DNA of 60,731 bases, taken from contig JAQBVV010000002.1 in the NCBI GenBank assembly GCA_027622905.1, forward strand, positions 1 to 60,731, written 5' to 3'. How positions within the stretch are numbered: position 1 is the first letter of the stretch; each line of letters opens with the position of its first letter. Shown in pieces: positions 1 through 60,731 of this stretch. The position numbers and the translations under genes are program-made. The notes beneath the pieces were generated by a model. It was given only the letters and a program-made list of their open reading frames with translations, was not told the origin of the DNA and made no database searches. Origin of the DNA: Acidobacteriota bacterium. GTDB lineage: Bacteria > Acidobacteriota > Vicinamibacteria > Vicinamibacterales > UBA2999.

Positions 1-15
1 CCTGCCCGGGTCCTA
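1..15. mobile_element. Truncated terminus of E1 palindromic MITE at contig edge
   Basis: Bases 1-13 (CCTGCCCGGGTCC) plus TA match the terminus of the full E1 copies at 28510-28670 and 32222-32382. Orientation cannot be determined from 15 nt because both termini share this sequence. Confidence 0.6.
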
Positions 16-145
16 AGGTGCTCAGGCCCAAGGCGCTCAGTGCCATGGTGCGCTGCGGCACGAGGGGGTGCTCCGATGCGATCGCCGGGGCAACGCGGGG
101 ATGGCGGGATGTCGTCCGGCGTGGCGTGAGCCTTGGACGGCTCCC

Positions 146-508
146 CTACGCTTTGGTGTCTCGCCCGTAACGGTCTTCCAGCCTGACCACGTCGTCCAGT
201 TCGGGCGTGGACGCTTCCAATATGTCGCAGTCGTCGATCGCGGTCATGCGATGCACGGTCCCGGGCGTCACGTGCACCGACTCACCCGGCTCCATGGTAC
301 GCTTCGTCAGCGTGCCACTCCGTTCGATCTCGAACAGCATCTTTCCTGCGTACAAGTAGATCGTTTCGTCCTTGCGGTCGTGATACTGCAAGCTCAGCGC
401 GTGGCCGGCCTTGACGTGGAGGATCTTGCCGACGTAGCGGTCGGTTTTGGCCCAGTGCAATTCGTAGCCCCAGGGTTTCTCGACGCGCGTTACACCTGTC
501 TCGCTCAT
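146..508 (-). CDS. Cupin-domain protein (mannose-6-phosphate isomerase type II C-terminal-like)
   Basis: 120-aa ORF with cupin-type motifs (EKPWGYE..., GHALSLQYHDRKDETIYL, PGTVHR). Confidence 0.7.
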   Translation of the reverse strand: MSETGVTRVEKPWGYELHWAKTDRYVGKILHVKAGHALSLQYHDRKDETIYLYAGKMLFEIERSGTLTKRTMEPGESVHVTPGTVHRMTAIDDCDILEASTPELDDVVRLEDRYGRDTKA

Positions 509-602
509 GACGTGCTGACCTCTTCGTGGACGTGTCCGTGGCCGAGTTCGTCACGCAGGAACTGCTCGATGGCATCGACGCTTGCGAGTGTGAGCACAGT
601 CG

Positions 603-1010
603 TCATGCCTTGTCCCCGCGGAGCAAGTCAGAGGCCACCCAGATCGCGTTCTGCGCGCGCTCGCGCGCTTCCCTGGCGACGTCAAGGAGATTCGCCTGCT
701 CGCTACGCTCCGCCAGTGAGATCAGCATCGGCAGATTGACTCCCGTCAACACCTCCACGCTGTCCTGGTCGAGAAACGTCATGGCCAACTTCGACGGTGT
801 GCCGCCGAACATGTCGGTCAGGAGCAGAACCCCGTCGCCCTGCTGCACGCTGGCGATGGCTTGCGCGATCGCGGCGCGCGCATCCGCGGTCTCGTCGTGC
901 CACCCGATGGACACAGCGATGAACCTCGGTAGCTCGCCTACGACGGTTTCGGTCGCGTTGATCAGTTCCGTGGCGAGTTGTCCGTGCGCGACGACGACGA
1001 TACCAATCAT
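603..1010 (-). CDS. PTS EIIA component, mannose/fructose class
   Basis: N-terminus MIGIVVVAHG is typical of EIIA-Man (phosphorylatable His), followed by LLLTDMFGGTP. The start lies next to the rapZ stop. Confidence 0.75.
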   Translation of the reverse strand: MIGIVVVAHGQLATELINATETVVGELPRFIAVSIGWHDETADARAAIAQAIASVQQGDGVLLLTDMFGGTPSKLAMTFLDQDSVEVLTGVNLPMLISLAERSEQANLLDVAREARERAQNAIWVASDLLRGDKA

Positions 1011-1011
1011 G

Positions 1012-1944
1012 TCAGCTGTCCCTGTGTGTGACGCGCAGCCGAATGCCGCTGATCCCGGTCAGTGTTCGTTTGAGGGTCTCGGCCATCATGACCGAACGGT
1101 GCCGTCCACCGGTACAGCCCACCGCAACGGTCAGGTAGGCCTTTCCTTCCTGCACGTAGTGTGGAAGGGTAAACCTCAGAAATCCTTCCAGCTGCGCGGC
1201 GAATTCGCGGGTGACGGGATGTCGGCGCAGGTATCGGACGACAGCCTGGTCGCGTCCGGTGAGATCGCGGAGGGCGTCGACAAAGTGCGGATTCGGCAGG
1301 AAGCGGAGATCGAAGACCAGATCCGCATCGAGTGGAATACCGTGCTTGTAGCCGAAGCTGACGAGATTGACGACCATCCGGGCCTTGGCCCGAGCACCTC
1401 GCGAGATGCCCATGAATGTGTTCCGGAACTCGTGGACCGTCAGTGTCGACGTGTCGAGGATCAGGTCCGCCATCGAGCGAATCGCCTCAAGCTTCTGTCG
1501 CTCCTCGGCGATGCCTTCGCTGACGGACCTGTTGGGCGCGAGCGGATGTGGGCGCCGGCTCTCACTGAACCGTCGAACGAGCGCCGCGTCACTGGCCTCA
1601 AGAAAGATCAGCGTTGGTGTGACACGGCCACGCGCCTTGAGTTTCAGGTAGATTCGCGGAAACTGGGCAAGGAATCCACCCTCCCGAACGTCGACGACGA
1701 TGGCGACCTTCCCGACACCGGCTTCTGCCCGCGTTGCGAGGTCCGCCATCGTGGGAATCATCTGCGTCGGCAGATTGTCGACGCAGAAGTATCCGAGGTC
1801 CTCCAGGGCGCGAATCGCTTGCGTCTTTCCGGCTCCGGAGAGTCCGGTCAGGATCACGAACCGACTGGTCCCGCGCATGCCTCCTCGGCGCGGCGCGGGT
1901 GATCGTCTCGTCTTCGCCGCGGGCTGTGTCATACGCCGGGCCAT
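1012..1944 (-). CDS. rapZ: RNase adapter / nucleotide-binding protein RapZ (YhbJ family)
   Basis: P-loop GLSGAGKT near the N-terminus, C-terminal GCTGGRHRSV motif, position directly downstream of rpoN. Start is uncertain: the internal Met at 1878 gives the canonical N-terminus MRGTSRFVILTGLSGAGKT. Confidence 0.85.
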   Translation of the reverse strand: MARRMTQPAAKTRRSPAPRRGGMRGTSRFVILTGLSGAGKTQAIRALEDLGYFCVDNLPTQMIPTMADLATRAEAGVGKVAIVVDVREGGFLAQFPRIYLKLKARGRVTPTLIFLEASDAALVRRFSESRRPHPLAPNRSVSEGIAEERQKLEAIRSMADLILDTSTLTVHEFRNTFMGISRGARAKARMVVNLVSFGYKHGIPLDADLVFDLRFLPNPHFVDALRDLTGRDQAVVRYLRRHPVTREFAAQLEGFLRFTLPHYVQEGKAYLTVAVGCTGGRHRSVMMAETLKRTLTGISGIRLRVTHRDS

Positions 1945-1976
1945 CGAGGGGGCTAGAACAGCACCTTGCGCTGGTT

Positions 1977-3398
1977 CTAGGTTGGAATCTTCAGCTCTTC
2001 GCGGTACTTGGCGATCGTGCGTCGCGCGAGATCGAGGCCCTCACGCTGGAGAATAGCCACGATCTTGGAATCGCTGAGTGGCCGCTGCGGGTCCTCTTGC
2101 TCAATGATCTTTCGGATCCGCTGCTTGATCGTCACAGATGACACTGCACCGCCGTACGAACTCGCGATGCCACTGTGGAAGAAGTACTTCAGCTCGAAGA
2201 CGCCCTGCGGCGTGTGCATGTACTTGTTCGTGACGACGCGGCTCACCGTCGACTCGTGCATGCCGATGTCGTTGGCCACATCGCGCAGCACGAGCGGGCG
2301 CAGATACTCGATGCCGTGATCGAGGAAGTCCCGCTGAAACGCGATGATGCTCGTCGAGACCTTGTGGATCGTCTTTTGACGCTGTTCGACCGACTTGATC
2401 AGCCAGAGCGCCGATCGGAACTTGTCCTTGACGTACGCTCGCGTCTCATCGGTGTTTTCCGCCACGGTCTTATCCATGAGTCGGCGATACACCGGACTGA
2501 TCCGAAGCTGGGGTAAGCCGTCTTCGTTCAGCAGTACGACGTACTGGTCCTCGGCCTTGACGACATATACGTCGGGAGTCACATACTGCGACTGGGAAGG
2601 GTTGTAGCGGCTTCCCGGTTTGGGGTCGAGGTGGCGAATGGTTTCGACGTGCGGTTTGAGCTCGTCTATCGACATTCCCATTTTTCGCGCCAGCTCTGGG
2701 ATCTGGTGGTTCTGGAGCAGTCGCATGTGCTCGGCGATGATTGTTTCGGCCATCTGAATCTTGTCGGCCGGTGCGCCGCCCGCGCCAAGGTGTCGCAACT
2801 GGAGCAGCAGGCATTCCTGCAGGTCGCGCGCAGCGACGCCAATTGGATCGAAGGTCTGCACCAGTGCCAGGGCACGCTCGACGTCGTCAGTCGGCCACGG
2901 TCCCATGGCGGCCAGTTCTTCGACGGTCGCCACCAACTGTCCATCGCCGTCCAGGTTCCCGACGATCGCTTCACCGATGTCGCGTATGAGCGGATCGTCG
3001 CTCTGCATCGAGAGCTGCCAGAGGAGGTGATCAGACAGCGACGCCACCGTCGAGAGCGTATTCTCGATTGGCGGTAGCTCCTTGACTTCCGTTGGAATGC
3101 GCGACCGGTACCCGTCGTCGAGGTACTCTCCGAAGAAGTACTCGTAATCCTGGTCGTCCCAGGTGTCGGTCTTTTCGTTGTCCGGAGCCTTCTCTTCCTG
3201 CTTTTCAGGAGACGTTTCGGCGGGCTGCAACTCTTCCGTCGGGACCTCTTCGAGCATCGGGTTCTCGACCATTTCCTGGGTGAGAAGCTCTGACAACTCG
3301 AGCGTCGACATGGGCAGGAGTTTGATCGCCTGCTGCAGCGATGGCGTCAGAATCAGCTTCTGAACGAGCTTGGTATGCAGCCTCTGCGAAATAGCCAT
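1977..3398 (-). CDS. rpoN: RNA polymerase sigma-54 factor
   Basis: N-terminal Gln/Leu-rich region I (LVQKLILTPSLQQAIKLL), C-terminal HTH and RpoN box (ARRTIAKYRE). Confidence 0.95.
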   Translation of the reverse strand: MAISQRLHTKLVQKLILTPSLQQAIKLLPMSTLELSELLTQEMVENPMLEEVPTEELQPAETSPEKQEEKAPDNEKTDTWDDQDYEYFFGEYLDDGYRSRIPTEVKELPPIENTLSTVASLSDHLLWQLSMQSDDPLIRDIGEAIVGNLDGDGQLVATVEELAAMGPWPTDDVERALALVQTFDPIGVAARDLQECLLLQLRHLGAGGAPADKIQMAETIIAEHMRLLQNHQIPELARKMGMSIDELKPHVETIRHLDPKPGSRYNPSQSQYVTPDVYVVKAEDQYVVLLNEDGLPQLRISPVYRRLMDKTVAENTDETRAYVKDKFRSALWLIKSVEQRQKTIHKVSTSIIAFQRDFLDHGIEYLRPLVLRDVANDIGMHESTVSRVVTNKYMHTPQGVFELKYFFHSGIASSYGGAVSSVTIKQRIRKIIEQEDPQRPLSDSKIVAILQREGLDLARRTIAKYREELKIPT

Positions 3399-3442
3399 GT
3401 AATCAGACGCTCAGCGTCATTGTGCCAGCACCATGAAGCATC

Positions 3443-4168
3443 TTAGTCCAAGCGGAAGTCGGCCCCGAGGTAAATCCGGCGAACGTCCTCGTCAGTCGCG
3501 AGCGATTCGGGTGTACCGCTCTTGAAGATCGCCCCATCATGCACGATATAGGCCCTGTCCGTGATGCGAAGCGTCTCGCGGACGTTGTGATCGGTCACGA
3601 GCAGACCGATGCCACGCGCCTTCAAGTGACCAATGATCTTCTGGATGTCCGTGACGGCGATCGGGTCGATGCCCGCAAAAGGCTCGTCAAGGAGCATGAA
3701 CCTGGGCGAGACAACGAGCGCTCGCGTGATTTCCGCCCGTCGGCGTTCCCCACCCGACAGCGTGTAGGCAGGAGCCTTTGCCAGCGGAGTCAGATTGAGC
3801 TCGCTCAACAGCTGGCTCAAGCGGGCCTGTCGCTCGTGTCGACTCAGATCGAGCGTCTCCAGGATCGCCAGAATATTCTGCTCCACTGTGAGACCACGAA
3901 AGATCGATGCTTCCTGGGGCAGGTACCCGATGCCCTTTCGGGCCCGCACGTACATCGGATCGTCGGTGACATCCTCTCCGTCCAGCACGACGCGCCCGGC
4001 ATCAGGTGCGGTCAATCCCACCGTCATGTAGAAGGTCGTCGTCTTGCCTGCCCCGTTCGGGCCCAGAAGTCCGACGACTTCTCCGGACGCGACCTCCAGG
4101 CTGACGCCACGAACGACCGTACGCCCGCCGTAGGATTTGGTGAGTGCGTGGGTTTGGAGGGTTGACAT
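3443..4168 (-). CDS. lptB: LPS export ABC transporter ATP-binding protein LptB
   Basis: Walker [10 protein letters not shown], signature LSGGERRR, Walker [11 protein letters not shown]. Start set at [15 protein letters not shown], whose ATG shares one base with the TGA of the upstream gene. The 43-aa N-extension of the tracked ORF is unsupported. Confidence 0.9.
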
Positions 4169-6261
4169 CAGGGCGTTGGTGCCTGGACACACGATGCACT
4201 CCGCATTGACTGGGTGCGCACTTCCTCCCTGCCGTCGACGATGATGCGATCGGTGGACTTGAAGAAGGTCATGGTTCGGCCGCTGGTCTCTCGGCACTCC
4301 TCGACGATGGTGACCGGAACGGTCGCGATGCCGCTCATCACGTAGCGCTCGTCTTCGGCGAAGTACGTCAGTCGATCGCCGGTGGCGAGACGGGTGCCCA
4401 GGCGCGCACGCACGTCGCCGTAGGCATCCAGTCGTTCCGCGCTGGAGGTGGCCTGGCCGAGCACCACGTCGATGCGCCGTGCACTGATATCTCCCTGCGG
4501 ACCGCTGAGCTGGGACAGTGCGGCGGCTGCGGGGATCGGGGTCGCGGCCGCCGGTGGGGCCGCGGGCGTCTGATAGACGAGCGTTCGCGCGTCGTCGTCA
4601 TACCGGATCTCGACGGCGCGCCCCACGGCCTCTCCAAGGTCGAGCACGATCGTTGACCTCGCAGTCCCGGAGGCGAGCAGGCCCCCACTCGCGCGATCGA
4701 GCACGATTCGATCGGCACGAATAGCTGTCGCCCCTTGCCAGAGCGTCGCGTCTCCCTCGTAGACCGCCGCGCCGACGTCTCCCTGGTAGTCGAGGCTGTC
4801 CGAATTGACGTTCACCGGTTCTCCGTCCTGTAGCAGGCCAGGCGGCCCACCTGTCTTGCCCGCGTGCAAGAAGAGCGTGGTCACCGAGCCGCTGGCGGTC
4901 ATGTGCCTTCCCTCCAGCGCCACGTCGATGGTGTCCGCGTCGATCTCAATCTGCTCGTCGACCACACGGGGCGCGCCTCCGGCGTCGAGTCCAGACAACC
5001 GAAGGGTTCCGTTGCGAGGGTCGTACTGCGCCTCGGCCCCCGATGCCCGAAGCTCGTCCTCCGCAAACTCGACGTTGCCGCGAAAGACCGCACCGGCGAC
5101 GACTGAGGCGTCGAGCGCGATCTGGAGCATGTCGGCGCGCACGATTCTCGGTGTCCCGGCGTTCCCGCCCTCGCGATACTCCACATCCTGGTCGAAGCGA
5201 GCTGCCGTCAAGTCCTTGCCCGGCTCCCCTGTTGCCTCGAATACGAGTGCAGTGATGCGTCGCGCGGGTGATCCAGGCACGCCTGGCAGTGCCACGCGAA
5301 CGTGTCCCTTCCCGTTCGCACGGGTCAGTGACCCATCTGGAGCGAACGAGAGATCGAGCTCATCGGCGAGGAACTCGCGTCCCGGGTCCCCATCCGCGGC
5401 ACGCATCAGGATGGCGCCATCTCCGGAGAGCAGCACGTGCTCAAGTGTCAGGCCGTCGTCCGTATAGTCCAGATCGATGTCGTCAGCAGTCATCGAGTGA
5501 AACGCTCCCTCGCCGGCGACGCTCGCGTGACCGCGCAGGTCGATCGCGGTGACGAGCGTGGCGCCTTCGGACATATACACGGTGCTGCGGTCGGCCTCGA
5601 GCACCTGGTTGCCGTGCAGCACGTGTACGTTTCCAGTGAGCGCGAGCGACTCGTCGGGGCGGTTGAGTATCGCGGTGTCCGACCGAAGCTGAGTCGCCGC
5701 GGCATCGCTGTCGTCGGTCACCGTGACGCGAGCCTCTTCCAGCAGCGACAGCACGTCGGTCTCCTGGTCGTAGGTCAGCCCGACACTGAAACCCGTCATT
5801 CTGCCCTTCGCGAACGAGACAGGGCCTGGCACGAGCACGGTCGCGTCGGCCTCGCGAAAGGTGGCACGATCGGCCAGCGCGACGAATCCATCGCTGGCAG
5901 AGAGTGACACGTCGCCGGTGAGCTCGATCTCGGCGTGCCCCTCGCCGGCGTGCGCCTCGCGCCCGGAGATGATGAAGTCCCGTCCGGCTCGCTGGCGGAC
6001 CGTGATCGTGACGCCAAGAAACTTCGCGGCGCCGTCGGCGTAGGTGAACTGCCGATCGGCTTCGATGACATAGTCCTGCGTGGCCGCCCTGAACTGCTGG
6101 AACGTCGCTCCGACGCTTTCGAGCACGGCGCTGGGATCGAGCGAGGGGGAACGACTCACAGGGTCCGTCGCCTGACGTTCGCGCATCGTCGTGTACACGG
6201 CGATCGCGACGACAATACCGACCGCCGCCACGCCGATGCGGGCGCGCTTCTGCCACGTCAT
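4168..6261 (-). CDS. Membrane-anchored OstA/LptA-like repeat protein (LptC/LptA-like)
   Basis: N-terminal TM anchor ([17 protein letters not shown]), then long beta-rich Asp/Gly/Thr-rich sequence. It sits immediately upstream of lptB-rpoN, where lptC/lptA normally lie. Domain call rests on context and composition only. Confidence 0.55.
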
Positions 6262-6350
6262 GGAGTTGATCTTACCTTGTCAGTGGCGGCGGTCGCGTTC
6301 AGCGGGCGGCCTGTCGCGCGTAGCGCGCGACGACGGTCGAGAGCCGTTTG

Positions 6351-8078
6351 TCAGCCGTGGGGTGCTCGGAAGTCCGTGACATTGAGCTGCAGGTACCGCT
6401 CGCCCCTCCAGATGTCCTGTTCCACGGAGAATGCGACGTCGATGGCGTCGCGATTGGCCGCGACGAACTGCGCACGATCGGCAGCCCGCCATGCGATGCC
6501 TCGCATGACCTTGCCGTTCTGCCGGAACGACATCTTCAGATGACGTTCTTTGAGTACGCGAGGGCCGTCGACGATCTCGACAGCGCTGGCCATGAATATC
6601 GGGCGGGGGTTGCCAATCCCAAATGGACTCAGTGCAGCCAGGTCCGATACCACCTCCTCGGTAATCGACCCGAAGGTCAGCACGCCGTCGACGGACACGC
6701 GACGTGTGAAATCGTCCTTCTGCAGATACTGGTCCGCGTGGGCGTTGACTCGGGCCCGTAACTCGAAGATGCGCGAGGACGGAAGCGTCAGTCCGGCGGC
6801 CTGTTTGTGACCTCCGAATGCCGTCATGACCTCTGGACACGACTCCAGCGCTGCGAGCATGTTGAACGACGGTATGCTGCGGCAGGAACCGTGCGCCGTG
6901 TCGCCGTCCTTCGAGAGCACGATGACGGGACGCTGCAACGCATCGACGAGCTTGGACGCAACGATGCCGATCACGCCCCGGTGCCAGTTGTCGCCGGCGA
7001 CCACGATGATCGGGCGGGAGCCGATGTCGAGGTCGGAGTCGACGGCGGCTCTCGCCTCAGCGACGATCGCGGCTTCCTCTGCCCTGCGCCGGAGATTTTC
7101 GGAATCGAGCAGTTCAGCAAGGCGTCTCGCCTCGTCGGCCATCGTCTCATCGGAGGCCAGCAGGAGTCTGGCGGCGATGTCGGGTGTGCTCATTCGTCCA
7201 GCGGCGTTGATGCGCGGACCGATCACGAACCCGACATGATAACCGTCGATCTCCTTGCCAGAGAGACCGCACACCTCCAGGAGCGAGCGCAGCCCGACGC
7301 GATGTGGCCCGGTCGACAGCATGCCGAGACCCAGCTTCGCAATGACCCGGTTTTCACCCGTGAGCGGCACCATGTCCGCCAGGGTCCCGAGCGCGGCGAT
7401 CTTGACAAAGGCCGGTAGCCAGCCTGTGTGGTCGGATCGGAGACAGAGCGCCTGCACAACTTTCAGCGCGACGCCGACTCCCGCCAGATCCTTATCGGGA
7501 TACGGGCAGTCGCGGCGCTTCGGATTGATGACGGCCAACGCCGGTGGGAGCGCATCGTCGGGCTCGTGATGATCGGTGATGATCAGATCGAGTCCGAGCG
7601 TCGTGGCGTGGCGCGCCGCCTCTGCGGCTCGAATGCCGCAATCGACGGAAATGACCAGCCGCACGCCTTCCGCGTGAAGACGGTCGAGCGCGGGAATCTG
7701 CAGTCCGTAGCCGTCGCGCACGCGCTCCGGGATGAAGTGGATCACGTCGGCACCGAGCATCTCGAGGGCGCGGCGGAGAATCACCGTCGAGGTGACGCCG
7801 TCGACATCGTAATCTCCGTGGATCGCGATCCGTTCCCGGTTCGCGACGGCGCTCTGAATGCGCTCAATAGCGAGGGCCATGTCGGTCAGCTGAAACGGAT
7901 CGTGGAGGTCGCTCAGCGACGGACTCAGAAAGCGCCCGGCCCGGTCGGGATCGTCCAGTCCGCGGATGCAGAGCAGGCGCGCGATGATCGCAGAAACGCC
8001 GAGCTCACGAGTCAGCAGGTCGGCTGATGCGGCGTCGTACGTGGCGGTGTCCCAGATGCGCTCAGACACGGGAGCCAC
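6351..8078 (-). CDS. recJ: Single-stranded-DNA-specific exonuclease RecJ
   Basis: DHH-family motifs (IAIHGDYDVDGVTS, SVDCG, IITDHH) and DHHA1 GGH motif (FGGHKQAAG). Confidence 0.9.
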   Translation of the reverse strand: MAPVSERIWDTATYDAASADLLTRELGVSAIIARLLCIRGLDDPDRAGRFLSPSLSDLHDPFQLTDMALAIERIQSAVANRERIAIHGDYDVDGVTSTVILRRALEMLGADVIHFIPERVRDGYGLQIPALDRLHAEGVRLVISVDCGIRAAEAARHATTLGLDLIITDHHEPDDALPPALAVINPKRRDCPYPDKDLAGVGVALKVVQALCLRSDHTGWLPAFVKIAALGTLADMVPLTGENRVIAKLGLGMLSTGPHRVGLRSLLEVCGLSGKEIDGYHVGFVIGPRINAAGRMSTPDIAARLLLASDETMADEARRLAELLDSENLRRRAEEAAIVAEARAAVDSDLDIGSRPIIVVAGDNWHRGVIGIVASKLVDALQRPVIVLSKDGDTAHGSCRSIPSFNMLAALESCPEVMTAFGGHKQAAGLTLPSSRIFELRARVNAHADQYLQKDDFTRRVSVDGVLTFGSITEEVVSDLAALSPFGIGNPRPIFMASAVEIVDGPRVLKERHLKMSFRQNGKVMRGIAWRAADRAQFVAANRDAIDVAFSVEQDIWRGERYLQLNVTDFRAPHG

Positions 8079-8096
8079 TGACCCGCGCCGGTGCGA

Positions 8097-11000
8097 TCAC
8101 CGAAGCGCAACCGATCCGACGCCACAGATCGCTTCCACGTCAGACACGAGTCGCTCGGATGGACGGACGCGGATCTGGCCGTTGACATTCATCTTCACTC
8201 GACGGTGCCGCTCGGGTTCGATCAAGTCGATCGCCACGCGCCGGTCGCCCTTGTGTCGCAGCAAGACGTCCCACAACTGCATGAAGGTCTCTCGGTCGTG
8301 CGGTGGTGCCGAAAGCGTAATGGAGACCGAAGATGTGAGCTGCTCCGTAACCACCGATAGCGGCGCGATCTCTGAGGCCAGGACTCGGGTCGACTCGTCG
8401 TCCCCCTCCAGCCGCCCCTTCACAAGGAGCATCTGACCTGCCTCCGCCAGATGTCCGTACTGCTGGAACGGCTCGGGAAAGACAACGACGTCGACGCTAC
8501 CCTGGGCATCGTCGATGGTCATGACGCACATGGGTTTGCCCTTTCGGGTCTTCAACGGTCGCAGTCCGGAGACGACGCCACCGATCGAGACGTCCTCGGG
8601 CGTGCGCGCCCCATGACCGTTGCTGCCCTTGCCGAGACCGTCGGCGGGTGGCGCTGGCGTGGAGCCATCGTCGGCCGGCTTTCGTGCAGTGAGATCCCCG
8701 GTCGTCTTGGCGCCAAACTCGAGAAGAGCGGCCGCGTAGCGATCCATCGGATGTCCGGACCAGTACAAGCCGAGCGCGTCCTTTTCATACTGGAGTTGCT
8801 CGATCTCCGTCCACGGAGTCGCGGCGGGGAGCGCCGGCAGGTCGCCGTCGCCAGGTTCCTGTTCGCTGCCGAACAACTGTGTCTGCCCGAGGTCCTTGTC
8901 GCGCTGGTGCCGTGCGCCGTGCTCGCACGAGGCGTCGATCGCGGAGAACTGCCGTGCCCGCCCCTCGCGGCCTCCCCCACCTGCAAGTGAATCGGTGGCC
9001 CCGGACTTGACGAGCGCCTCGAAGACCCTCTTGTTGGCGACCCGAAGATCGATGATCTCGCACATCGCACTCAGCGACGCGATCCGTCCACCCAGGTCGG
9101 CCCGGGCGGCGATGATGGCCTGCACGGCCCCCTCGCCCAGTCCCTTGATGGCTGATAGCCCGAATCGGACCCCCTTCCCATGCTCCACCGAGAACGTCAG
9201 TTCGCTCTCGTTGATGTCCGGAGGAAGAATCGGAATATTGCGATCGCGCGATTCGGTCAGGTACACGGCGAGCTTGTCGCTGTTCTGCGACTCGATCGTG
9301 AGTAGCGCAGCCGCAAAATGCCATGGATAGTTCGCTTTGAGATACGCGGTTTGATAGGCCAGCAACGCGTACGCCGTGGAATGTGACTTGTTGAAGCCGT
9401 ACCCGGCGAAATACTCGATGAGTTCGAAGATCTTGGCAGCCTTCCGGCTGGCGATACCCTGCTCCTGGGCGCCAGCCATGAAGCGCTCGCGCTGGGTCGC
9501 CATGACCTCGAGGTCCTTCTTCCCCATGGCCTTACGGAGTACATCGGCTTGACCCAGTGAGAATCCAGCGAGCGCCTGCGCGATGCGCATGACCTGCTCC
9601 TGGTACGCAATGACGCCGTACGTTTCAGACAGAATCGGCTCAAGTTGAGGCAGTTCGTACTCGATCGGCGTCCGGCCTTGCTTCCTGGATATGAAGTCGT
9701 CCACCATGCCCGACTTGAGTGGTCCCGGTCGGTACAGCGCATTGAGGGCGATCAGGTCCTCGAGGCGCTCGGGGCGCGCCTTTCTGAGGAGTTCCCGCAT
9801 GCCCGAGCTCTCGAACTGGAACACGCCGAAGGTCTGGCCGTCGCAGAACAGCTGATACGTCTTGGCGTCGTCGAGTGGAATCCCGTCGATGTCGAGGTCT
9901 ATGTCCTCGGTGCGCTTGATTTCGGCGAGCGCATCATGAATGAGCGTCAGCGTACTGAGACCCAGAAAGTCCATCTTGAGCAGCCCGACGCGCTCAATCT
10001 CCTTCATGTTCCACTGCGTCGTGATTTCGTCACGCGCCCCTTTGTACAGCGGGGCGTAGTCGGTGACGGGCCCGGGAGCAATCACGACGCCGGCAGCATG
10101 CACCGAGGCATGTCGCGACATGCCCTCGAGACGTCGTCCGACGTCGAGGACCTCCTTAACCTTCTGGTCGTTGGCCGCCATGTCTTTCAGTACGGGATTT
10201 TCAGCGAGTGCCTTGTCCAGCGTCATGTCGAGCGCCGCGGGAATCTGCTTCGCGATCCGATCGACATCGGCGTACGGGAGATCCAGCGCTCGCCCCACGT
10301 CGCGCACGACAGCCTTGGCCTTCATGGTGCCGAACGTGATGATCTGGGCGACGTTCTCTCGGCCGTACTTCTGCGTGACGTAGTCGATGACTTCCGAGCG
10401 GCGGCGCTCGCAGAAGTCAACATCGATGTCCGGGAGCGACACGCGCTCAGGATTCAGGAAGCGCTCGAAGAGCAGATCGAAATTGAGCGGGTCCACGTCA
10501 GTGATGCGCATGGCCCAGGCGACCAGCGATCCGGCGGCTGATCCCCGACCAGGCCCGACCGGAATCTTCTCCTCGCGGGCATAGCGAATAAAGTCCCAGA
10601 CAATCAGGAAGTAGCCCACATAGCCCATCTTCTTGATCATCGCGAGTTCGTACTCGAGGCGTCGCGCGTATTCGTCGACGGTATACCGCAATCGCCCCGC
10701 CGCAGCGAGTTGCTGGAGGCGTGACATGCGTTGAGCGAATCCCTCGCGCGCGACGAGCTCGAAATACTCGTCGAGGGTGGAGCCTTCCGGTACGTCGAAC
10801 GACGGGAGGTGGTTCTGTCCCTTGGGAATCGTGACGTTGCAGCGCTCTGCGATGCGCAGCGTGTTCTTCAGCGCTTCGGGATGGTCGCCGAACACTGCGG
10901 CCATCTGGTCGGCTGTCTTGAGAAAGAACTGATCGCCGTGGTACCGCAATCGCTGTGCGTCGTTGACGGTCTTGCCCGTACCAATGCACAGCAGGACATC

Positions 11001-11663
11001 GTGCGGTTGCGCGTCACCCTGCCGAAGGTAGTGCACGTCGTTGGTGGCAACAATCGGCAGATTCAGCTCACGTGCCAGTGGGAGAATGCCCCGATTGACG
11101 GTCTTCTGCTCCTCGATGCCCTGGTATTGCATTTCGAGAAAGAAGTTATGAGGGCCCAGGATGTCTCGCAGGCGCGCTGCGGCCTCCAGTGCAGGCCTGG
11201 CCTGCTCCACTCTCAGCGCACTGGCGACTTCGCCCTTCAGGCAGCTTGACAGGCCGATGAGTCCCTCTGAGTGTTCGGCAAGCAACTCCTTGTCGATCCG
11301 GGGACGATAGTAGAAACCCTCGGTATACCCGGCCGATACGAGTCTGATGAGGTTCCGATAGCCCTGGTCCGTCTCCGCCAGGAGCACGAGATGATTCGTC
11401 TCCGTTTGTGGCCCGGACTTCTTGTGCCGGCTGCCAGACGCCACGTAGACCTCGCAGCCAAGGATGGGCTTCAGCCCGCGGTCGCGCGCGTGATCGTGAA
11501 AGACGACAGACGAGAACAGGTTGCCGTGTTCAGTGACGGCCAACGAGGGCATGTTCAGCTTGACGGCCTCATCGAGCAGTTCGTCGATACGGCAGGCTCC
11601 GTCGAGTAGCGAGAACTCGGTGTGCAGGTGGAGGTGAACGAACTCTGCCACGGCTACTCCCAC
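8097..11663 (-). CDS. dnaE: DNA polymerase III alpha subunit
   Basis: 1188 aa. PHP domain [13 protein letters not shown], polymerase core (PDIDVDF), HhH and C-terminal OB region. Confidence 0.95.
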
Positions 11664-13204
11664 TCAATGGTGGAAGGAGGCTTCGAGGAGATGTCGTAGA
11701 CCACGCGGTTGATGCCCCGGACCTCGTTGACGATGCGCGACGAGATGGAGGCCAGCAGCTCGTGCGGCAATCGAACCCAATCGGCCGTCATGCCGTCGAG
11801 GCTTTCGACGGCGCGGATGGCCACCGTGTATTCATAGGTCCGGGAATCCCCCATGACACCCACGCTTTGGACGGGCAAGAGCACGGCGAAGCTCTGCCAG
11901 ATTCGTTCGTACCAGCCGCCGTGGCGAATTTCCTCAGCGACGATCTTGTCGGCGAGCCGAAGCAGGTCCAGTCGGGGGCGGGTGATGTCACCGACAATGC
12001 GCACGGCCAGGCCCGGCCCCGGGAACGGCTGCCGAACGACGAACTCCGGATCGAGACCCAGGTCTTGGCCCACGCGCCGGACTTCGTCCTTGAACAGGTC
12101 ACGGAGCGGCTCGACCAGTGTGAATCGCATCCGCTCGGGCAACCCGCCCACGTTGTGGTGGCTCTTGATCACCACCGATGGACCGAGGACGGATGCTGAT
12201 TCGATGACATCGGGATAGAGCGTTCCCTGGCCCAGAAAGTCGAAGCCGCCAAGCTCCTCGGCGCGCTTCTGAAATACGTCGATGAATGTGCCACCGATGA
12301 TCTTTCGCTTTTCCTCCGGGTCGGTGACGCCGGCGAGGCGCTCGAGAAAGAGGTCGGACGCGTCGACGAAATCCAACGGCAGCTGCATCTTGTCAGCAAA
12401 GCGTGTTCGAATCTGCCTGGCTTCTTCGTACCGGAGAAGCCCGTTGTCCACAAAGATGCACGTCAGTCGATCACCGATCGCGCGATGCATCAGCACAGCG
12501 GCGACGGTCGAGTCGACGCCACCCGACAGTCCGCATACCACCTTGCCCTCTCCGACCTGCGCGCGGATGCGCGCCGTCGCCTCGTCGATGAACGACGCGG
12601 TGGTCCAGTCGCCGGAGCATCCGCAGACGTTGAACGCGAAGTTACGCAGGATCGCCGTCCCGTGTTCGGTGTGCACGACCTCAGGATGAAACAGCAGCGC
12701 ATAGAGCGAACGGTCCGGAGCCTGCATGGCGGCGATCGGCACGGTGTCTCCCGTGGCGGCAACCGAGAATCCCGGCGGTACCGACGCGACATCGTCCCCG
12801 TGACTCGCCCAGACACGCAGCTTGCTGGGAACGTCGGTAAACAAGCGCCGTCCCTCCGCGTCATCGCCCGTGACATGGACCTGCGCATGACCAAATTCTC
12901 TGTGTCCGGACCGCCGCACGTCTCCCCCCATGACGTCGGTCATCAGCTGCATGCCGTAGCAGATGCCGAGCACCGGGGTGCCACACTCGAAGACCTGTGG
13001 ATCGCATCTGGGCGCGCCCGCGTCTGAGACGCTGAGCGGGCCGCCGGACAGGATTATGCCGCTGGGCCTCTTGGCTCGGAGGACGTCGATGGGCGTGCTG
13101 AACGGCACCACTTCCGAGTAGACGGATAACTCGCGAAGACGACGCGCGATCAGTTGCGTGTACTGCGAGCCGAAGTCAAGAACGACGATCGTCTGATGGG
13201 GCAC
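11654..13204 (-). CDS. guaA: GMP synthase (glutamine-hydrolysing)
   Basis: GATase motif [11 protein letters not shown]-PPase SGGVDSTV, canonical C-terminus PPSTIEWE. Confidence 0.95.
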
Positions 13205-13307
13205 TTATGGGGATACTCGAACAACATGGACTTACTCGAACAACTACTGTCGCACGGACGTCCTGGCCGAGCGTCGCACGTTATTATACCGAGTGCGCGT
13301 TACTCAG

Positions 13308-14594
13308 ATGGTGCGGTGTCGTGCGCTCACCGCGTGTACGACGGTCGCGCTCATGCTGATCTGGGGATCCGGCCCCGAGGCGGGACAGGGCGCACCGGTC
13401 AGCCCCGAGGCGGGACAGGGCGCAGCGGTCAGCGCGGAGCGTCGGCGGGACGCGATCGCGCGTATCTGGCGCGACGCCGAGTCCGCGCCCGTGCCTCTGC
13501 TGCCTGGTGAGGTGGCGTGGAGCCTCACGCTCCCCAACGTCCCCTCAGCCCCCGGCGCGATGGACGACGAGCGTGTCTACATACCACTGCGCCAGGATTT
13601 GCTCGTGGCGCTCCGTCGCGAGACCGGAACGGTCGCATGGGTCAGAACGATCGACATCGCCACGCCGATCGTGGTCGCAGGGCGGAAGCTGTTCGCGGTA
13701 AGCCGGGGGCGCATCCGAGCTCTCGACGCGGCGACAGGCGTGGATCTCTGGTCGGTTCCGGTCGAGGAGACGGTGTCTGCCCCTCTCGTCTGGGACAGCG
13801 GCTGGCTGATTGCCAGCACTGACGCGGGCGACGTGCTCGCCTTCAGGGCGGCGGACGGCGCACTCATCTGGCGGCGCGCGCTTGGTGCCCCATCGGTACA
13901 TCCGGCTGTCCCCGGAGGCGAGAACGCGCTCTACCTCGCGTTGTCGGATGGGCGCGTGGTGGCGCTCGGACTGGAGCGCGGCGAACTGCGCTGGGAGCAG
14001 GGGCTCCCCGGGACGATCAGTCAACCCGCCACTGGGCGCGATCGCGTGTTCGTTGGCTCGACGGACAACTTCTTCTACGCGCTCGATGCCGACAGCGGAT
14101 CACTGAGGTGGAAGTGGAGGAACGGCGGAGACGTGATCGGTGCGGCGGTCGATGGTGATGTCGTCTATCTTGCGTCGCTCGACAACGTGATTCGCGCGGT
14201 GAACCGAGGGAACGGGAATCAGCGCTGGCTGCAATCGACAGCGACCCGCCCGGTCTTGCCGCCGCGGGCCTTCAGTGGCGTGGTGGTCTTGACCGGCCTG
14301 ATGCCGGCCGTCACCGTGCTGGTCGGAGAGACTGGCGTGGTCATGGGCACGCACGCCCCGGGCAACCTGATCGGTCCGCCGCTCATCGATTCCGCGCCAC
14401 GAGCTTTCGCGGTGGCCATCGTCACGGTGACGACGGAAGGGGCGGTTCAGGCGCTACGTCCTGTCGGCGTCATGTTCCGCGAGGCCGCCACTGTTCCGCT
14501 CGCGATGCTGCCTGGCCGAGCGTTGTCCAGAGAGCGGGTCGTGCCGCCCTCTGTGGACGCGCGCGGACCGCTGGAGGGGCCGGCTGGCCCGTAA
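13308..14594 (+). CDS. PQQ-like beta-propeller repeat protein (BamB-like), secreted
   Basis: Signal-like N-terminus (ACTTVALMLIWGSG). Repeated propeller blades with W/LW motifs (G..LW, ..G.LRWKW) resembling BamB/PQQ repeats. Start chosen at the ATG at 13308; the tracked ORF starts at the GTG at 13293. Confidence 0.7.
   Translation: MVRCRALTACTTVALMLIWGSGPEAGQGAPVSPEAGQGAAVSAERRRDAIARIWRDAESAPVPLLPGEVAWSLTLPNVPSAPGAMDDERVYIPLRQDLLVALRRETGTVAWVRTIDIATPIVVAGRKLFAVSRGRIRALDAATGVDLWSVPVEETVSAPLVWDSGWLIASTDAGDVLAFRAADGALIWRRALGAPSVHPAVPGGENALYLALSDGRVVALGLERGELRWEQGLPGTISQPATGRDRVFVGSTDNFFYALDADSGSLRWKWRNGGDVIGAAVDGDVVYLASLDNVIRAVNRGNGNQRWLQSTATRPVLPPRAFSGVVVLTGLMPAVTVLVGETGVVMGTHAPGNLIGPPLIDSAPRAFAVAIVTVTTEGAVQALRPVGVMFREAATVPLAMLPGRALSRERVVPPSVDARGPLEGPAGP
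13374..13433 (+). repeat. Perfect-frame 30-bp tandem duplication (2 units, 29/30 identical) inside the BamB-like gene
   Basis: CCCGAGGCGGGACAGGGCGCACCGGTCAGC is directly followed by CCCGAGGCGGGACAGGGCGCAGCGGTCAGC. It encodes PEAGQGAPVS/PEAGQGAAVS just after the signal sequence. Confidence 0.9.
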
Positions 14595-14615
14595 TCCGGG
14601 CAGCACAACCTCAGG

Positions 14616-15845
14616 TCAGGCGGACGCAGCTGCCGCGCCGCCCATCGCGTCGGCGAGCCGTCGCACGCCCTCTTCGATGTGGTTCTCGGCGCAGGCGGAG
14701 AACGAGAGCCGAACCTGATTGTGGCCGGCACCGTTCACGTAGAATGCGCTCCCGACCACGAGCACGAGACGTCGTTCGAGCGCGCACGAGAGCAGCGCGA
14801 GGTCGTTGGTGCCCTCAGGTAGCGCGACCCACAGAAAGAAGCCCCCTCCAGGCGTCGACCATCGCAGGCCCGATCCGATGATCGTGCGGAGGGCGCTTTC
14901 CATGATGTCCCGCTTGTGCTGATAGTGCTGACGGAGCGCGGGCGCGATCTGCTCAAGCGTGCCTCGGCGCACCAGTTCGTGCACGAGGTGCTGGTCCAGG
15001 CTCCCCGTCATCAAATCGGCAGCCTGCTTGGCCGTCTCGAATCGGTCGGCAAGCATCGTGGGTGCGACCATCCAGCCCACCCGAAATCCCGGCGCCAGCG
15101 TTTTCGAGAAGCTGCTCAGATAAATGACCCGGTCGCCGTCGTCGAATGATCTGATCGGGCGTGTGTCCTCCTCGCCGGCGACGTCATCGAAGTACAGCGC
15201 CCCGTACGGATCATCCTCGATGATCAGGATGTCGCGACGGCGGGCCCACTCGATGAGGCGCGGTCGCTTCGCTCGGTCAAGCAGTACGCCACTCGGGTTC
15301 TGGAAGTTGGGCACCAGGTACAGCAGCTTGACGCGGCGGCCGGCGCGGCGATGCCGTAAGCAGACCTCATCCAGATCGTCGAGATTGATGCCGTCGTGGT
15401 CCTGCGCCACGCCGGCAAGACGTGCCTGGGCGTTGGTGAACGCCGAGATCGCCCCGGTGTAGGCCGGCAACTCAACCAGCACGACGTCACCGGGTGTCAC
15501 GAGCACCCGCGCGACGAGGTCAAGACCCTGCTGGGAACCGGAGGTGATCAGGAGTTCGTCCTGGCTGGCCGTGATCCCGCGGCCCGTCAGCAGTTGGCCG
15601 ATCGACTCAAGCAGCGGCCGATGGCCGCGCGTCGGGCCGTACTGCAGCACACGACCGTCGGTCTGCGCGAGCAGTTCTCGCATCACGTCTCGGATCGCGT
15701 CCCACGGAAACGCGTTCGGGTCGGGGTACCCCGCTGCGAACGAGACCATATCGGCGTTACTGGCGATGACGGTTCCCATCTGTCTGATCGCCGATTCACG
15801 CAGCAACCGCCCGGTCGGAGAAAGGAACTCGTCGAAGTTGGTCAT
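14616..15845 (-). CDS. PLP-dependent aminotransferase, class I/II (2-aminoadipate/aromatic transaminase-like)
   Basis: Start set at MTNFDEFLSP, with its ATG overlapping the TGA of the upstream membrane-protein gene. PLP-Lys region SFSKTLAPGFRVGW. The tracked 674-aa ORF's N-terminal 265 aa overlap the upstream gene and look like a GC artefact. Confidence 0.85.
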   Translation of the reverse strand: MTNFDEFLSPTGRLLRESAIRQMGTVIASNADMVSFAAGYPDPNAFPWDAIRDVMRELLAQTDGRVLQYGPTRGHRPLLESIGQLLTGRGITASQDELLITSGSQQGLDLVARVLVTPGDVVLVELPAYTGAISAFTNAQARLAGVAQDHDGINLDDLDEVCLRHRRAGRRVKLLYLVPNFQNPSGVLLDRAKRPRLIEWARRRDILIIEDDPYGALYFDDVAGEEDTRPIRSFDDGDRVIYLSSFSKTLAPGFRVGWMVAPTMLADRFETAKQAADLMTGSLDQHLVHELVRRGTLEQIAPALRQHYQHKRDIMESALRTIIGSGLRWSTPGGGFFLWVALPEGTNDLALLSCALERRLVLVVGSAFYVNGAGHNQVRLSFSACAENHIEEGVRRLADAMGGAAAASA

Positions 15846-16831
15846 GACTCGATGGACATTCGGCCGTACATAGACCCGACGGATTCGTCCCGACGCCGGT
15901 CCGCGAACGTCCGGTAGAGCGCGAGGTACGCGCCAACGGATGTCAGACCGAGATACTGAAACACGAGTCCTCGGAGCAGCCACGCGAGGACCTGGAGCGG
16001 CAACGCCGCCAGGCCGACGAACGGGATGAACGTCATAAGGCCGAGCGCAGCGGTCGCGAGGATTGACGCGCCGGTCGCGAGCACGACGAGGCCAAACACC
16101 AGGAAAAACACGGAACCGATGGGCGCCGCCTCGCGGCGCAGGAATGTCGCGACGCGGACGGCTGCGGTCAGGACGCTGCAGTCGTCGGCAGCGATCACGA
16201 TCTGCACGAGCAGATACAGCAGATTGATGCCAGTCACCCACACGACACAGGCGGCTGCGAGCAGCACCGTGAGTCCCCAGCCCTCCGATGGACCACGTTG
16301 AGTGGCGAGCAGCAGAAGGCTGAGCCCGGACATGGTGTAGACCCCGATGAGTATCAGGCAGAGCCGCGCGTATCGGGGGAACAGCGAACGGGATGACGTG
16401 AGATAGCCGTCGATCGAGAACCGCGATGCGCGCGCGACAGCTGGCAGTCTGAGCGGAGGTTCCTCCACTGGACCGGCATCCCGATGGCTCCGCACCAGCG
16501 TCGCCACCGTGCCTGCCCTGACGAGCACGACGAACAGCGATCCACCGACAAGCACGACCGCCATGGCAAGGCCACAGGCCACCACGACCCGTGGGTGGGA
16601 CATCAGTGACGAGGTGATGGCATCGGCGAACTCCGGCCACTCCAGTGAGATGAGCGTTGCGGGGTCACGTCCGACCGCAAGCGCCACCAGGAAAAGACCT
16701 CCGACCACGGGAGTGACGAGCAGCAACCTGAACAGTGCTCCGGCCGAGGCCTGGATGAGGGTCACCTGCCAGTTCGCAGCGGCGATCAGCGCCCCGCGCT
16801 TGACGGCGGCCTTCAGAGGGTGGGGTGACAT
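15842..16831 (-). CDS. Polytopic membrane protein of unknown function
   Basis: At least 6 hydrophobic segments, no recognisable motif. Start chosen at MSPHPLKAAVKRG; the ORF is open up to 16984. Confidence 0.5.
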   Translation of the reverse strand: MSPHPLKAAVKRGALIAAANWQVTLIQASAGALFRLLLVTPVVGGLFLVALAVGRDPATLISLEWPEFADAITSSLMSHPRVVVACGLAMAVVLVGGSLFVVLVRAGTVATLVRSHRDAGPVEEPPLRLPAVARASRFSIDGYLTSSRSLFPRYARLCLILIGVYTMSGLSLLLLATQRGPSEGWGLTVLLAAACVVWVTGINLLYLLVQIVIAADDCSVLTAAVRVATFLRREAAPIGSVFFLVFGLVVLATGASILATAALGLMTFIPFVGLAALPLQVLAWLLRGLVFQYLGLTSVGAYLALYRTFADRRRDESVGSMYGRMSIES

Positions 16832-17000
16832 AGCGGGCACAAAATACCAGGGAAAGTCTAGCAGTCCGCATGGACGTTCCGCCGCGGGCAGGGCGCGCGG
16901 GTGCTCGCGATGCGCCGGTGTCTCCATGACGGGATGTCGCTCCGTGCGGTCCGTCGGGGGCGATGCCGGGCGAGCCCGAGCCACGACCTACAATGATCTC

Positions 17001-20000
17001 GTGCTTCTTCCGGACCGCTCCGCGCCGGTGTCGCCGTTTCCTTGGGGCCGATTCGCCAGGATTGCGGCCGCGGGTGTGGGCTGCGCGCTCGCGATGCTAT
17101 TACTTGGCTCGTTGGCCGAGCGACTTGCGTTCGGGCCGGACGATGCGTCTGCGCACGCCCGGACCGAAGGTGAAGTCCGGTCCTCCTTCGACGAGATGGC
17201 GCGAGCCCTGCGTCTGATGGCGGCCGGGATGGCCGATGCGGATGTGGTCGTTGCGGCGGCCCAGGATGACGTGACGGCGGCAAGCCGACTCTTCGTCGCG
17301 GCAACCGCGGCGATCGCGCAGGGTAACGCCGACTTCGCCGTCACCGCGTACGACGCGAATGGCGAACCCGTCGCGTGGGATGGTCGGCCGTCCGAACTCC
17401 CGCGCGAGCGCGTGCTGGGTGACGAGGCGTGGTTCTTCACGCAGGGAGCGCTCGGGTTACGTCTGGTCTACGTCACCCCGGTGATCGCGGCGGACGGTCG
17501 ACGCGTTGGCGCGGTCGCCGCGGAGCGGTCGATCGGTCTCAGCGCAGCCTCCGAAGGCGGGAATGGCGCGGACCCTTTTCGGTATTCCAGCCCGACGGCG
17601 TCGATTGTCATCGATCTGAGCTTTGAGGCTGGCCGGACGGTTCCGGACCCGGCGGCGTTCGAGGTGCTGGACCCGTCTGGCGCCCGTCTGTTCACGGCGT
17701 CAGTCGATGCCTTGGATCTTGAACGCACCCGCGATCGGTGGCAGCGTGCCTCGCGATCGGGGGCGTTGCTGGCACTCGCGCTGGCGTTGGTGTGGCTCTG
17801 CGCTGCGCTGCTGGACTGGCGGAACACCCGTTCGACCAGCGCGAGCTACTGTGCCTCCGTTGCGCTGGTCGCGATGGCGGTCGCCGTCATCCGGCTGTTG
17901 CTCGGACTCGCCCAACCAGCGGAGTGGCTGGACGTTCCGACATTCTCGGGGTCGGAGTACTCGTCGTCGCTGCTCAACCCGTTGCTGACGTCGCCGTTCG
18001 ACTTTCTCGCGACCGCCCTTGCCGTCGGCGCGCTCGTGGCGCTGCTGCTGTACGCCTGCGAGTCGTGGCGCCTGAGGTACCGGCAGCGTCGTGCCCGGGT
18101 CGACAGTGTTCGGTCGCTGATCTCGTTTGCGGCGCGCCAGCTCGCTGCCGGCGCGGGTGTCGCAGCGATTGTCTGGGGCCATCAACGGCTCGTGGGAGAT
18201 ACCGTCGCCAATGCGACGCTCGACCTGCTGCACTTTTCCCTCCATCCGTGGAGTGCATCCCGACTGGCGCTGCAAGTTGGGTTGCTCGTCTTCCACGCGT
18301 CGGCGTTAGGCGGCGGTGTGCTGCTGCTGCGCGCGGCCCTCGTGAGCTGGATCGTGCCTCGGCGCGCGACGGGACTTCGTATCGGAACGGTCGGCCTGTG
18401 GCTGCTCCCACTCGTGCTGGTGCAGTTGGTCGTTGGCGCCCCCACGGTCTGGATTCCGATGCTGGTGAGCGTTGCGGTGATGGCCGCGCTGGCCGATTCG
18501 GCCACACGACTCGCTGCACGGTATCGCCACGGCTCGCAGGCGTATCGCTTGACGCTCCTTGCGCTCGGCCTGGTCGTACCAGCCGTCGCGTTCTATCCGT
18601 CAGTGTTTCAGATCGGACGGGAAGCAAAGTCGCAGCTTGTCGAGACGCGCTATGCTCCCCAGGCTGTGACGCAGCGGCAGACGATCCAATTGCTGCTGCA
18701 GGACGCACTGGCGCAGATCGACCAGTTTCCAGGGCTGTCGGAGCTGGCAACGACGCCACCGCTGTCGGCTGACGGCGAGTCCTCGACCGACCGCGCCTAT
18801 CAAGTCTGGCGACTCACGGACCTCGCCGAGTATCCCGTCACGTCGTCAGTGGAACTACATGGCATCGACGGTCTCCTCGTGAGCCGTTTCGCATTTAATC
18901 TCCCGGATGATTTGACGGCGGTCCCTCGATCCGACGAGCAGTCATGTGACTGGGGCGTGTACGAGGAGGTCTCGCCATTCTTCGCCGAGGATCGTCGGAT
19001 CCTGCACGCGGGCCGGGCGATCTGTGACGACGACGGTCAGCCGGCCGGCTCGGTCGTCGTGCATGCCATTCTGGATTACGCCAATCTGCCCTTTATCCAG
19101 TCGCAGAATCCGTACGTCGAACTGATGCGACCGATGAATCCGATGCGCGGTGAGGGAATCGCGGGCCGGGACGTCGAGTTTGCGTTCTACGGTTGGAGTC
19201 GTACGCCGCTGTATGCCTCCGGTCCAACAGCCTGGACGCTGGACGACGCGGTGTTCGCACAGGTCGAGCAGGCACGTGCACCGATCTGGACCCGACTGCA
19301 GCGGGGCGACACGCACTACGACGCGTACCTCCTCAACGACCGAGGCGGCATCTATGCCCTCGGGTTCCCCGTTGCGTCACCGCTTGCGCATTTCGTGAAT
19401 CTGGCAGAGCTCACCATGCTCGCGTGGGGCACCTACCTCGCGTTGCTGGCCGCGACGGCCGGCTTCGCTTGGGTGACTCGACGCGGCACGACCGGCCGCG
19501 CGTTGCTTCGCGAGATTCGCGCCAGTTTCTATCGGAAGCTGCTCCTGGCCTTCATCGCCGCCACCGTCGTGCCGGTCGCCGCGCTGGCGGTCGCCACGCG
19601 CACATACGTCGCGGACGTGATGCGTGCCAACGTCGAGCAGGAGGCGATTCGGACGGCCGGGGCGGCACGCCGGGTGGTCGAAGATTTCGTGGCGCCACGT
19701 GCGGCGCAGCAGGGAGCCAACGTTGATGACAACCTGATGGTGTGGGTCAGTCGACTGATCGATCAGGATGTCAACTTGTTCAGTGGCGCTCACCTGCTGG
19801 CGACGAGTGAGCGCAACCTGTTTGCATCCGGCCTGCTTCCGACTCGGACGCCGGCCGACGTATACCGCGCGCTTGACCTGCGGAACGAAGCGACGACGGT
19901 CGTACGCGAGGAGATCGGCGCCCTGAGCTATCTGGTGGCTGGCACGGCGGTCGCGACGCAGCAGCTCGATGCCGTGCTGACGGTGCCGCTGACCTCGCGG

Positions 20001-20972
20001 GAACTCGAGATCGAGGCTCAGATCGACGCACTTGACCGTCAGGTGCTGCTTGGCGCGCTGTGCTTCATGTTCGGCGGTGCCGCCATCGGGTACTGGCTCG
20101 CCGAACGTATCGCCGATCCGGTCAATCGCCTCACCCGTGCGACTCGGAGGTTGGCCAGGGGCGACCTCGACGTGCGGATTGCGGCCACGTCGTCCGATGA
20201 GCTGCAGCGTCTGGTGCAGGACTTCAATCGAATGGCCGGAGAGCTCCAGCACCAGCGGAGGGAACTCGAGCGCACCCACCGGCTTGAAGCCTGGGCAGAA
20301 ATGGCGCGCCAGGTCGCACACGAGATCAAGAACCCGCTCACGCCGATTCAACTCAATGCCGAGCACCTGCGACGTGTCCACGCGGATCGTGGCGAGCCGC
20401 TCAGCCCGGTGCTCGAAGAATGCATCGGCACCATCCTGACGCAGGTGACCTTGCTTCGGCAGATTGCGTCGGAGTTCTCGAGTTTCGCGTCGTCACCGGC
20501 GGTCCTGCCCGTGACGGTGGAACTGCCTGCGCTGCTGCACGAGGCGATCGACCCCTACCGTGCTCCGCTCGACGGGCGCATTCGATTCGACCTTGATGTG
20601 CCAGGACGCCTCCCCCCGGTGCACGTCGATCGTATCCTGTTGTTGCGCTCGCTGACGAACATTGTCGAGAACGCGCTGCACGCCATGCCCGGCCCCGGTG
20701 TACTGACCGTTCGCGCGTGGTCAGAGGCGTCGCGCGTGTGCCTTCGCGTCTCGGACACCGGGATGGGGATGGATGCCGAAGCACTCGCGCGAGTCTTCGA
20801 GCCGTATTTCTCCACCAAGACAAGTGGAACCGGCCTCGGGTTGCCCATCGCGAAGCGAAACATCGAACTGAACAAGGGCACGATCGCGGTGACCAGCGTG
20901 CGCGATCGTGGCACCACCGTGGAGATCACGCTGCCCGTAGCGGCGGGTCAGACGGCAGGCCTACAGACCTGA
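17001..20972 (+). CDS. Large multi-TM sensor histidine kinase (NtrY-like: HAMP-HisKA-HATPase)
   Basis: HAMP (RLTRATRRLARGDLDVRI...DELQRLVQDFNRM), H-box VAHEIKNPLTPI, N-box NIVENALHAM, G-boxes DTGMGMD and GTGLGLPI. A GTG start at 17001 is proposed because the upstream part of the 1487-aa ORF overlaps the antisense membrane-protein gene. Confidence 0.8.
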   Translation: MLLPDRSAPVSPFPWGRFARIAAAGVGCALAMLLLGSLAERLAFGPDDASAHARTEGEVRSSFDEMARALRLMAAGMADADVVVAAAQDDVTAASRLFVAATAAIAQGNADFAVTAYDANGEPVAWDGRPSELPRERVLGDEAWFFTQGALGLRLVYVTPVIAADGRRVGAVAAERSIGLSAASEGGNGADPFRYSSPTASIVIDLSFEAGRTVPDPAAFEVLDPSGARLFTASVDALDLERTRDRWQRASRSGALLALALALVWLCAALLDWRNTRSTSASYCASVALVAMAVAVIRLLLGLAQPAEWLDVPTFSGSEYSSSLLNPLLTSPFDFLATALAVGALVALLLYACESWRLRYRQRRARVDSVRSLISFAARQLAAGAGVAAIVWGHQRLVGDTVANATLDLLHFSLHPWSASRLALQVGLLVFHASALGGGVLLLRAALVSWIVPRRATGLRIGTVGLWLLPLVLVQLVVGAPTVWIPMLVSVAVMAALADSATRLAARYRHGSQAYRLTLLALGLVVPAVAFYPSVFQIGREAKSQLVETRYAPQAVTQRQTIQLLLQDALAQIDQFPGLSELATTPPLSADGESSTDRAYQVWRLTDLAEYPVTSSVELHGIDGLLVSRFAFNLPDDLTAVPRSDEQSCDWGVYEEVSPFFAEDRRILHAGRAICDDDGQPAGSVVVHAILDYANLPFIQSQNPYVELMRPMNPMRGEGIAGRDVEFAFYGWSRTPLYASGPTAWTLDDAVFAQVEQARAPIWTRLQRGDTHYDAYLLNDRGGIYALGFPVASPLAHFVNLAELTMLAWGTYLALLAATAGFAWVTRRGTTGRALLREIRASFYRKLLLAFIAATVVPVAALAVATRTYVADVMRANVEQEAIRTAGAARRVVEDFVAPRAAQQGANVDDNLMVWVSRLIDQDVNLFSGAHLLATSERNLFASGLLPTRTPADVYRALDLRNEATTVVREEIGALSYLVAGTAVATQQLDAVLTVPLTSRELEIEAQIDALDRQVLLGALCFMFGGAAIGYWLAERIADPVNRLTRATRRLARGDLDVRIAATSSDELQRLVQDFNRMAGELQHQRRELERTHRLEAWAEMARQVAHEIKNPLTPIQLNAEHLRRVHADRGEPLSPVLEECIGTILTQVTLLRQIASEFSSFASSPAVLPVTVELPALLHEAIDPYRAPLDGRIRFDLDVPGRLPPVHVDRILLLRSLTNIVENALHAMPGPGVLTVRAWSEASRVCLRVSDTGMGMDAEALARVFEPYFSTKTSGTGLGLPIAKRNIELNKGTIAVTSVRDRGTTVEITLPVAAGQTAGLQT

Positions 20973-21800
20973 GACCGTGTCCTGAGCGATGGCGTTATCC
21001 TCGTGTATGTCTGGGTCCGGTCGCCGTCGTAGTCGGTGCCACGCGGATTCGGCGAGGGTCGCGACCAGGTAGCCGTACGCGACCACGACGAGCACCAGTT
21101 CTGGCTGGGCCGCAAGCGAGGCAAGTCCCAGTGCCACCAGTAACAGGACCGGATACTTGTGACGGGCCCGCAGGTCGAGATTCTTGAAGCTTCGAAACCG
21201 CATCGTACTCACCATCAGGAGCCCCGGCACGACAATCATCGCGAGGACTGGCAGCGCCTCGACGTAGGTCTGAGCGCCGGACGGGTACGCAAAGACCGTC
21301 GCCGCCAGTACGCCTGCTGCGGCAGGGCTCGGCATGCCGACGAAATAGCGTTTGTCGTGGGAGCTGCTCTGGATATTGAATCGCGCCAGGCGCACGGCGG
21401 CTGCCGCAAGAAAGAGAAACCCCGCCGCCCACCCAAGCCGCCCCAGCGGCTGCAGGCCCCATGCGAACGTCAGAATCGCCGGCGCCATGCCGAACGAGAT
21501 GATGTCGGCCAGCGAGTCGAACTCGACCCCGAACGCGCTGGTGGTGCCCGTCATGCGGGCGATGCGGCCATCAAGCATGTCAACGACCACCGCGAAACCG
21601 ATGAACGGTGCCGCGGTGACGAATTCGCCTCGCATGGCGTACACGATGCAGGCGTAGCCGCAGAACATGTTCCCCATCGTGAACATGCTCGGGAGCAGGT
21701 ACACGCCACGCCGAAATCGGCGGCGCTGCACGTCGGTGCTGCGCCGACGCGGCCTGAGCATGCGGAGACGGGAACGCTCGCGAGTCATCTCAGGGTCCAT
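20961..21800 (-). CDS. pssA: CDP-diacylglycerol--serine O-phosphatidyltransferase
   Basis: CDP-alcohol phosphatidyltransferase motif DMLDGRIARMTGTTSAFGVEFDSLAD, polytopic, immediately downstream of psd. Confidence 0.85.
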   Translation of the reverse strand: MDPEMTRERSRLRMLRPRRRSTDVQRRRFRRGVYLLPSMFTMGNMFCGYACIVYAMRGEFVTAAPFIGFAVVVDMLDGRIARMTGTTSAFGVEFDSLADIISFGMAPAILTFAWGLQPLGRLGWAAGFLFLAAAAVRLARFNIQSSSHDKRYFVGMPSPAAAGVLAATVFAYPSGAQTYVEALPVLAMIVVPGLLMVSTMRFRSFKNLDLRARHKYPVLLLVALGLASLAAQPELVLVVVAYGYLVATLAESAWHRLRRRPDPDIHEDNAIAQDTVSGL

Positions 21801-22450
21801 TATTCCTGTAATCTGGCGATCACCGTTACCGCCGCCGTTACCCGATCGCCGATGTTCACCGTAAGTTCGGCCGTCGTCGGCACGAACACGTCCATGCGTG
21901 ATCCGAACTTCATCACACCGAATCGCTGGCCGGCTGTCACGTCTTCCCCGGGTCGCGTGCGACAGACGATCCGTCGAGCGAGGACGCCGACGACCTGGCG
22001 GACGACGATCGGCTGTGCGTCATGGTCAACCCACACTTCCGTGTACTCGTTCAGGTGCCCTGCATCGGATCGGTACGCCGGCAGAAATCGGCCGGGATGA
22101 TAGTTCACCCGTGTGACTCGCCCGCTGACTGGCATGCGATTGACGTGCACATCGACGGGTGAGAGGAACATGCTGACCTGGAGCCATTGTCCCTCGGGAG
22201 CGCCCGGGCCGACGGCCGCGCCGGCAACGATGACGCGACCATCCGCGGGAGCGAGGATCACGTCGGCGCCCGGTGTCACCTGTCGGTCCGGGTCCCGAAA
22301 GAAGAACAGGAAGAACGCGGCACAGGCGACCAACGCCAAGCCGGCGGCCGCGCCAAGACTCACCACAGCGACGGCGGCGAGCGCCAACGCGCCTCCCACG
22401 AATGGCCAGCCGGCAGGATCGATTCTCATAGGTCGTGTTGCTGGCCGCAA
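21800..22450 (-). CDS. psd: Phosphatidylserine decarboxylase proenzyme (short form)
   Basis: About 215 aa with C-terminal self-cleavage-type motif (MKFGSRMD). Its stop overlaps the pssA start. Confidence 0.85.
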   Translation of the reverse strand: MRPATRPMRIDPAGWPFVGGALALAAVAVVSLGAAAGLALVACAAFFLFFFRDPDRQVTPGADVILAPADGRVIVAGAAVGPGAPEGQWLQVSMFLSPVDVHVNRMPVSGRVTRVNYHPGRFLPAYRSDAGHLNEYTEVWVDHDAQPIVVRQVVGVLARRIVCRTRPGEDVTAGQRFGVMKFGSRMDVFVPTTAELTVNIGDRVTAAVTVIARLQE

Positions 22451-22606
22451 TGGCTCTTCGCAGATCGGGCCTCAACGGCAGTGGGTGCTGTTCGGGTGTC
22501 TTCCGCGTGGCGTGCTGACCGGTCACGGCATCGTACCTCGATCTTGCCGCACCTCGAACCGCGCCGCCCACGGTGCCGCCCGCGCTGCCGCCCACGGTGG
22601 CCGAGG

Positions 22607-22852
22607 CTATTGCGTCGTAGGGCCGCGTGCTTTGCCGTGGTCACGCGCCATGCGTTCCATACGGTCCTTTAATACAAGTTTTCGCTTTTTAAAAGTGACC
22701 TCTTCCAGTTGTTCGGATGTGGAGAGGTAGGATTTCTCGGTCAGTGCGTGGAGCCGAAGGTCCAGTTGGTGGTGTTCCGAATCGAGTTCGCGGTAGCGGC
22801 CGTCTTGCTGCAGTAGCTGGCTCTTTGCCTCCTGCGTCTCCGATGCAGTCAT
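22607..22852 (-). CDS. DUF465 (YdcH-like) small coiled-coil protein
   Basis: Matches the short DUF465 pattern (...LDSEHHQLDLRLHAL...EEVTFKKRKLVLKDRM). Start chosen at MTASETQEAK. Confidence 0.6.
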   Translation of the reverse strand: MTASETQEAKSQLLQQDGRYRELDSEHHQLDLRLHALTEKSYLSTSEQLEEVTFKKRKLVLKDRMERMARDHGKARGPTTQ

Positions 22853-22982
22853 AGGCGTTTCCTCCCATCGTGAAGAAGGTGTCACGCGTCGTTCAAACCA
22901 TGGCGAACCTTAGCACATCGGCTCGCGCCGGTTCCAGCGGCCGCCAGTCGTGCCATGGGCGGCGCAATGCCGGGTTTCCCGC

Positions 22983-23471
22983 CTACGGACACGGACGCGC
23001 AGCGGCGGGGTCGCCGCGGCCGCTGTCTCGCCACAACATCACTGCGTCCTCCACCGGAGCGGTGTAGTAGTTACGGCGCGTGCCGGCGACATAGAACCCG
23101 AGGCGCTCATACAGTCGCCGAGCCGGAGCATTGGATGCACGTACCTCCAGGATGGTGCGCCGTGCCCCGAGGTCGGCAGCCTCGTCGATCGCGCAACGCA
23201 GGAGTGCGGAGCCGATGCCTCGTCCGCGGCACTCCGGCCGGAGTGCGACGTTGTTGATGTGCATTTCGTCAGTCACGATCCAGAACGAGCAGAATCCGGC
23301 GACGGTCCATTCCGTGGTTCGTGCCACGAGGATGTGACAGACGCTGCGGTTCTCAAGCTCCCGCGTGTACATCTCGCGAGTCCAGGGATTGTTGAACGAG
23401 AGCGCCTCGACCTCCAGCACGCCGTCGAGGTCGCGCTCGCCGGTCAACGGCTCGATGCGGCAGTCTGGCAT
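22983..23471 (-). CDS. rimI: Ribosomal-protein-alanine N-acetyltransferase (GNAT)
   Basis: GNAT acetyl-CoA motif (RPECRGRGIGSALL). Sits directly downstream of tsaB, the classic tsaB-rimI pairing. Confidence 0.8.
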   Translation of the reverse strand: MPDCRIEPLTGERDLDGVLEVEALSFNNPWTREMYTRELENRSVCHILVARTTEWTVAGFCSFWIVTDEMHINNVALRPECRGRGIGSALLRCAIDEAADLGARRTILEVRASNAPARRLYERLGFYVAGTRRNYYTAPVEDAVMLWRDSGRGDPAAARPCP

Positions 23472-23477
23472 TCGCGA

Positions 23478-24167
23478 CTAGCGGGTGCTCCCGGCGGGCG
23501 CGAGACCCGCACCGGCCCGGTGCACGTAGAGCGGACGGATGGCGTGCGCGAGCGGGCGCTCCCCGGCCCGGAGCGCCTTGCTGGCAAGCGTCGCCACGGC
23601 GCCCGCCAGCGGAGGCGCGATCGGATCCGCAAAGGATGCGTTCTTCCCGCACACAGCACGGATCAGATCCGCATTGCGGGCCGCACCGTCGCCGATGAAA
23701 AGAGTCGTACGTTCTTGCAGGTGGCGCAGGAGTGCTTCCGGGTGAGTGACGACTGGACCTTCAGACGCGCGCCCGTCCACGTACTCGGCGGCAAACACGT
23801 CTCCTCGCCACGCGTCGATCCAGGTCACGATGCACGCGTCAGCGGGCGTACGCGGCGAGGCGAGCAGGGCAAGTCCATCGAGTCCCGAGACGCCCACAAG
23901 CGGCTTGTTCGTCGCCACGGCCAGACCCTGCATCGTCGCGATGCCGACCCGTAGTCCGGTAAACGACCCAGGGCCAATTGCGACGCCGTAACCATCGACA
24001 TCCCGCAGCGTCAGCGACTCGCGGTCGAGCAGCGTGGCGAGCATGCCAGGCAACTGCTCTCCCTGCGTGCGCGACGGGTCACCGCTGTGCACGCACACCA
24101 CCAGCCCATCCTGCGCCAACGCGCAGCTGCCGGTACGCTGGGTCGTGTCGAGCGAGAGGACGAGCAT
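23478..24167 (-). CDS. tsaB: tRNA t6A37 biosynthesis protein TsaB (YeaZ)
   Basis: N-terminus MLVLSLDTTQRTGSCAL and GPGSFTGLRVG motif. The tracked ORF's 37-aa N-extension was discarded. Confidence 0.8.
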   Translation of the reverse strand: MLVLSLDTTQRTGSCALAQDGLVVCVHSGDPSRTQGEQLPGMLATLLDRESLTLRDVDGYGVAIGPGSFTGLRVGIATMQGLAVATNKPLVGVSGLDGLALLASPRTPADACIVTWIDAWRGDVFAAEYVDGRASEGPVVTHPEALLRHLQERTTLFIGDGAARNADLIRAVCGKNASFADPIAPPLAGAVATLASKALRAGERPLAHAIRPLYVHRAGAGLAPAGSTR

Positions 24168-24252
24168 GCGGGAGATAATACAGTTGGTGGCAGGCCGTGT
24201 GTTGAGCCCGCGAGCCGGTGTCGCGGACGACAGGCCCTGCCACCATCGCGAG

Positions 24253-26961
24253 ATGCACAGTCCAGCCACCTCCGTCACGCCCGCGATGCGTCAGTACCTC
24301 GACGCCAAACGTCAGCATCCTGACGCGATCGTCTTCTTCCGCATGGGTGATTTCTACGAGATGTTCTACGAGGACGCGCTGGTGGCAGCGCGCGCGCTCG
24401 ATCTCACGCTGACGTCGCGGTCCAAGGACGCAGGCGGCAAAGGCATTCCGATGTGCGGGCTACCGTTTCACGCGCTTGACGGTTACCTCGCAAAACTGGT
24501 CGCCAAGGGATTCCGGGTCGCGCTCTGCGAACAGGTCGAGGACCCCAAGAAGGCCAAGGGGCTTGTCAAGCGCGCGGTCGTGCGTGTGGTGTCACCAGGC
24601 ACCCTGACCGACGCCAGCTACCTGGAGGCTCGGGAGCCCGCGTACCTCATGGCGCTTGCCGAGGCGGCGGATGTCGTGGGGGCCGCATTGCTCGATCTCT
24701 CCACTGGGGAATTCACGGTTGCCGAGTACCCCGGCTCTGCCGGCCTTCAGGCGCTGGCAGACGAGATCGCGGTGTTGCGACCCCGTGAGATGGTGCTGCC
24801 GCGCGACTCAGCTATTTGCGCGAGACTGCCTGAGATCGAACGGCTTCAGATCCTGGTGTCGAGCGCAGAGCCGTGGGCCTTCGAGCCGCGAACGGCTCAC
24901 CAGGCGCTGCTGGACCAGTTCAAGGTGCAGAGCCTGGATGGGTTCGGCATCGGCGATCGTCCGGCAGCGATATTGGCCGGAGGGGGGTTGATCGGCCACT
25001 TGCGCGTCACGCAGCATGCCGATATCGATCACGTCCGCGCAATCTCCCTGAAGACCGACGCAGACTGTCTGATTGTCGATCCGGTCACGCTGAAGCATCT
25101 GGAAGTACTGAGCGGGAGCGAGGGGACGCTCAAGGGTTCGTTGCTGCACGCGATCGATCGGACCATGACCGCGATGGGTGGTCGGATGCTCCGCGCCTGG
25201 CTGCTTCGCCCGCTACGGGCGATCGAGCGGATACGCGATCGGCTTGATGCCGTCGAGGAACTGGCATTTCGTTCGACGGATCGGGCGAAGTTGCGGGACG
25301 CGTTGAAATCGGTGCACGACCTCGAGCGACTCGTCGCGCGGGCTGCTCTCGGTACCGCCGGGCCCCGCGACCTCGCGTCCCTTGGACAGTCGCTCCGCGA
25401 GGTGCCGCGGATGCATACGTTGCTGACCGAGGTGCAGGCGCCTCTGCTGAGCAGTCTGACCGCCGAACTGGATGACCTTGCCGACGTACGCGACCGCATC
25501 GAGCGATCGCTGATCGACGAGCCGCCAGTGTTTTCACGGGACGGTGGCTTTACCCGCGAGGGTGTCGACACCGAACTTGACGAGCTGAAGCAGATCAGTC
25601 GCTCGGGCCGGCAGGTGATCGTCGACATGGAAGAACGCGAGCGTGCACGTACGGGCATCAACTCGCTCAAGGTGCGCTTTAATCGTGTGTTCGGGTACTA
25701 CATCGAGATCTCGAAATCGAACCTGCACGCCACCCCTCCGGACTATCAACGCAAGCAGACGGTTGCCAGCGGCGAACGGTTTACGACGCCGGCGCTGAAG
25801 GAATACGAGGCGACAATCCTTGGAGCCGACGAGCGCATCCTCGAGCACGAGTTGCAGATATTCGAGGCCCTGCGCGCATACGTTGCGGGTGAGGCCGTAC
25901 GTGTGCAGGCGACGGCGCGCGTGTTGTCGACGCTCGACGTCCTCGCGGCGCTGGCCGAGACGGCTGCCGTCTCGAACTTTACCAAGCCCCACATGCACGA
26001 GAGTGACGAGTTCCTTGCGACTGACGCGCGGCATCCTGTCGTCGAGCAGCACGCCACGGACGCGTTCGTGCCCAACGATATAGACCTCAACGGATCGACG
26101 AGGCAACTGGTCGTGCTGACTGGTCCGAACATGGGCGGCAAGTCCACGTATCTCCGCCAGACCGCCCTGCTGCCGCTGCTCGCACAGATAGGGTCCTTTG
26201 TGCCGGCAAAGGACGCCAAGCTGCCGATCGTTGACCGCATCTTTGCGCGGGTGGGGGCGTCGGACAATATTGCGCGCGGTCAGTCGACGTTCATGGTCGA
26301 GATGCAGGAGACCGCCCATATCCTGCACACCGCGTCATCGCGGAGCCTCGTGGTCCTCGACGAAATCGGCCGCGGCACGGCGACGTTCGACGGCCTGAGC
26401 ATCGCGTGGGCGGTTGCTGAGTATCTGGCGACGCATGCCGATGTCCGCCCCAAGACGCTCTTCGCCACCCACTACCACGAGTTGACGGACCTGGCTGACG
26501 TGCTGCCTGGCGTGGTGAACGCGCACGTGGCCGCTCGTGAATGGAAGGACGACATCGTCTTTCTCAGAAAGATCATGCCGGGTCGATCGGACCGGAGCTA
26601 CGGCATCCAGGTTGCGCGGCTGGCGGGCTTGCCGGTGGCCGTCACGACACGCGCGAAAGAGATTCTGGGAGGGTTGGAGCGTGATGAGCTGTCTCGGGGT
26701 GGTCGCCCTACCCTGTCAGGGGCCGCCAGCGACCCCACGAGTAACCAACTGGGACTGTTTGCGAAGCCTGCCGATACTGCCCGCGAAGAGCTGGAGAAGT
26801 CGCCCGCGCCCCAGCCCGGCGATGGCGGTCCAGGTACCGCCCAACCGCGTCGCGATGAGCAGCTGGTCCGCAGGATCATGGCGATGGACTTGGACGACAC
26901 CACACCGCGACAGGCGCTTGAGCTACTCGGCGAGTTGAAGGACCTCGCGGAGGACTCGTGA
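24253..26961 (+). CDS. mutS: DNA mismatch repair protein MutS
   Basis: Mismatch-binding N-terminus TPAMRQYLDAKRQHPDAIVFFRMGDFYEMF, Walker A GPNMGGKST, STFMVEM, DEIGRGT. Start set at the ATG at 24253. Confidence 0.95.
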   Translation: MHSPATSVTPAMRQYLDAKRQHPDAIVFFRMGDFYEMFYEDALVAARALDLTLTSRSKDAGGKGIPMCGLPFHALDGYLAKLVAKGFRVALCEQVEDPKKAKGLVKRAVVRVVSPGTLTDASYLEAREPAYLMALAEAADVVGAALLDLSTGEFTVAEYPGSAGLQALADEIAVLRPREMVLPRDSAICARLPEIERLQILVSSAEPWAFEPRTAHQALLDQFKVQSLDGFGIGDRPAAILAGGGLIGHLRVTQHADIDHVRAISLKTDADCLIVDPVTLKHLEVLSGSEGTLKGSLLHAIDRTMTAMGGRMLRAWLLRPLRAIERIRDRLDAVEELAFRSTDRAKLRDALKSVHDLERLVARAALGTAGPRDLASLGQSLREVPRMHTLLTEVQAPLLSSLTAELDDLADVRDRIERSLIDEPPVFSRDGGFTREGVDTELDELKQISRSGRQVIVDMEERERARTGINSLKVRFNRVFGYYIEISKSNLHATPPDYQRKQTVASGERFTTPALKEYEATILGADERILEHELQIFEALRAYVAGEAVRVQATARVLSTLDVLAALAETAAVSNFTKPHMHESDEFLATDARHPVVEQHATDAFVPNDIDLNGSTRQLVVLTGPNMGGKSTYLRQTALLPLLAQIGSFVPAKDAKLPIVDRIFARVGASDNIARGQSTFMVEMQETAHILHTASSRSLVVLDEIGRGTATFDGLSIAWAVAEYLATHADVRPKTLFATHYHELTDLADVLPGVVNAHVAAREWKDDIVFLRKIMPGRSDRSYGIQVARLAGLPVAVTTRAKEILGGLERDELSRGGRPTLSGAASDPTSNQLGLFAKPADTAREELEKSPAPQPGDGGPGTAQPRRDEQLVRRIMAMDLDDTTPRQALELLGELKDLAEDS

Positions 26962-28511
26962 TGCCGCGACGTCCGGCACGCGCTCGAGTCTGGCTTGCGA
27001 TTGTCGTCGCCGCGACCACCGCGTCGTGTGTGGGGGCGGGCACACGCACCGACGCTGACATCGTGAGGGTGGCGATTCGGGCCTCGCCAGCGAGTTTTGA
27101 TCCCCGGATCGGCACCGACGAGCAGTCGCAGCGCGTGCATCAGCTGATCTATAGCCAGTTGATGACCGTCGACTCGGAGCTCCGCGTGGTGCCGGGACTC
27201 GCGGCTCGGCTTGATCATCCGGATCCGCTGACCTACATCGCGTATCTCCGAAGCGGTGTGCGTTTTCACGATGGACACGCCCTGACGGCGAGGGATGTGG
27301 TGTACACGTTCGAGAGCTTTCTCGACCCGGACTTCGTGTCGGCTCGCCGTGGGGCCTACCAGATGCTGGCGTCGGTCACGGCGCTCGACGACCATCGAGT
27401 GGAGTTCACACTGAAGGAGCCATTCGGGTCGTTTCCCGTTCAACTGGTGATGCCCGTCGTGCCGGACGGCGCGGGCGAGTCGTTACAGGCGTTTCCGATT
27501 GGCACGGGCCCGTATCGCTTCGTGCGGTACCTCGATGACGAACAGGTCGAGCTCTCAGCGTTTGAAGGCTACTGGGACGGACTTCCACAGAACGCCGGGG
27601 TCACGCTCCGCATTATCCCGGACGACACGATGCGCGGACTGGAATTGCGAAAGGGGTCGGCGGACATCGCCATCAACGACGTCACGCCGGACATCGCTCT
27701 TCAGTTGCAGCGAGATGGGATGACCGTGGTCGAAGGCGCAGGCGTGGACTACGCGTACATCGGTCTGAACATGAAGGATGCGGTGCTGCGCGATAAGCGC
27801 GTCCGGCATGCGATCGGCTACGCCATCGATCGCCAGTCGATCATCGAACATCTTCGACGCGGACTTGCCACGCCGAGCGACGGAGTGTTGTCGCCACTGG
27901 CGTGGGCGTCTGAATCGGATGTCCATCACTTCGACTACGACGTGTCCCGGGCGAAGCAGCTCCTGGATGACGCAGGGTACCCCGACCCTGACGGCGACGG
28001 TCCTCTACCACGGCTGCGTCTGTCGCTCAAGACCTCCGCCGACGAGTTCTACCGCCTGCAGGCCGCGGTGATTCAGGAGAACCTGCGTCTCGTGGGGATC
28101 GCGCTCGACGTGCGGTCGTACGAGTTTGCGACGTTCTATGCCGACGTGCTGGAAGGGAACGTGCAGATGTACACGCTACAGTGGGTCGGCGTGACGGACC
28201 CCGATATGCTCAGGCGGCTGTTCCATTCCGCTCAGGTGCCTCCTGTCGGATTCAATCGCATTCACTACAGCAATCCGGAAGTGGATCATCTGATCGACAT
28301 GGCGACGGCCGCCACGACGGACGCGGACAGGCAGCGATACTACAGCGCCGTGCAGAGAGCGGTGGCCGAAGACGCGCCGTATATCAGCCTGTGGCACCGC
28401 ACCAACGTTGCCGTGATGGGCCCACATGTGACGGGTCTGCGCCTGTCACCGCAGGCAGACTTTCTGGCGCTGAAAGATGTGCGCAAGGCGCGAGCAGGAT
28501 CCGGCGGCTAA
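26958..28511 (+). CDS. ABC transporter substrate-binding protein, family 5 (peptide/nickel type)
   Basis: Lipoprotein-like N-terminus (VVAATTASC) and overall DppA/OppA-like pattern (DPR.., YRFV.., GYPDPDGDG). Its stop TAA lies in the left flank of E1 copy A. Confidence 0.85.
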   Translation: MMPRRPARARVWLAIVVAATTASCVGAGTRTDADIVRVAIRASPASFDPRIGTDEQSQRVHQLIYSQLMTVDSELRVVPGLAARLDHPDPLTYIAYLRSGVRFHDGHALTARDVVYTFESFLDPDFVSARRGAYQMLASVTALDDHRVEFTLKEPFGSFPVQLVMPVVPDGAGESLQAFPIGTGPYRFVRYLDDEQVELSAFEGYWDGLPQNAGVTLRIIPDDTMRGLELRKGSADIAINDVTPDIALQLQRDGMTVVEGAGVDYAYIGLNMKDAVLRDKRVRHAIGYAIDRQSIIEHLRRGLATPSDGVLSPLAWASESDVHHFDYDVSRAKQLLDDAGYPDPDGDGPLPRLRLSLKTSADEFYRLQAAVIQENLRLVGIALDVRSYEFATFYADVLEGNVQMYTLQWVGVTDPDMLRRLFHSAQVPPVGFNRIHYSNPEVDHLIDMATAATTDADRQRYYSAVQRAVAEDAPYISLWHRTNVAVMGPHVTGLRLSPQADFLALKDVRKARAGSGG

Positions 28512-28670
28512 GGACCCGGGCAGGAATAACTTGCTCGTCGTGGCCACCGATGCATCCCACCGGGCTGCGTTGCTCTTCGCTTGCATACGCCGAGTATGCG
28601 CGCTCTTCGCGCCTTGCCGGGTGGGCGCCTCGACGCCCACGATGATCAACTTATTCCTGCCCGGGTCCTA
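28510..28670 (+). mobile_element. E1 palindromic MITE, copy A (coordinates include flanking dinucleotides)
   Basis: 157-bp element from GGACCCGGGCAGGAATAA to TTATTCCTGCCCGGGTCC. The TIR is 18 bp perfect and about 32 bp with 3 mismatches. No ORF. Identical to copy B over the 157 bp. Flanks are AA (left) and TA (right). Confidence 0.85.
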
Positions 28671-28759
28671 AGTGATCCGCTCGGCCCCGTGGACGTCCTA
28701 CGCGCCGGATGCTCCAACCATGGGGGATGTGCGATCCTGCCGACATGATCGGAGACCCC

Positions 28760-28993
28760 ATGGCCATCGTGCTTCTCGCAGGCGTGGCGCTCGGGGTGTG
28801 GCTGTGGTGGCGTCGCCAGGGCGGCGCACCCCGGCACGCCCGGCAAGCCGAAACCCGGCTTCGCCGCATCTGCCTTGGCGATGACGGCCAGGTGGAGCGG
28901 CTCATCGGTGGCGAGATGGCTCGGGCTCCGGGGATCTCTCGCGCCGAGGCCGCCAGTCGCGCAGTGGAGCGGTACCGGCGCGATAATCGCTGA
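28760..28993 (+). CDS. Small single-pass membrane protein, unknown function
   Basis: N-terminal TM (MAIVLLAGVALGVWLWW) then a charged helical tail. No motif recognised; coding status uncertain. Confidence 0.35.
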   Translation: MAIVLLAGVALGVWLWWRRQGGAPRHARQAETRLRRICLGDDGQVERLIGGEMARAPGISRAEAASRAVERYRRDNR

Positions 28994-29160
28994 GCGTCGA
29001 GGGCGCCCCGCAGGCATCGGAGCAGGTATCATCGTCGCTCCGCGACGGGACGATCGCGATTCAGCGCAGACTCAGCTGGCAGCCGCCACGCCGGGAGGGC
29101 AACGGCGATCGTCCGGGCGCCTGACGCCAGTCAACTTTTCAGGGAGCGACACCGAACACC

Positions 29161-29955
29161 ATGGATTTACAACTCAAGGGCAAGACCGCACTGGTTACCG
29201 GCTCGACGGCCGGCATCGGGCTGGCGATCGCCAGCGCACTCGCCGGGGAAGGCGCGCGCGTCATCGTGAACGGCCGCACGTCGAAACGCGTGGATCAGGC
29301 GATGGCGGCCATCGGCGCTCGGCACCCCGGGGCCAGTCTCGAGGCGTTGGCGCTGGATCTGTCCACCGCGTTGGGCGCGGCTGACGCGGTCGCGCGCTTT
29401 TCGGACGTGGACGTGCTGGTGAACAACCTCGGCATCTTCGAGCCGAAGCCGTTCGAGGACATTCCTGATGCGGACTGGCTGCGCTTCTTCGAGACCAACG
29501 TGATGAGCGGCGTGCGGTTGAGCCGCGCGTACCTGCCGAGGATGCGCGCGAAGGACTGGGGCCGCATCGTCTTCATTTCCAGCGAGTCGGGTCTGCACAT
29601 CCCGGCTGAGATGGTGCACTACGGCGTCACCAAGACCGCGCAGATCGCCGTGGCGCGAGGGATCGCCGAGACGTGCGCGGGAACCGGCGTCACGTGCAAT
29701 GCCGTACTGCCTGGGCCAACAGCCTCGGAAGGCGTCAAGGACTTCGTCGGTTCGATGGCGAAGCAGAGCGGCAGGAGCGAGACCGACGTGGAAGCCGACT
29801 TCTTCCTGAACGTCCGGCCGACGTCCCTGCTCAAGCGCTTCGCCACCACGGACGAAGTCGCGGCGATGGTGGCCTTCGTGTGCAGTCCGCTGGCGTCGGC
29901 GACCAACGGCGCCGCCGTACGGGTGGACGGTGGCGTGGTGAAGTCGCCGTTCTAG
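29161..29955 (+). CDS. SDR-family oxidoreductase
   Basis: Cofactor motif TGSTAGIG, NNLG, catalytic Y-x3-K (YGVTK). Confidence 0.85.
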   Translation: MDLQLKGKTALVTGSTAGIGLAIASALAGEGARVIVNGRTSKRVDQAMAAIGARHPGASLEALALDLSTALGAADAVARFSDVDVLVNNLGIFEPKPFEDIPDADWLRFFETNVMSGVRLSRAYLPRMRAKDWGRIVFISSESGLHIPAEMVHYGVTKTAQIAVARGIAETCAGTGVTCNAVLPGPTASEGVKDFVGSMAKQSGRSETDVEADFFLNVRPTSLLKRFATTDEVAAMVAFVCSPLASATNGAAVRVDGGVVKSPF

Positions 29956-30167
29956 CTGACACCTGGAGGGTTCTTGACACCAGGCTCGGGACTGGGCTAC
30001 GTTGCGCGATATACGTGTGGCAGAGTCCAGGCCGAGGTCCCTGGGGCAAAGAAGCGGGCGCTGCGCGACGACATCAATCTTCCCCTGCGGATCGGCGATT
30101 AGGGCGACTCGAAGGCGGGCGCCGTGAGCACGCTGAGGCACAACCACGAGATCGAGGAGCTCTGACT

Positions 30168-31025
30168 ATGAAGCGATTTTTCATCGGCAGCATGTGTGCG
30201 GTCGTCGGGGCCGCGTGGCTCGCAGCGCCGCCAGTCGCCGCTCAGGGCCAGGGTGCGCAGGCCGCCGCGGTGGAGACACCGCGGGACGCAGCAGGGCATC
30301 CGGTGCTCGGCGGGATCTGGGCCAACACGCTGGACCGCACGAACACGGTACCCGAGAGCTACGCGAGCAGGCTTCGAGGCCGGCTGAGTGGCGAATACAC
30401 GACGCAACGCGACAGGACGGTGAACTTCGAGCGCGATTCCGGGATCGGGCAGCGCGTGCTGCCGTACGACGAGAAGCCGTTCTACAAGCCGCAGTACTGG
30501 GAGCGGGTGAAGTTCAACGACGTGCACGGGCACAACATCTTGGCGCCCGATCCGACGTTCCAGTGCATGCCAGCGGGCGTGCCCCGGATCGGCTTGCCGT
30601 CCGAGATCGTGCAGACCGATTCGACCCTCTACTTTTTGTACGACCGGCATCAGCGGCGGATCTACATCGACGGTCGCCCTCATCCTCCAGTGGAGGCGTG
30701 GCTTGGCACGTGGTTTGGCCACTCCATCGGTCACTGGGAAGGCGACACCCTGGTTGTATCCACGGTCGACTTCAATGGCGCGGAGTGGATGGGCTGGCCA
30801 GGGTATTTCACGAGTCCGGACAAGACCGTCATCGAGCGCATTACCCGGGTGGGCGACAGGCTGACGCTTGAAGCGACGGTCACCGACGAGAGTCTGCTGC
30901 TGCAGCCGTGGACGACGGTCGTGGACACGGCACAGTTCAACAACACCCCCAGGGGCGAACTTGAAGAGCCGCTTCCGTGTCTGGAGCGGGATATCGAAAG
31001 CATGGCCACGCGGGAACGTGGCTAG
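30168..31025 (+). CDS. Secreted hypothetical protein 'X'
   Basis: Signal peptide (MKRFFIGSMCAVVGAAWLAAPPVAAQ), conserved-looking core (GHWEGDTLVVSTVDF). A truncated paralogous copy lies at 31964-32224. Confidence 0.6.
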   Translation: MKRFFIGSMCAVVGAAWLAAPPVAAQGQGAQAAAVETPRDAAGHPVLGGIWANTLDRTNTVPESYASRLRGRLSGEYTTQRDRTVNFERDSGIGQRVLPYDEKPFYKPQYWERVKFNDVHGHNILAPDPTFQCMPAGVPRIGLPSEIVQTDSTLYFLYDRHQRRIYIDGRPHPPVEAWLGTWFGHSIGHWEGDTLVVSTVDFNGAEWMGWPGYFTSPDKTVIERITRVGDRLTLEATVTDESLLLQPWTTVVDTAQFNNTPRGELEEPLPCLERDIESMATRERG

Positions 31026-31074
31026 TGTGAGCGTGCGAAAACGAGCGTTCGAAGCAGGGAGTCACAGAGTGCAG

Positions 31075-31962
31075 ATGTACGCACGCACGAGTAGCCGCGC
31101 GGGGATGTGGACCGGTCTGGCGGTGGCGGCGGCGATGGCCTTGGTGGCGGTCGCCGTGCCGGCCGTCCATGCGCAGACCCCCAGTATCGAAGACGTCCAC
31201 TACGACATGGCCGACGCGCTGGGGATGCTTCGACACCACGGCAATTCGCCGCCGGAAGAAGATCTGATGATGTCGGTCGAGATCTACGCCAGCGGGAGCA
31301 TGGCCGAGATCACTCCCACGACCGTGGGCCCGCTCGAGGCGCTCGAGAGCTTCTACGCCGAGATTGGGTACGACTTTCCGGGCATGCGCGTGGACATGAC
31401 GCGAACGTCTGGAGCACGCGAGATCCACGTGGTGAGCGGGTTGTTCGCGTGGAATGAGATCGGCGAGCGCGGTGGCGGACTCGTCGAGGGCTATGGCAGC
31501 GCTGAGCCCGCGATGGAGGCCGTGGCCGGTCGGCTTCTTCAGCTCTGGATGACGCCGCACGGCGCCGTCAAGATGGCGCGGGCCGCAGGTGATCGCGCGT
31601 CGGTGTCGATGGAAGGGGGCGCGCTTGTTGTGACGTTTCCGCTGGTCAATGCGCCGATGACGCGCTCGACCAACCTGACGGCCGGCCCTCTCGAGGGCAC
31701 CGAGATGAAGGTGACGCTCGATGACCGCCGCCGACCGGCGAAGGTGGAGGTGACGTTCGGAGGTCGGCAGTACGTCTCGACCTATGCTGGCTACGCCGAC
31801 TTGAACGATAGCGACTATCAGGCGGACATCCTGCTGCCAGCCAACGTCATGCAGACGATAGACGGCCAGACCGCCTACGAGCTGACGATCGAGCGCACGA
31901 ACACCTACAACCCGTACGTGATCATGCCGGTCCCGGACTCGGTGCGGGCAGCCGCGCAGTAG
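31075..31962 (+). CDS. Secreted hypothetical protein 'Y'
   Basis: Signal peptide (GLAVAAAMALVAVAVPAVHAQ). No recognisable motif. Confidence 0.55.
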   Translation: MYARTSSRAGMWTGLAVAAAMALVAVAVPAVHAQTPSIEDVHYDMADALGMLRHHGNSPPEEDLMMSVEIYASGSMAEITPTTVGPLEALESFYAEIGYDFPGMRVDMTRTSGAREIHVVSGLFAWNEIGERGGGLVEGYGSAEPAMEAVAGRLLQLWMTPHGAVKMARAAGDRASVSMEGGALVVTFPLVNAPMTRSTNLTAGPLEGTEMKVTLDDRRRPAKVEVTFGGRQYVSTYAGYADLNDSDYQADILLPANVMQTIDGQTAYELTIERTNTYNPYVIMPVPDSVRAAAQ

Positions 31963-31963
31963 C

Positions 31964-32224
31964 GTGGACTTCAACGGTCAGAAATGGATGGGCTAGCCAG
32001 GGTATTTCACGAGTCCGGACAGAACCGTCATCGAACGCATTACCCGGGTGGGCAACACGCTCACGCTTGAAGCGACGATCACCGACGAGAGCCTGCTCCT
32101 CCAGCCATGGTCGAAGGTCTTTGACACCGCGGAGTTCAACGACACCCCGCAAGGTGAACTTGAAGAGCCGCTGTCGTGCCTGGAACGAGACATCGAGAGC
32201 ATGGCCACGCGGGAGCGCGGTTAG
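31964..32224 (+). pseudogene. 3' fragment of a paralogue of protein X, with internal TAG
   Basis: Translates to VDFNGQKWMG*PGYFTSPDRTVIERITRVGNTLTLEATITDESLLLQPWSKVFDTAEFNDTPQGELEEPLSCLERDIESMATRERG. It is collinear with the last ~86 aa of X. It has no start, an internal stop at 31994-31996, and a terminal TAG supplied at the E1 copy B junction. Confidence 0.85.
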
Positions 32225-32382
32225 GACCCGGGCAGGAATAACTTGCTCGTCGTGGCCACCGATGCATCCCACCGGGCTGCGTTGCTCTTCGCTTGCATAC
32301 GCCGAGTATGCGCGCTCTTCGCGCCTTGCCGGGTGGGCGCCTCGACGCCCACGATGATCAACTTATTCCTGCCCGGGTCCTA
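32222..32382 (+). mobile_element. E1 palindromic MITE, copy B (coordinates include flanking TA)
   Basis: Identical to copy A over 157 bp, same orientation, flanked by TA on both sides. Confidence 0.85.
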
Positions 32383-32392
32383 AGGGCTCGGA

Positions 32393-33142
32393 TCAGAGAC
32401 CGTCGAGGGCGGCCTGGGCCTCGGCTGAGTACAGCGAGGTCGGGTATTCATCGACAATCTGCGCGAACACTCTGTTCGCTTCTTCCGCATTGCCGCTCGC
32501 CTGATAGACCTTGCCCAGTTCGATCAAGACGGCATCTTTCGGCAGCTGTTCGTCAGGGCTGGACGCCAGCGCCGTCCAGGTCTCGATAGCCGCATCAAGC
32601 TGCCCCGCGCGGGTTTGCGCGTCGGCCGTGCCCATCATGGCCATGCGGCCGTACAGCCTGTCGCTACCCGTACGATCAATGACCTCTCGAAACGCGTCGA
32701 TCGCTTCCGTGTGCCGGCCAAGATTCGACAGCGACGACGCGTAGAGGTATCGGGCTGTCACTCCCGCCTCGGTGTTTGGAAAGGCCTCAGCCGCGGCCCT
32801 GAGCCGTGGCAGCGCGTCCGCCAACTTCGCCTGTTCAGTGGCGTACGAGCCGGTCGCGCCGATCGTGGCCGCCGCAGGTACCTCACCCGGATTTCCGGCG
32901 TCTGCCGTGGCCGGAACAACGGGCGCATTGAAGATGATCAGGGCGTCGGCCAGCAGTTGTTCCGCGCGCACATCGTCTTGCCGTTGCCACGCGGAGATCC
33001 CCGCAACGATCGCCGCGATGGCGACCACGGCCAGGAGGATGGAGGCGACCTCTCCCTTGCGGGCCACGAGCCGTTCCCGTGCGGCGGCGATCGTGTTCGC
33101 CAGCTCGTTCTCTTTTAGGTGATGTCGTTGAGCTCGTTTCAT
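32393..33142 (-). CDS. Membrane-anchored TPR-repeat protein (YfgM-like)
   Basis: N-terminal charged segment plus TM (ILLAVVAIAAIVAGISAW), followed by TPR-like Ala/Leu/Tyr-rich helices. Confidence 0.65.
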   Translation of the reverse strand: MKRAQRHHLKENELANTIAAARERLVARKGEVASILLAVVAIAAIVAGISAWQRQDDVRAEQLLADALIIFNAPVVPATADAGNPGEVPAAATIGATGSYATEQAKLADALPRLRAAAEAFPNTEAGVTARYLYASSLSNLGRHTEAIDAFREVIDRTGSDRLYGRMAMMGTADAQTRAGQLDAAIETWTALASSPDEQLPKDAVLIELGKVYQASGNAEEANRVFAQIVDEYPTSLYSAEAQAALDGL

Positions 33143-33235
33143 GTCCGTCGTCCCACGCTATCCGATCCGATCGATCCATCCGCACTCACGAGGTAACTCC
33201 GGCCCCCCGCTTCTCGACGCCCAGTTCCCCTGCGG

Positions 33236-33312
<77 letters not shown>

Positions 33313-33363
33313 CGTCGCCGTATGTTACCAGCAGGCACGGCAGGTTCGCCTGCGCTCGGGCTG

Positions 33364-33876
33364 CTAGTACTGGAGTACAGAGAAAATATTCTGGCCGCCG
33401 AGTTTTGCCCTGCCATCGAGTCCCTTGAGTTCGATCAGAAAGGCGAGCGCGTGAAGGTCGCCGCCGAGGGACTGCACCAGCGCAGCGGCTGCGGCTGCGG
33501 TGCCTCCAGTCGCCAGTACGTCATCCACGATGAGCACGCATTGCCCATTGTCAACGGCGTCGGCGTGGATCTGCAGCGCATCCTGACCGTACTCCAGGTT
33601 GTAGCTCTCCGTGCGCGTCTCGGCCGGCAGCTTGCCGGGTTTTCGAATCGGGATAAACCCCGCACCGAGCCGCTCAGCCACAGGAGCGCCGAGAATGAAC
33701 CCGCGGCTCTCGATTCCGATCACGACGTCGATGCCCTTGCCGGAGAAGGGGGCAGCGAGTTGTTCGATCGTCGCTGCGAGTCCGGCGGGATCCCGCAGGA
33801 GGGTCGTGATGTCGTAAAACAGGATGCCCGTCTTCGGGAAGTCGGGCACCTCCCGAATGTGCTTTTTCAGATCCAT
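33364..33876 (-). CDS. apt: Adenine phosphoribosyltransferase
   Basis: 170 aa. N-terminal IREVPDFPKTGILFYDIT and PRPP motif VLIVDDVLATGGT. Confidence 0.9.
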   Translation of the reverse strand: MDLKKHIREVPDFPKTGILFYDITTLLRDPAGLAATIEQLAAPFSGKGIDVVIGIESRGFILGAPVAERLGAGFIPIRKPGKLPAETRTESYNLEYGQDALQIHADAVDNGQCVLIVDDVLATGGTAAAAAALVQSLGGDLHALAFLIELKGLDGRAKLGGQNIFSVLQY

Positions 33877-33918
33877 GCCACTCCGGTCGTGTTTGTAGGT
33901 GATGGGGCCACGAGACGA

Positions 33919-34191
33919 CTACCCGATCACAAAATTTGTATACGCGCCGCTGGGCGCCTCCGCTTCAACGCTTACATCGAGAACGCGTGCACCACGCGGG
34001 CCTGTTCGGATGGCGCGCTCCACCCGATCGATGGCCGCCCCCTCCCCCTCCACGTACACGTCCACGCGACCATCGGGCATGTTGCGAACCCACCCTGTGA
34101 CGCCCTCTCGCATGGCAGTGTCCTGCGTGAAGTACCGGAATCCAACGCCCTGGACGTGGCCACTGACAATCAGCCGACGTGCCACACGCAT
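33919..34191 (-). CDS. acyP: Acylphosphatase
   Basis: 90 aa with signature VSGHVQGVGFRYF and GWVRN. Confidence 0.85.
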   Translation of the reverse strand: MRVARRLIVSGHVQGVGFRYFTQDTAMREGVTGWVRNMPDGRVDVYVEGEGAAIDRVERAIRTGPRGARVLDVSVEAEAPSGAYTNFVIG

Positions 34192-34509
34192 GCTTGTCCT
34201 CGTAGATGCTGACTATTGCCGGAGGCGGAGCAACGGCGAATTATACCCGGTCGTCGCCGGATTCATCTCCTGTCAGCGCACCTACGGCCACAGCCTTCGA
34301 ATCAGGAGTCTTGAAAACAGACGGTGGCACCCGCGCAAGAACCCTGGCGATCAAGGTCCGCGCGGGGCGCCCGCGCGTCTCGCGCGAGTTTCAGAAGTGC
34401 CTGGTTCGTGCAATCCGCGTCAGGTGCCCGCCGGACTTTCACCACGGGCTGCTTGGCCGGATACGGCACTTTCCGGTTCTTCGAACCTTGAATCGGTGAT
34501 AATAGCCGG

Positions 34510-34944
34510 ATGGCATACCCTGAATCGTTTGTGGCGCCGATGCGTGAAGAACTCGCCCGTCTCGGTGTTGAGGAGTTACGCACGGCGGAAGCTGTGGACG
34601 CGGCAGTGAAGAGCTCCGACGGCACGCTGCTGGTCGTTGTGAATTCGATCTGCGGATGCGCGGCGGGCAAGGCGCGGCCCGGTATCGCGCTGGCATTGGA
34701 GCACCCGGTCCGGCCCGATCGGGTGGCCACGGTGTTTGCGGGCGCTGACCTGGAGGCCACGGATCGCGCGCGCGGCTATTTCACCGGCTATGCACCGTCG
34801 TCGCCGTCCATCGGACTGTTGAGGGACGGTCAGCTGGTGTGGATGCTGGAGCGGCGGCAGATCGAGAATCAGGGACCGGAGCAGATCGCGACCGCACTTA
34901 CTGCGGCGTTCGACAAGTTCTGCGTCGCCGCGACAACGACGTAA
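34510..34944 (+). CDS. Bacilliredoxin (BrxA/BrxB, YphP/YqiW family)
   Basis: 144 aa with CGC redox motif in VVVNSICGCAAG, and overall similarity to the DUF1094/bacilliredoxin pattern. Confidence 0.7.
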   Translation: MAYPESFVAPMREELARLGVEELRTAEAVDAAVKSSDGTLLVVVNSICGCAAGKARPGIALALEHPVRPDRVATVFAGADLEATDRARGYFTGYAPSSPSIGLLRDGQLVWMLERRQIENQGPEQIATALTAAFDKFCVAATTT

Positions 34945-34986
34945 GGCGCTCGCCGGCGGGTGTGCGCCAGGGAGGGCAGGTCGGCG

Positions 34987-35550
34987 CTAGCGGAGGAATG
35001 TAAACTTCGCCTGTCCTGACGTGCCACTTCCCCACGGCCAGAGGAACGCACCGTTGCTCGGGCGCGCTGATGCGCTGATGCGAACGTAGTACTCACGGTT
35101 CGGCACGAGGCGTGACGTGCGAAACAGGGGCAGTCGCTCGAAACTGGTCATCAGCTTCCGCACCGTGGCTTCGTTCTCCGTGAGGCTGGTGCTTTCGACC
35201 CTGCCGTCAAGCACTCTCACCACGCTGTGCAAACGCGTGAGATTGTCGTATTCCACGCTGTTGGTGATTACGGCAGTCTCGATGGTTCGGTCCACCCATG
35301 CGGGCACTTCAAGACGCAGGTCCACGATATAGGTGAACGTGGTTTTCAGGCCACTGCGGACGGCGTCCCGCACCTCCTCGGTGAAGCCGTCGGCCAGTTC
35401 GAACGTGACCAGGACCTGATCGTCCCTGACGAGCGGCACGATGCGGAGGCCCTCCGCAGCGGCGAGTGTCACCGCGAGGGAGGCAAGCGCGATGAGGCAG
35501 GCGACGGCCTGCTTCAGCGAACGTGGCACGGATGTATACCTGTGTCCCAT
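34987..35550 (-). CDS. DUF4390-like exported protein
   Basis: Start chosen at MGHRYTS. Signal-anchor (CLIALASLAVTLAAA). Pattern ...TFTYIVDLR...VEYDNLTRLH... resembles DUF4390. The tracked 315-aa ORF N-extension was discarded. Confidence 0.5.
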   Translation of the reverse strand: MGHRYTSVPRSLKQAVACLIALASLAVTLAAAEGLRIVPLVRDDQVLVTFELADGFTEEVRDAVRSGLKTTFTYIVDLRLEVPAWVDRTIETAVITNSVEYDNLTRLHSVVRVLDGRVESTSLTENEATVRKLMTSFERLPLFRTSRLVPNREYYVRISASARPSNGAFLWPWGSGTSGQAKFTFLR

Positions 35551-35622
35551 AACAGCACGGTCTGAATTGAGACCCACTGTAGCATGATTCCCCTCCGCCC
35601 GATGTAAGATTCCAGGTCTGCT

Positions 35623-36672
35623 ATGCGCGTATTGATGGTTGCACTTGTCGTTGTGCTGGCGCTTGGGGCCTTTGGTTCCACGACCGAGGCCCAAGACAGC
35701 CTGCCCGTGTCGCTCTTTGAGCGGTACATCGAGTCGCTCCGTCGGCAGACCGGGATTCCAGGGCTGTCGGCGGCCATCGTCCAGGATGGGCGGGTGGCAT
35801 GGGAGAAGGGCTTCGGGTACCAGGATGTCGGTGGTCTTGTCGCTGCGACCCCCGATACGCCCTACCCGATCGGGGACCTGTCGCAGACCCTGTCGGCGAC
35901 GCTTCTGCTTCATCGGTGCGTGGAGCGAAGCCATATGGACATCTCAGACGATGTACGTCGCTGGGACCCGAGTGTCGGAGCTGGCGGCACGACGATCGGG
36001 CAGTTGCTGTCGCACACGTCGCCTTCTGGAGATTTCAATTACGACCCGGCGCGTTTCGCGGGCCTGACGGCTGTTGTGGAGCAGTGTGCCGGTGGCGCGT
36101 ATCCGCAGCTGGTTGCCGACCAGTTGCTCGACTTCCTGGGTATGTCCCAATCCGTCCCTGGCGCTGACCTGGGCGATCCGTCGTCGGCCAACCGAGGGTG
36201 GTTCTCGTCGGGCGCCCTCGATCGCTACGCTGCGGTGCTCGGTCGGCAGGCTCTGCCATACCGCATCGACAGCCGCGGACGCCCGACTCGCGGCGACGCC
36301 GCGCTCGACGCGCTCGACGCGTCGACAGGAATCGTTTCCACCGTCAGGGATCTGGCCCGTTTCGACGCGGCACTGGACGACGGAACCCTCCTGGACGCGG
36401 CCACTCGAAGCGGTGCGTGGACGCGGGTCGCCTCGGGTCAGATGGGGCTCGGATGGTTCGTCCAGGACGCCCGGGGTGAGCGGATCGTCTGGCACTTCGG
36501 CTTGACCAGAGACGCCTACTCGTCGCTGGTGATCAAGGTGCCGGCTCGCCGCCTGACGCTCATTCTCCTTGCGAACAGTGACGGGCTCGTGGGGCCACCC
36601 TACAACCTCTCGAATGGCAGCCTGACCTCAAACTTGTTTGCCAGCGTGTTTCTCAGTCTATTCGTCGGCTGA
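35623..36672 (+). CDS. Beta-lactamase-fold (serine hydrolase family) protein with degenerate catalytic motifs
   Basis: Signal peptide. Class-C/transpeptidase-like layout, but SxxK reads SQTL, YxN reads YDP, and HTG reads HFG. Confidence 0.65.
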   Translation: MRVLMVALVVVLALGAFGSTTEAQDSLPVSLFERYIESLRRQTGIPGLSAAIVQDGRVAWEKGFGYQDVGGLVAATPDTPYPIGDLSQTLSATLLLHRCVERSHMDISDDVRRWDPSVGAGGTTIGQLLSHTSPSGDFNYDPARFAGLTAVVEQCAGGAYPQLVADQLLDFLGMSQSVPGADLGDPSSANRGWFSSGALDRYAAVLGRQALPYRIDSRGRPTRGDAALDALDASTGIVSTVRDLARFDAALDDGTLLDAATRSGAWTRVASGQMGLGWFVQDARGERIVWHFGLTRDAYSSLVIKVPARRLTLILLANSDGLVGPPYNLSNGSLTSNLFASVFLSLFVG

Positions 36673-37265
36673 TGGCGCGGCGGCTCGCGGTCGCCCTCCT
36701 GCTCCTTCTGTGCGCTCCGCCAGCCGCGGCCCACGCAGAGTGGCAGTTGACTCCATATCTGGGAAGCGCATTCGCCGCTGAAACCCAGCTTCTCGTCTTC
36801 GAAGAAGGACTGCGTCGACGGCTGACGCTCGGCGCGTCTGTCTCGCTCATGAACGACGGCCTTGTCGGTCTTGAGGTGGACGTCGGTCACACGCCGCGGG
36901 TGTTTGAAGGCGACGATCCGCTGGGACTGGTGCTGTCGAGCCGCGTGACCACGTATAGCGGCAACGTGCTTCTCGCGGCGCCGCTGGCTGTGACGCGGGA
37001 ATCGCTACGTCCGTACCTCGTGCTGGGACTGGGACTGATGCAGGCGCGCAGCACTCACGCCGCGGGGCTCCTTCCTGTCCACGAGAATCTACTCGCGATG
37101 AACGTCGGCGTCGGTGCGACCGGTTTTCTCACTGACCGAACGGGCCTTCGTTTCGACCTTCGACACTTCAGGGGGCTCGGCGCAGCGGATGCAATTCCCA
37201 CGCGCTCAGATGCTTCGCGCCTGAGTTTCTGGCGGGCCTCCGTTGGAGTGACCCTTCGCTATTGA
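36672..37265 (+). CDS. Small outer-membrane beta-barrel protein
   Basis: Signal peptide (LLLLLCAPPAAAHA), alternating beta-strand pattern, C-terminal aromatic residue (...VGVTLRY). Confidence 0.55.
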   Translation: MARRLAVALLLLLCAPPAAAHAEWQLTPYLGSAFAAETQLLVFEEGLRRRLTLGASVSLMNDGLVGLEVDVGHTPRVFEGDDPLGLVLSSRVTTYSGNVLLAAPLAVTRESLRPYLVLGLGLMQARSTHAAGLLPVHENLLAMNVGVGATGFLTDRTGLRFDLRHFRGLGAADAIPTRSDASRLSFWRASVGVTLRY

Positions 37266-37332
37266 TCCTGAGGACGAAACTCGGCGTCCACGGTGGCGCA
37301 CCCGCACGGGCGGTCGCCGTCGTCTCGGGCGC

Positions 37333-38733
37333 TCAGGGAAACTGCCCCGTTGCGACGAGGAGTTCCAGTTGCGCACGCCGGACGGCGTCTTCAGCGATCG
37401 CGGCGGATGTTTCGGCGTCTCGCGCGACGCGTTGAGCATCGATGACTTCGATATTCGTGGTGGCACCTTCGCGGAAAGCCACGTCGGTGATGCGCACCAC
37501 CTCGTCCGCTTGCGCGACTGCCGCCCTGGCGTACTCGAGTGCCCGCTGCGTGGCGGCGACGGCCTCGCGCGCCGTCCGGATCTCGGAGGCGGCCTGCCGC
37601 TCGATGTTCAGGCGCGCGGCGCGGGCGATATCCACGATGGCCTGCCGCTCACGGGCCTGGCCACGACGTTGCCCCGAGTCGAAGAGCGGAACGGAAAACA
37701 GGACAGAGGCGCGCCAGGAACGCGCGTTGGCAAACAGCCCGGACGGCGCCAGCAGCGTGGGAGAAAAGAGCGCCTCCACTGACGGGAGCGAGGCCTTCCA
37801 GGAATCGTTCGCGACCCGCTCCGCGGCGAGTTGACGGCGGGCCAGCAGGCGGACATCGGCCCTCTGACTGAGCAGGCCGCTTCCCCCGATCGTCGCCTGC
37901 GCCCCTGAGACCGCGATACCACCGGTGATGGCTTCTCCGATGGCGGGAGGCACACGAAACACCGGCTCGCCGGCGGCGTCCACCGGACCGTCGGCCGCGA
38001 CCAGGACGCCCAGGGCTTCCTGGGCTCGCCGGACCGCGAGGTGCGCATCCTCGACACGGGCCTCATTTCCGGACAGTTCCTGCTGCGCCCGGAGTGCATT
38101 CAGTCGACTGCCGACGCCTCCCTCGAAGCGTTGGTTGGCGAACTCGTAGTGCGCCTGCGCGTGATCGCGCGCGCGGGTACTAAGATCGAGCACGCGCCGC
38201 TGCGCGATGATAGCCAGGTACGCCTCACCTGCCGCCACGGCGACCGCCTGGCGCGCCTCCTCTTCCTCGCTGCGCGACACGAGCACGCCGTCCTCGGCCT
38301 GGTGGCGTTCTGCCCAGCGCACTGGTGACAGCAGCGGGACGATCACCGCCGCCGATGTCACGGTTTGCGTACGCGGATTGATGCTGGCTCCGGAGAACCG
38401 TGCGACCGGGTCGATGATGTTGGTACTGAAGCTGGCCTCGACCGAGGGCAGGGACCTGGACCGGACCTGCTGAAGAACCGCCTCGGCTCGGAGAATACCG
38501 GCCGCTGCCTGCTGAATCGTCGGATGACTCGTCACCGCACGGCGCACAGCCTCGTCGAACGTCATCTGTTCAATCGTTTGTGCACGGGCGTCGATCCCAA
38601 GGCATGCCAGCGTGGCCACGCATGCGACGGCGCATCTGAGGCCGAGGATGATGCGGCGTCCTCGCGCGCGTGGCGCCCATTGGCAGCGGTGCAGACCGCT
38701 CATCGGTGTCCGGGGGCTGCGAGATTCACGCAT
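37333..38733 (-). CDS. TolC-family outer membrane efflux protein
   Basis: Two-repeat OEP pattern of long coiled helices. Last gene of the MFP-RND-OMP operon. Start overlaps the RND stop by 8 nt; exact start uncertain. Confidence 0.8.
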   Translation of the reverse strand: MRESRSPRTPMSGLHRCQWAPRARGRRIILGLRCAVACVATLACLGIDARAQTIEQMTFDEAVRRAVTSHPTIQQAAAGILRAEAVLQQVRSRSLPSVEASFSTNIIDPVARFSGASINPRTQTVTSAAVIVPLLSPVRWAERHQAEDGVLVSRSEEEEARQAVAVAAGEAYLAIIAQRRVLDLSTRARDHAQAHYEFANQRFEGGVGSRLNALRAQQELSGNEARVEDAHLAVRRAQEALGVLVAADGPVDAAGEPVFRVPPAIGEAITGGIAVSGAQATIGGSGLLSQRADVRLLARRQLAAERVANDSWKASLPSVEALFSPTLLAPSGLFANARSWRASVLFSVPLFDSGQRRGQARERQAIVDIARAARLNIERQAASEIRTAREAVAATQRALEYARAAVAQADEVVRITDVAFREGATTNIEVIDAQRVARDAETSAAIAEDAVRRAQLELLVATGQFP

Positions 38734-41700
38734 GTGCGGCCGCCTCCCTGCGTGCCTGTCGCTTTCCGGGGAACAGCGTTCGTACGATCACGTACAGCAC
38801 AGGCACGAACAACACGTTCAGAAATGTTGCGAAGAACATCCCGCCGACGACCGTTGTTCCGACGGAGTGCCGTCCCTCCTGCCCCGCCCCGGTGGCGAAG
38901 ACCAGTGGCATGACGCCGAGGATGAAGGCCAGCGACGTCATGAGAATCGGCCGCAATCGGATACGGGCCGCTTCGATCGCCGCCTCGACCAGCGGCATAC
39001 CTTTCGCACGCATCTGTTCGGCAAACTCGACGATCAGGATCGCGTTCTTGGCCGCCAGGCCTACCAGGAGCACGAGGCCGATCTGGCAGTACAGGTCGTT
39101 CTGTAACCCCCGAGCCCACTGGGCCGACAGTGCCCCGAGCACTGCCATCGGCACGCCCAGGAGCACGATGAACGGGAGGACCAGCGACTCGTACTGCGCC
39201 GCCAGCGTGAGATAGACCAGCAGCAGTCCGATGCCGAAGATGGCGAAGGATTGACCGCCGGCCTGTATTTCTTCGAGGGAGACGCCGGACCATGCGTATC
39301 CAAAACCCTGCGGCAGCGAGGCGTCAGCGAGCCGCTCCATCTCCGCCAGGGCCTCCCCGGAACTGGCACCCGGGGCGGCCGCGCCGTTGAGCTGCGCCGA
39401 CCGGAACATGTTGAAGTGGCTGATGACTTGCGGTGCCGTCGTCTCCCGGACGCTGACCACGGTCGAGAGCGGCACCATGTCTCCTGTCACCGTGCGCGCG
39501 TAGTACTGCTCGAGGTCCTGCGGGTCTGATCGGTAGGCGCGGTCAGCCTGCACGTACACCCGGTACGCCCGGTTGTTGAAGTTGAAGTCGTTGACGTACG
39601 CCGACCCGAGATAGATCTGCATGGCGCTGGTGATCTCGCCAATCGGCAGCCCGAGGCTCTGAGCCCTCTCGCGGTCGATGTCCACGGCCAACTGGGGATC
39701 ATTGGCGGTGAACCCGCTGAACAAGCCCGTCACGACGCTTGACTCCTGCGTCGCGGCGATCAGCGCCTGCGTGCTGCTACTCAGATTCTGGATGTCGCCG
39801 GCCCCGCTCTGATCCAGTACCTCCATCGTGAAGCCCCCGAACGTCCCGAGTCCATTGATCGACGGCGGCGCAAATGCGATCACAAGTCCACTTTGGATGC
39901 CAAAAAGCATGCCCCGGACGCGGGGCAGCAATCCCTGGAGACTGCTCTCCGGAGTGAGCCGTTCCTCGAACGGCTTCAGCAACGTGAAGATCATTCCCGA
40001 GTTCGGCGCGCTGCCGGCAAAGCTGAAGCCGGAGACCGAGAAGACCGACTCGACTTCCGGAATCGAGGCCATCACCTGCTCGGCTTCAATGATGACGTTT
40101 GTCGTGTACTCAAGGGAGGCTCCCGGCGGCGCCTGAATGAGCACCATGAAATACCCGGGGTCCTCTTCTGGCAGGAACGCCTGTGGCACGCGGGTATAGA
40201 CCGAGTAGGACAAGCCGAGCAGGCCGACGAACACGACAATCGTCGCCCATCGGAACCGCATCAGACCGCTGATGACCCGGACGTAGAAGCGCGTGCCTCC
40301 CTGTATCACGCGCTCGATACCACCGAAAAAGCGTCCCTGTCCAAGGGTCGCGTGCTTGAGCATGAGCGCGGACAGCGCCGGGGTCAGCGTGACGGCGTTG
40401 AACGACGAGATTGCCACCGAGAACGCGATGGTCAGCGCGAACTGCTGATAGAGGCGCCCGGTTGTGCCGGGAAAGAACGCCACTGGCACGAACACGGCGA
40501 TGAGCACCAGCGAGGTCGCGATCACGGCACTGAAGACCTCGCGCATGGCATCCAGGGCCGCCTCGGGCGGACTCAGGCCAAAGTCCTGAATGTGTCGCTC
40601 GATATTCTCGATGACCACGATGGCATCGTCGACGACGATGCCCGTGGCGAGCACAATCGCAAAGAGCGTGAGCGTGTTGATCGAAAAATCAAGCAGGTTG
40701 GCGAACGCGAAGGCGCCGACAAGCGACACCGGGATGGTGAGTGCCGGGATGAGCGTGGCGCGCCAGTTTTGCAGGAAGAGAAACATGACGATGACGACGA
40801 GGCCGATCGCTTCGAGGAGCGTCCAGACGACCTCGTTGATCGACTCTTCCACGACGGTCGTCGTGTCGAACGCCACGCGGTACGTCATGCCTGGCGGAAA
40901 CGATGCACTCAGGCGCTCCAGCGCTACGCCGACGCCCTCCCGTACGTCCAGCGCGTTGGCGGTGGGCAGGCCGATGACGGCGAAGCCAAGCGCCTCGATG
41001 CCCTGAAACCGCAGCGTAGACGAGTATGTCTCGGCACCCAGTTCCGCCCGCCCGACATCACTGAGCCGCACCAACGCGGCACCAGATCCGCCCCTGATGA
41101 TGATGTCGTCAAACTCGGAAGGCTCCGTGAGGCGGCCGGCCGCCCGGACGCTCATCTGGTACGTCTGACCGTCGCGCGCGGGCGAATCGCCTACGCTGCC
41201 GGCGGCGATATTGACGTTCTGCTCTCGGAGGGCGTTCACGACGTCGCCGGCCGTCAGGCTGCGCGCCGCCAGTCGCAGCGGGTCGAGCCACAGCCGCATC
41301 GAGTACTTCCGCTCGCCGAAGATGAGGACGTCTGCCACCCCCGGAACGCGCTTCAGCGTATCCTTCACGAAGACATCAAGGTAGTTGGAGAGGAACAGCG
41401 AGTCGTATTCCCCGCCCTCGGCGTACACGCCCGCGGCCAGGATGAAATTCGTGGCGGCCTTCTGGACTGTGATGCCGGTCTGCCGTACTTCGACGGGCAG
41501 TCGTCCGAGGGCCTGATTGACGCGGTTCTGCACATCGACAACCGCGAGGTCCTGATCGCGAGTCACGTCGAACGTGATCGTGATCTGGCTGACGCCGCTG
41601 TTGGTGCTGGCCGAGGACATGTACAGCATGCCCTCCACCCCGTTGATCGCCTGCTCGAGTGGCGTCGTGACGGCGGTCTCGACCGTCTCCGCATTGGCGC

Positions 41701-41854
41701 CGATATACACCGCCTGCACCGAGACTGTCGGGGGTGCGACATCCGGATACTGAGAGATCGGCATCGTCGGAATCGTCAGGGCGCCGGCCAGGACGATCAC
41801 GAGCGAGCAGACGCTCGCAAGGATGGGGCGCTTGATGAAGGTTTCTACGAACAC
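38726..41854 (-). CDS. RND efflux transporter permease (AcrB/HAE1 family)
   Basis: 1042 aa. N-terminus FIKRPILASVCSLVIVLAG, 12-TM/two large periplasmic loops architecture, conserved VVDDAIVVIENI. Confidence 0.95.
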   Translation of the reverse strand: MFVETFIKRPILASVCSLVIVLAGALTIPTMPISQYPDVAPPTVSVQAVYIGANAETVETAVTTPLEQAINGVEGMLYMSSASTNSGVSQITITFDVTRDQDLAVVDVQNRVNQALGRLPVEVRQTGITVQKAATNFILAAGVYAEGGEYDSLFLSNYLDVFVKDTLKRVPGVADVLIFGERKYSMRLWLDPLRLAARSLTAGDVVNALREQNVNIAAGSVGDSPARDGQTYQMSVRAAGRLTEPSEFDDIIIRGGSGAALVRLSDVGRAELGAETYSSTLRFQGIEALGFAVIGLPTANALDVREGVGVALERLSASFPPGMTYRVAFDTTTVVEESINEVVWTLLEAIGLVVIVMFLFLQNWRATLIPALTIPVSLVGAFAFANLLDFSINTLTLFAIVLATGIVVDDAIVVIENIERHIQDFGLSPPEAALDAMREVFSAVIATSLVLIAVFVPVAFFPGTTGRLYQQFALTIAFSVAISSFNAVTLTPALSALMLKHATLGQGRFFGGIERVIQGGTRFYVRVISGLMRFRWATIVVFVGLLGLSYSVYTRVPQAFLPEEDPGYFMVLIQAPPGASLEYTTNVIIEAEQVMASIPEVESVFSVSGFSFAGSAPNSGMIFTLLKPFEERLTPESSLQGLLPRVRGMLFGIQSGLVIAFAPPSINGLGTFGGFTMEVLDQSGAGDIQNLSSSTQALIAATQESSVVTGLFSGFTANDPQLAVDIDRERAQSLGLPIGEITSAMQIYLGSAYVNDFNFNNRAYRVYVQADRAYRSDPQDLEQYYARTVTGDMVPLSTVVSVRETTAPQVISHFNMFRSAQLNGAAAPGASSGEALAEMERLADASLPQGFGYAWSGVSLEEIQAGGQSFAIFGIGLLLVYLTLAAQYESLVLPFIVLLGVPMAVLGALSAQWARGLQNDLYCQIGLVLLVGLAAKNAILIVEFAEQMRAKGMPLVEAAIEAARIRLRPILMTSLAFILGVMPLVFATGAGQEGRHSVGTTVVGGMFFATFLNVLFVPVLYVIVRTLFPGKRQARREAAAHA

Positions 41855-41884
41855 GGCACGTGGTTCTCGGTCGCGATCGCGGGT

Positions 41885-42982
41885 CTACGAGGGTTGCACG
41901 GGCGCTCCGTCGCCAAGTTTCTGGACGTTCGACACGATCACCCGGTCGCCCGCAGCGAGTCCACCCTGCACGATATAGTCGTCTCCGGCAAGCGCCCCCA
42001 GCGTGACGGGGGTCTGCCGCGCGACAACGCCGTCTTCCGTCTGTTCCGCGACAAAGACAAAGTACTGGCCGGCAAGACGGCTGACGGCGATGACCGGAAC
42101 GGTCAGCGTTGGCTCGTTGCTCCAGACAATTCGCGCACGCACGTACTGCTTGACGCGGAAACCGACCGGGAGCTGGCGAAGGGCGGCTTTGACCAGCACC
42201 GACTGCGTGGCGTCGTCCGCGCGAGAGGCGATGAAGCTGATCGGATTCGACGAAACGACCTCTCCGTCGGCATTCAACAGCTCCACGAGCAGGCCCGGGG
42301 TGAGTGCCGTCGCGCGCTCGACCGGTACGTAAATGTACGCTTCAAGCCCGGCCGACTCATCGATCGTCGTGATCGTTGTTGAGGGTGTGACCCGGTCCCC
42401 TTGCCGGACGATGATGTCGCCGGCCACGCCAGCGCTCGGCGCGGTCACACGGTAATACTCGAGTTCAACCTGATTCTCTCGAATCTGCGAGCGTACCGAT
42501 TCCAGCTGCGCCTCGGCGTTCGCGTGCGTCGTCTCAGCCTGCTCAAGCTCCACGAGGCTCACCGCCCCGGCCGCATACAGCTTCTGCAGACGCGCCAACT
42601 GCTGACTCGCGTACGCCAGGTCTGCGTCGCGCGATGCCCGTTGAGATTCGGTGACGGTGTTGGTCGCCTGCTGCTTGTCCGGGTCGATCTGAATCAGGGG
42701 CTGTCCGACGGCAACGCGATCGCCGGCTCGAACCATGACCTGGCGGACGATCCCCTCGACCTGCGGCTGCACGGTGGTTGACCGCAGCGATTGGATCGTG
42801 GCCACGAACTCCGATGCGTCGGCGACCGGCTGTGGAGTGAGCGTCAGCGTGTCGACCGCCATGGGTGGGAACGCACCCGCTCCCCCCGGGGGAGCGCCGG
42901 TTGGACCACCGCCGCAGGCGGAGGCGACGACGGATATCGTGAACAGGATGATGATGTGCGAGCGGAACATGCGAGGCTTCAT
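41885..42982 (-). CDS. RND periplasmic adaptor (membrane fusion protein)
   Basis: Lipoprotein-like N-terminus (VVASAC), coiled-coil hairpin region, beta-barrel C-terminus. Sits upstream of the RND pump. Confidence 0.85.
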   Translation of the reverse strand: MKPRMFRSHIIILFTISVVASACGGGPTGAPPGGAGAFPPMAVDTLTLTPQPVADASEFVATIQSLRSTTVQPQVEGIVRQVMVRAGDRVAVGQPLIQIDPDKQQATNTVTESQRASRDADLAYASQQLARLQKLYAAGAVSLVELEQAETTHANAEAQLESVRSQIRENQVELEYYRVTAPSAGVAGDIIVRQGDRVTPSTTITTIDESAGLEAYIYVPVERATALTPGLLVELLNADGEVVSSNPISFIASRADDATQSVLVKAALRQLPVGFRVKQYVRARIVWSNEPTLTVPVIAVSRLAGQYFVFVAEQTEDGVVARQTPVTLGALAGDDYIVQGGLAAGDRVIVSNVQKLGDGAPVQPS

Positions 42983-43186
42983 CTCGGTTGCGTCGGGATC
43001 GTACCGGTCGACACGTATTCAAGGTGTCGAGATGGACCTCTCACTATAACCCGTTGGCCTCGGCCTCATGGGTGACGCCGGGCCGGGAAGTGTCTCGGTG
43101 AGGGATGGGACGCCGCCCGGGGCCGATAACGCTGGCGCGAACAGATGCGGCGCCGTGGCTGGCATGAGCCATGCGTAGTGACGAGC

Positions 43187-43909
43187 ATGATTCGCGAGCA
43201 GGCTCGGTATCCGGACGGGACGGCACGCGTCGGTTGTCACCGCTATCTCGTTGTCCTGCCCACGGTTCACCGATCGAATCCCTCCCAGCGGGACCTGATC
43301 GTCGAAGGCATCCTGCGGCAACTTCGACAGTGCGCTCTGGAACACCACTTTGCAATTCACGCGTACCGTTTCACGGCCGGAGAGGTCACGCTCCTGCTGG
43401 AGGGACTTTCCCGCTCGTCGGCGCTTCGTCGCGTGATCCGCGACTGGAAGCGGCGAACGACCCTCGACTATCGGCGGGCGACGGGCAGGGACTTGTGGCA
43501 CCGGGGACATGTCGATCAAGTTCTGGACGTCAGCGCTCGTACGGCCGACGTGGCGCGGGATGTCCTGCGTGGACCGGTTCACGCCGCCTTCGAGGCACAG
43601 GTCGCCGAGTGCCGATACGCGTGCTCAGACGCCGGCGCGGACTCCGGCTCAGGCGCCGGCTCAGACGCCGGTGCGCGCCGTCCGGACGTCAGGCAGGACG
43701 ACATCGTCGCCGCCGCCGGGTTCGGGGAGGGTGCAACGGGGCGGCACCGATGTTACGCTTCGTCTCATGGTTCACTGTCTTCGTGTGATGGTCATGACGG
43801 CCTTGCTCGCGACTGCCGCGGTCGCGCAAGAGATCCAGGAGATCCCGGGAGAAGGCGACCTTCTGTCGAGAGTTCGGCGGCTCACCGTCGAGGGCCGACG
43901 CGCCGGTGA
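43187..43909 (+). CDS. IS200/RAYT-like (Y1 HUH-fold) protein with degenerate catalytic motifs; C-terminus uncertain
   Basis: The segment ...HRYLVVLPTV...FAIHAYRFTAGEVTLLLEG...RDLWHRGHVDQVL...VLRGPVHA is collinear with REP-associated tyrosine transposase / IS200 Y1 domains. However, the HUH position reads G-E-V-T and the Tyr-helix reads HRGHVD. The 3' 140 nt overlap the next gene. Confidence 0.45.
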   Translation: MIREQARYPDGTARVGCHRYLVVLPTVHRSNPSQRDLIVEGILRQLRQCALEHHFAIHAYRFTAGEVTLLLEGLSRSSALRRVIRDWKRRTTLDYRRATGRDLWHRGHVDQVLDVSARTADVARDVLRGPVHAAFEAQVAECRYACSDAGADSGSGAGSDAGARRPDVRQDDIVAAAGFGEGATGRHRCYASSHGSLSSCDGHDGLARDCRGRARDPGDPGRRRPSVESSAAHRRGPTRR

Positions 43910-44862
43910 GGGCTATTGGGCTCCGGACGGCCGGCGCCTGGTGTTTCAGAGTGAGCGCGAGCCGGGCAATCCCTTCTATCAGATTTACGCGCTCGATTTC
44001 GCGACCGGCGACACGAAGCGGATCTCGCCGGGCCACGGCAAGACCACGTGCGCCTTTTTCCGTCCCGGTAGCGATCAGATTCTCTTCGCCTCGACGCATC
44101 ACGACCCGGAGTCGCGGAGCCTTCAGCAGGCGGAGCTGGACTTTCGGGCCTCAGGCCAGGAGCGTCGCTATGCCTGGGACTACGATCCGGAATTACGCGG
44201 CCTCCGAGGGTACCGGGGACTTGACGAGGCTCACCGACGCGAGGGGCTACGATGCGGAAGCCAGCTATTCTCCCGACGGCGAGTGGATCGTGTTTTCGTC
44301 GATGCGCGACGCCTACGGTCGGACGCTGACGGCGTCGGAGCAGCGCCAGCTTGATATCGATCCCAGCTACTTCGCCGAGATCTACATCATGCGTGCCGAT
44401 GGTTCGGATCAGCGTCGTCTCACCGACGTGGTTGGCTATGACGGCGGACCGTTCTTTTCGCCGGACGGCACACAGATCGTGTGGCGTCGATTCGACGCCG
44501 AGGGCCTCATCGCCGATGTCTGGATGATGCAGCCGGACGGCACCGACGCCAGGCAGATTACCGACTTCGCCGCGATGAGCTGGGCGCCCTATATTCACCC
44601 CTCCGGGGAATACCTGCTGTTTGCGTCGAACAAGCTGGGCTTCGAAAATTTCGAGGTCTACATGGTCGACGTCGGCGGGACGAAGGAGCCTGTCCGCGTC
44701 ACCTACTCCGACGGTTTCGATGGTCTGCCGGTGCCTTCGCCGGACGGTACGCGCCTGGCGTGGACGTCGAGCAGGGGCGGGGGGCGCGAGGGACAGCTGT
44801 TTCTCGCGGATTGGAATCATGAAGGCGCGCTCGCGGCTCTGCGATCGGCGCCGCTTCGCTGA
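43767..44862 (+). pseudogene. TolB-like PD40 beta-propeller protein, frameshifted near 44193
   Basis: Frame 1 (43767-~44192) reads signal peptide ...YWAPDGRRLVFQSER...YAWDYDPE. Frame +1 (from ~44194) continues YAASEGTGDLTRLTDARGYDAEASYSPDGEWIVFSS... with further PD40 repeats to 44862. The two halves form one continuous protein only if a frame shift is allowed at GAA-T-TAC. Confidence 0.7.
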
Positions 44863-44891
44863 ACGTGGTGTTGTCCCGGGAGAGGCTGTCC

Positions 44892-46769
44892 ATGACACAT
44901 GGGAAATTCGTTGGTCTTGTCGCGACGCTCGGCATCGTGTGCGGTGGACTCGGCCACGCGCAGGTGGGGTCGGAGTCGTCGACCAGAGCCCACGTCGAGT
45001 TTCTGGCCTCCGATGCGCTAGAGGGACGTGAGGCCGGCTCCGCCGGCGAGCAGCGAGCCGCCGACTACCTGACCTCGGAGCTGTCACGCATCGGTGCGGT
45101 GCCGTTGCCGGGGCGTAGCGATCTGCTCATGCCGTTCGACTTCACCGGCGGGAGTCGCGACGGCGGGTCGAGCCTCACCCTCAGCACTGCCCTGGCGGGT
45201 GACCGCTCGTTCGTCGAACCGGCGGAGATTCGCGCGCTGTCCTTCTCCGATGATGCCGACGTGACCGGGCCGGTGGTCTTCGCCGGCTACGGTCTCGTGG
45301 TGCCGGAATCGCAGAACATCGGTTACGACAGCTACGCCACGCTCGACGTCCAGGACAAGATCGTCGTCGTCCTGCGCTATTTTCCGGAGGACGCGGATCA
45401 GCAGACGCGAGCGGTCCTGGCGCGCTACGCGGATCTCCGCTACAAGGCGATGGCGGCCCGCCAGCGCGGCGCTCGCGCGCTGCTGGTCGTGACCGGACCA
45501 CGTTCGCCGAACGCCGGTGAACTGGTACCCATGACCTTCGATACGGCAATTGCTGGCTCCGGTATTCCGGCCGCCAGTATCAGTGGAGCCGTGGCGGACG
45601 CGCTCTTTGCGTCGGCCGCGATCGGTGCCCCAGGCGCCGCCACGAGTCCGCAGTCGTCCGGCGGTACGGGGTCTCCGAGCGCCCTCCGGGACGCGCAGGA
45701 GGCCCTCGATGCGGGCAACCCACATGTCGCCGGCTTCGACCTTCCTGGCGTCACGCTGTCGCTGAAGACGGCCGTCGTGCGCGAACGTAAGACGGCTCGT
45801 AATGTGCTGGCGTATCTGCCCGCGACGGTGGGTGCGGAGGCTGTCGAGAAGCCGTGGGTCGTCATCGGCGCCCACTACGACCACCTCGGCCGTGGTGGCA
45901 AGGGCAACTCGCTGGCCTCGCAGGATGAGGCCCACGCGATTCATCACGGCGCTGACGACAATGCCTCTGGCACCGCTGCCGTCCTGGCGATCGCCGCGTC
46001 GTTGTCCGAGCGCCCGCGCGGCCGCCACGTGCTCATCGCGCTGTGGTCGGCGGAAGAGATCGGCCTTGTCGGATCCAATGCGTTCGCCACGGCGCCTCCA
46101 GTGCCGCTCGACGAGATCGCCGCCTACCTCAACTTCGACATGGTGGGTCGGATGCAGGACAACAGGCTCATCGTCCAGGCGACCGGCACGAGTCCGTCGT
46201 GGGGACGGGTGCTTGAGCGCGCGAACGTGGCTGCCGGGTTCAATCTTGTCGTGCAGCCGGACCCATACCAGCCGACCGACGTGGCGACCTTCAATCAGGT
46301 GGAGGTGCCAAGTCTGGCGTTCTTCACCGGGTCGCATGAGGATTATCACAAGCCGTCGGACACGGCCGCTCGAATCAATTTCGAGGATCTCGACCGGGTC
46401 GTGGGGATGGCGACGGCCGTCGTGCGTTCCATTGGCGACACCATCGAGGCGCCGCAGTTCACGAAAGTCGATCAGCCCGTATCCCGAGGGAGCGTCGCGG
46501 GACTGCGGGTGACAACCGGCACGATTCCTGACTACGCAAGCGACGCGGAGGGTCTGTTGCTGGGAGGCGTCACCGGGGGCGGCCCGGCTGAACGCGCGGG
46601 CCTGACGAAAGGCGATCTGATCGTTGAGATTGCCGGCCAGACGATCGCCAACATTTACGACTACACGTATGCGCTCGAGTTGCTCCGGGCCGACCAGCCG
46701 GTTCGGGTGGTGTACGTCCGGAATGGCGATCGCCTCGAAACGACCCTGACTCCGGTCGCTCGCCGCTGA
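44892..46769 (+). CDS. M28-family aminopeptidase with PA domain and C-terminal PDZ domain
   Basis: Signal peptide. M28 zinc ligand regions (GAHYDHLG, DDNASGTAAV, EEIGLVGS). C-terminal PDZ-like GLTKGDLIVEIAGQTI. Confidence 0.85.
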   Translation: MTHGKFVGLVATLGIVCGGLGHAQVGSESSTRAHVEFLASDALEGREAGSAGEQRAADYLTSELSRIGAVPLPGRSDLLMPFDFTGGSRDGGSSLTLSTALAGDRSFVEPAEIRALSFSDDADVTGPVVFAGYGLVVPESQNIGYDSYATLDVQDKIVVVLRYFPEDADQQTRAVLARYADLRYKAMAARQRGARALLVVTGPRSPNAGELVPMTFDTAIAGSGIPAASISGAVADALFASAAIGAPGAATSPQSSGGTGSPSALRDAQEALDAGNPHVAGFDLPGVTLSLKTAVVRERKTARNVLAYLPATVGAEAVEKPWVVIGAHYDHLGRGGKGNSLASQDEAHAIHHGADDNASGTAAVLAIAASLSERPRGRHVLIALWSAEEIGLVGSNAFATAPPVPLDEIAAYLNFDMVGRMQDNRLIVQATGTSPSWGRVLERANVAAGFNLVVQPDPYQPTDVATFNQVEVPSLAFFTGSHEDYHKPSDTAARINFEDLDRVVGMATAVVRSIGDTIEAPQFTKVDQPVSRGSVAGLRVTTGTIPDYASDAEGLLLGGVTGGGPAERAGLTKGDLIVEIAGQTIANIYDYTYALELLRADQPVRVVYVRNGDRLETTLTPVARR

Positions 46770-46786
46770 ACGCGGTTACCGCGTTC
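46768..46786. terminator. Putative bidirectional stem-loop between convergent genes
   Basis: GAACGCGG-TTA-CCGCGTTC has an 8-bp perfect stem. The loop TTA is the reverse-strand TAA stop of the TerC gene. The 5' arm overlaps the TGA of the peptidase gene. No strong U-tract. Confidence 0.35.
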
Positions 46787-47540
46787 GGTCGTCTTTCATG
46801 GAGGCGGTATCGGCGCTAAGGATGTCCTCCGCCTTCTCGGCCAGAGGATCTGCCGCCACCGGGCCTTCGATCCGCGCCCGGATCAATGCCACAGCGAAGA
46901 TCACGACGATGACTCCGAGCGATAGCCACCTCGGTATCTCGAAGTGCATGTAGCCGGCGGCATGGAGGTACTCAAGCACCAGCTTGAGCCCGACCCAGGC
47001 GATGATCACGAAGGCCCCGTCAACGAGCGTCGGATAGCGATTGACGAGCACGAGCAACTGGCCAATGACGAGGCGCATGGCGATCACCCCGAAGATCCCG
47101 CCTGTGATGATGACCCAGAGCTTGTCGGACATCGCGACTGCCACGAGAATCGAGTCGACGGCGAAGACGATATCGGTCAGTTCGACTTTCACGACCGTGG
47201 ACCAGAACGGCGACATTCCAAGCCATGGCCTGGCCTTCTTTGGACTCCGGCGCGCGGCTGCGTCTTCGTGCCCGGTGAAGTGCGCGTACGGGAGCCACAG
47301 GAGATAGGCTGCCCCGATCAGCATGATGAACTGAAGCTGAATCAGATACACGGCCAGCACGATCGCGGTCACCCGGAACGCGAAGGCACCGACGATGCCG
47401 TATCGAAGGGCCTTGCGCTGCTCGGCCTTCGGGAGGCCCAGCACCAGCACCGCGAGCACCATCGCGTTGTCCGCGCTGAGCAGGCCTTCAAGCGCGACCA
47501 GCAGCCCGACGGTGACGAGATCGGTTACCTGAATATCCAA
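46776..47540 (-). CDS. TerC-family integral membrane protein
   Basis: Signature EGLLSADNAMVLAVL and a second repeat (DSILVAVAM). A TTG start at 47540 is proposed, giving MDIQVTDLVTVGLL. The ORF is open to 47699, but that extension is non-hydrophobic and overlaps the hspR promoter region. Confidence 0.7.
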   Translation of the reverse strand: MDIQVTDLVTVGLLVALEGLLSADNAMVLAVLVLGLPKAEQRKALRYGIVGAFAFRVTAIVLAVYLIQLQFIMLIGAAYLLWLPYAHFTGHEDAAARRSPKKARPWLGMSPFWSTVVKVELTDIVFAVDSILVAVAMSDKLWVIITGGIFGVIAMRLVIGQLLVLVNRYPTLVDGAFVIIAWVGLKLVLEYLHAAGYMHFEIPRWLSLGVIVVIFAVALIRARIEGPVAADPLAEKAEDILSADTASMKDDRTR

Positions 47541-47609
47541 GAGCCTGACGTATCCCCTGGCGTGATCCACGGCCCGCGACGCGTGGCCGCATGGACGATC
47601 ACGTCCAAA

Positions 47610-47630
47610 CTTGATATGATGTGTGTCAAG
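47610..47630. promoter_or_regulatory. HAIR-like inverted repeat (putative HspR operator)
   Basis: CTTGATA-N7-TGTCAAG lies 40 bp upstream of the hspR GTG. It resembles the HspR-associated inverted repeat consensus CTTGAGT-N7-ACTCAAG. Confidence 0.5.
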
Positions 47631-47670
47631 TTGGTCTGGTGCGGCATGTCGCTGACGGACGGTAACTGAC

Positions 47671-48009
47671 GTGGAAGAAGAACTGTACTTCATCAGCATA
47701 GCGGCGGAGATGCTCGGAATGCATCCGCAGACTCTTCGGAAGTACGAGCGTCTGGGGTTGATTCAGCCAGCTCGAACGACCGGAAGCATGCGGCGGTACT
47801 CACGGGAGGAACTCAGGCGACTGCGCCTCATCAAGCATCTCGTTGATGAGGTCGGCGTCAACCTTGCCGGCGTGCAGCGGTTGCTGGTGGTGGTGGAAGT
47901 CATGGAGCGCATCCGGCCGCTGATGGACGAGGACGCGCTCAACACAGGAACTGGCCGCCGACAGTTGCTCCGCGAGATGGACAGGCTGCACAAGGCGGTT
48001 GGCCTATGA
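47671..48009 (+). CDS. hspR: MerR-family heat-shock repressor HspR
   Basis: MerR HTH YFISIAAEMLGMHPQTLRKYERLGLIQP...RRYS, then GVNLAGVQRLL. Followed by chaperone genes. Confidence 0.8.
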   Translation: MEEELYFISIAAEMLGMHPQTLRKYERLGLIQPARTTGSMRRYSREELRRLRLIKHLVDEVGVNLAGVQRLLVVVEVMERIRPLMDEDALNTGTGRRQLLREMDRLHKAVGL

Positions 48010-48071
48010 ACATCCGGCGAGGGTGGCTGTGGTGCGGGGCGACACACCTGTTGGTAAGTGGCTAGAGGACG

Positions 48072-49085
48072 ATGGAATTCAGGGACTACTACGCGACGCT
48101 TGGCGTGAACAAGGGCTCGACCGAGAAGGACATCAAGCAGGCCTTCAGAAAGTTCGCCCGCAAGCATCACCCGGACCTCAACCCGGGCGATACGAAGGCG
48201 GAGGCGCGCTTCAAGGAGGTCAACGAAGCCTACGAGGTCCTCGGCGATCCAGCCAAGCGCAAGAAATACGACGAGCTGGGTGCCAACTGGCGCATGTACG
48301 AACAGGCGGAGGCCCAGGGCGGCCCGAACCCGTTTACTGGCCGATGGCAGGCCGGTGGCGGAGCCGCGGGTGCCAGGGGCGGAAGTGGTCCCCGGTCGAT
48401 GACGCCGGAGGAGATGGCCGCCATGTTTGGTGACGCCCATCCCTTCTCCGACTTCTTCACGACGTTTTTCGGTGGCGAGGACCCCAACCGTCCGGGCGGG
48501 CGTCCAGGGGCACGTGGCCGCGCCCGCCAGCGCCCCGGCCGCGATTCCGAGCACGAGATCGACCTGACGCTCCAGGACGCGTACAACGGCACAACGCAGC
48601 GTCTGTCGTTGACGCACGACGGGCACGTACGAACGGTGGATGTTCGCATTCCTGCCGGGGTGAATGATGGTTCCCGCGTCCGCGTTGCCGGAGAGGGCGA
48701 ACAGGGTATCGGCGGTGCCGAGGCCGGGGACCTGTTCCTGCGAGTACGGCTTCAGCGGCATCCGGACTTCGAGCGCAAGGGCCGCGATCTGCACGTGAAA
48801 GTGACCCTGCCTGTGGCGACGGCGGTCCTCGGCGGCGAAGCCGACGTCCGATCGCTCGCGGGCAAGCCGGTGCGCCTGCGTGTGCCGCCGCTCACGCAGA
48901 ACGGGCAGGTGTTCCGGCTCAAGGGGTACGGTATGCCGGTCCTGGGACATGCAACGGAAAAGGGAGACCTGTACGCGCGCGTGGATATCGAGCTCCCGAC
49001 GACGATCTCCGCCGAGGAGCGTGAGCACTACGAAGCACTCGCTCGGTTGCGCGCGAGCGGGGCCAAGGCACAACCGGTCGCATGA
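48072..49085 (+). CDS. DnaJ-class co-chaperone without zinc finger (CbpA-like)
   Basis: J domain DYYATLGV...HHPDLNPGD...EAYEVLGD, a G-rich linker, C-terminal DnaJ_C repeats. No CxxCxGxG repeats. Confidence 0.85.
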   Translation: MEFRDYYATLGVNKGSTEKDIKQAFRKFARKHHPDLNPGDTKAEARFKEVNEAYEVLGDPAKRKKYDELGANWRMYEQAEAQGGPNPFTGRWQAGGGAAGARGGSGPRSMTPEEMAAMFGDAHPFSDFFTTFFGGEDPNRPGGRPGARGRARQRPGRDSEHEIDLTLQDAYNGTTQRLSLTHDGHVRTVDVRIPAGVNDGSRVRVAGEGEQGIGGAEAGDLFLRVRLQRHPDFERKGRDLHVKVTLPVATAVLGGEADVRSLAGKPVRLRVPPLTQNGQVFRLKGYGMPVLGHATEKGDLYARVDIELPTTISAEEREHYEALARLRASGAKAQPVA

Positions 49086-49176
49086 GGATCGAGTCGGCTT
49101 CGCGTCGGCAGGGCTGGGGAGATGGACGAAGGACGAGCCAGGACACTGGCCGTCCACATGCTGGAGGGCTAGCGAT

Positions 49177-49617
49177 ATGAACCTGAACAAATTCACTGAA
49201 AAGGCGCAGGAGGCGGTTGTCGCCGCGCAACAGCTCGCCAGCGAATGGAGCCATGCCGAGGTCACTCCCGAACATCTCCTCGTCGCATTGGTCGAGCAAT
49301 CCGGGGGCATCGTTCCGTCCGTGCTGCGAAAGTTGACGGTGGAGCCGTCGCAGGTTGCGTCGGACGTGCGGAAGCAGCTCGAGGCGCTCCCCAAGACCCG
49401 TGGCGGGGACCTGCGCTTTTCGCCGCGGATGAAATTGATCTTCGACTCGGCTGAGGCTGAAGCCAAGCGCCTGCAGGACGAGTACGTCAGTACCGAGCAT
49501 CTGCTGCTGGCAGTGGCCACCGAGGCCGGACGTTCGCCCGGCGCTCAGCTTCTCCAGGAACGAGGGGCGACGAAGGACGCGCTCTACGGTGGGCTGACGC
49601 AGGTGCGGGGAAACTAG
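49177..49617 (+). CDS. clpB: ClpB N-terminal (Clp_N repeat) domain, terminated by in-frame TAG
   Basis: MNLNKFTEKAQEAVVAAQQLA...EHLLVALVEQ...STEHLLLAV is the double Clp_N repeat. SD GGAGGG lies 8 nt upstream. The ORF ends ...QVRGN-TAG at 49615-49617. Confidence 0.85.
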   Translation: MNLNKFTEKAQEAVVAAQQLASEWSHAEVTPEHLLVALVEQSGGIVPSVLRKLTVEPSQVASDVRKQLEALPKTRGGDLRFSPRMKLIFDSAEAEAKRLQDEYVSTEHLLLAVATEAGRSPGAQLLQERGATKDALYGGLTQVRGN

Positions 49618-49620
49618 CGT

Positions 49621-51806
<2,186 letters not shown>

Positions 51807-51807
<1 letters not shown>

Positions 51808-53732
51808 TGGCAGAGACTGGCGTGCCTCCGGGGCTGAACCCTCGCGATCAGCGTTCCGGGGAGCAGCGGACTCCGCTGACGGCTCCCGGCCGGCCGGGTG
51901 GTCCGCTCTGGTACGGGCTCGCGTTTCTGATCGCGATGGCCCTGGTGCAGGCCTGGGTCCTGACGCCCGCTGGTCGCCAGATCTCCTACAGCGAGTTCAA
52001 GGCGGCCGTTCGCGGCGGTCAGGTTGCCGAGGTCGTTGTCGGTGAGCAGACCATCCGCGGCAGCTACAGCAGCGCGATCGATGGTACCCGGACCTTCAGC
52101 ACCGCACGCATCGACGATCCACGGCTCATCGAGGAGCTCGACGGGGCAGGGGTGCGCTACACCGGCGAGTTCATGAATCGCTGGCTGCCGGAAGTCATCG
52201 GATGGGTGATTCCCCTTCTGCTGCTCTTTGCCCTGTGGAACTTTTTCCTCAAGCGCATGGGCGGTGCCGACGGCGGGATCATGTCGTTTGCGCGTAGCAA
52301 GCACAAGGTCTTTTCCGAGGACGACGTCACAGTGAGCTTCTCGGATGTGGCTGGTGTTGATGAGGCCGAGGGTGAGCTGAAGGAGATCGTCGAGTTTCTG
52401 AAGACCCCGGCGAAGTACACGGCGCTCGGGGGACGGATTCCCAAGGGCGTGCTCCTCGTCGGTCCTCCCGGGACCGGCAAGACGCTGCTGGCGCGCGCCG
52501 TGGCGGGCGAGGCGAAGGTGCCCTTCTTCAGCATGAGCGGTTCGGAGTTCGTCGAGATGTTTGTCGGCGTGGGTGCCGCGCGCGTGCGGGATCTGTTCGC
52601 CAAGGCCGAACAGAAGGCGCCGTGCATTATCTTCATCGACGAACTTGACGCGCTCGGCCGGGCGCGCGCCCAGGGGCCGATGGGATCGCACGAGGAGCGC
52701 GAGCAGACGCTCAATCAGCTGCTGTCGGAGATGGATGGTTTCGATTCCCGAAAGGCCGTCATCATCATGGCCGCGACAAATCGTCCGGAAGTGCTCGACC
52801 CTGCCCTGCTCCGTCCCGGTCGCTTCGATCGGCAGGTGCTGGTCGACAAGCCTGACGTCAAGGGGCGCGAGGCGGTCCTCCGGATTCATAGCAAGCACGT
52901 CACGCTGTCGCCGGATGTGAACCTCACGATCGTGGCGGCGCGGACGGCTGGGTTTGCGGGCGCCGATCTCGCCAACCTGGTCAATGAAGCGGCGCTCCTC
53001 GCGGCGCGTCACGACAAGGCGACGGTCGAGATGTCGGACTTCGAGGAGGCGATCGATCGACTCGTGGCCGGTCTCAAGAAGAAGCGCGTGATGAGTCAGA
53101 AGGAGCGCGAGATCGTCGCGTATCACGAATCGGGCCACGCCATCGTGGCCACGATGACGCCGGGGATGGATCCGGTGCACAAGCTCTCGATCGTGCAGCG
53201 TGGATTCGGTGCGCTGGGCTACACGATGCAGGTTCCGCTGGAAGATCGTTACCTGCTGCAACGGCAGGACCTGCTCAATCAACTTGCCGTGCTGCTGGGT
53301 GGACGTACAGCCGAGGAGATCGCCCTCGGCGAGATCTCCACGGGTGCACAGAACGATCTGATGCGCGCGACGGACATTGCACGTTCGATGGTCACCGAAT
53401 GGGGCATGAGCGATCTACTCGGTGCCATCAGCTACGACACGAGCAAGCGGAACAAGTTCCTGGATCTGCCCGGCGGTCCGGAGCGGGGTGTCTACGCCGA
53501 AGACACGGCCCGTCTGATCGACGCCGAAGTGAAGCGACTCATGACTGACGCCCATGCCGAGGCGCATCGAATCCTGTCCAGTCATCGCGACATGCTTGAG
53601 AGCGTGACCCGACGGCTTCTCGAGGTGGAAGTCATGGATGGCGCCGAGTTGCGCAAACTTCTGGACGGAGCGCGTGCCGTTCAGGAGCATGACGAGGTGG
53701 CGCCCGCGTCGCCGTCTCCAGGCGTACAGTGA
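51807..53732 (+). CDS. ftsH: ATP-dependent zinc metalloprotease FtsH
   Basis: Two N-terminal TMs, Walker [15 protein letters not shown] region, zinc motif HESGHA. The start ATG overlaps the clpB TGA. Confidence 0.95.
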
Positions 53733-54907
53733 GCGGACCGGCCTACGCTGTCGCGCGCCTGGTGGCGCCCGCAATCGCCGAGCACCTGGAACTGCATCGC
53801 GCGTCGTTGCCGCAGGTGGATGCGGCCCAGCCGCCACTTGAGGCACTGCCGGATGCCTGCACGATCGAGACGATGGTTGACGTCGCGTTCTGGGCCAGCG
53901 TCAGGCGCGAGGAAGGCTACGTACCGAAGATCTCCCTGGCGTTTCTTCGGCCGATGGATGAGATATGGCCTTTGCGTTTCGAACGGCCGTTCCCACTTGC
54001 GCCCGAGTCGCTGACGAGCCTGGCGGCTGCCGTGGAGCGGCGTGGAGTCCACCTCGGTGTGTGGCCTGGCCACGCACGGTCGAGCGGAGAGCGTGCCAGC
54101 CGGAATCCCGCCGATCTCATGATCTGGGGCACGACGCACACGGTCCCGCCGTTCTGTTTCGTCGTGGAGGTCATCGCGCCAGGGCTGCTGGTGCTGAAGC
54201 ACCGACCGCGGCACGAATCCCGCAAATTCGTGAACGTGGCGGTCCTGGAAGGCGATCAGCTCAAGATCGTCGATGAGAAGGCGGCAGGTATCGCCGATTG
54301 CCCTGCTCTCCTCGCCTCGATGCTCGGGTTCGACGCGACGATGATGAACGATGACGCGTTGAACGTCCAGGTGCAACTTGCGCTGTCGATACGTCGCCAT
54401 CAGCGTGGAGGGATTCTGCTGATCGTCCCGCCGGGCACGGACGCGTGGCGACGTTCGATCGTGCATCCGATCAAGTACGCGGTGCAGCCGCCGTTCACCG
54501 AGCTGGCCACGCTGCTGGGCCAGCATGGCGGCATGGTTGACCGCGAATGGACGGAGGCGACGGCGCGGGCGATTGACGCCATGGCGGGGTTGACGGCGGT
54601 TGACGGCGCAACCGTGGTCACCAGCACCTACGAGCTGCTGGCCTTTGGCGCGAAGATCGCTCGCGGTCGTGGAGCCGCTACCGTGGAGCACGTCATCGTC
54701 ACCGAGCCCATCGAAGGGAGCGTCCCCGAGCGCGTGCATCCGGGGCAACTCGGTGGTACGCGTCACCTCTCGGCAGCCCAGTTCGTCCACGATCAGCGCG
54801 GTGCCGTGGCGCTCGTCGCGTCACAGGACGGGCGGTTCACCATCTTCTCGTGGTCGCCGACCGACAGTGCTGTTCGCGCGCATCGTGTCGAGGTGTTGTT
54901 GCTCTGA
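53729..54907 (+). CDS. DAC (DisA_N / diadenylate-cyclase-fold) domain protein with uncharacterised N-terminal half
   Basis: C-terminal half carries GGILLIVP, VDGATVV (DGA motif) and GGTRHLSAAQF...VALVASQDGRFTIFS, collinear with the DAC motifs GALIVI / DGA / GTRHRAA / VSEE.G.IS. The GTG start overlaps the ftsH TGA (GTGA). Confidence 0.6.
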   Translation: MSGPAYAVARLVAPAIAEHLELHRASLPQVDAAQPPLEALPDACTIETMVDVAFWASVRREEGYVPKISLAFLRPMDEIWPLRFERPFPLAPESLTSLAAAVERRGVHLGVWPGHARSSGERASRNPADLMIWGTTHTVPPFCFVVEVIAPGLLVLKHRPRHESRKFVNVAVLEGDQLKIVDEKAAGIADCPALLASMLGFDATMMNDDALNVQVQLALSIRRHQRGGILLIVPPGTDAWRRSIVHPIKYAVQPPFTELATLLGQHGGMVDREWTEATARAIDAMAGLTAVDGATVVTSTYELLAFGAKIARGRGAATVEHVIVTEPIEGSVPERVHPGQLGGTRHLSAAQFVHDQRGAVALVASQDGRFTIFSWSPTDSAVRAHRVEVLLL

Positions 54908-54928
54908 CCGCCACGCTGGCTTCGCATC

Positions 54929-55750
54929 ATGGTCGCTGATACCCCTTCCCTGTCCTCGCCAAACGAGTACGATGACTTTGCGGATATTTACCAGGTCTGG
55001 ACGGACACGGCTGCGTCAGCGCAGGCCAACCTGGAGTTTTATCTGGACTTGTACCGGGAGGCCGTGGGTCCCGTGGTCGAGCTCGGCGTGGGTGACGGCC
55101 GTATCGCAGTGCCGGCGGCGTGCCGGGGTCAGGATGTCATCGGCGTCGATCTGTCACCCGCCATGCTTGAGCGCTGCCGCGCCCGAGCAATGGCCGCCGG
55201 CGTGCTCGACCGTCTCGCATTCGTGTGTGAGGATTTTCGCCGTTTTCAGCTCGACGTCCCCGCCGGCCTGATTGCCCTGCCGTACCACAGTCTCGGACAT
55301 GTGCTGTCGCTTGAGGACAAGCGGTCTGCGTTGGCGCATGTGTTCTCCCAGCTGGAGCCCGGTGGCCGCTTCGTGTTCGATGACTTCTACGTGACACCGG
55401 CTCTTGTGGATCAGATGCGGAAGGTTCAGCTCCGTGCCACCTACCGATCGTCGGGCGACATCGACACGCTGCTGTGGGTGACATCGCTGGTGGATGAGGC
55501 GTCGCAAGCGATGACTGTCGTGACCTGGGAGGACTTCCTCGACACTGATGGCGTGTTAATGCGCAGGCGGTACCGCCGGCTGCATCTCAGCTGGCTCGAT
55601 CCCTCGCAGGCGCGGAGCCTGCTCACAGAGGCCGGATTCGTCATTGACGCGTGCTACGGGGGCTTCGATCGCACCCCGTTCTCGGAGGCGACAGCCCGAG
55701 AGCAGATCTGGATCGCCAGGAGGCCTGGCGCGGATGTCACAGCTGCCTAG
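54929..55750 (+). CDS. Class I SAM-dependent methyltransferase
   Basis: Motif I VVELGVGDGRIAV, post-I DLSPAML, motif EPGGRFVF. Confidence 0.8.
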   Translation: MVADTPSLSSPNEYDDFADIYQVWTDTAASAQANLEFYLDLYREAVGPVVELGVGDGRIAVPAACRGQDVIGVDLSPAMLERCRARAMAAGVLDRLAFVCEDFRRFQLDVPAGLIALPYHSLGHVLSLEDKRSALAHVFSQLEPGGRFVFDDFYVTPALVDQMRKVQLRATYRSSGDIDTLLWVTSLVDEASQAMTVVTWEDFLDTDGVLMRRRYRRLHLSWLDPSQARSLLTEAGFVIDACYGGFDRTPFSEATAREQIWIARRPGADVTAA

Positions 55751-55956
55751 TGGCGTGTCTCGGCCAAAGGAGGACCACCTCCCGGGCGGGGCATCCCGGG
55801 GGGCGGCGTTGCTCCTCTCTCGAATACCCCCAGTATTCTCGGTCGTCGCGCCTGGCCCGCCGGCGCGGATTTCGCAGGCGTGCCACGTCCGAGCGAACTC
55901 CGCGCGAGGCGCCGCGCTCCGGGATCTGGTGCTTCTTCAGCCGAGACGCGCCACTA
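55748..55956 (+). mobile_element. E2 palindromic element (205 bp plus flanking TA)
   Basis: Arms GTGGCGTGTCTCGGC... and ...GCCGAGACGCGCCAC match 14/15, with further imperfect pairing inward. Flanked by TA/TA within CTAG. Contains the 78-nt core (55791-55868) shared with E1 and E3. No ORF. Confidence 0.75.
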
Positions 55957-56041
55957 GCAGACTCTCGATGTGCTCGCCTCGGCGGGAGTGGACCGTCTGC
56001 GGCGCCTCGGCCTCGGACGGTCTACTAGGCAAGGAGACGAC

Positions 56042-56401
56042 ATGATTGGCACGACAGGGCTGCAGGGCCTGCGGGTGGAGTGTATCGTCGGCATCTACCC
56101 GCACGAGCGTCAGATTCGGCAATCCGTAGTCATGGACATCGCACTGGACTACGACTTCGCGGCGGCGGCGGCTTCCGACGCCATTGCCGAGGCTGTTGAC
56201 TACGATGTTGTCGCTGGGGGGATCACCGAACTCGTGCAAGACCGGGCGTTCCAGTTGATTGAAACGATGGCCGAAGAGGTCGCCGAGATGCTGCTCGGCC
56301 GGTTACCGCAGGTGCGAAGGATTCAGCTGGAGGTTCGCAAGCCGGACGCCGTGCCGGCCGCGACCAGTGCTTTCGTACGCGTGGAGCGCGCACGGTCGTG
56401 A
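56042..56401 (+). CDS. folB: Dihydroneopterin aldolase
   Basis: 119 aa with RVECIVGIYPHERQIRQSVVMDIAL and later DYD..., typical of FolB. SD AAGGAG lies 6 nt upstream. Confidence 0.8.
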   Translation: MIGTTGLQGLRVECIVGIYPHERQIRQSVVMDIALDYDFAAAAASDAIAEAVDYDVVAGGITELVQDRAFQLIETMAEEVAEMLLGRLPQVRRIQLEVRKPDAVPAATSAFVRVERARS

Positions 56402-57165
56402 GTGATCGAGAACGGATGCCGTCGCGCGGTCCGCAGGGTGCAGACACCACCAATCGGGTGGCCGTGGTGACCGGCGGTGCCCGGCGCCTGGGACGGCATC
56501 TGTGCCTCGCGCTGTCCGCGCGCGGGTATGACGTCGTCATTCTGTACAGGACCTCCCGCGACGATGCGCGGTCGCTGGAGCGCGAGATCGCCGCGGCCGG
56601 GAGACGCGTTCGGTCGTTCGCGGTTGACGTTGGCGTCGAGGCGCAGGTCGCAGACGTCTTCGCTCAGATCGCGAGTGAGGGAGGGCGTGTCGACGTGCTG
56701 ATCAACAACGTTGGCAACTACAACCCGCAGCCGGTGGCCCGCCTGACACCCGCGACGTGGGATGCCACCCTGGCGACGAACCTGTCCGGCGCCTTCTACT
56801 GCTGCTTCCATGCCCTCCCCTTGATGCCGGATGGGGGCCACATCGTGAATATCGGGATGGCGGGCCTCGAGGGTATTCGCGCCAACGTGCGCGGCACCGA
56901 CTACTACGTCAGCAAGACGGGGCTACTGGTGTTGACGAGGGCGCTGGCCGTCGCCCACGCCGAGCGACGCATCCGGGTCAACATGGTGTCTCCGGGACAG
57001 CTCGACAACTCGATCGACCTTCCACCGCCTGACAGGATCGGGCACACGGTGCCTCTCGGGCGGGCCGGGACGTTGCAGGATGTGGCGCACGCCGTCGAGT
57101 ATCTGCTCGATGCCGGGTACGTGACCGGCGCCAACATCGATGTCGCCGGCGGATACCGGCTGTAG
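56398..57165 (+). CDS. SDR-family oxidoreductase (possibly pteridine/dihydromonapterin reductase-like, by context)
   Basis: Cofactor motif VTGGARRLG, NNVG, catalytic Y-x3-K (YYVSK). The GTG start overlaps the folB TGA. Confidence 0.8.
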   Translation: MSDRERMPSRGPQGADTTNRVAVVTGGARRLGRHLCLALSARGYDVVILYRTSRDDARSLEREIAAAGRRVRSFAVDVGVEAQVADVFAQIASEGGRVDVLINNVGNYNPQPVARLTPATWDATLATNLSGAFYCCFHALPLMPDGGHIVNIGMAGLEGIRANVRGTDYYVSKTGLLVLTRALAVAHAERRIRVNMVSPGQLDNSIDLPPPDRIGHTVPLGRAGTLQDVAHAVEYLLDAGYVTGANIDVAGGYRL

Positions 57166-57326
57166 TCCCCTGGAACCGTGATTCGTCACATAATTCCTGA
57201 GCGGGGCATCCCGACTGGCGGCGTTGCTCCTTCCTCGAATATGGCCAATATTCTCGGTCGTCGCGCCTTGCCATCCGGGCGCCACGCTGCAGGACTTAGG
57301 CAACACATCACGGTTCCAGGGGACTA
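57163..57326 (+). mobile_element. E3 palindromic element (160 bp plus flanking TA)
   Basis: Perfect 18-bp TIR GTCCCCTGGAACCGTGAT / ATCACGGTTCCAGGGGAC, flanked by TA/TA. Contains the shared 78-nt core (57206-57283). No ORF. Confidence 0.8.
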
Positions 57327-57330
57327 GCCC

Positions 57331-58569
57331 GTGATGGAGGCGCGTCGGCCTACGAACAGCGACGCATCCGCCCGGGATCCGGTGGTAATGACCAGTGCCT
57401 CCGCGCTCGTGCCGCTGTGGGATCGAGCCGCCGAGTGGAGGCGTCGGCTCGCGATGATCAGGGAGGCCCGCTCCTTCCTGTATCTGTCCACGTTCTATGT
57501 CGAGCACGATGCTTACGGCGTTGAGGTGCTGGCAGAACTGGTCTCGGCCCAGCGTCGTGGGGTCGCCGTCAATCTTTTGATCGACGGGTTCGGGCAGCGC
57601 CTTGGCGGCGTGCTGATGTCCAGCCAGCAACGGGTGGCGCTGGCAGGGACACTGGAAGACCTACGGCGCGCCGGTGCGGTCGTCACCGTGTACAGTCCGC
57701 AGCGGCATCTGCAGCGGTGGCTCGGTGGCGGACAGCACGTCAAGATCCAGGTGTCGGACGCCGGCGAGGCGATCTTCGGCAGCAGCAATCTGAGCAAGTC
57801 TTCATTCGAGGGCTGGAATGAGTACGCTGTTGCGGTGCGCGGCCCCGTGGCACATGCGCTCCTGAGCAGCTATCGTGACATCGGCGGCGTTGTGCATGCG
57901 TCACATCTCCATCACCTGCGGAGCGGGGTGCCTGCTGTTCCCACTGCCGAGATCGAGTCGTCCGAGGTGGCCAAGACGATGATGCTCGAGTACTGGTGCT
58001 GCAATCCGAACGCGTATCAGGGGGGCTTGGGCCCGATCGGCTGGCGTGGTCGGAACCTGGTGACCGACGGACTGATCGAGCGGATCGGTACCGCCCGGCG
58101 CTCGATCCTGATCACAAGCTTCTATTTCAAACCGGTCGAGCCACTGCTCGTGGCACTTCTCGGCGCGGCGCGCCGGGGGGTGCGCGTCGAGGTGCATCAT
58201 TCACACCGGGAAGCGCTGCCAGCCACTGATCTCGCCTGGATCGCCGCGGCCGCCTGCTATGGGCGCCTGCTGGAGGCGGGGATCTGCGTGTTCGAGAATC
58301 GGCGCGGCGAGCATTCCAAGATCGTGCTCGTCGATGACGAATGGACGGCATTTGGTAGCTATAACTTCGAACACGCGGCGCACGATCGGTTGGCCGAAGC
58401 CATGCTGGTGAGCACGGACCCAGAGGCCACGCAGCCTGCCGCTGCGATCTTTGCTGGGTTGCGGCGGCATCCCGACAACGTGCGTGTCACGGAGCAGGCG
58501 CTACGTGACCTACCCATTCGACTGAAGGCGCGCAGATGGTTCCTCGGGAGGTTCAGGCGATGGATGTGA
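57331..58569 (+). CDS. Phospholipase D-superfamily protein with two HKD motifs (ClsB-like cardiolipin synthase or phospholipase)
   Basis: HVKIQVSDAGEAIFGSSNL and HSKIVLVDDEWTAFGSYNF both fit H-x-K-x4-D-x6-GS-x-N. About 410 aa, no TM. Start is the GTG at 57331 or the ATG at 57334. Confidence 0.85.
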   Translation: MMEARRPTNSDASARDPVVMTSASALVPLWDRAAEWRRRLAMIREARSFLYLSTFYVEHDAYGVEVLAELVSAQRRGVAVNLLIDGFGQRLGGVLMSSQQRVALAGTLEDLRRAGAVVTVYSPQRHLQRWLGGGQHVKIQVSDAGEAIFGSSNLSKSSFEGWNEYAVAVRGPVAHALLSSYRDIGGVVHASHLHHLRSGVPAVPTAEIESSEVAKTMMLEYWCCNPNAYQGGLGPIGWRGRNLVTDGLIERIGTARRSILITSFYFKPVEPLLVALLGAARRGVRVEVHHSHREALPATDLAWIAAAACYGRLLEAGICVFENRRGEHSKIVLVDDEWTAFGSYNFEHAAHDRLAEAMLVSTDPEATQPAAAIFAGLRRHPDNVRVTEQALRDLPIRLKARRWFLGRFRRWM

Positions 58570-59198
58570 GCGGCCACGGGGGCGATGGAGGGCGCGGGAG
58601 GCCAGCAGCGCCGCCGGAGAATCTGCGTTTCATGGAGATCGAGCACAAGCATGTCGTGGGGGATGGCTTTGATCTCGAGCGGTTCAGGCAGGCGGTGCGT
58701 GCCCTGCAGCCGATTCGATCCGGCACGATGCGCGTCAGAGATCGCTACTACCTCACCGAGGGCGGACGTTCGCGGCGGTTTCTGTTTCGCCACCGGTACG
58801 ACACCGAGCTTCATCACCTGACGATCAAGGCGCTGGAGAGAGACACCGAGGTTCGCACCGAGGTCAACCTCGACCTGGGCCACCACGTCGGGAGCCAGGA
58901 GGAGCAGGTCGAGGCGTTCGTCGGTCAGCTTGGCGTCGTCTGGAGCGCCACGCTGCACAAGGCCCTGGAGGTCTGGTACTTCGCCGATTGTGAAGTGGTC
59001 TACTACGAAGCGTCAACCGCCGCATCCTCGGTTCGGTGCGTCGAGTTCGAGGCGACGCACAAGGACTCGTTGAACGGGGCCCTGGAGATCGTCCAGCGGT
59101 TCGAGCGCGCCACGGGCTTCGAGGGTACGTCGAGGTCGCACCGCTCCCTTCCGCAGATACTCTTCCCTGAACTGGACGCGATGTTCGCCGGGCGGTGA
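58560..59198 (+). CDS. CYTH (triphosphate tunnel metalloenzyme / CyaB-like) domain protein
   Basis: N-terminal ExExK signature in MEIEHKHVV, with alternating charged beta-strands (RVRDRYY, FRHRYD, LTIKA, TEVNLD). The start is either the ATG at 58560 (overlapping the PLD stop) or the ATG at 58632 (MEIEHK). Confidence 0.65.
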   Translation: MDVSGHGGDGGRGRPAAPPENLRFMEIEHKHVVGDGFDLERFRQAVRALQPIRSGTMRVRDRYYLTEGGRSRRFLFRHRYDTELHHLTIKALERDTEVRTEVNLDLGHHVGSQEEQVEAFVGQLGVVWSATLHKALEVWYFADCEVVYYEASTAASSVRCVEFEATHKDSLNGALEIVQRFERATGFEGTSRSHRSLPQILFPELDAMFAGR

Positions 59199-59254
59199 GT
59201 CCTGCGCGTTGAGCGCCAGCAGTGTGCTCCCGACGATCATCAGGGCGCAACGTG

Positions 59255-60448
59255 ATGGCTGTGCCGGAGCCCTGGTTCAGAGCAGTGGCTCATCTTGGTC
59301 GGGGTAGCGTATGGGCTGTGAGTGACCGAGCATGGTGGGGCGTGTCCGTTCTGGTCACGATGGCGCTGGTCGCCGCGATCGCCGTCCTGTGGCCTCGCGC
59401 GGTGGGCGACTACGTCCCGCATCCAGGGCAGTTGACCAGTCAGACTGCCGTCGAGGAGTTCCTGTCGCTGCGGCCAGCCGGACCGAGTCGGGTCCTCATT
59501 CCAACGGGCATCTTCGTGCAATCGCTGCATTTCGTCACGGCCAGCGACGTCAATATCACGGGCTACATCTGACAGAAGTACAGCAACGCCGTGCCGGAGG
59601 AGGTCACGCGCGGCTTCACGCTACCAGAACAGGTGTCCTCAGGCGATACCGTGATCGAGGAGGCGTACCGCCTTGCCTATGCGGACGGGGTGGTGATTGG
59701 CTGGTACTTCGACGTGACGGTGCGTCAGCCCTTCGACTACTCCCGCTATCCGCTGGATCGGCATGATGTGTGGCTACGCATGTGGCACGCGGATTTCGAT
59801 CGTGACGTCGTTCTCGTGCCGGATCTGGAGGCGTATGACTCGACCGAGCAGAGCGAGGCGTTTGGGCACGACCCGGACATCGTGCCTGGCGGATGGAGGA
59901 TCAATGAGACGCTCTTCGAGTACAAGGTCTTCAACTACGACACGGACTTTGGAATTCCAGGCTATGTAGGGCAGACTGGGTTTCCCGATCTCTACTTCAC
60001 TGTTGTGGTCAGTCGGGGGTTTGTCGGCGCGTTCGTGACCACGCTGGTGCCACTCCTGGTCGTGGCCGGACTCTTGTTTGCGATGCTCATGATCACGACC
60101 GCGGAGCCGACCCGCGCGGCGGCGTTCGACTTCAACACCGCCGGGGTGATTGCCACGGTGTCGGCGCTGTTCTTCGTCGTTTTGCTCCCGCACATTGAGC
60201 TACGCCAGCTGGTGACCGGCACGGAAATGGTCTATCTCGAACAGTTCTATTTCACGCTCTACCTGACCATCCTGGCGGTCACGATCAACGTCTACGTGTT
60301 CACCACGGGCGGCGCGAGTCGTCTCGTGACGTTCGTGCGATACCGGGATAACCTGATCGCGAAGGTCGCGTTCTGGCCCGTGATCCTCGCGGTGCTCGCA
60401 CTGATCACGCTGGGCTATTTCGGCGGCGATTCACCGCGTATTCAATAG
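59255..60448 (+). pseudogene. Pentameric ligand-gated ion channel (pLGIC/Cys-loop-like) homologue interrupted by in-frame TGA at 59570-59572
   Basis: N-terminal anchor, beta-rich ectodomain with ...IFVQSLHFVTASDVNITGYI[TGA]QKY... and the loop YPLDRHDVWLRMW (compare FPFD.Q of pLGICs). A pre-M1 Arg is followed by four TMs (FVGAFVTTLVPLLVVAGLLF, AGVIATVSALFFVVLL, FYFTLYLTILAVTINVYVF, VAFWPVILAVLALITLGYF). The two tracked ORFs are in the same frame. Confidence 0.5.
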
Positions 60449-60487
60449 AGCGTTTTTCGATCTGGTGTAGACCGGAAAACGCGGGAA

Positions 60488-60546
60488 AGCGCTTTTCGAG
60501 AAGGCCTGGCCCCTGCGAGAAGCCCCAGACCGAAACGAAAAGCGCT
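60488..60546. repeat. Long imperfect hairpin downstream of the channel gene
   Basis: AGCGCTTTTCG (60488-60498) is perfectly complementary to CGAAAAGCGCT (60536-60546), with partially pairing sequence between them. Confidence 0.4.
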
Positions 60547-60673
60547 CCAGGCAGCGCTGTCTCGAGTGTGGCCCTTCCCTGCTTGCCCGGGAGTTCGTGA
60601 GGCGCTCTGTTGGCAGAGGACGGCGTGTGCAGACGACGGCGTTTCCAGGGGACGAGGTGTCCAGGGGCTCGCT

Positions 60674-60731
60674 TAGGACCCGGGCAGGAATAAGTTGATC
60701 ATCGTGGGCGTCGAGGCGCCCACCCGGCAAG
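60674..60731 (-). mobile_element. Partial E1 MITE at contig end, inverted relative to copies A and B
   Basis: TA then GGACCCGGGCAGGAATAAGTTGATCATCGTGGGCGTCGAGGCGCCCACCCGGCAAG equals the reverse complement of the right arm of copies A and B. It is truncated by the contig end. Confidence 0.85.

Follow-up and report, generated by a model that had tools for sequence, protein, structure and literature searches.

Palindromic MITE-like repeats with a shared hairpin core, related to ERIC, in Vicinamibacterales and many other bacteria

The DNA analysed here (the window) is a stretch of 60,731 nucleotides from a member of the Vicinamibacterales (Acidobacteriota), and contains four full cores of a palindromic element together with a fifth element truncated by the window end. 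Two of the full copies, E2 and E3, are located inside a co-directional housekeeping gene cluster; the gene order FtsH-DACNV-methyltransferase-FolB-SDR-PLD is conserved in relatives, and the closest relatives of the SDR are found in the Vicinamibacterales (Acidobacteriota). The other two, E1 copies A and B, bracket a 3.55-kb segment that is missing from the orthologous loci and within which no transposase was detected with Pfam. The features are located as follows.

28509..28671, + strand: E1 copy A, with a body of 157 bp at 28512-28668 (GGACCC...GGGTCC), flanked by TAA at 28509-28511 (stop codon of the SBP_bac_5 gene) and TAA at 28669-28671.
28552-28629: core of E1 copy A; its better-folding (GA) strand is the - strand.
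32221..32383, + strand: E1 copy B, with the body at 32224-32380, flanks TTA/TAA and the core at 32264-32341.
55748..55956, + strand: E2, with a body of 205 bp at 55750-55954 (GTGGCG...CGCCAC), flanked by TA/TA inside CTAG...CTAG; the left flank TAG at 55748-55750 is the methyltransferase stop codon.
55791..55868, + strand: E2 core, with stem 55822-55827, loop 55828-55832 and stem 55833-55838.
57163..57326, + strand: E3, with a body of 160 bp at 57165-57324 (GTCCCC...GGGGAC), TA/TA flanks and the core at 57206-57283; the left flank TAG at 57163-57165 is the SDR stop codon.
60673..60731, - strand (inverted): fifth copy, E1-type, with left flank TTA at 60673-60675; the window ends before its core.

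The bodies are short (<500 bp) and without coding capacity, since no ORF is conserved among them. Each is a whole-length imperfect palindrome of 157-205 bp centred on its core and bounded by terminal inverted repeats of 18-20 nt, which are perfect or near-perfect; the right arm of E2 carries an extra side hairpin of ~45 nt. The four full copies are co-oriented, and each begins at a + strand ORF whose stop codon forms its left flank. The genes at this flank were recognisable for three copies (the SBP_bac_5 protein, the methyltransferase and the SDR), and the ORF ending at E1 copy B encodes 58 aa without a Pfam match. The sequences of E1 copies A and B are identical, which indicates recent activity.

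A first-pass annotation of this DNA had proposed that E1, E2 and E3 share a 78-nt core embedded in different terminal inverted repeats, and both parts of this proposal were confirmed. The cores are 70.5% (E1/E2), 73.1% (E1/E3) and 78.2% (E2/E3) identical, whereas the 43 nt flanking each side of the core are only 30-49% identical, close to the chance level for 64% G+C, and the termini are unrelated among the subfamilies (GGACCCGGGCAGGAATAA, GTGGCGTGTCTCGGC, GTCCCCTGGAACCGTGAT). The core pattern GCATCCCNNNNGGCNGCGTTGCTC matched the window four times, at 28552, 32264, 55791 and 57206, all on the + strand, when 0.06 matches are expected in a shuffled window. A covariance model, as had been suggested, scored the four cores at 75-84 bits and everything else in the window at 15 bits or less. 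The central stems and loops, GCATAC/GTATGC with GCCGA in E1, GAATAC/GTATTC with CCCCA in E2 and GAATAT/ATATTC with GGCCA in E3, as well as the outer pairings, read exactly as first described.

The structure was evaluated with an ungapped alignment of 41 non-identical cores from many taxa. Paired cells amounted to 86.5% as against 67.6% in shuffles, and the covariation score was 0.429 as against 0.130, a value that none of 500 shuffles reached, although such tests overstate independence because the aligned sequences are related. When the partners were slid by 1-3 columns, the score was at most 0.10. Double changes were present in 16 of the 23 pairs, and the idea that compensatory change preserves the structure thus held well beyond the three cores from which it arose. 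An ATG-initiated frame runs through the core of E1, but coding of a small peptide was rejected because E3 lacks that ATG and the stems covary.

On the strand originally read, the consensus is GGC-N-GC-GTT-GC-TC-N-TC-xx-TY-(5-6-bp stem, loop of ~5 nt)-YC-x'x'-TC-N'-TC-GC-GC-CTT-GCC, and the + strand of the E2 core follows the same string with CTG in place of the family's CTT. The core is therefore an irregular helix with a GGC:GCC clamp, two staggered 3-nt bulges and three 2x2 mismatch loops, which are separated by freely covarying Watson-Crick pairs and topped by an A+T-rich apical stem. The lone pair N:N' (24:54) is CG in 19 cores, GC in 12, UA in 5 and AU in 4, while the TC/TC mismatches on both sides of it are conserved as pyrimidine-pyrimidine. 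In the apical stem ATA/TAT is kept in 75-80% of copies, and the A+T content is 70.5% at the apex vs 17.3% in the outer stem. The subfamily of the window has a second conserved loop further out (GATGCATCCC / GGGCGCCTC).

The hairpin had been assigned to the strand on which it was first read. The mismatch spectrum and the folding energies placed the selected fold on the complement instead. Among the isolated outer-stem mismatches of 86 distinct elements, A·C/C·A outnumbered G·T/T·G by 133 to 26 on the originally read strand (p = 1.7e-18), and the excess counted by element was 53 vs 5; on the same strand there were 152 pyrimidine-pyrimidine vs 47 purine-purine mismatches. On the complement these mismatches turn into G·U/G·T wobbles and purine-purine pairs, and the three TC/TC-type loops read as tandem G·A/A·G pairs. 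The complement was the more stable strand in 77 of the 86 elements with RNA parameters (by 10 kcal/mol on average) and in 78 with DNA parameters, the two parameter sets favouring the same strand. For E3, the complement folded at -99.4 kcal/mol vs -88.5 kcal/mol for the originally read strand, and both strands folded far better than shuffles (z = -9.7 to -11.2). Since strand-symmetric mutation cannot give the mismatch bias, it is the fold of the strand reading GGCAAGGCGCGA-n-GA...GA-n'-GAGCAACGC (the GA strand) that selection preserves, and this is the - strand for the four window copies.

The same data bear on the reading that the palindrome is a site for a dimeric protein on double-stranded DNA, or that it is kept by template-switch 'quasipalindrome correction' without any structural function. 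Inverted repeats can mimic covariation if both arms must match one protein, and an apex kept as ATA/TAT in most copies is what a sequence-specific site would show. However, the stems range freely over all four Watson-Crick pairs, and the conserved letters of the loops lack dyad symmetry, since one strand carries identical pyrimidine-rich strings in its two arms. The strand-specific excess of A·C over G·T is impossible under symmetric duplex recognition or symmetric mutation, and template-switch correction would remove the mismatched loops, yet these are conserved from phylum to phylum. We therefore regard this reading as very improbable in comparison with a selected fold on one strand.

Comparison with orthologous loci defined the inserted unit. 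In one of them (L124) the site is empty and 9 nt separate the SDR stop from the following gene (CTGTAG|GCGATCGTGATGG), whereas the window counterpart reads CTG-TAG-(160 bp)-TAG-CCCGTGATGG. The entire palindrome is therefore the inserted unit, with TA(G) on both sides, and the mobile unit is the whole hairpin from end to end, 157-205 bp here. Three orthologous loci lack an insertion at the E2 site. Where E3 sits in the window, at the SDR stop codon, a second locus (L122) carries an element of another subfamily in the opposite orientation (57.4 bits), and a third (L121) carries a short derivative without the core, which resembles a deletion because part of the inner region remains. The TAG stop codon of the SDR has thus been struck independently in the window (E3), L122 and L121, and turnover is fast. 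Further afield, a copy lies between mutM and rpmG in I. alba, and this spacer is empty in all E. coli genomes.

The flanks of 47 well-bounded elements were CTAG/CTAG in 10, TA/TA in 8, TAA/TAA in 4 and TTA/TTA in 3. Duplicated TA, TAA, TTA or CTAG was found in 26 of the 47, and under a strict flank rule a quarter to a half of the elements are without clean duplicated flanks. Elements with GG...CC ends have mostly TAA or TTA on both sides, and those with GTG...CAC ends lie in C-TA-G. The target is TA, TAA or TAG, which in this G+C-rich genome is usually a stop codon; the overlap with stop codons follows from such a target at 64% G+C. The empty sites, the terminal repeats and the duplicated flanks bear out the earlier description of the elements as MITE-like.

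The conserved structure had also suggested a terminator, attenuator or processing signal, and a related reading is that the MITE delivers a host RNA device (terminator, attenuator, mRNA stabiliser or processing site) to gene 3' ends. The four full window copies do begin on stop codons of + strand ORFs and are co-oriented, both strands outfold shuffles, and a Yersinia ERIC repeat was reported to alter mRNA decay via an RNase E site (PMC10969869). Over 92 elements, however, the orientation relative to neighbouring genes was unbiased: 24 were sense, 21 antisense and 7 both with respect to adjacent gene ends, and within co-directional gene pairs the mRNA corresponds to the originally read strand in 14 cases and to its complement in 8, these counts being based on crude GC3 gene calls. 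The fifth copy in the window is inverted. Between 55600 and 57450 there were no terminator-like sites, no U-tract and no promoter-like site. Transcription has to pass through E2 and E3, whose neighbours form a co-directional gene cluster, and relative to these genes the selected fold is antisense. Relatives with 84-86% protein identity have the SDR stop site unoccupied, occupied or occupied in the reverse orientation, and the overlap with stop codons is explained by the target. Thus a device serving the host is quite unlikely, and the random orientation, the lack of a U-tract and the quick turnover of sites favour a selfish MITE-like element over a host terminator. A sigma-70 promoter spanning TTGCTC...AATATT was not detected. 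XerCD/dif-like arms in the apical stem and K-turn geometry around the bulges were dropped after inspection by eye, which found no matching motifs.

The distribution of the family was surveyed in one-genome-per-species contigs with the pattern GCGTTGCTC-N27-35-TCGCGCCTNGCC. At least 120 loci were found in well over a dozen bacterial phyla, and the full anatomy was seen in nearly all matches, so that almost all are true members. The pattern fixes 20 core bases and so biases ascertainment, but 20 of the 123 sites that model R1 detected at E<0.01 in the first 100 of the listed loci are without a pattern match and keep the same letters (GCGTTGCtC...TC.TC-GCgC-CTTGcc). Among the matches listed, the hosts include Acidobacteriota, Binatia, Nitrospirales, Gemmatimonadota, Verrucomicrobiota, Elusimicrobia, Bacteroidota, Myxococcota, Desulfobacterota, Planctomycetota, Actinomycetota, Fibrobacteria and Methylomirabilota. 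They also include Alphaproteobacteria (Novosphingobium; Rhizobium was added by a separate plasmid search), Betaproteobacteria (Ottowia, Variovorax, Polaromonas, Thiobacillus) and Gammaproteobacteria (Pseudomonas, Nevskia, Intestinirhabdus). Carriers include the Nitrospirales chromosome OY820905.2, the Vicinamibacterales contig CBDFLL010000005.1, P. fluorescens LR782234.1 and I. alba. About 20 listed matches lie within ~150 nt of a contig end, as expected of repeats that break assemblies. The typical element is 157-177 bp long, and ~163-166 bp in most taxa. Three Pseudomonas species have in common a 264-bp version that is 84-92% identical and sits at unrelated loci. E1, E2 and E3 belong to one very widespread superfamily of 'foldback' elements, non-autonomous, MITE-like and palindromic over their whole length, in which they form three diverged subfamilies.

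Scans of Rfam 15 by gathering score and by E-value returned only tRNA from the window and nothing for the motif in 18 loci, the best sub-threshold matches being noise; with no family at the gathering score, the hairpin is not a named Rfam motif, in line with its not having been recognised as a named motif before. Searches by sequence string and by keywords found no published description of the cross-phylum family or of its core. MITE cores were described as lacking similarity between genera (Delihas 2011 review), and no cross-phylum MITE is among those covered by a 2024 review.

The closest known family is ERIC, which has a length of 127 bp and was reported only from Enterobacteriaceae and Vibrionaceae (PMC10969869). 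ERIC, also called IRU (RU-1), resembles the present family in being a whole-length imperfect palindrome in intergenic transcribed DNA, in its multi-copy occurrence with presence/absence polymorphism, and in having no known transposase. The E. coli ERIC consensus (PMC2759123) reads GGC-T-GCGTT-(C)GCTCA before the central hairpin and CTT-GCC after it, collinear with the core, and has pyrimidine-rich strings on both arms as in the core, but its own core is shortened and diverged. Models R1 and R2 aligned with ERIC over its full length but scored it low, at 9.2 and 11.7 bits, respectively (E 0.007-0.02 in small searches). The window elements differ from ERIC in their length of 157-205 bp, their G+C-rich sequence and their Vicinamibacterales host, and show no direct similarity to the 127-bp consensus. 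The connection is made by a 162-bp element with a canonical core from an uncultured gammaproteobacterium (L099). At offset 0, its two termini match those of ERIC (TATAC.CGT.ATA...) in 18-19 of 25 positions, and among 9,024 comparisons the runner-up reached 14 of 25. Because L099 carries ERIC-type termini, we take ERIC as the closest known family, and probably a shortened branch. The first-pass annotation had allowed that the core could turn out to be the interior of a known IS or MITE family; it is indeed internal to one MITE superfamily, of which ERIC is the nearest described relative, but no description of a cross-phylum family was found. We are highly confident in identifying the elements as an ERIC-related, foldback, MITE-like superfamily, and the cross-phylum family with its core is apparently an undescribed, pan-bacterial variant of the ERIC-type foldback MITE.

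Other repeats share single traits with the family. Correia/NEMIS elements of Neisseria and YPAL (RU-2) of Yersinia are likewise short foldback MITE-like repeats that adjoin or overlap genes and whose transcripts form long hairpins, and YPAL is ~167-168 bp long, near the 163-166 bp found here. Correia elements duplicate TA. In contrast to the present family, each is confined to one genus and has a centre that is not conserved across taxa; no sequence similarity was seen, and the YPAL sequence is without the core motif (PMC2759123). The plant MITEs Tourist (PIF/Harbinger, TAA/TTA) and Stowaway (Tc1/mariner, TA) and the bacterial IS5 and IS630 have the same two types of flank duplication, and Tourist and Stowaway have strong hairpin potential over the entire length, but these MITEs conserve their ends and not their centres. 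Integron attC sites resemble the core in that structure is kept over sequence, one strand folds and unpaired bases give polarity, and they adjoin the 3' ends of ORFs as the elements here do. They were rejected because no GTTRRRY/RYYYAAC boxes were seen by eye (the ends are GGACCC, GTGGCG and GTCCCC), there is no integrase or cassette array, and transposition is indicated by the terminal repeats together with the duplicated TA/TAA flanks. REP/REPIN-RAYT sequences and the R178, R200 and R26 repeats of P. fluorescens are intergenic hairpin repeats in Pseudomonas. By size alone, the two-arm form of ~264-320 bp in the P. fluorescens group (L008, L040, L072) compares with R200 (320 bp) and R26 (352 bp), and its ~100-nt arm with R178 (101 bp). 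REPs are 20-40 bp long with GTAG or CGTC tags (PMC3733652); the units here are ~160 bp, with no such tag at the ends read and no recurrent neighbouring gene, and REP/REPIN was dismissed. The beta-proteobacterial BRE repeat was also dismissed, its sequences being unrelated.

The same core occurs with different termini, with both types of flank duplication (TA vs TAA/TTA) and in single-arm as well as two-arm elements. The two-arm elements, of 280-330 bp, were found in gamma- and alphaproteobacteria, Verrucomicrobiota, Acidobacteriota and Nitrospirales, and consist of an outer terminal stem, a reverse-core arm (often degenerate), a tiny CCC-GNA-GGG hairpin and a forward-core arm. They are Y-shaped, and in all 10 cases the two cores lie on opposite strands, ~30 nt from each other. 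Their central hairpin is the RNA-like C(UNCG)G when read on the GA strand and the DNA-like C(GNA)G on the complement. A canonical element of Nitrospirales (in L062) is nested within a different MITE family, and elements of Burkholderiales join the ends of that family (GAAACCGCAGTTGACC) to the core hairpin. Such cases raise the alternative that the core hairpin itself travels, entering unrelated palindromic MITEs by nested insertion or recombination, so that composites would be moved by transposases acting on the outer ends. The two flank classes, the nested element, the Burkholderiales composites, the opposite-strand cores of the two-arm elements and the ERIC-type ends of L099 all fit this alternative. 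However, conservation declines gradually through covarying stems and leaves the core without a sharp boundary; the second conserved loop lies further out in the window's subfamily; the overall length is conserved at ~163-166 bp; and no 'empty vehicle' was shown, the short copy in L121 resembling a deletion. We accordingly hold a travelling core to be unlikely. The earlier notion of a module carried by several vehicles stands as far as the different termini and the nested and composite cases go, and falters on the empty vehicle and the core boundary.

We return to a superfamily of whole elements that move end to end. These would be mobilised in trans, by DDE transposases recognising the variable termini: elements with GG...CC ends and TAA/TTA flanks may be served by IS5/PIF-like enzymes, and those with GTG...CAC ends and TA flanks (TA in CTAG) by IS630- or IS427-like enzymes. 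These assignments by flank type follow what we take to be the traits of the transposase families, and the GG(G/C)CCTGT-type ends presumably resemble PIF/IS5 ends, which we offer as a lead only. Since no transposase with matching ends was found, DDE mobilisation rests on the terminal repeats, the duplicated flanks and these family traits. A cognate autonomous IS with the same ends was not found in the window, in the listed 120 loci or by a metagenome scan. Inverted-repeat pairs 0.7-3.5 kb apart, which could mark a full-length IS, were only pairs of MITEs. Clustering of ORFs around the listed 120 loci gave generic ABC ATPases, SDRs and LysR and no recurrent neighbouring protein. The metagenome scan with the E1 end gave 8 matches, none of them a MITE; 4 of the 8 were inside ORF remnants of an NF041680/IS701-like transposase, distant from its end, and are therefore considered chance matches.

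DDE transposition acts on double-stranded DNA, and by itself leaves a strand-specific fold unexplained. As the core exceeds the termini in conservation, across phyla and on one strand, it may be maintained by selection on the propagation of the element rather than on host genes. Most likely the core would act in cis as a single-stranded structure, either a GA-strand transcript or an extruded or replicative DNA hairpin. By folding, it may bring together the two ends of this very short element (~160 bp), with cruciform extrusion nucleated by the A+T-rich tip as a candidate role, and it may recruit a universal architectural or RNA-binding factor, alone or alongside the end-joining fold. On balance we favour the overall explanation of an ERIC-related foldback MITE superfamily with a strand-specific core. 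That the core is a cis-acting single-strand structure needed for spread is a reasoned guess, to which we give less than even credence. More doubtful again is the broadest version, in which the core would be a pan-bacterial cis structure, namely a GA-strand rod that carries three tandem G·A motifs and two AAN bulges, ends in an A+T-rich tip and is read, as RNA or as a DNA hairpin, by a factor that all bacteria share or by a mobilising enzyme; the termini would then be interchangeable and the core the invariant.

The elements matter for the annotation of metagenome-assembled genomes because they break assemblies, overlap stop codons, enter operons and possibly bracket gene segments; such segments may be movable. 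ERIC repeats have served for strain typing for decades, while their mobility and conservation are still unexplained. The alignment of the family, drawn from soil, water and host-associated bacteria of many phyla, is deep enough to define the functional nucleotides, and the fold of the GA strand is a concrete, testable hypothesis for which culturable hosts are at hand in the Pseudomonas fluorescens group, Novosphingobium, Rhizobium, Ottowia and Intestinirhabdus. If the core is a pan-bacterial cis-acting structure, it would account for the spread of ERIC-type repeats.

The stop codon of an orthologous SDR gene received independent insertions in three lineages (the window, L122 and L121), and no insert is present at this codon in the orthologous loci L124-L126, which retain the empty site. 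The inserts are as follows.

Window, SDR stop codon: E3 inserted
L122, 4857-4929, SDR stop codon: copy of a different subfamily, inverted
L121, 4768-4873, SDR stop codon: copy of ~100 nt without the core

Around E2 (window 55700-56010), the C-terminus of the adjoining methyltransferase and the N-terminus of the adjoining FolB are unlike those in three of three orthologous loci, and both gene ends seem to have been remodelled by the E2 insertion. The right arm of E2 bears an additional side hairpin of ~45 nt.

At least five family copies are present within 8 kb of a Nitrospirales locus (L062; OY820905.2, 1104001-1112000). This locus also carries a second, distinct MITE family with the ends CCTAGAAACNGCAGTTGG, and one core-bearing element is nested at the centre of a member of that family. 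In Burkholderiales (L013, L036, L054), CCTAGAAACNGCAGTTGG outer ends are joined to the core hairpin. A variant found in Gemmatimonadota (Longimicrobiales; L056, L015, L041, L068, L078) is devoid of the GGC clamp and its core is preceded by TCGCTCT; in L056 (4716-4940) it occurs in two tandem copies with a spacing of 171 nt.

Longer, Y-shaped members with two cores on opposite strands were found at the following loci.

L083, L026, L109, L086, L077, L040, L106: two-arm elements

Their two arms are separated by a very small hairpin. Read on whichever strand shows the better-conserved arm with pyrimidine loops, its sequence is almost invariably CCC-GNA-GGG; the GA strand, whose loops contain tandem G·A, gives C(UNCG)G. 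Since the strand of this hairpin is nearly constant relative to the better-conserved arm, the polarity of the two-arm elements is fixed.

The window also has short inverted repeats that bear no relation to the family, at 60488-60546, 25689-25728 and 15713-15742. The first lies between an ORF end at 60448 and the truncated fifth element, close to both.

The 18-nt E1 end was found within remnants of NF041680/IS701-like transposase ORFs (JGI metagenome contigs L132-L134 and L136), which span profile positions 324-370 of 439. This match was judged to be due to chance, and the transposase was rejected as the autonomous partner of E1.

In the window, the two E1 copies bracket a segment with the following surroundings.

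28509-32383: E1 pair, identical copies in the same direction, ~3.55 kb between
29161-29955: SDR gene between both copies
About 31.07-31.96 kb: ORF between both copies
33236-33312, minus strand: tRNA-Arg (CCT), directly downstream of the TPR gene abutting E1 copy B

The ORF looks like that of a secreted protein, and the segment also contains small ORFs; a Pfam search of the segment for a transposase detected none. The segment is missing at the orthologous loci (L138 and a contig of P0121), where the SBP_bac_5 stop is separated from that of the convergent TPR gene by 7-26 nt. The outermost flanks of the pair are TAA/TAA. A composite transposon flanked by MITEs is one candidate explanation of the whole unit; the other is a circle that integrated into a resident copy.
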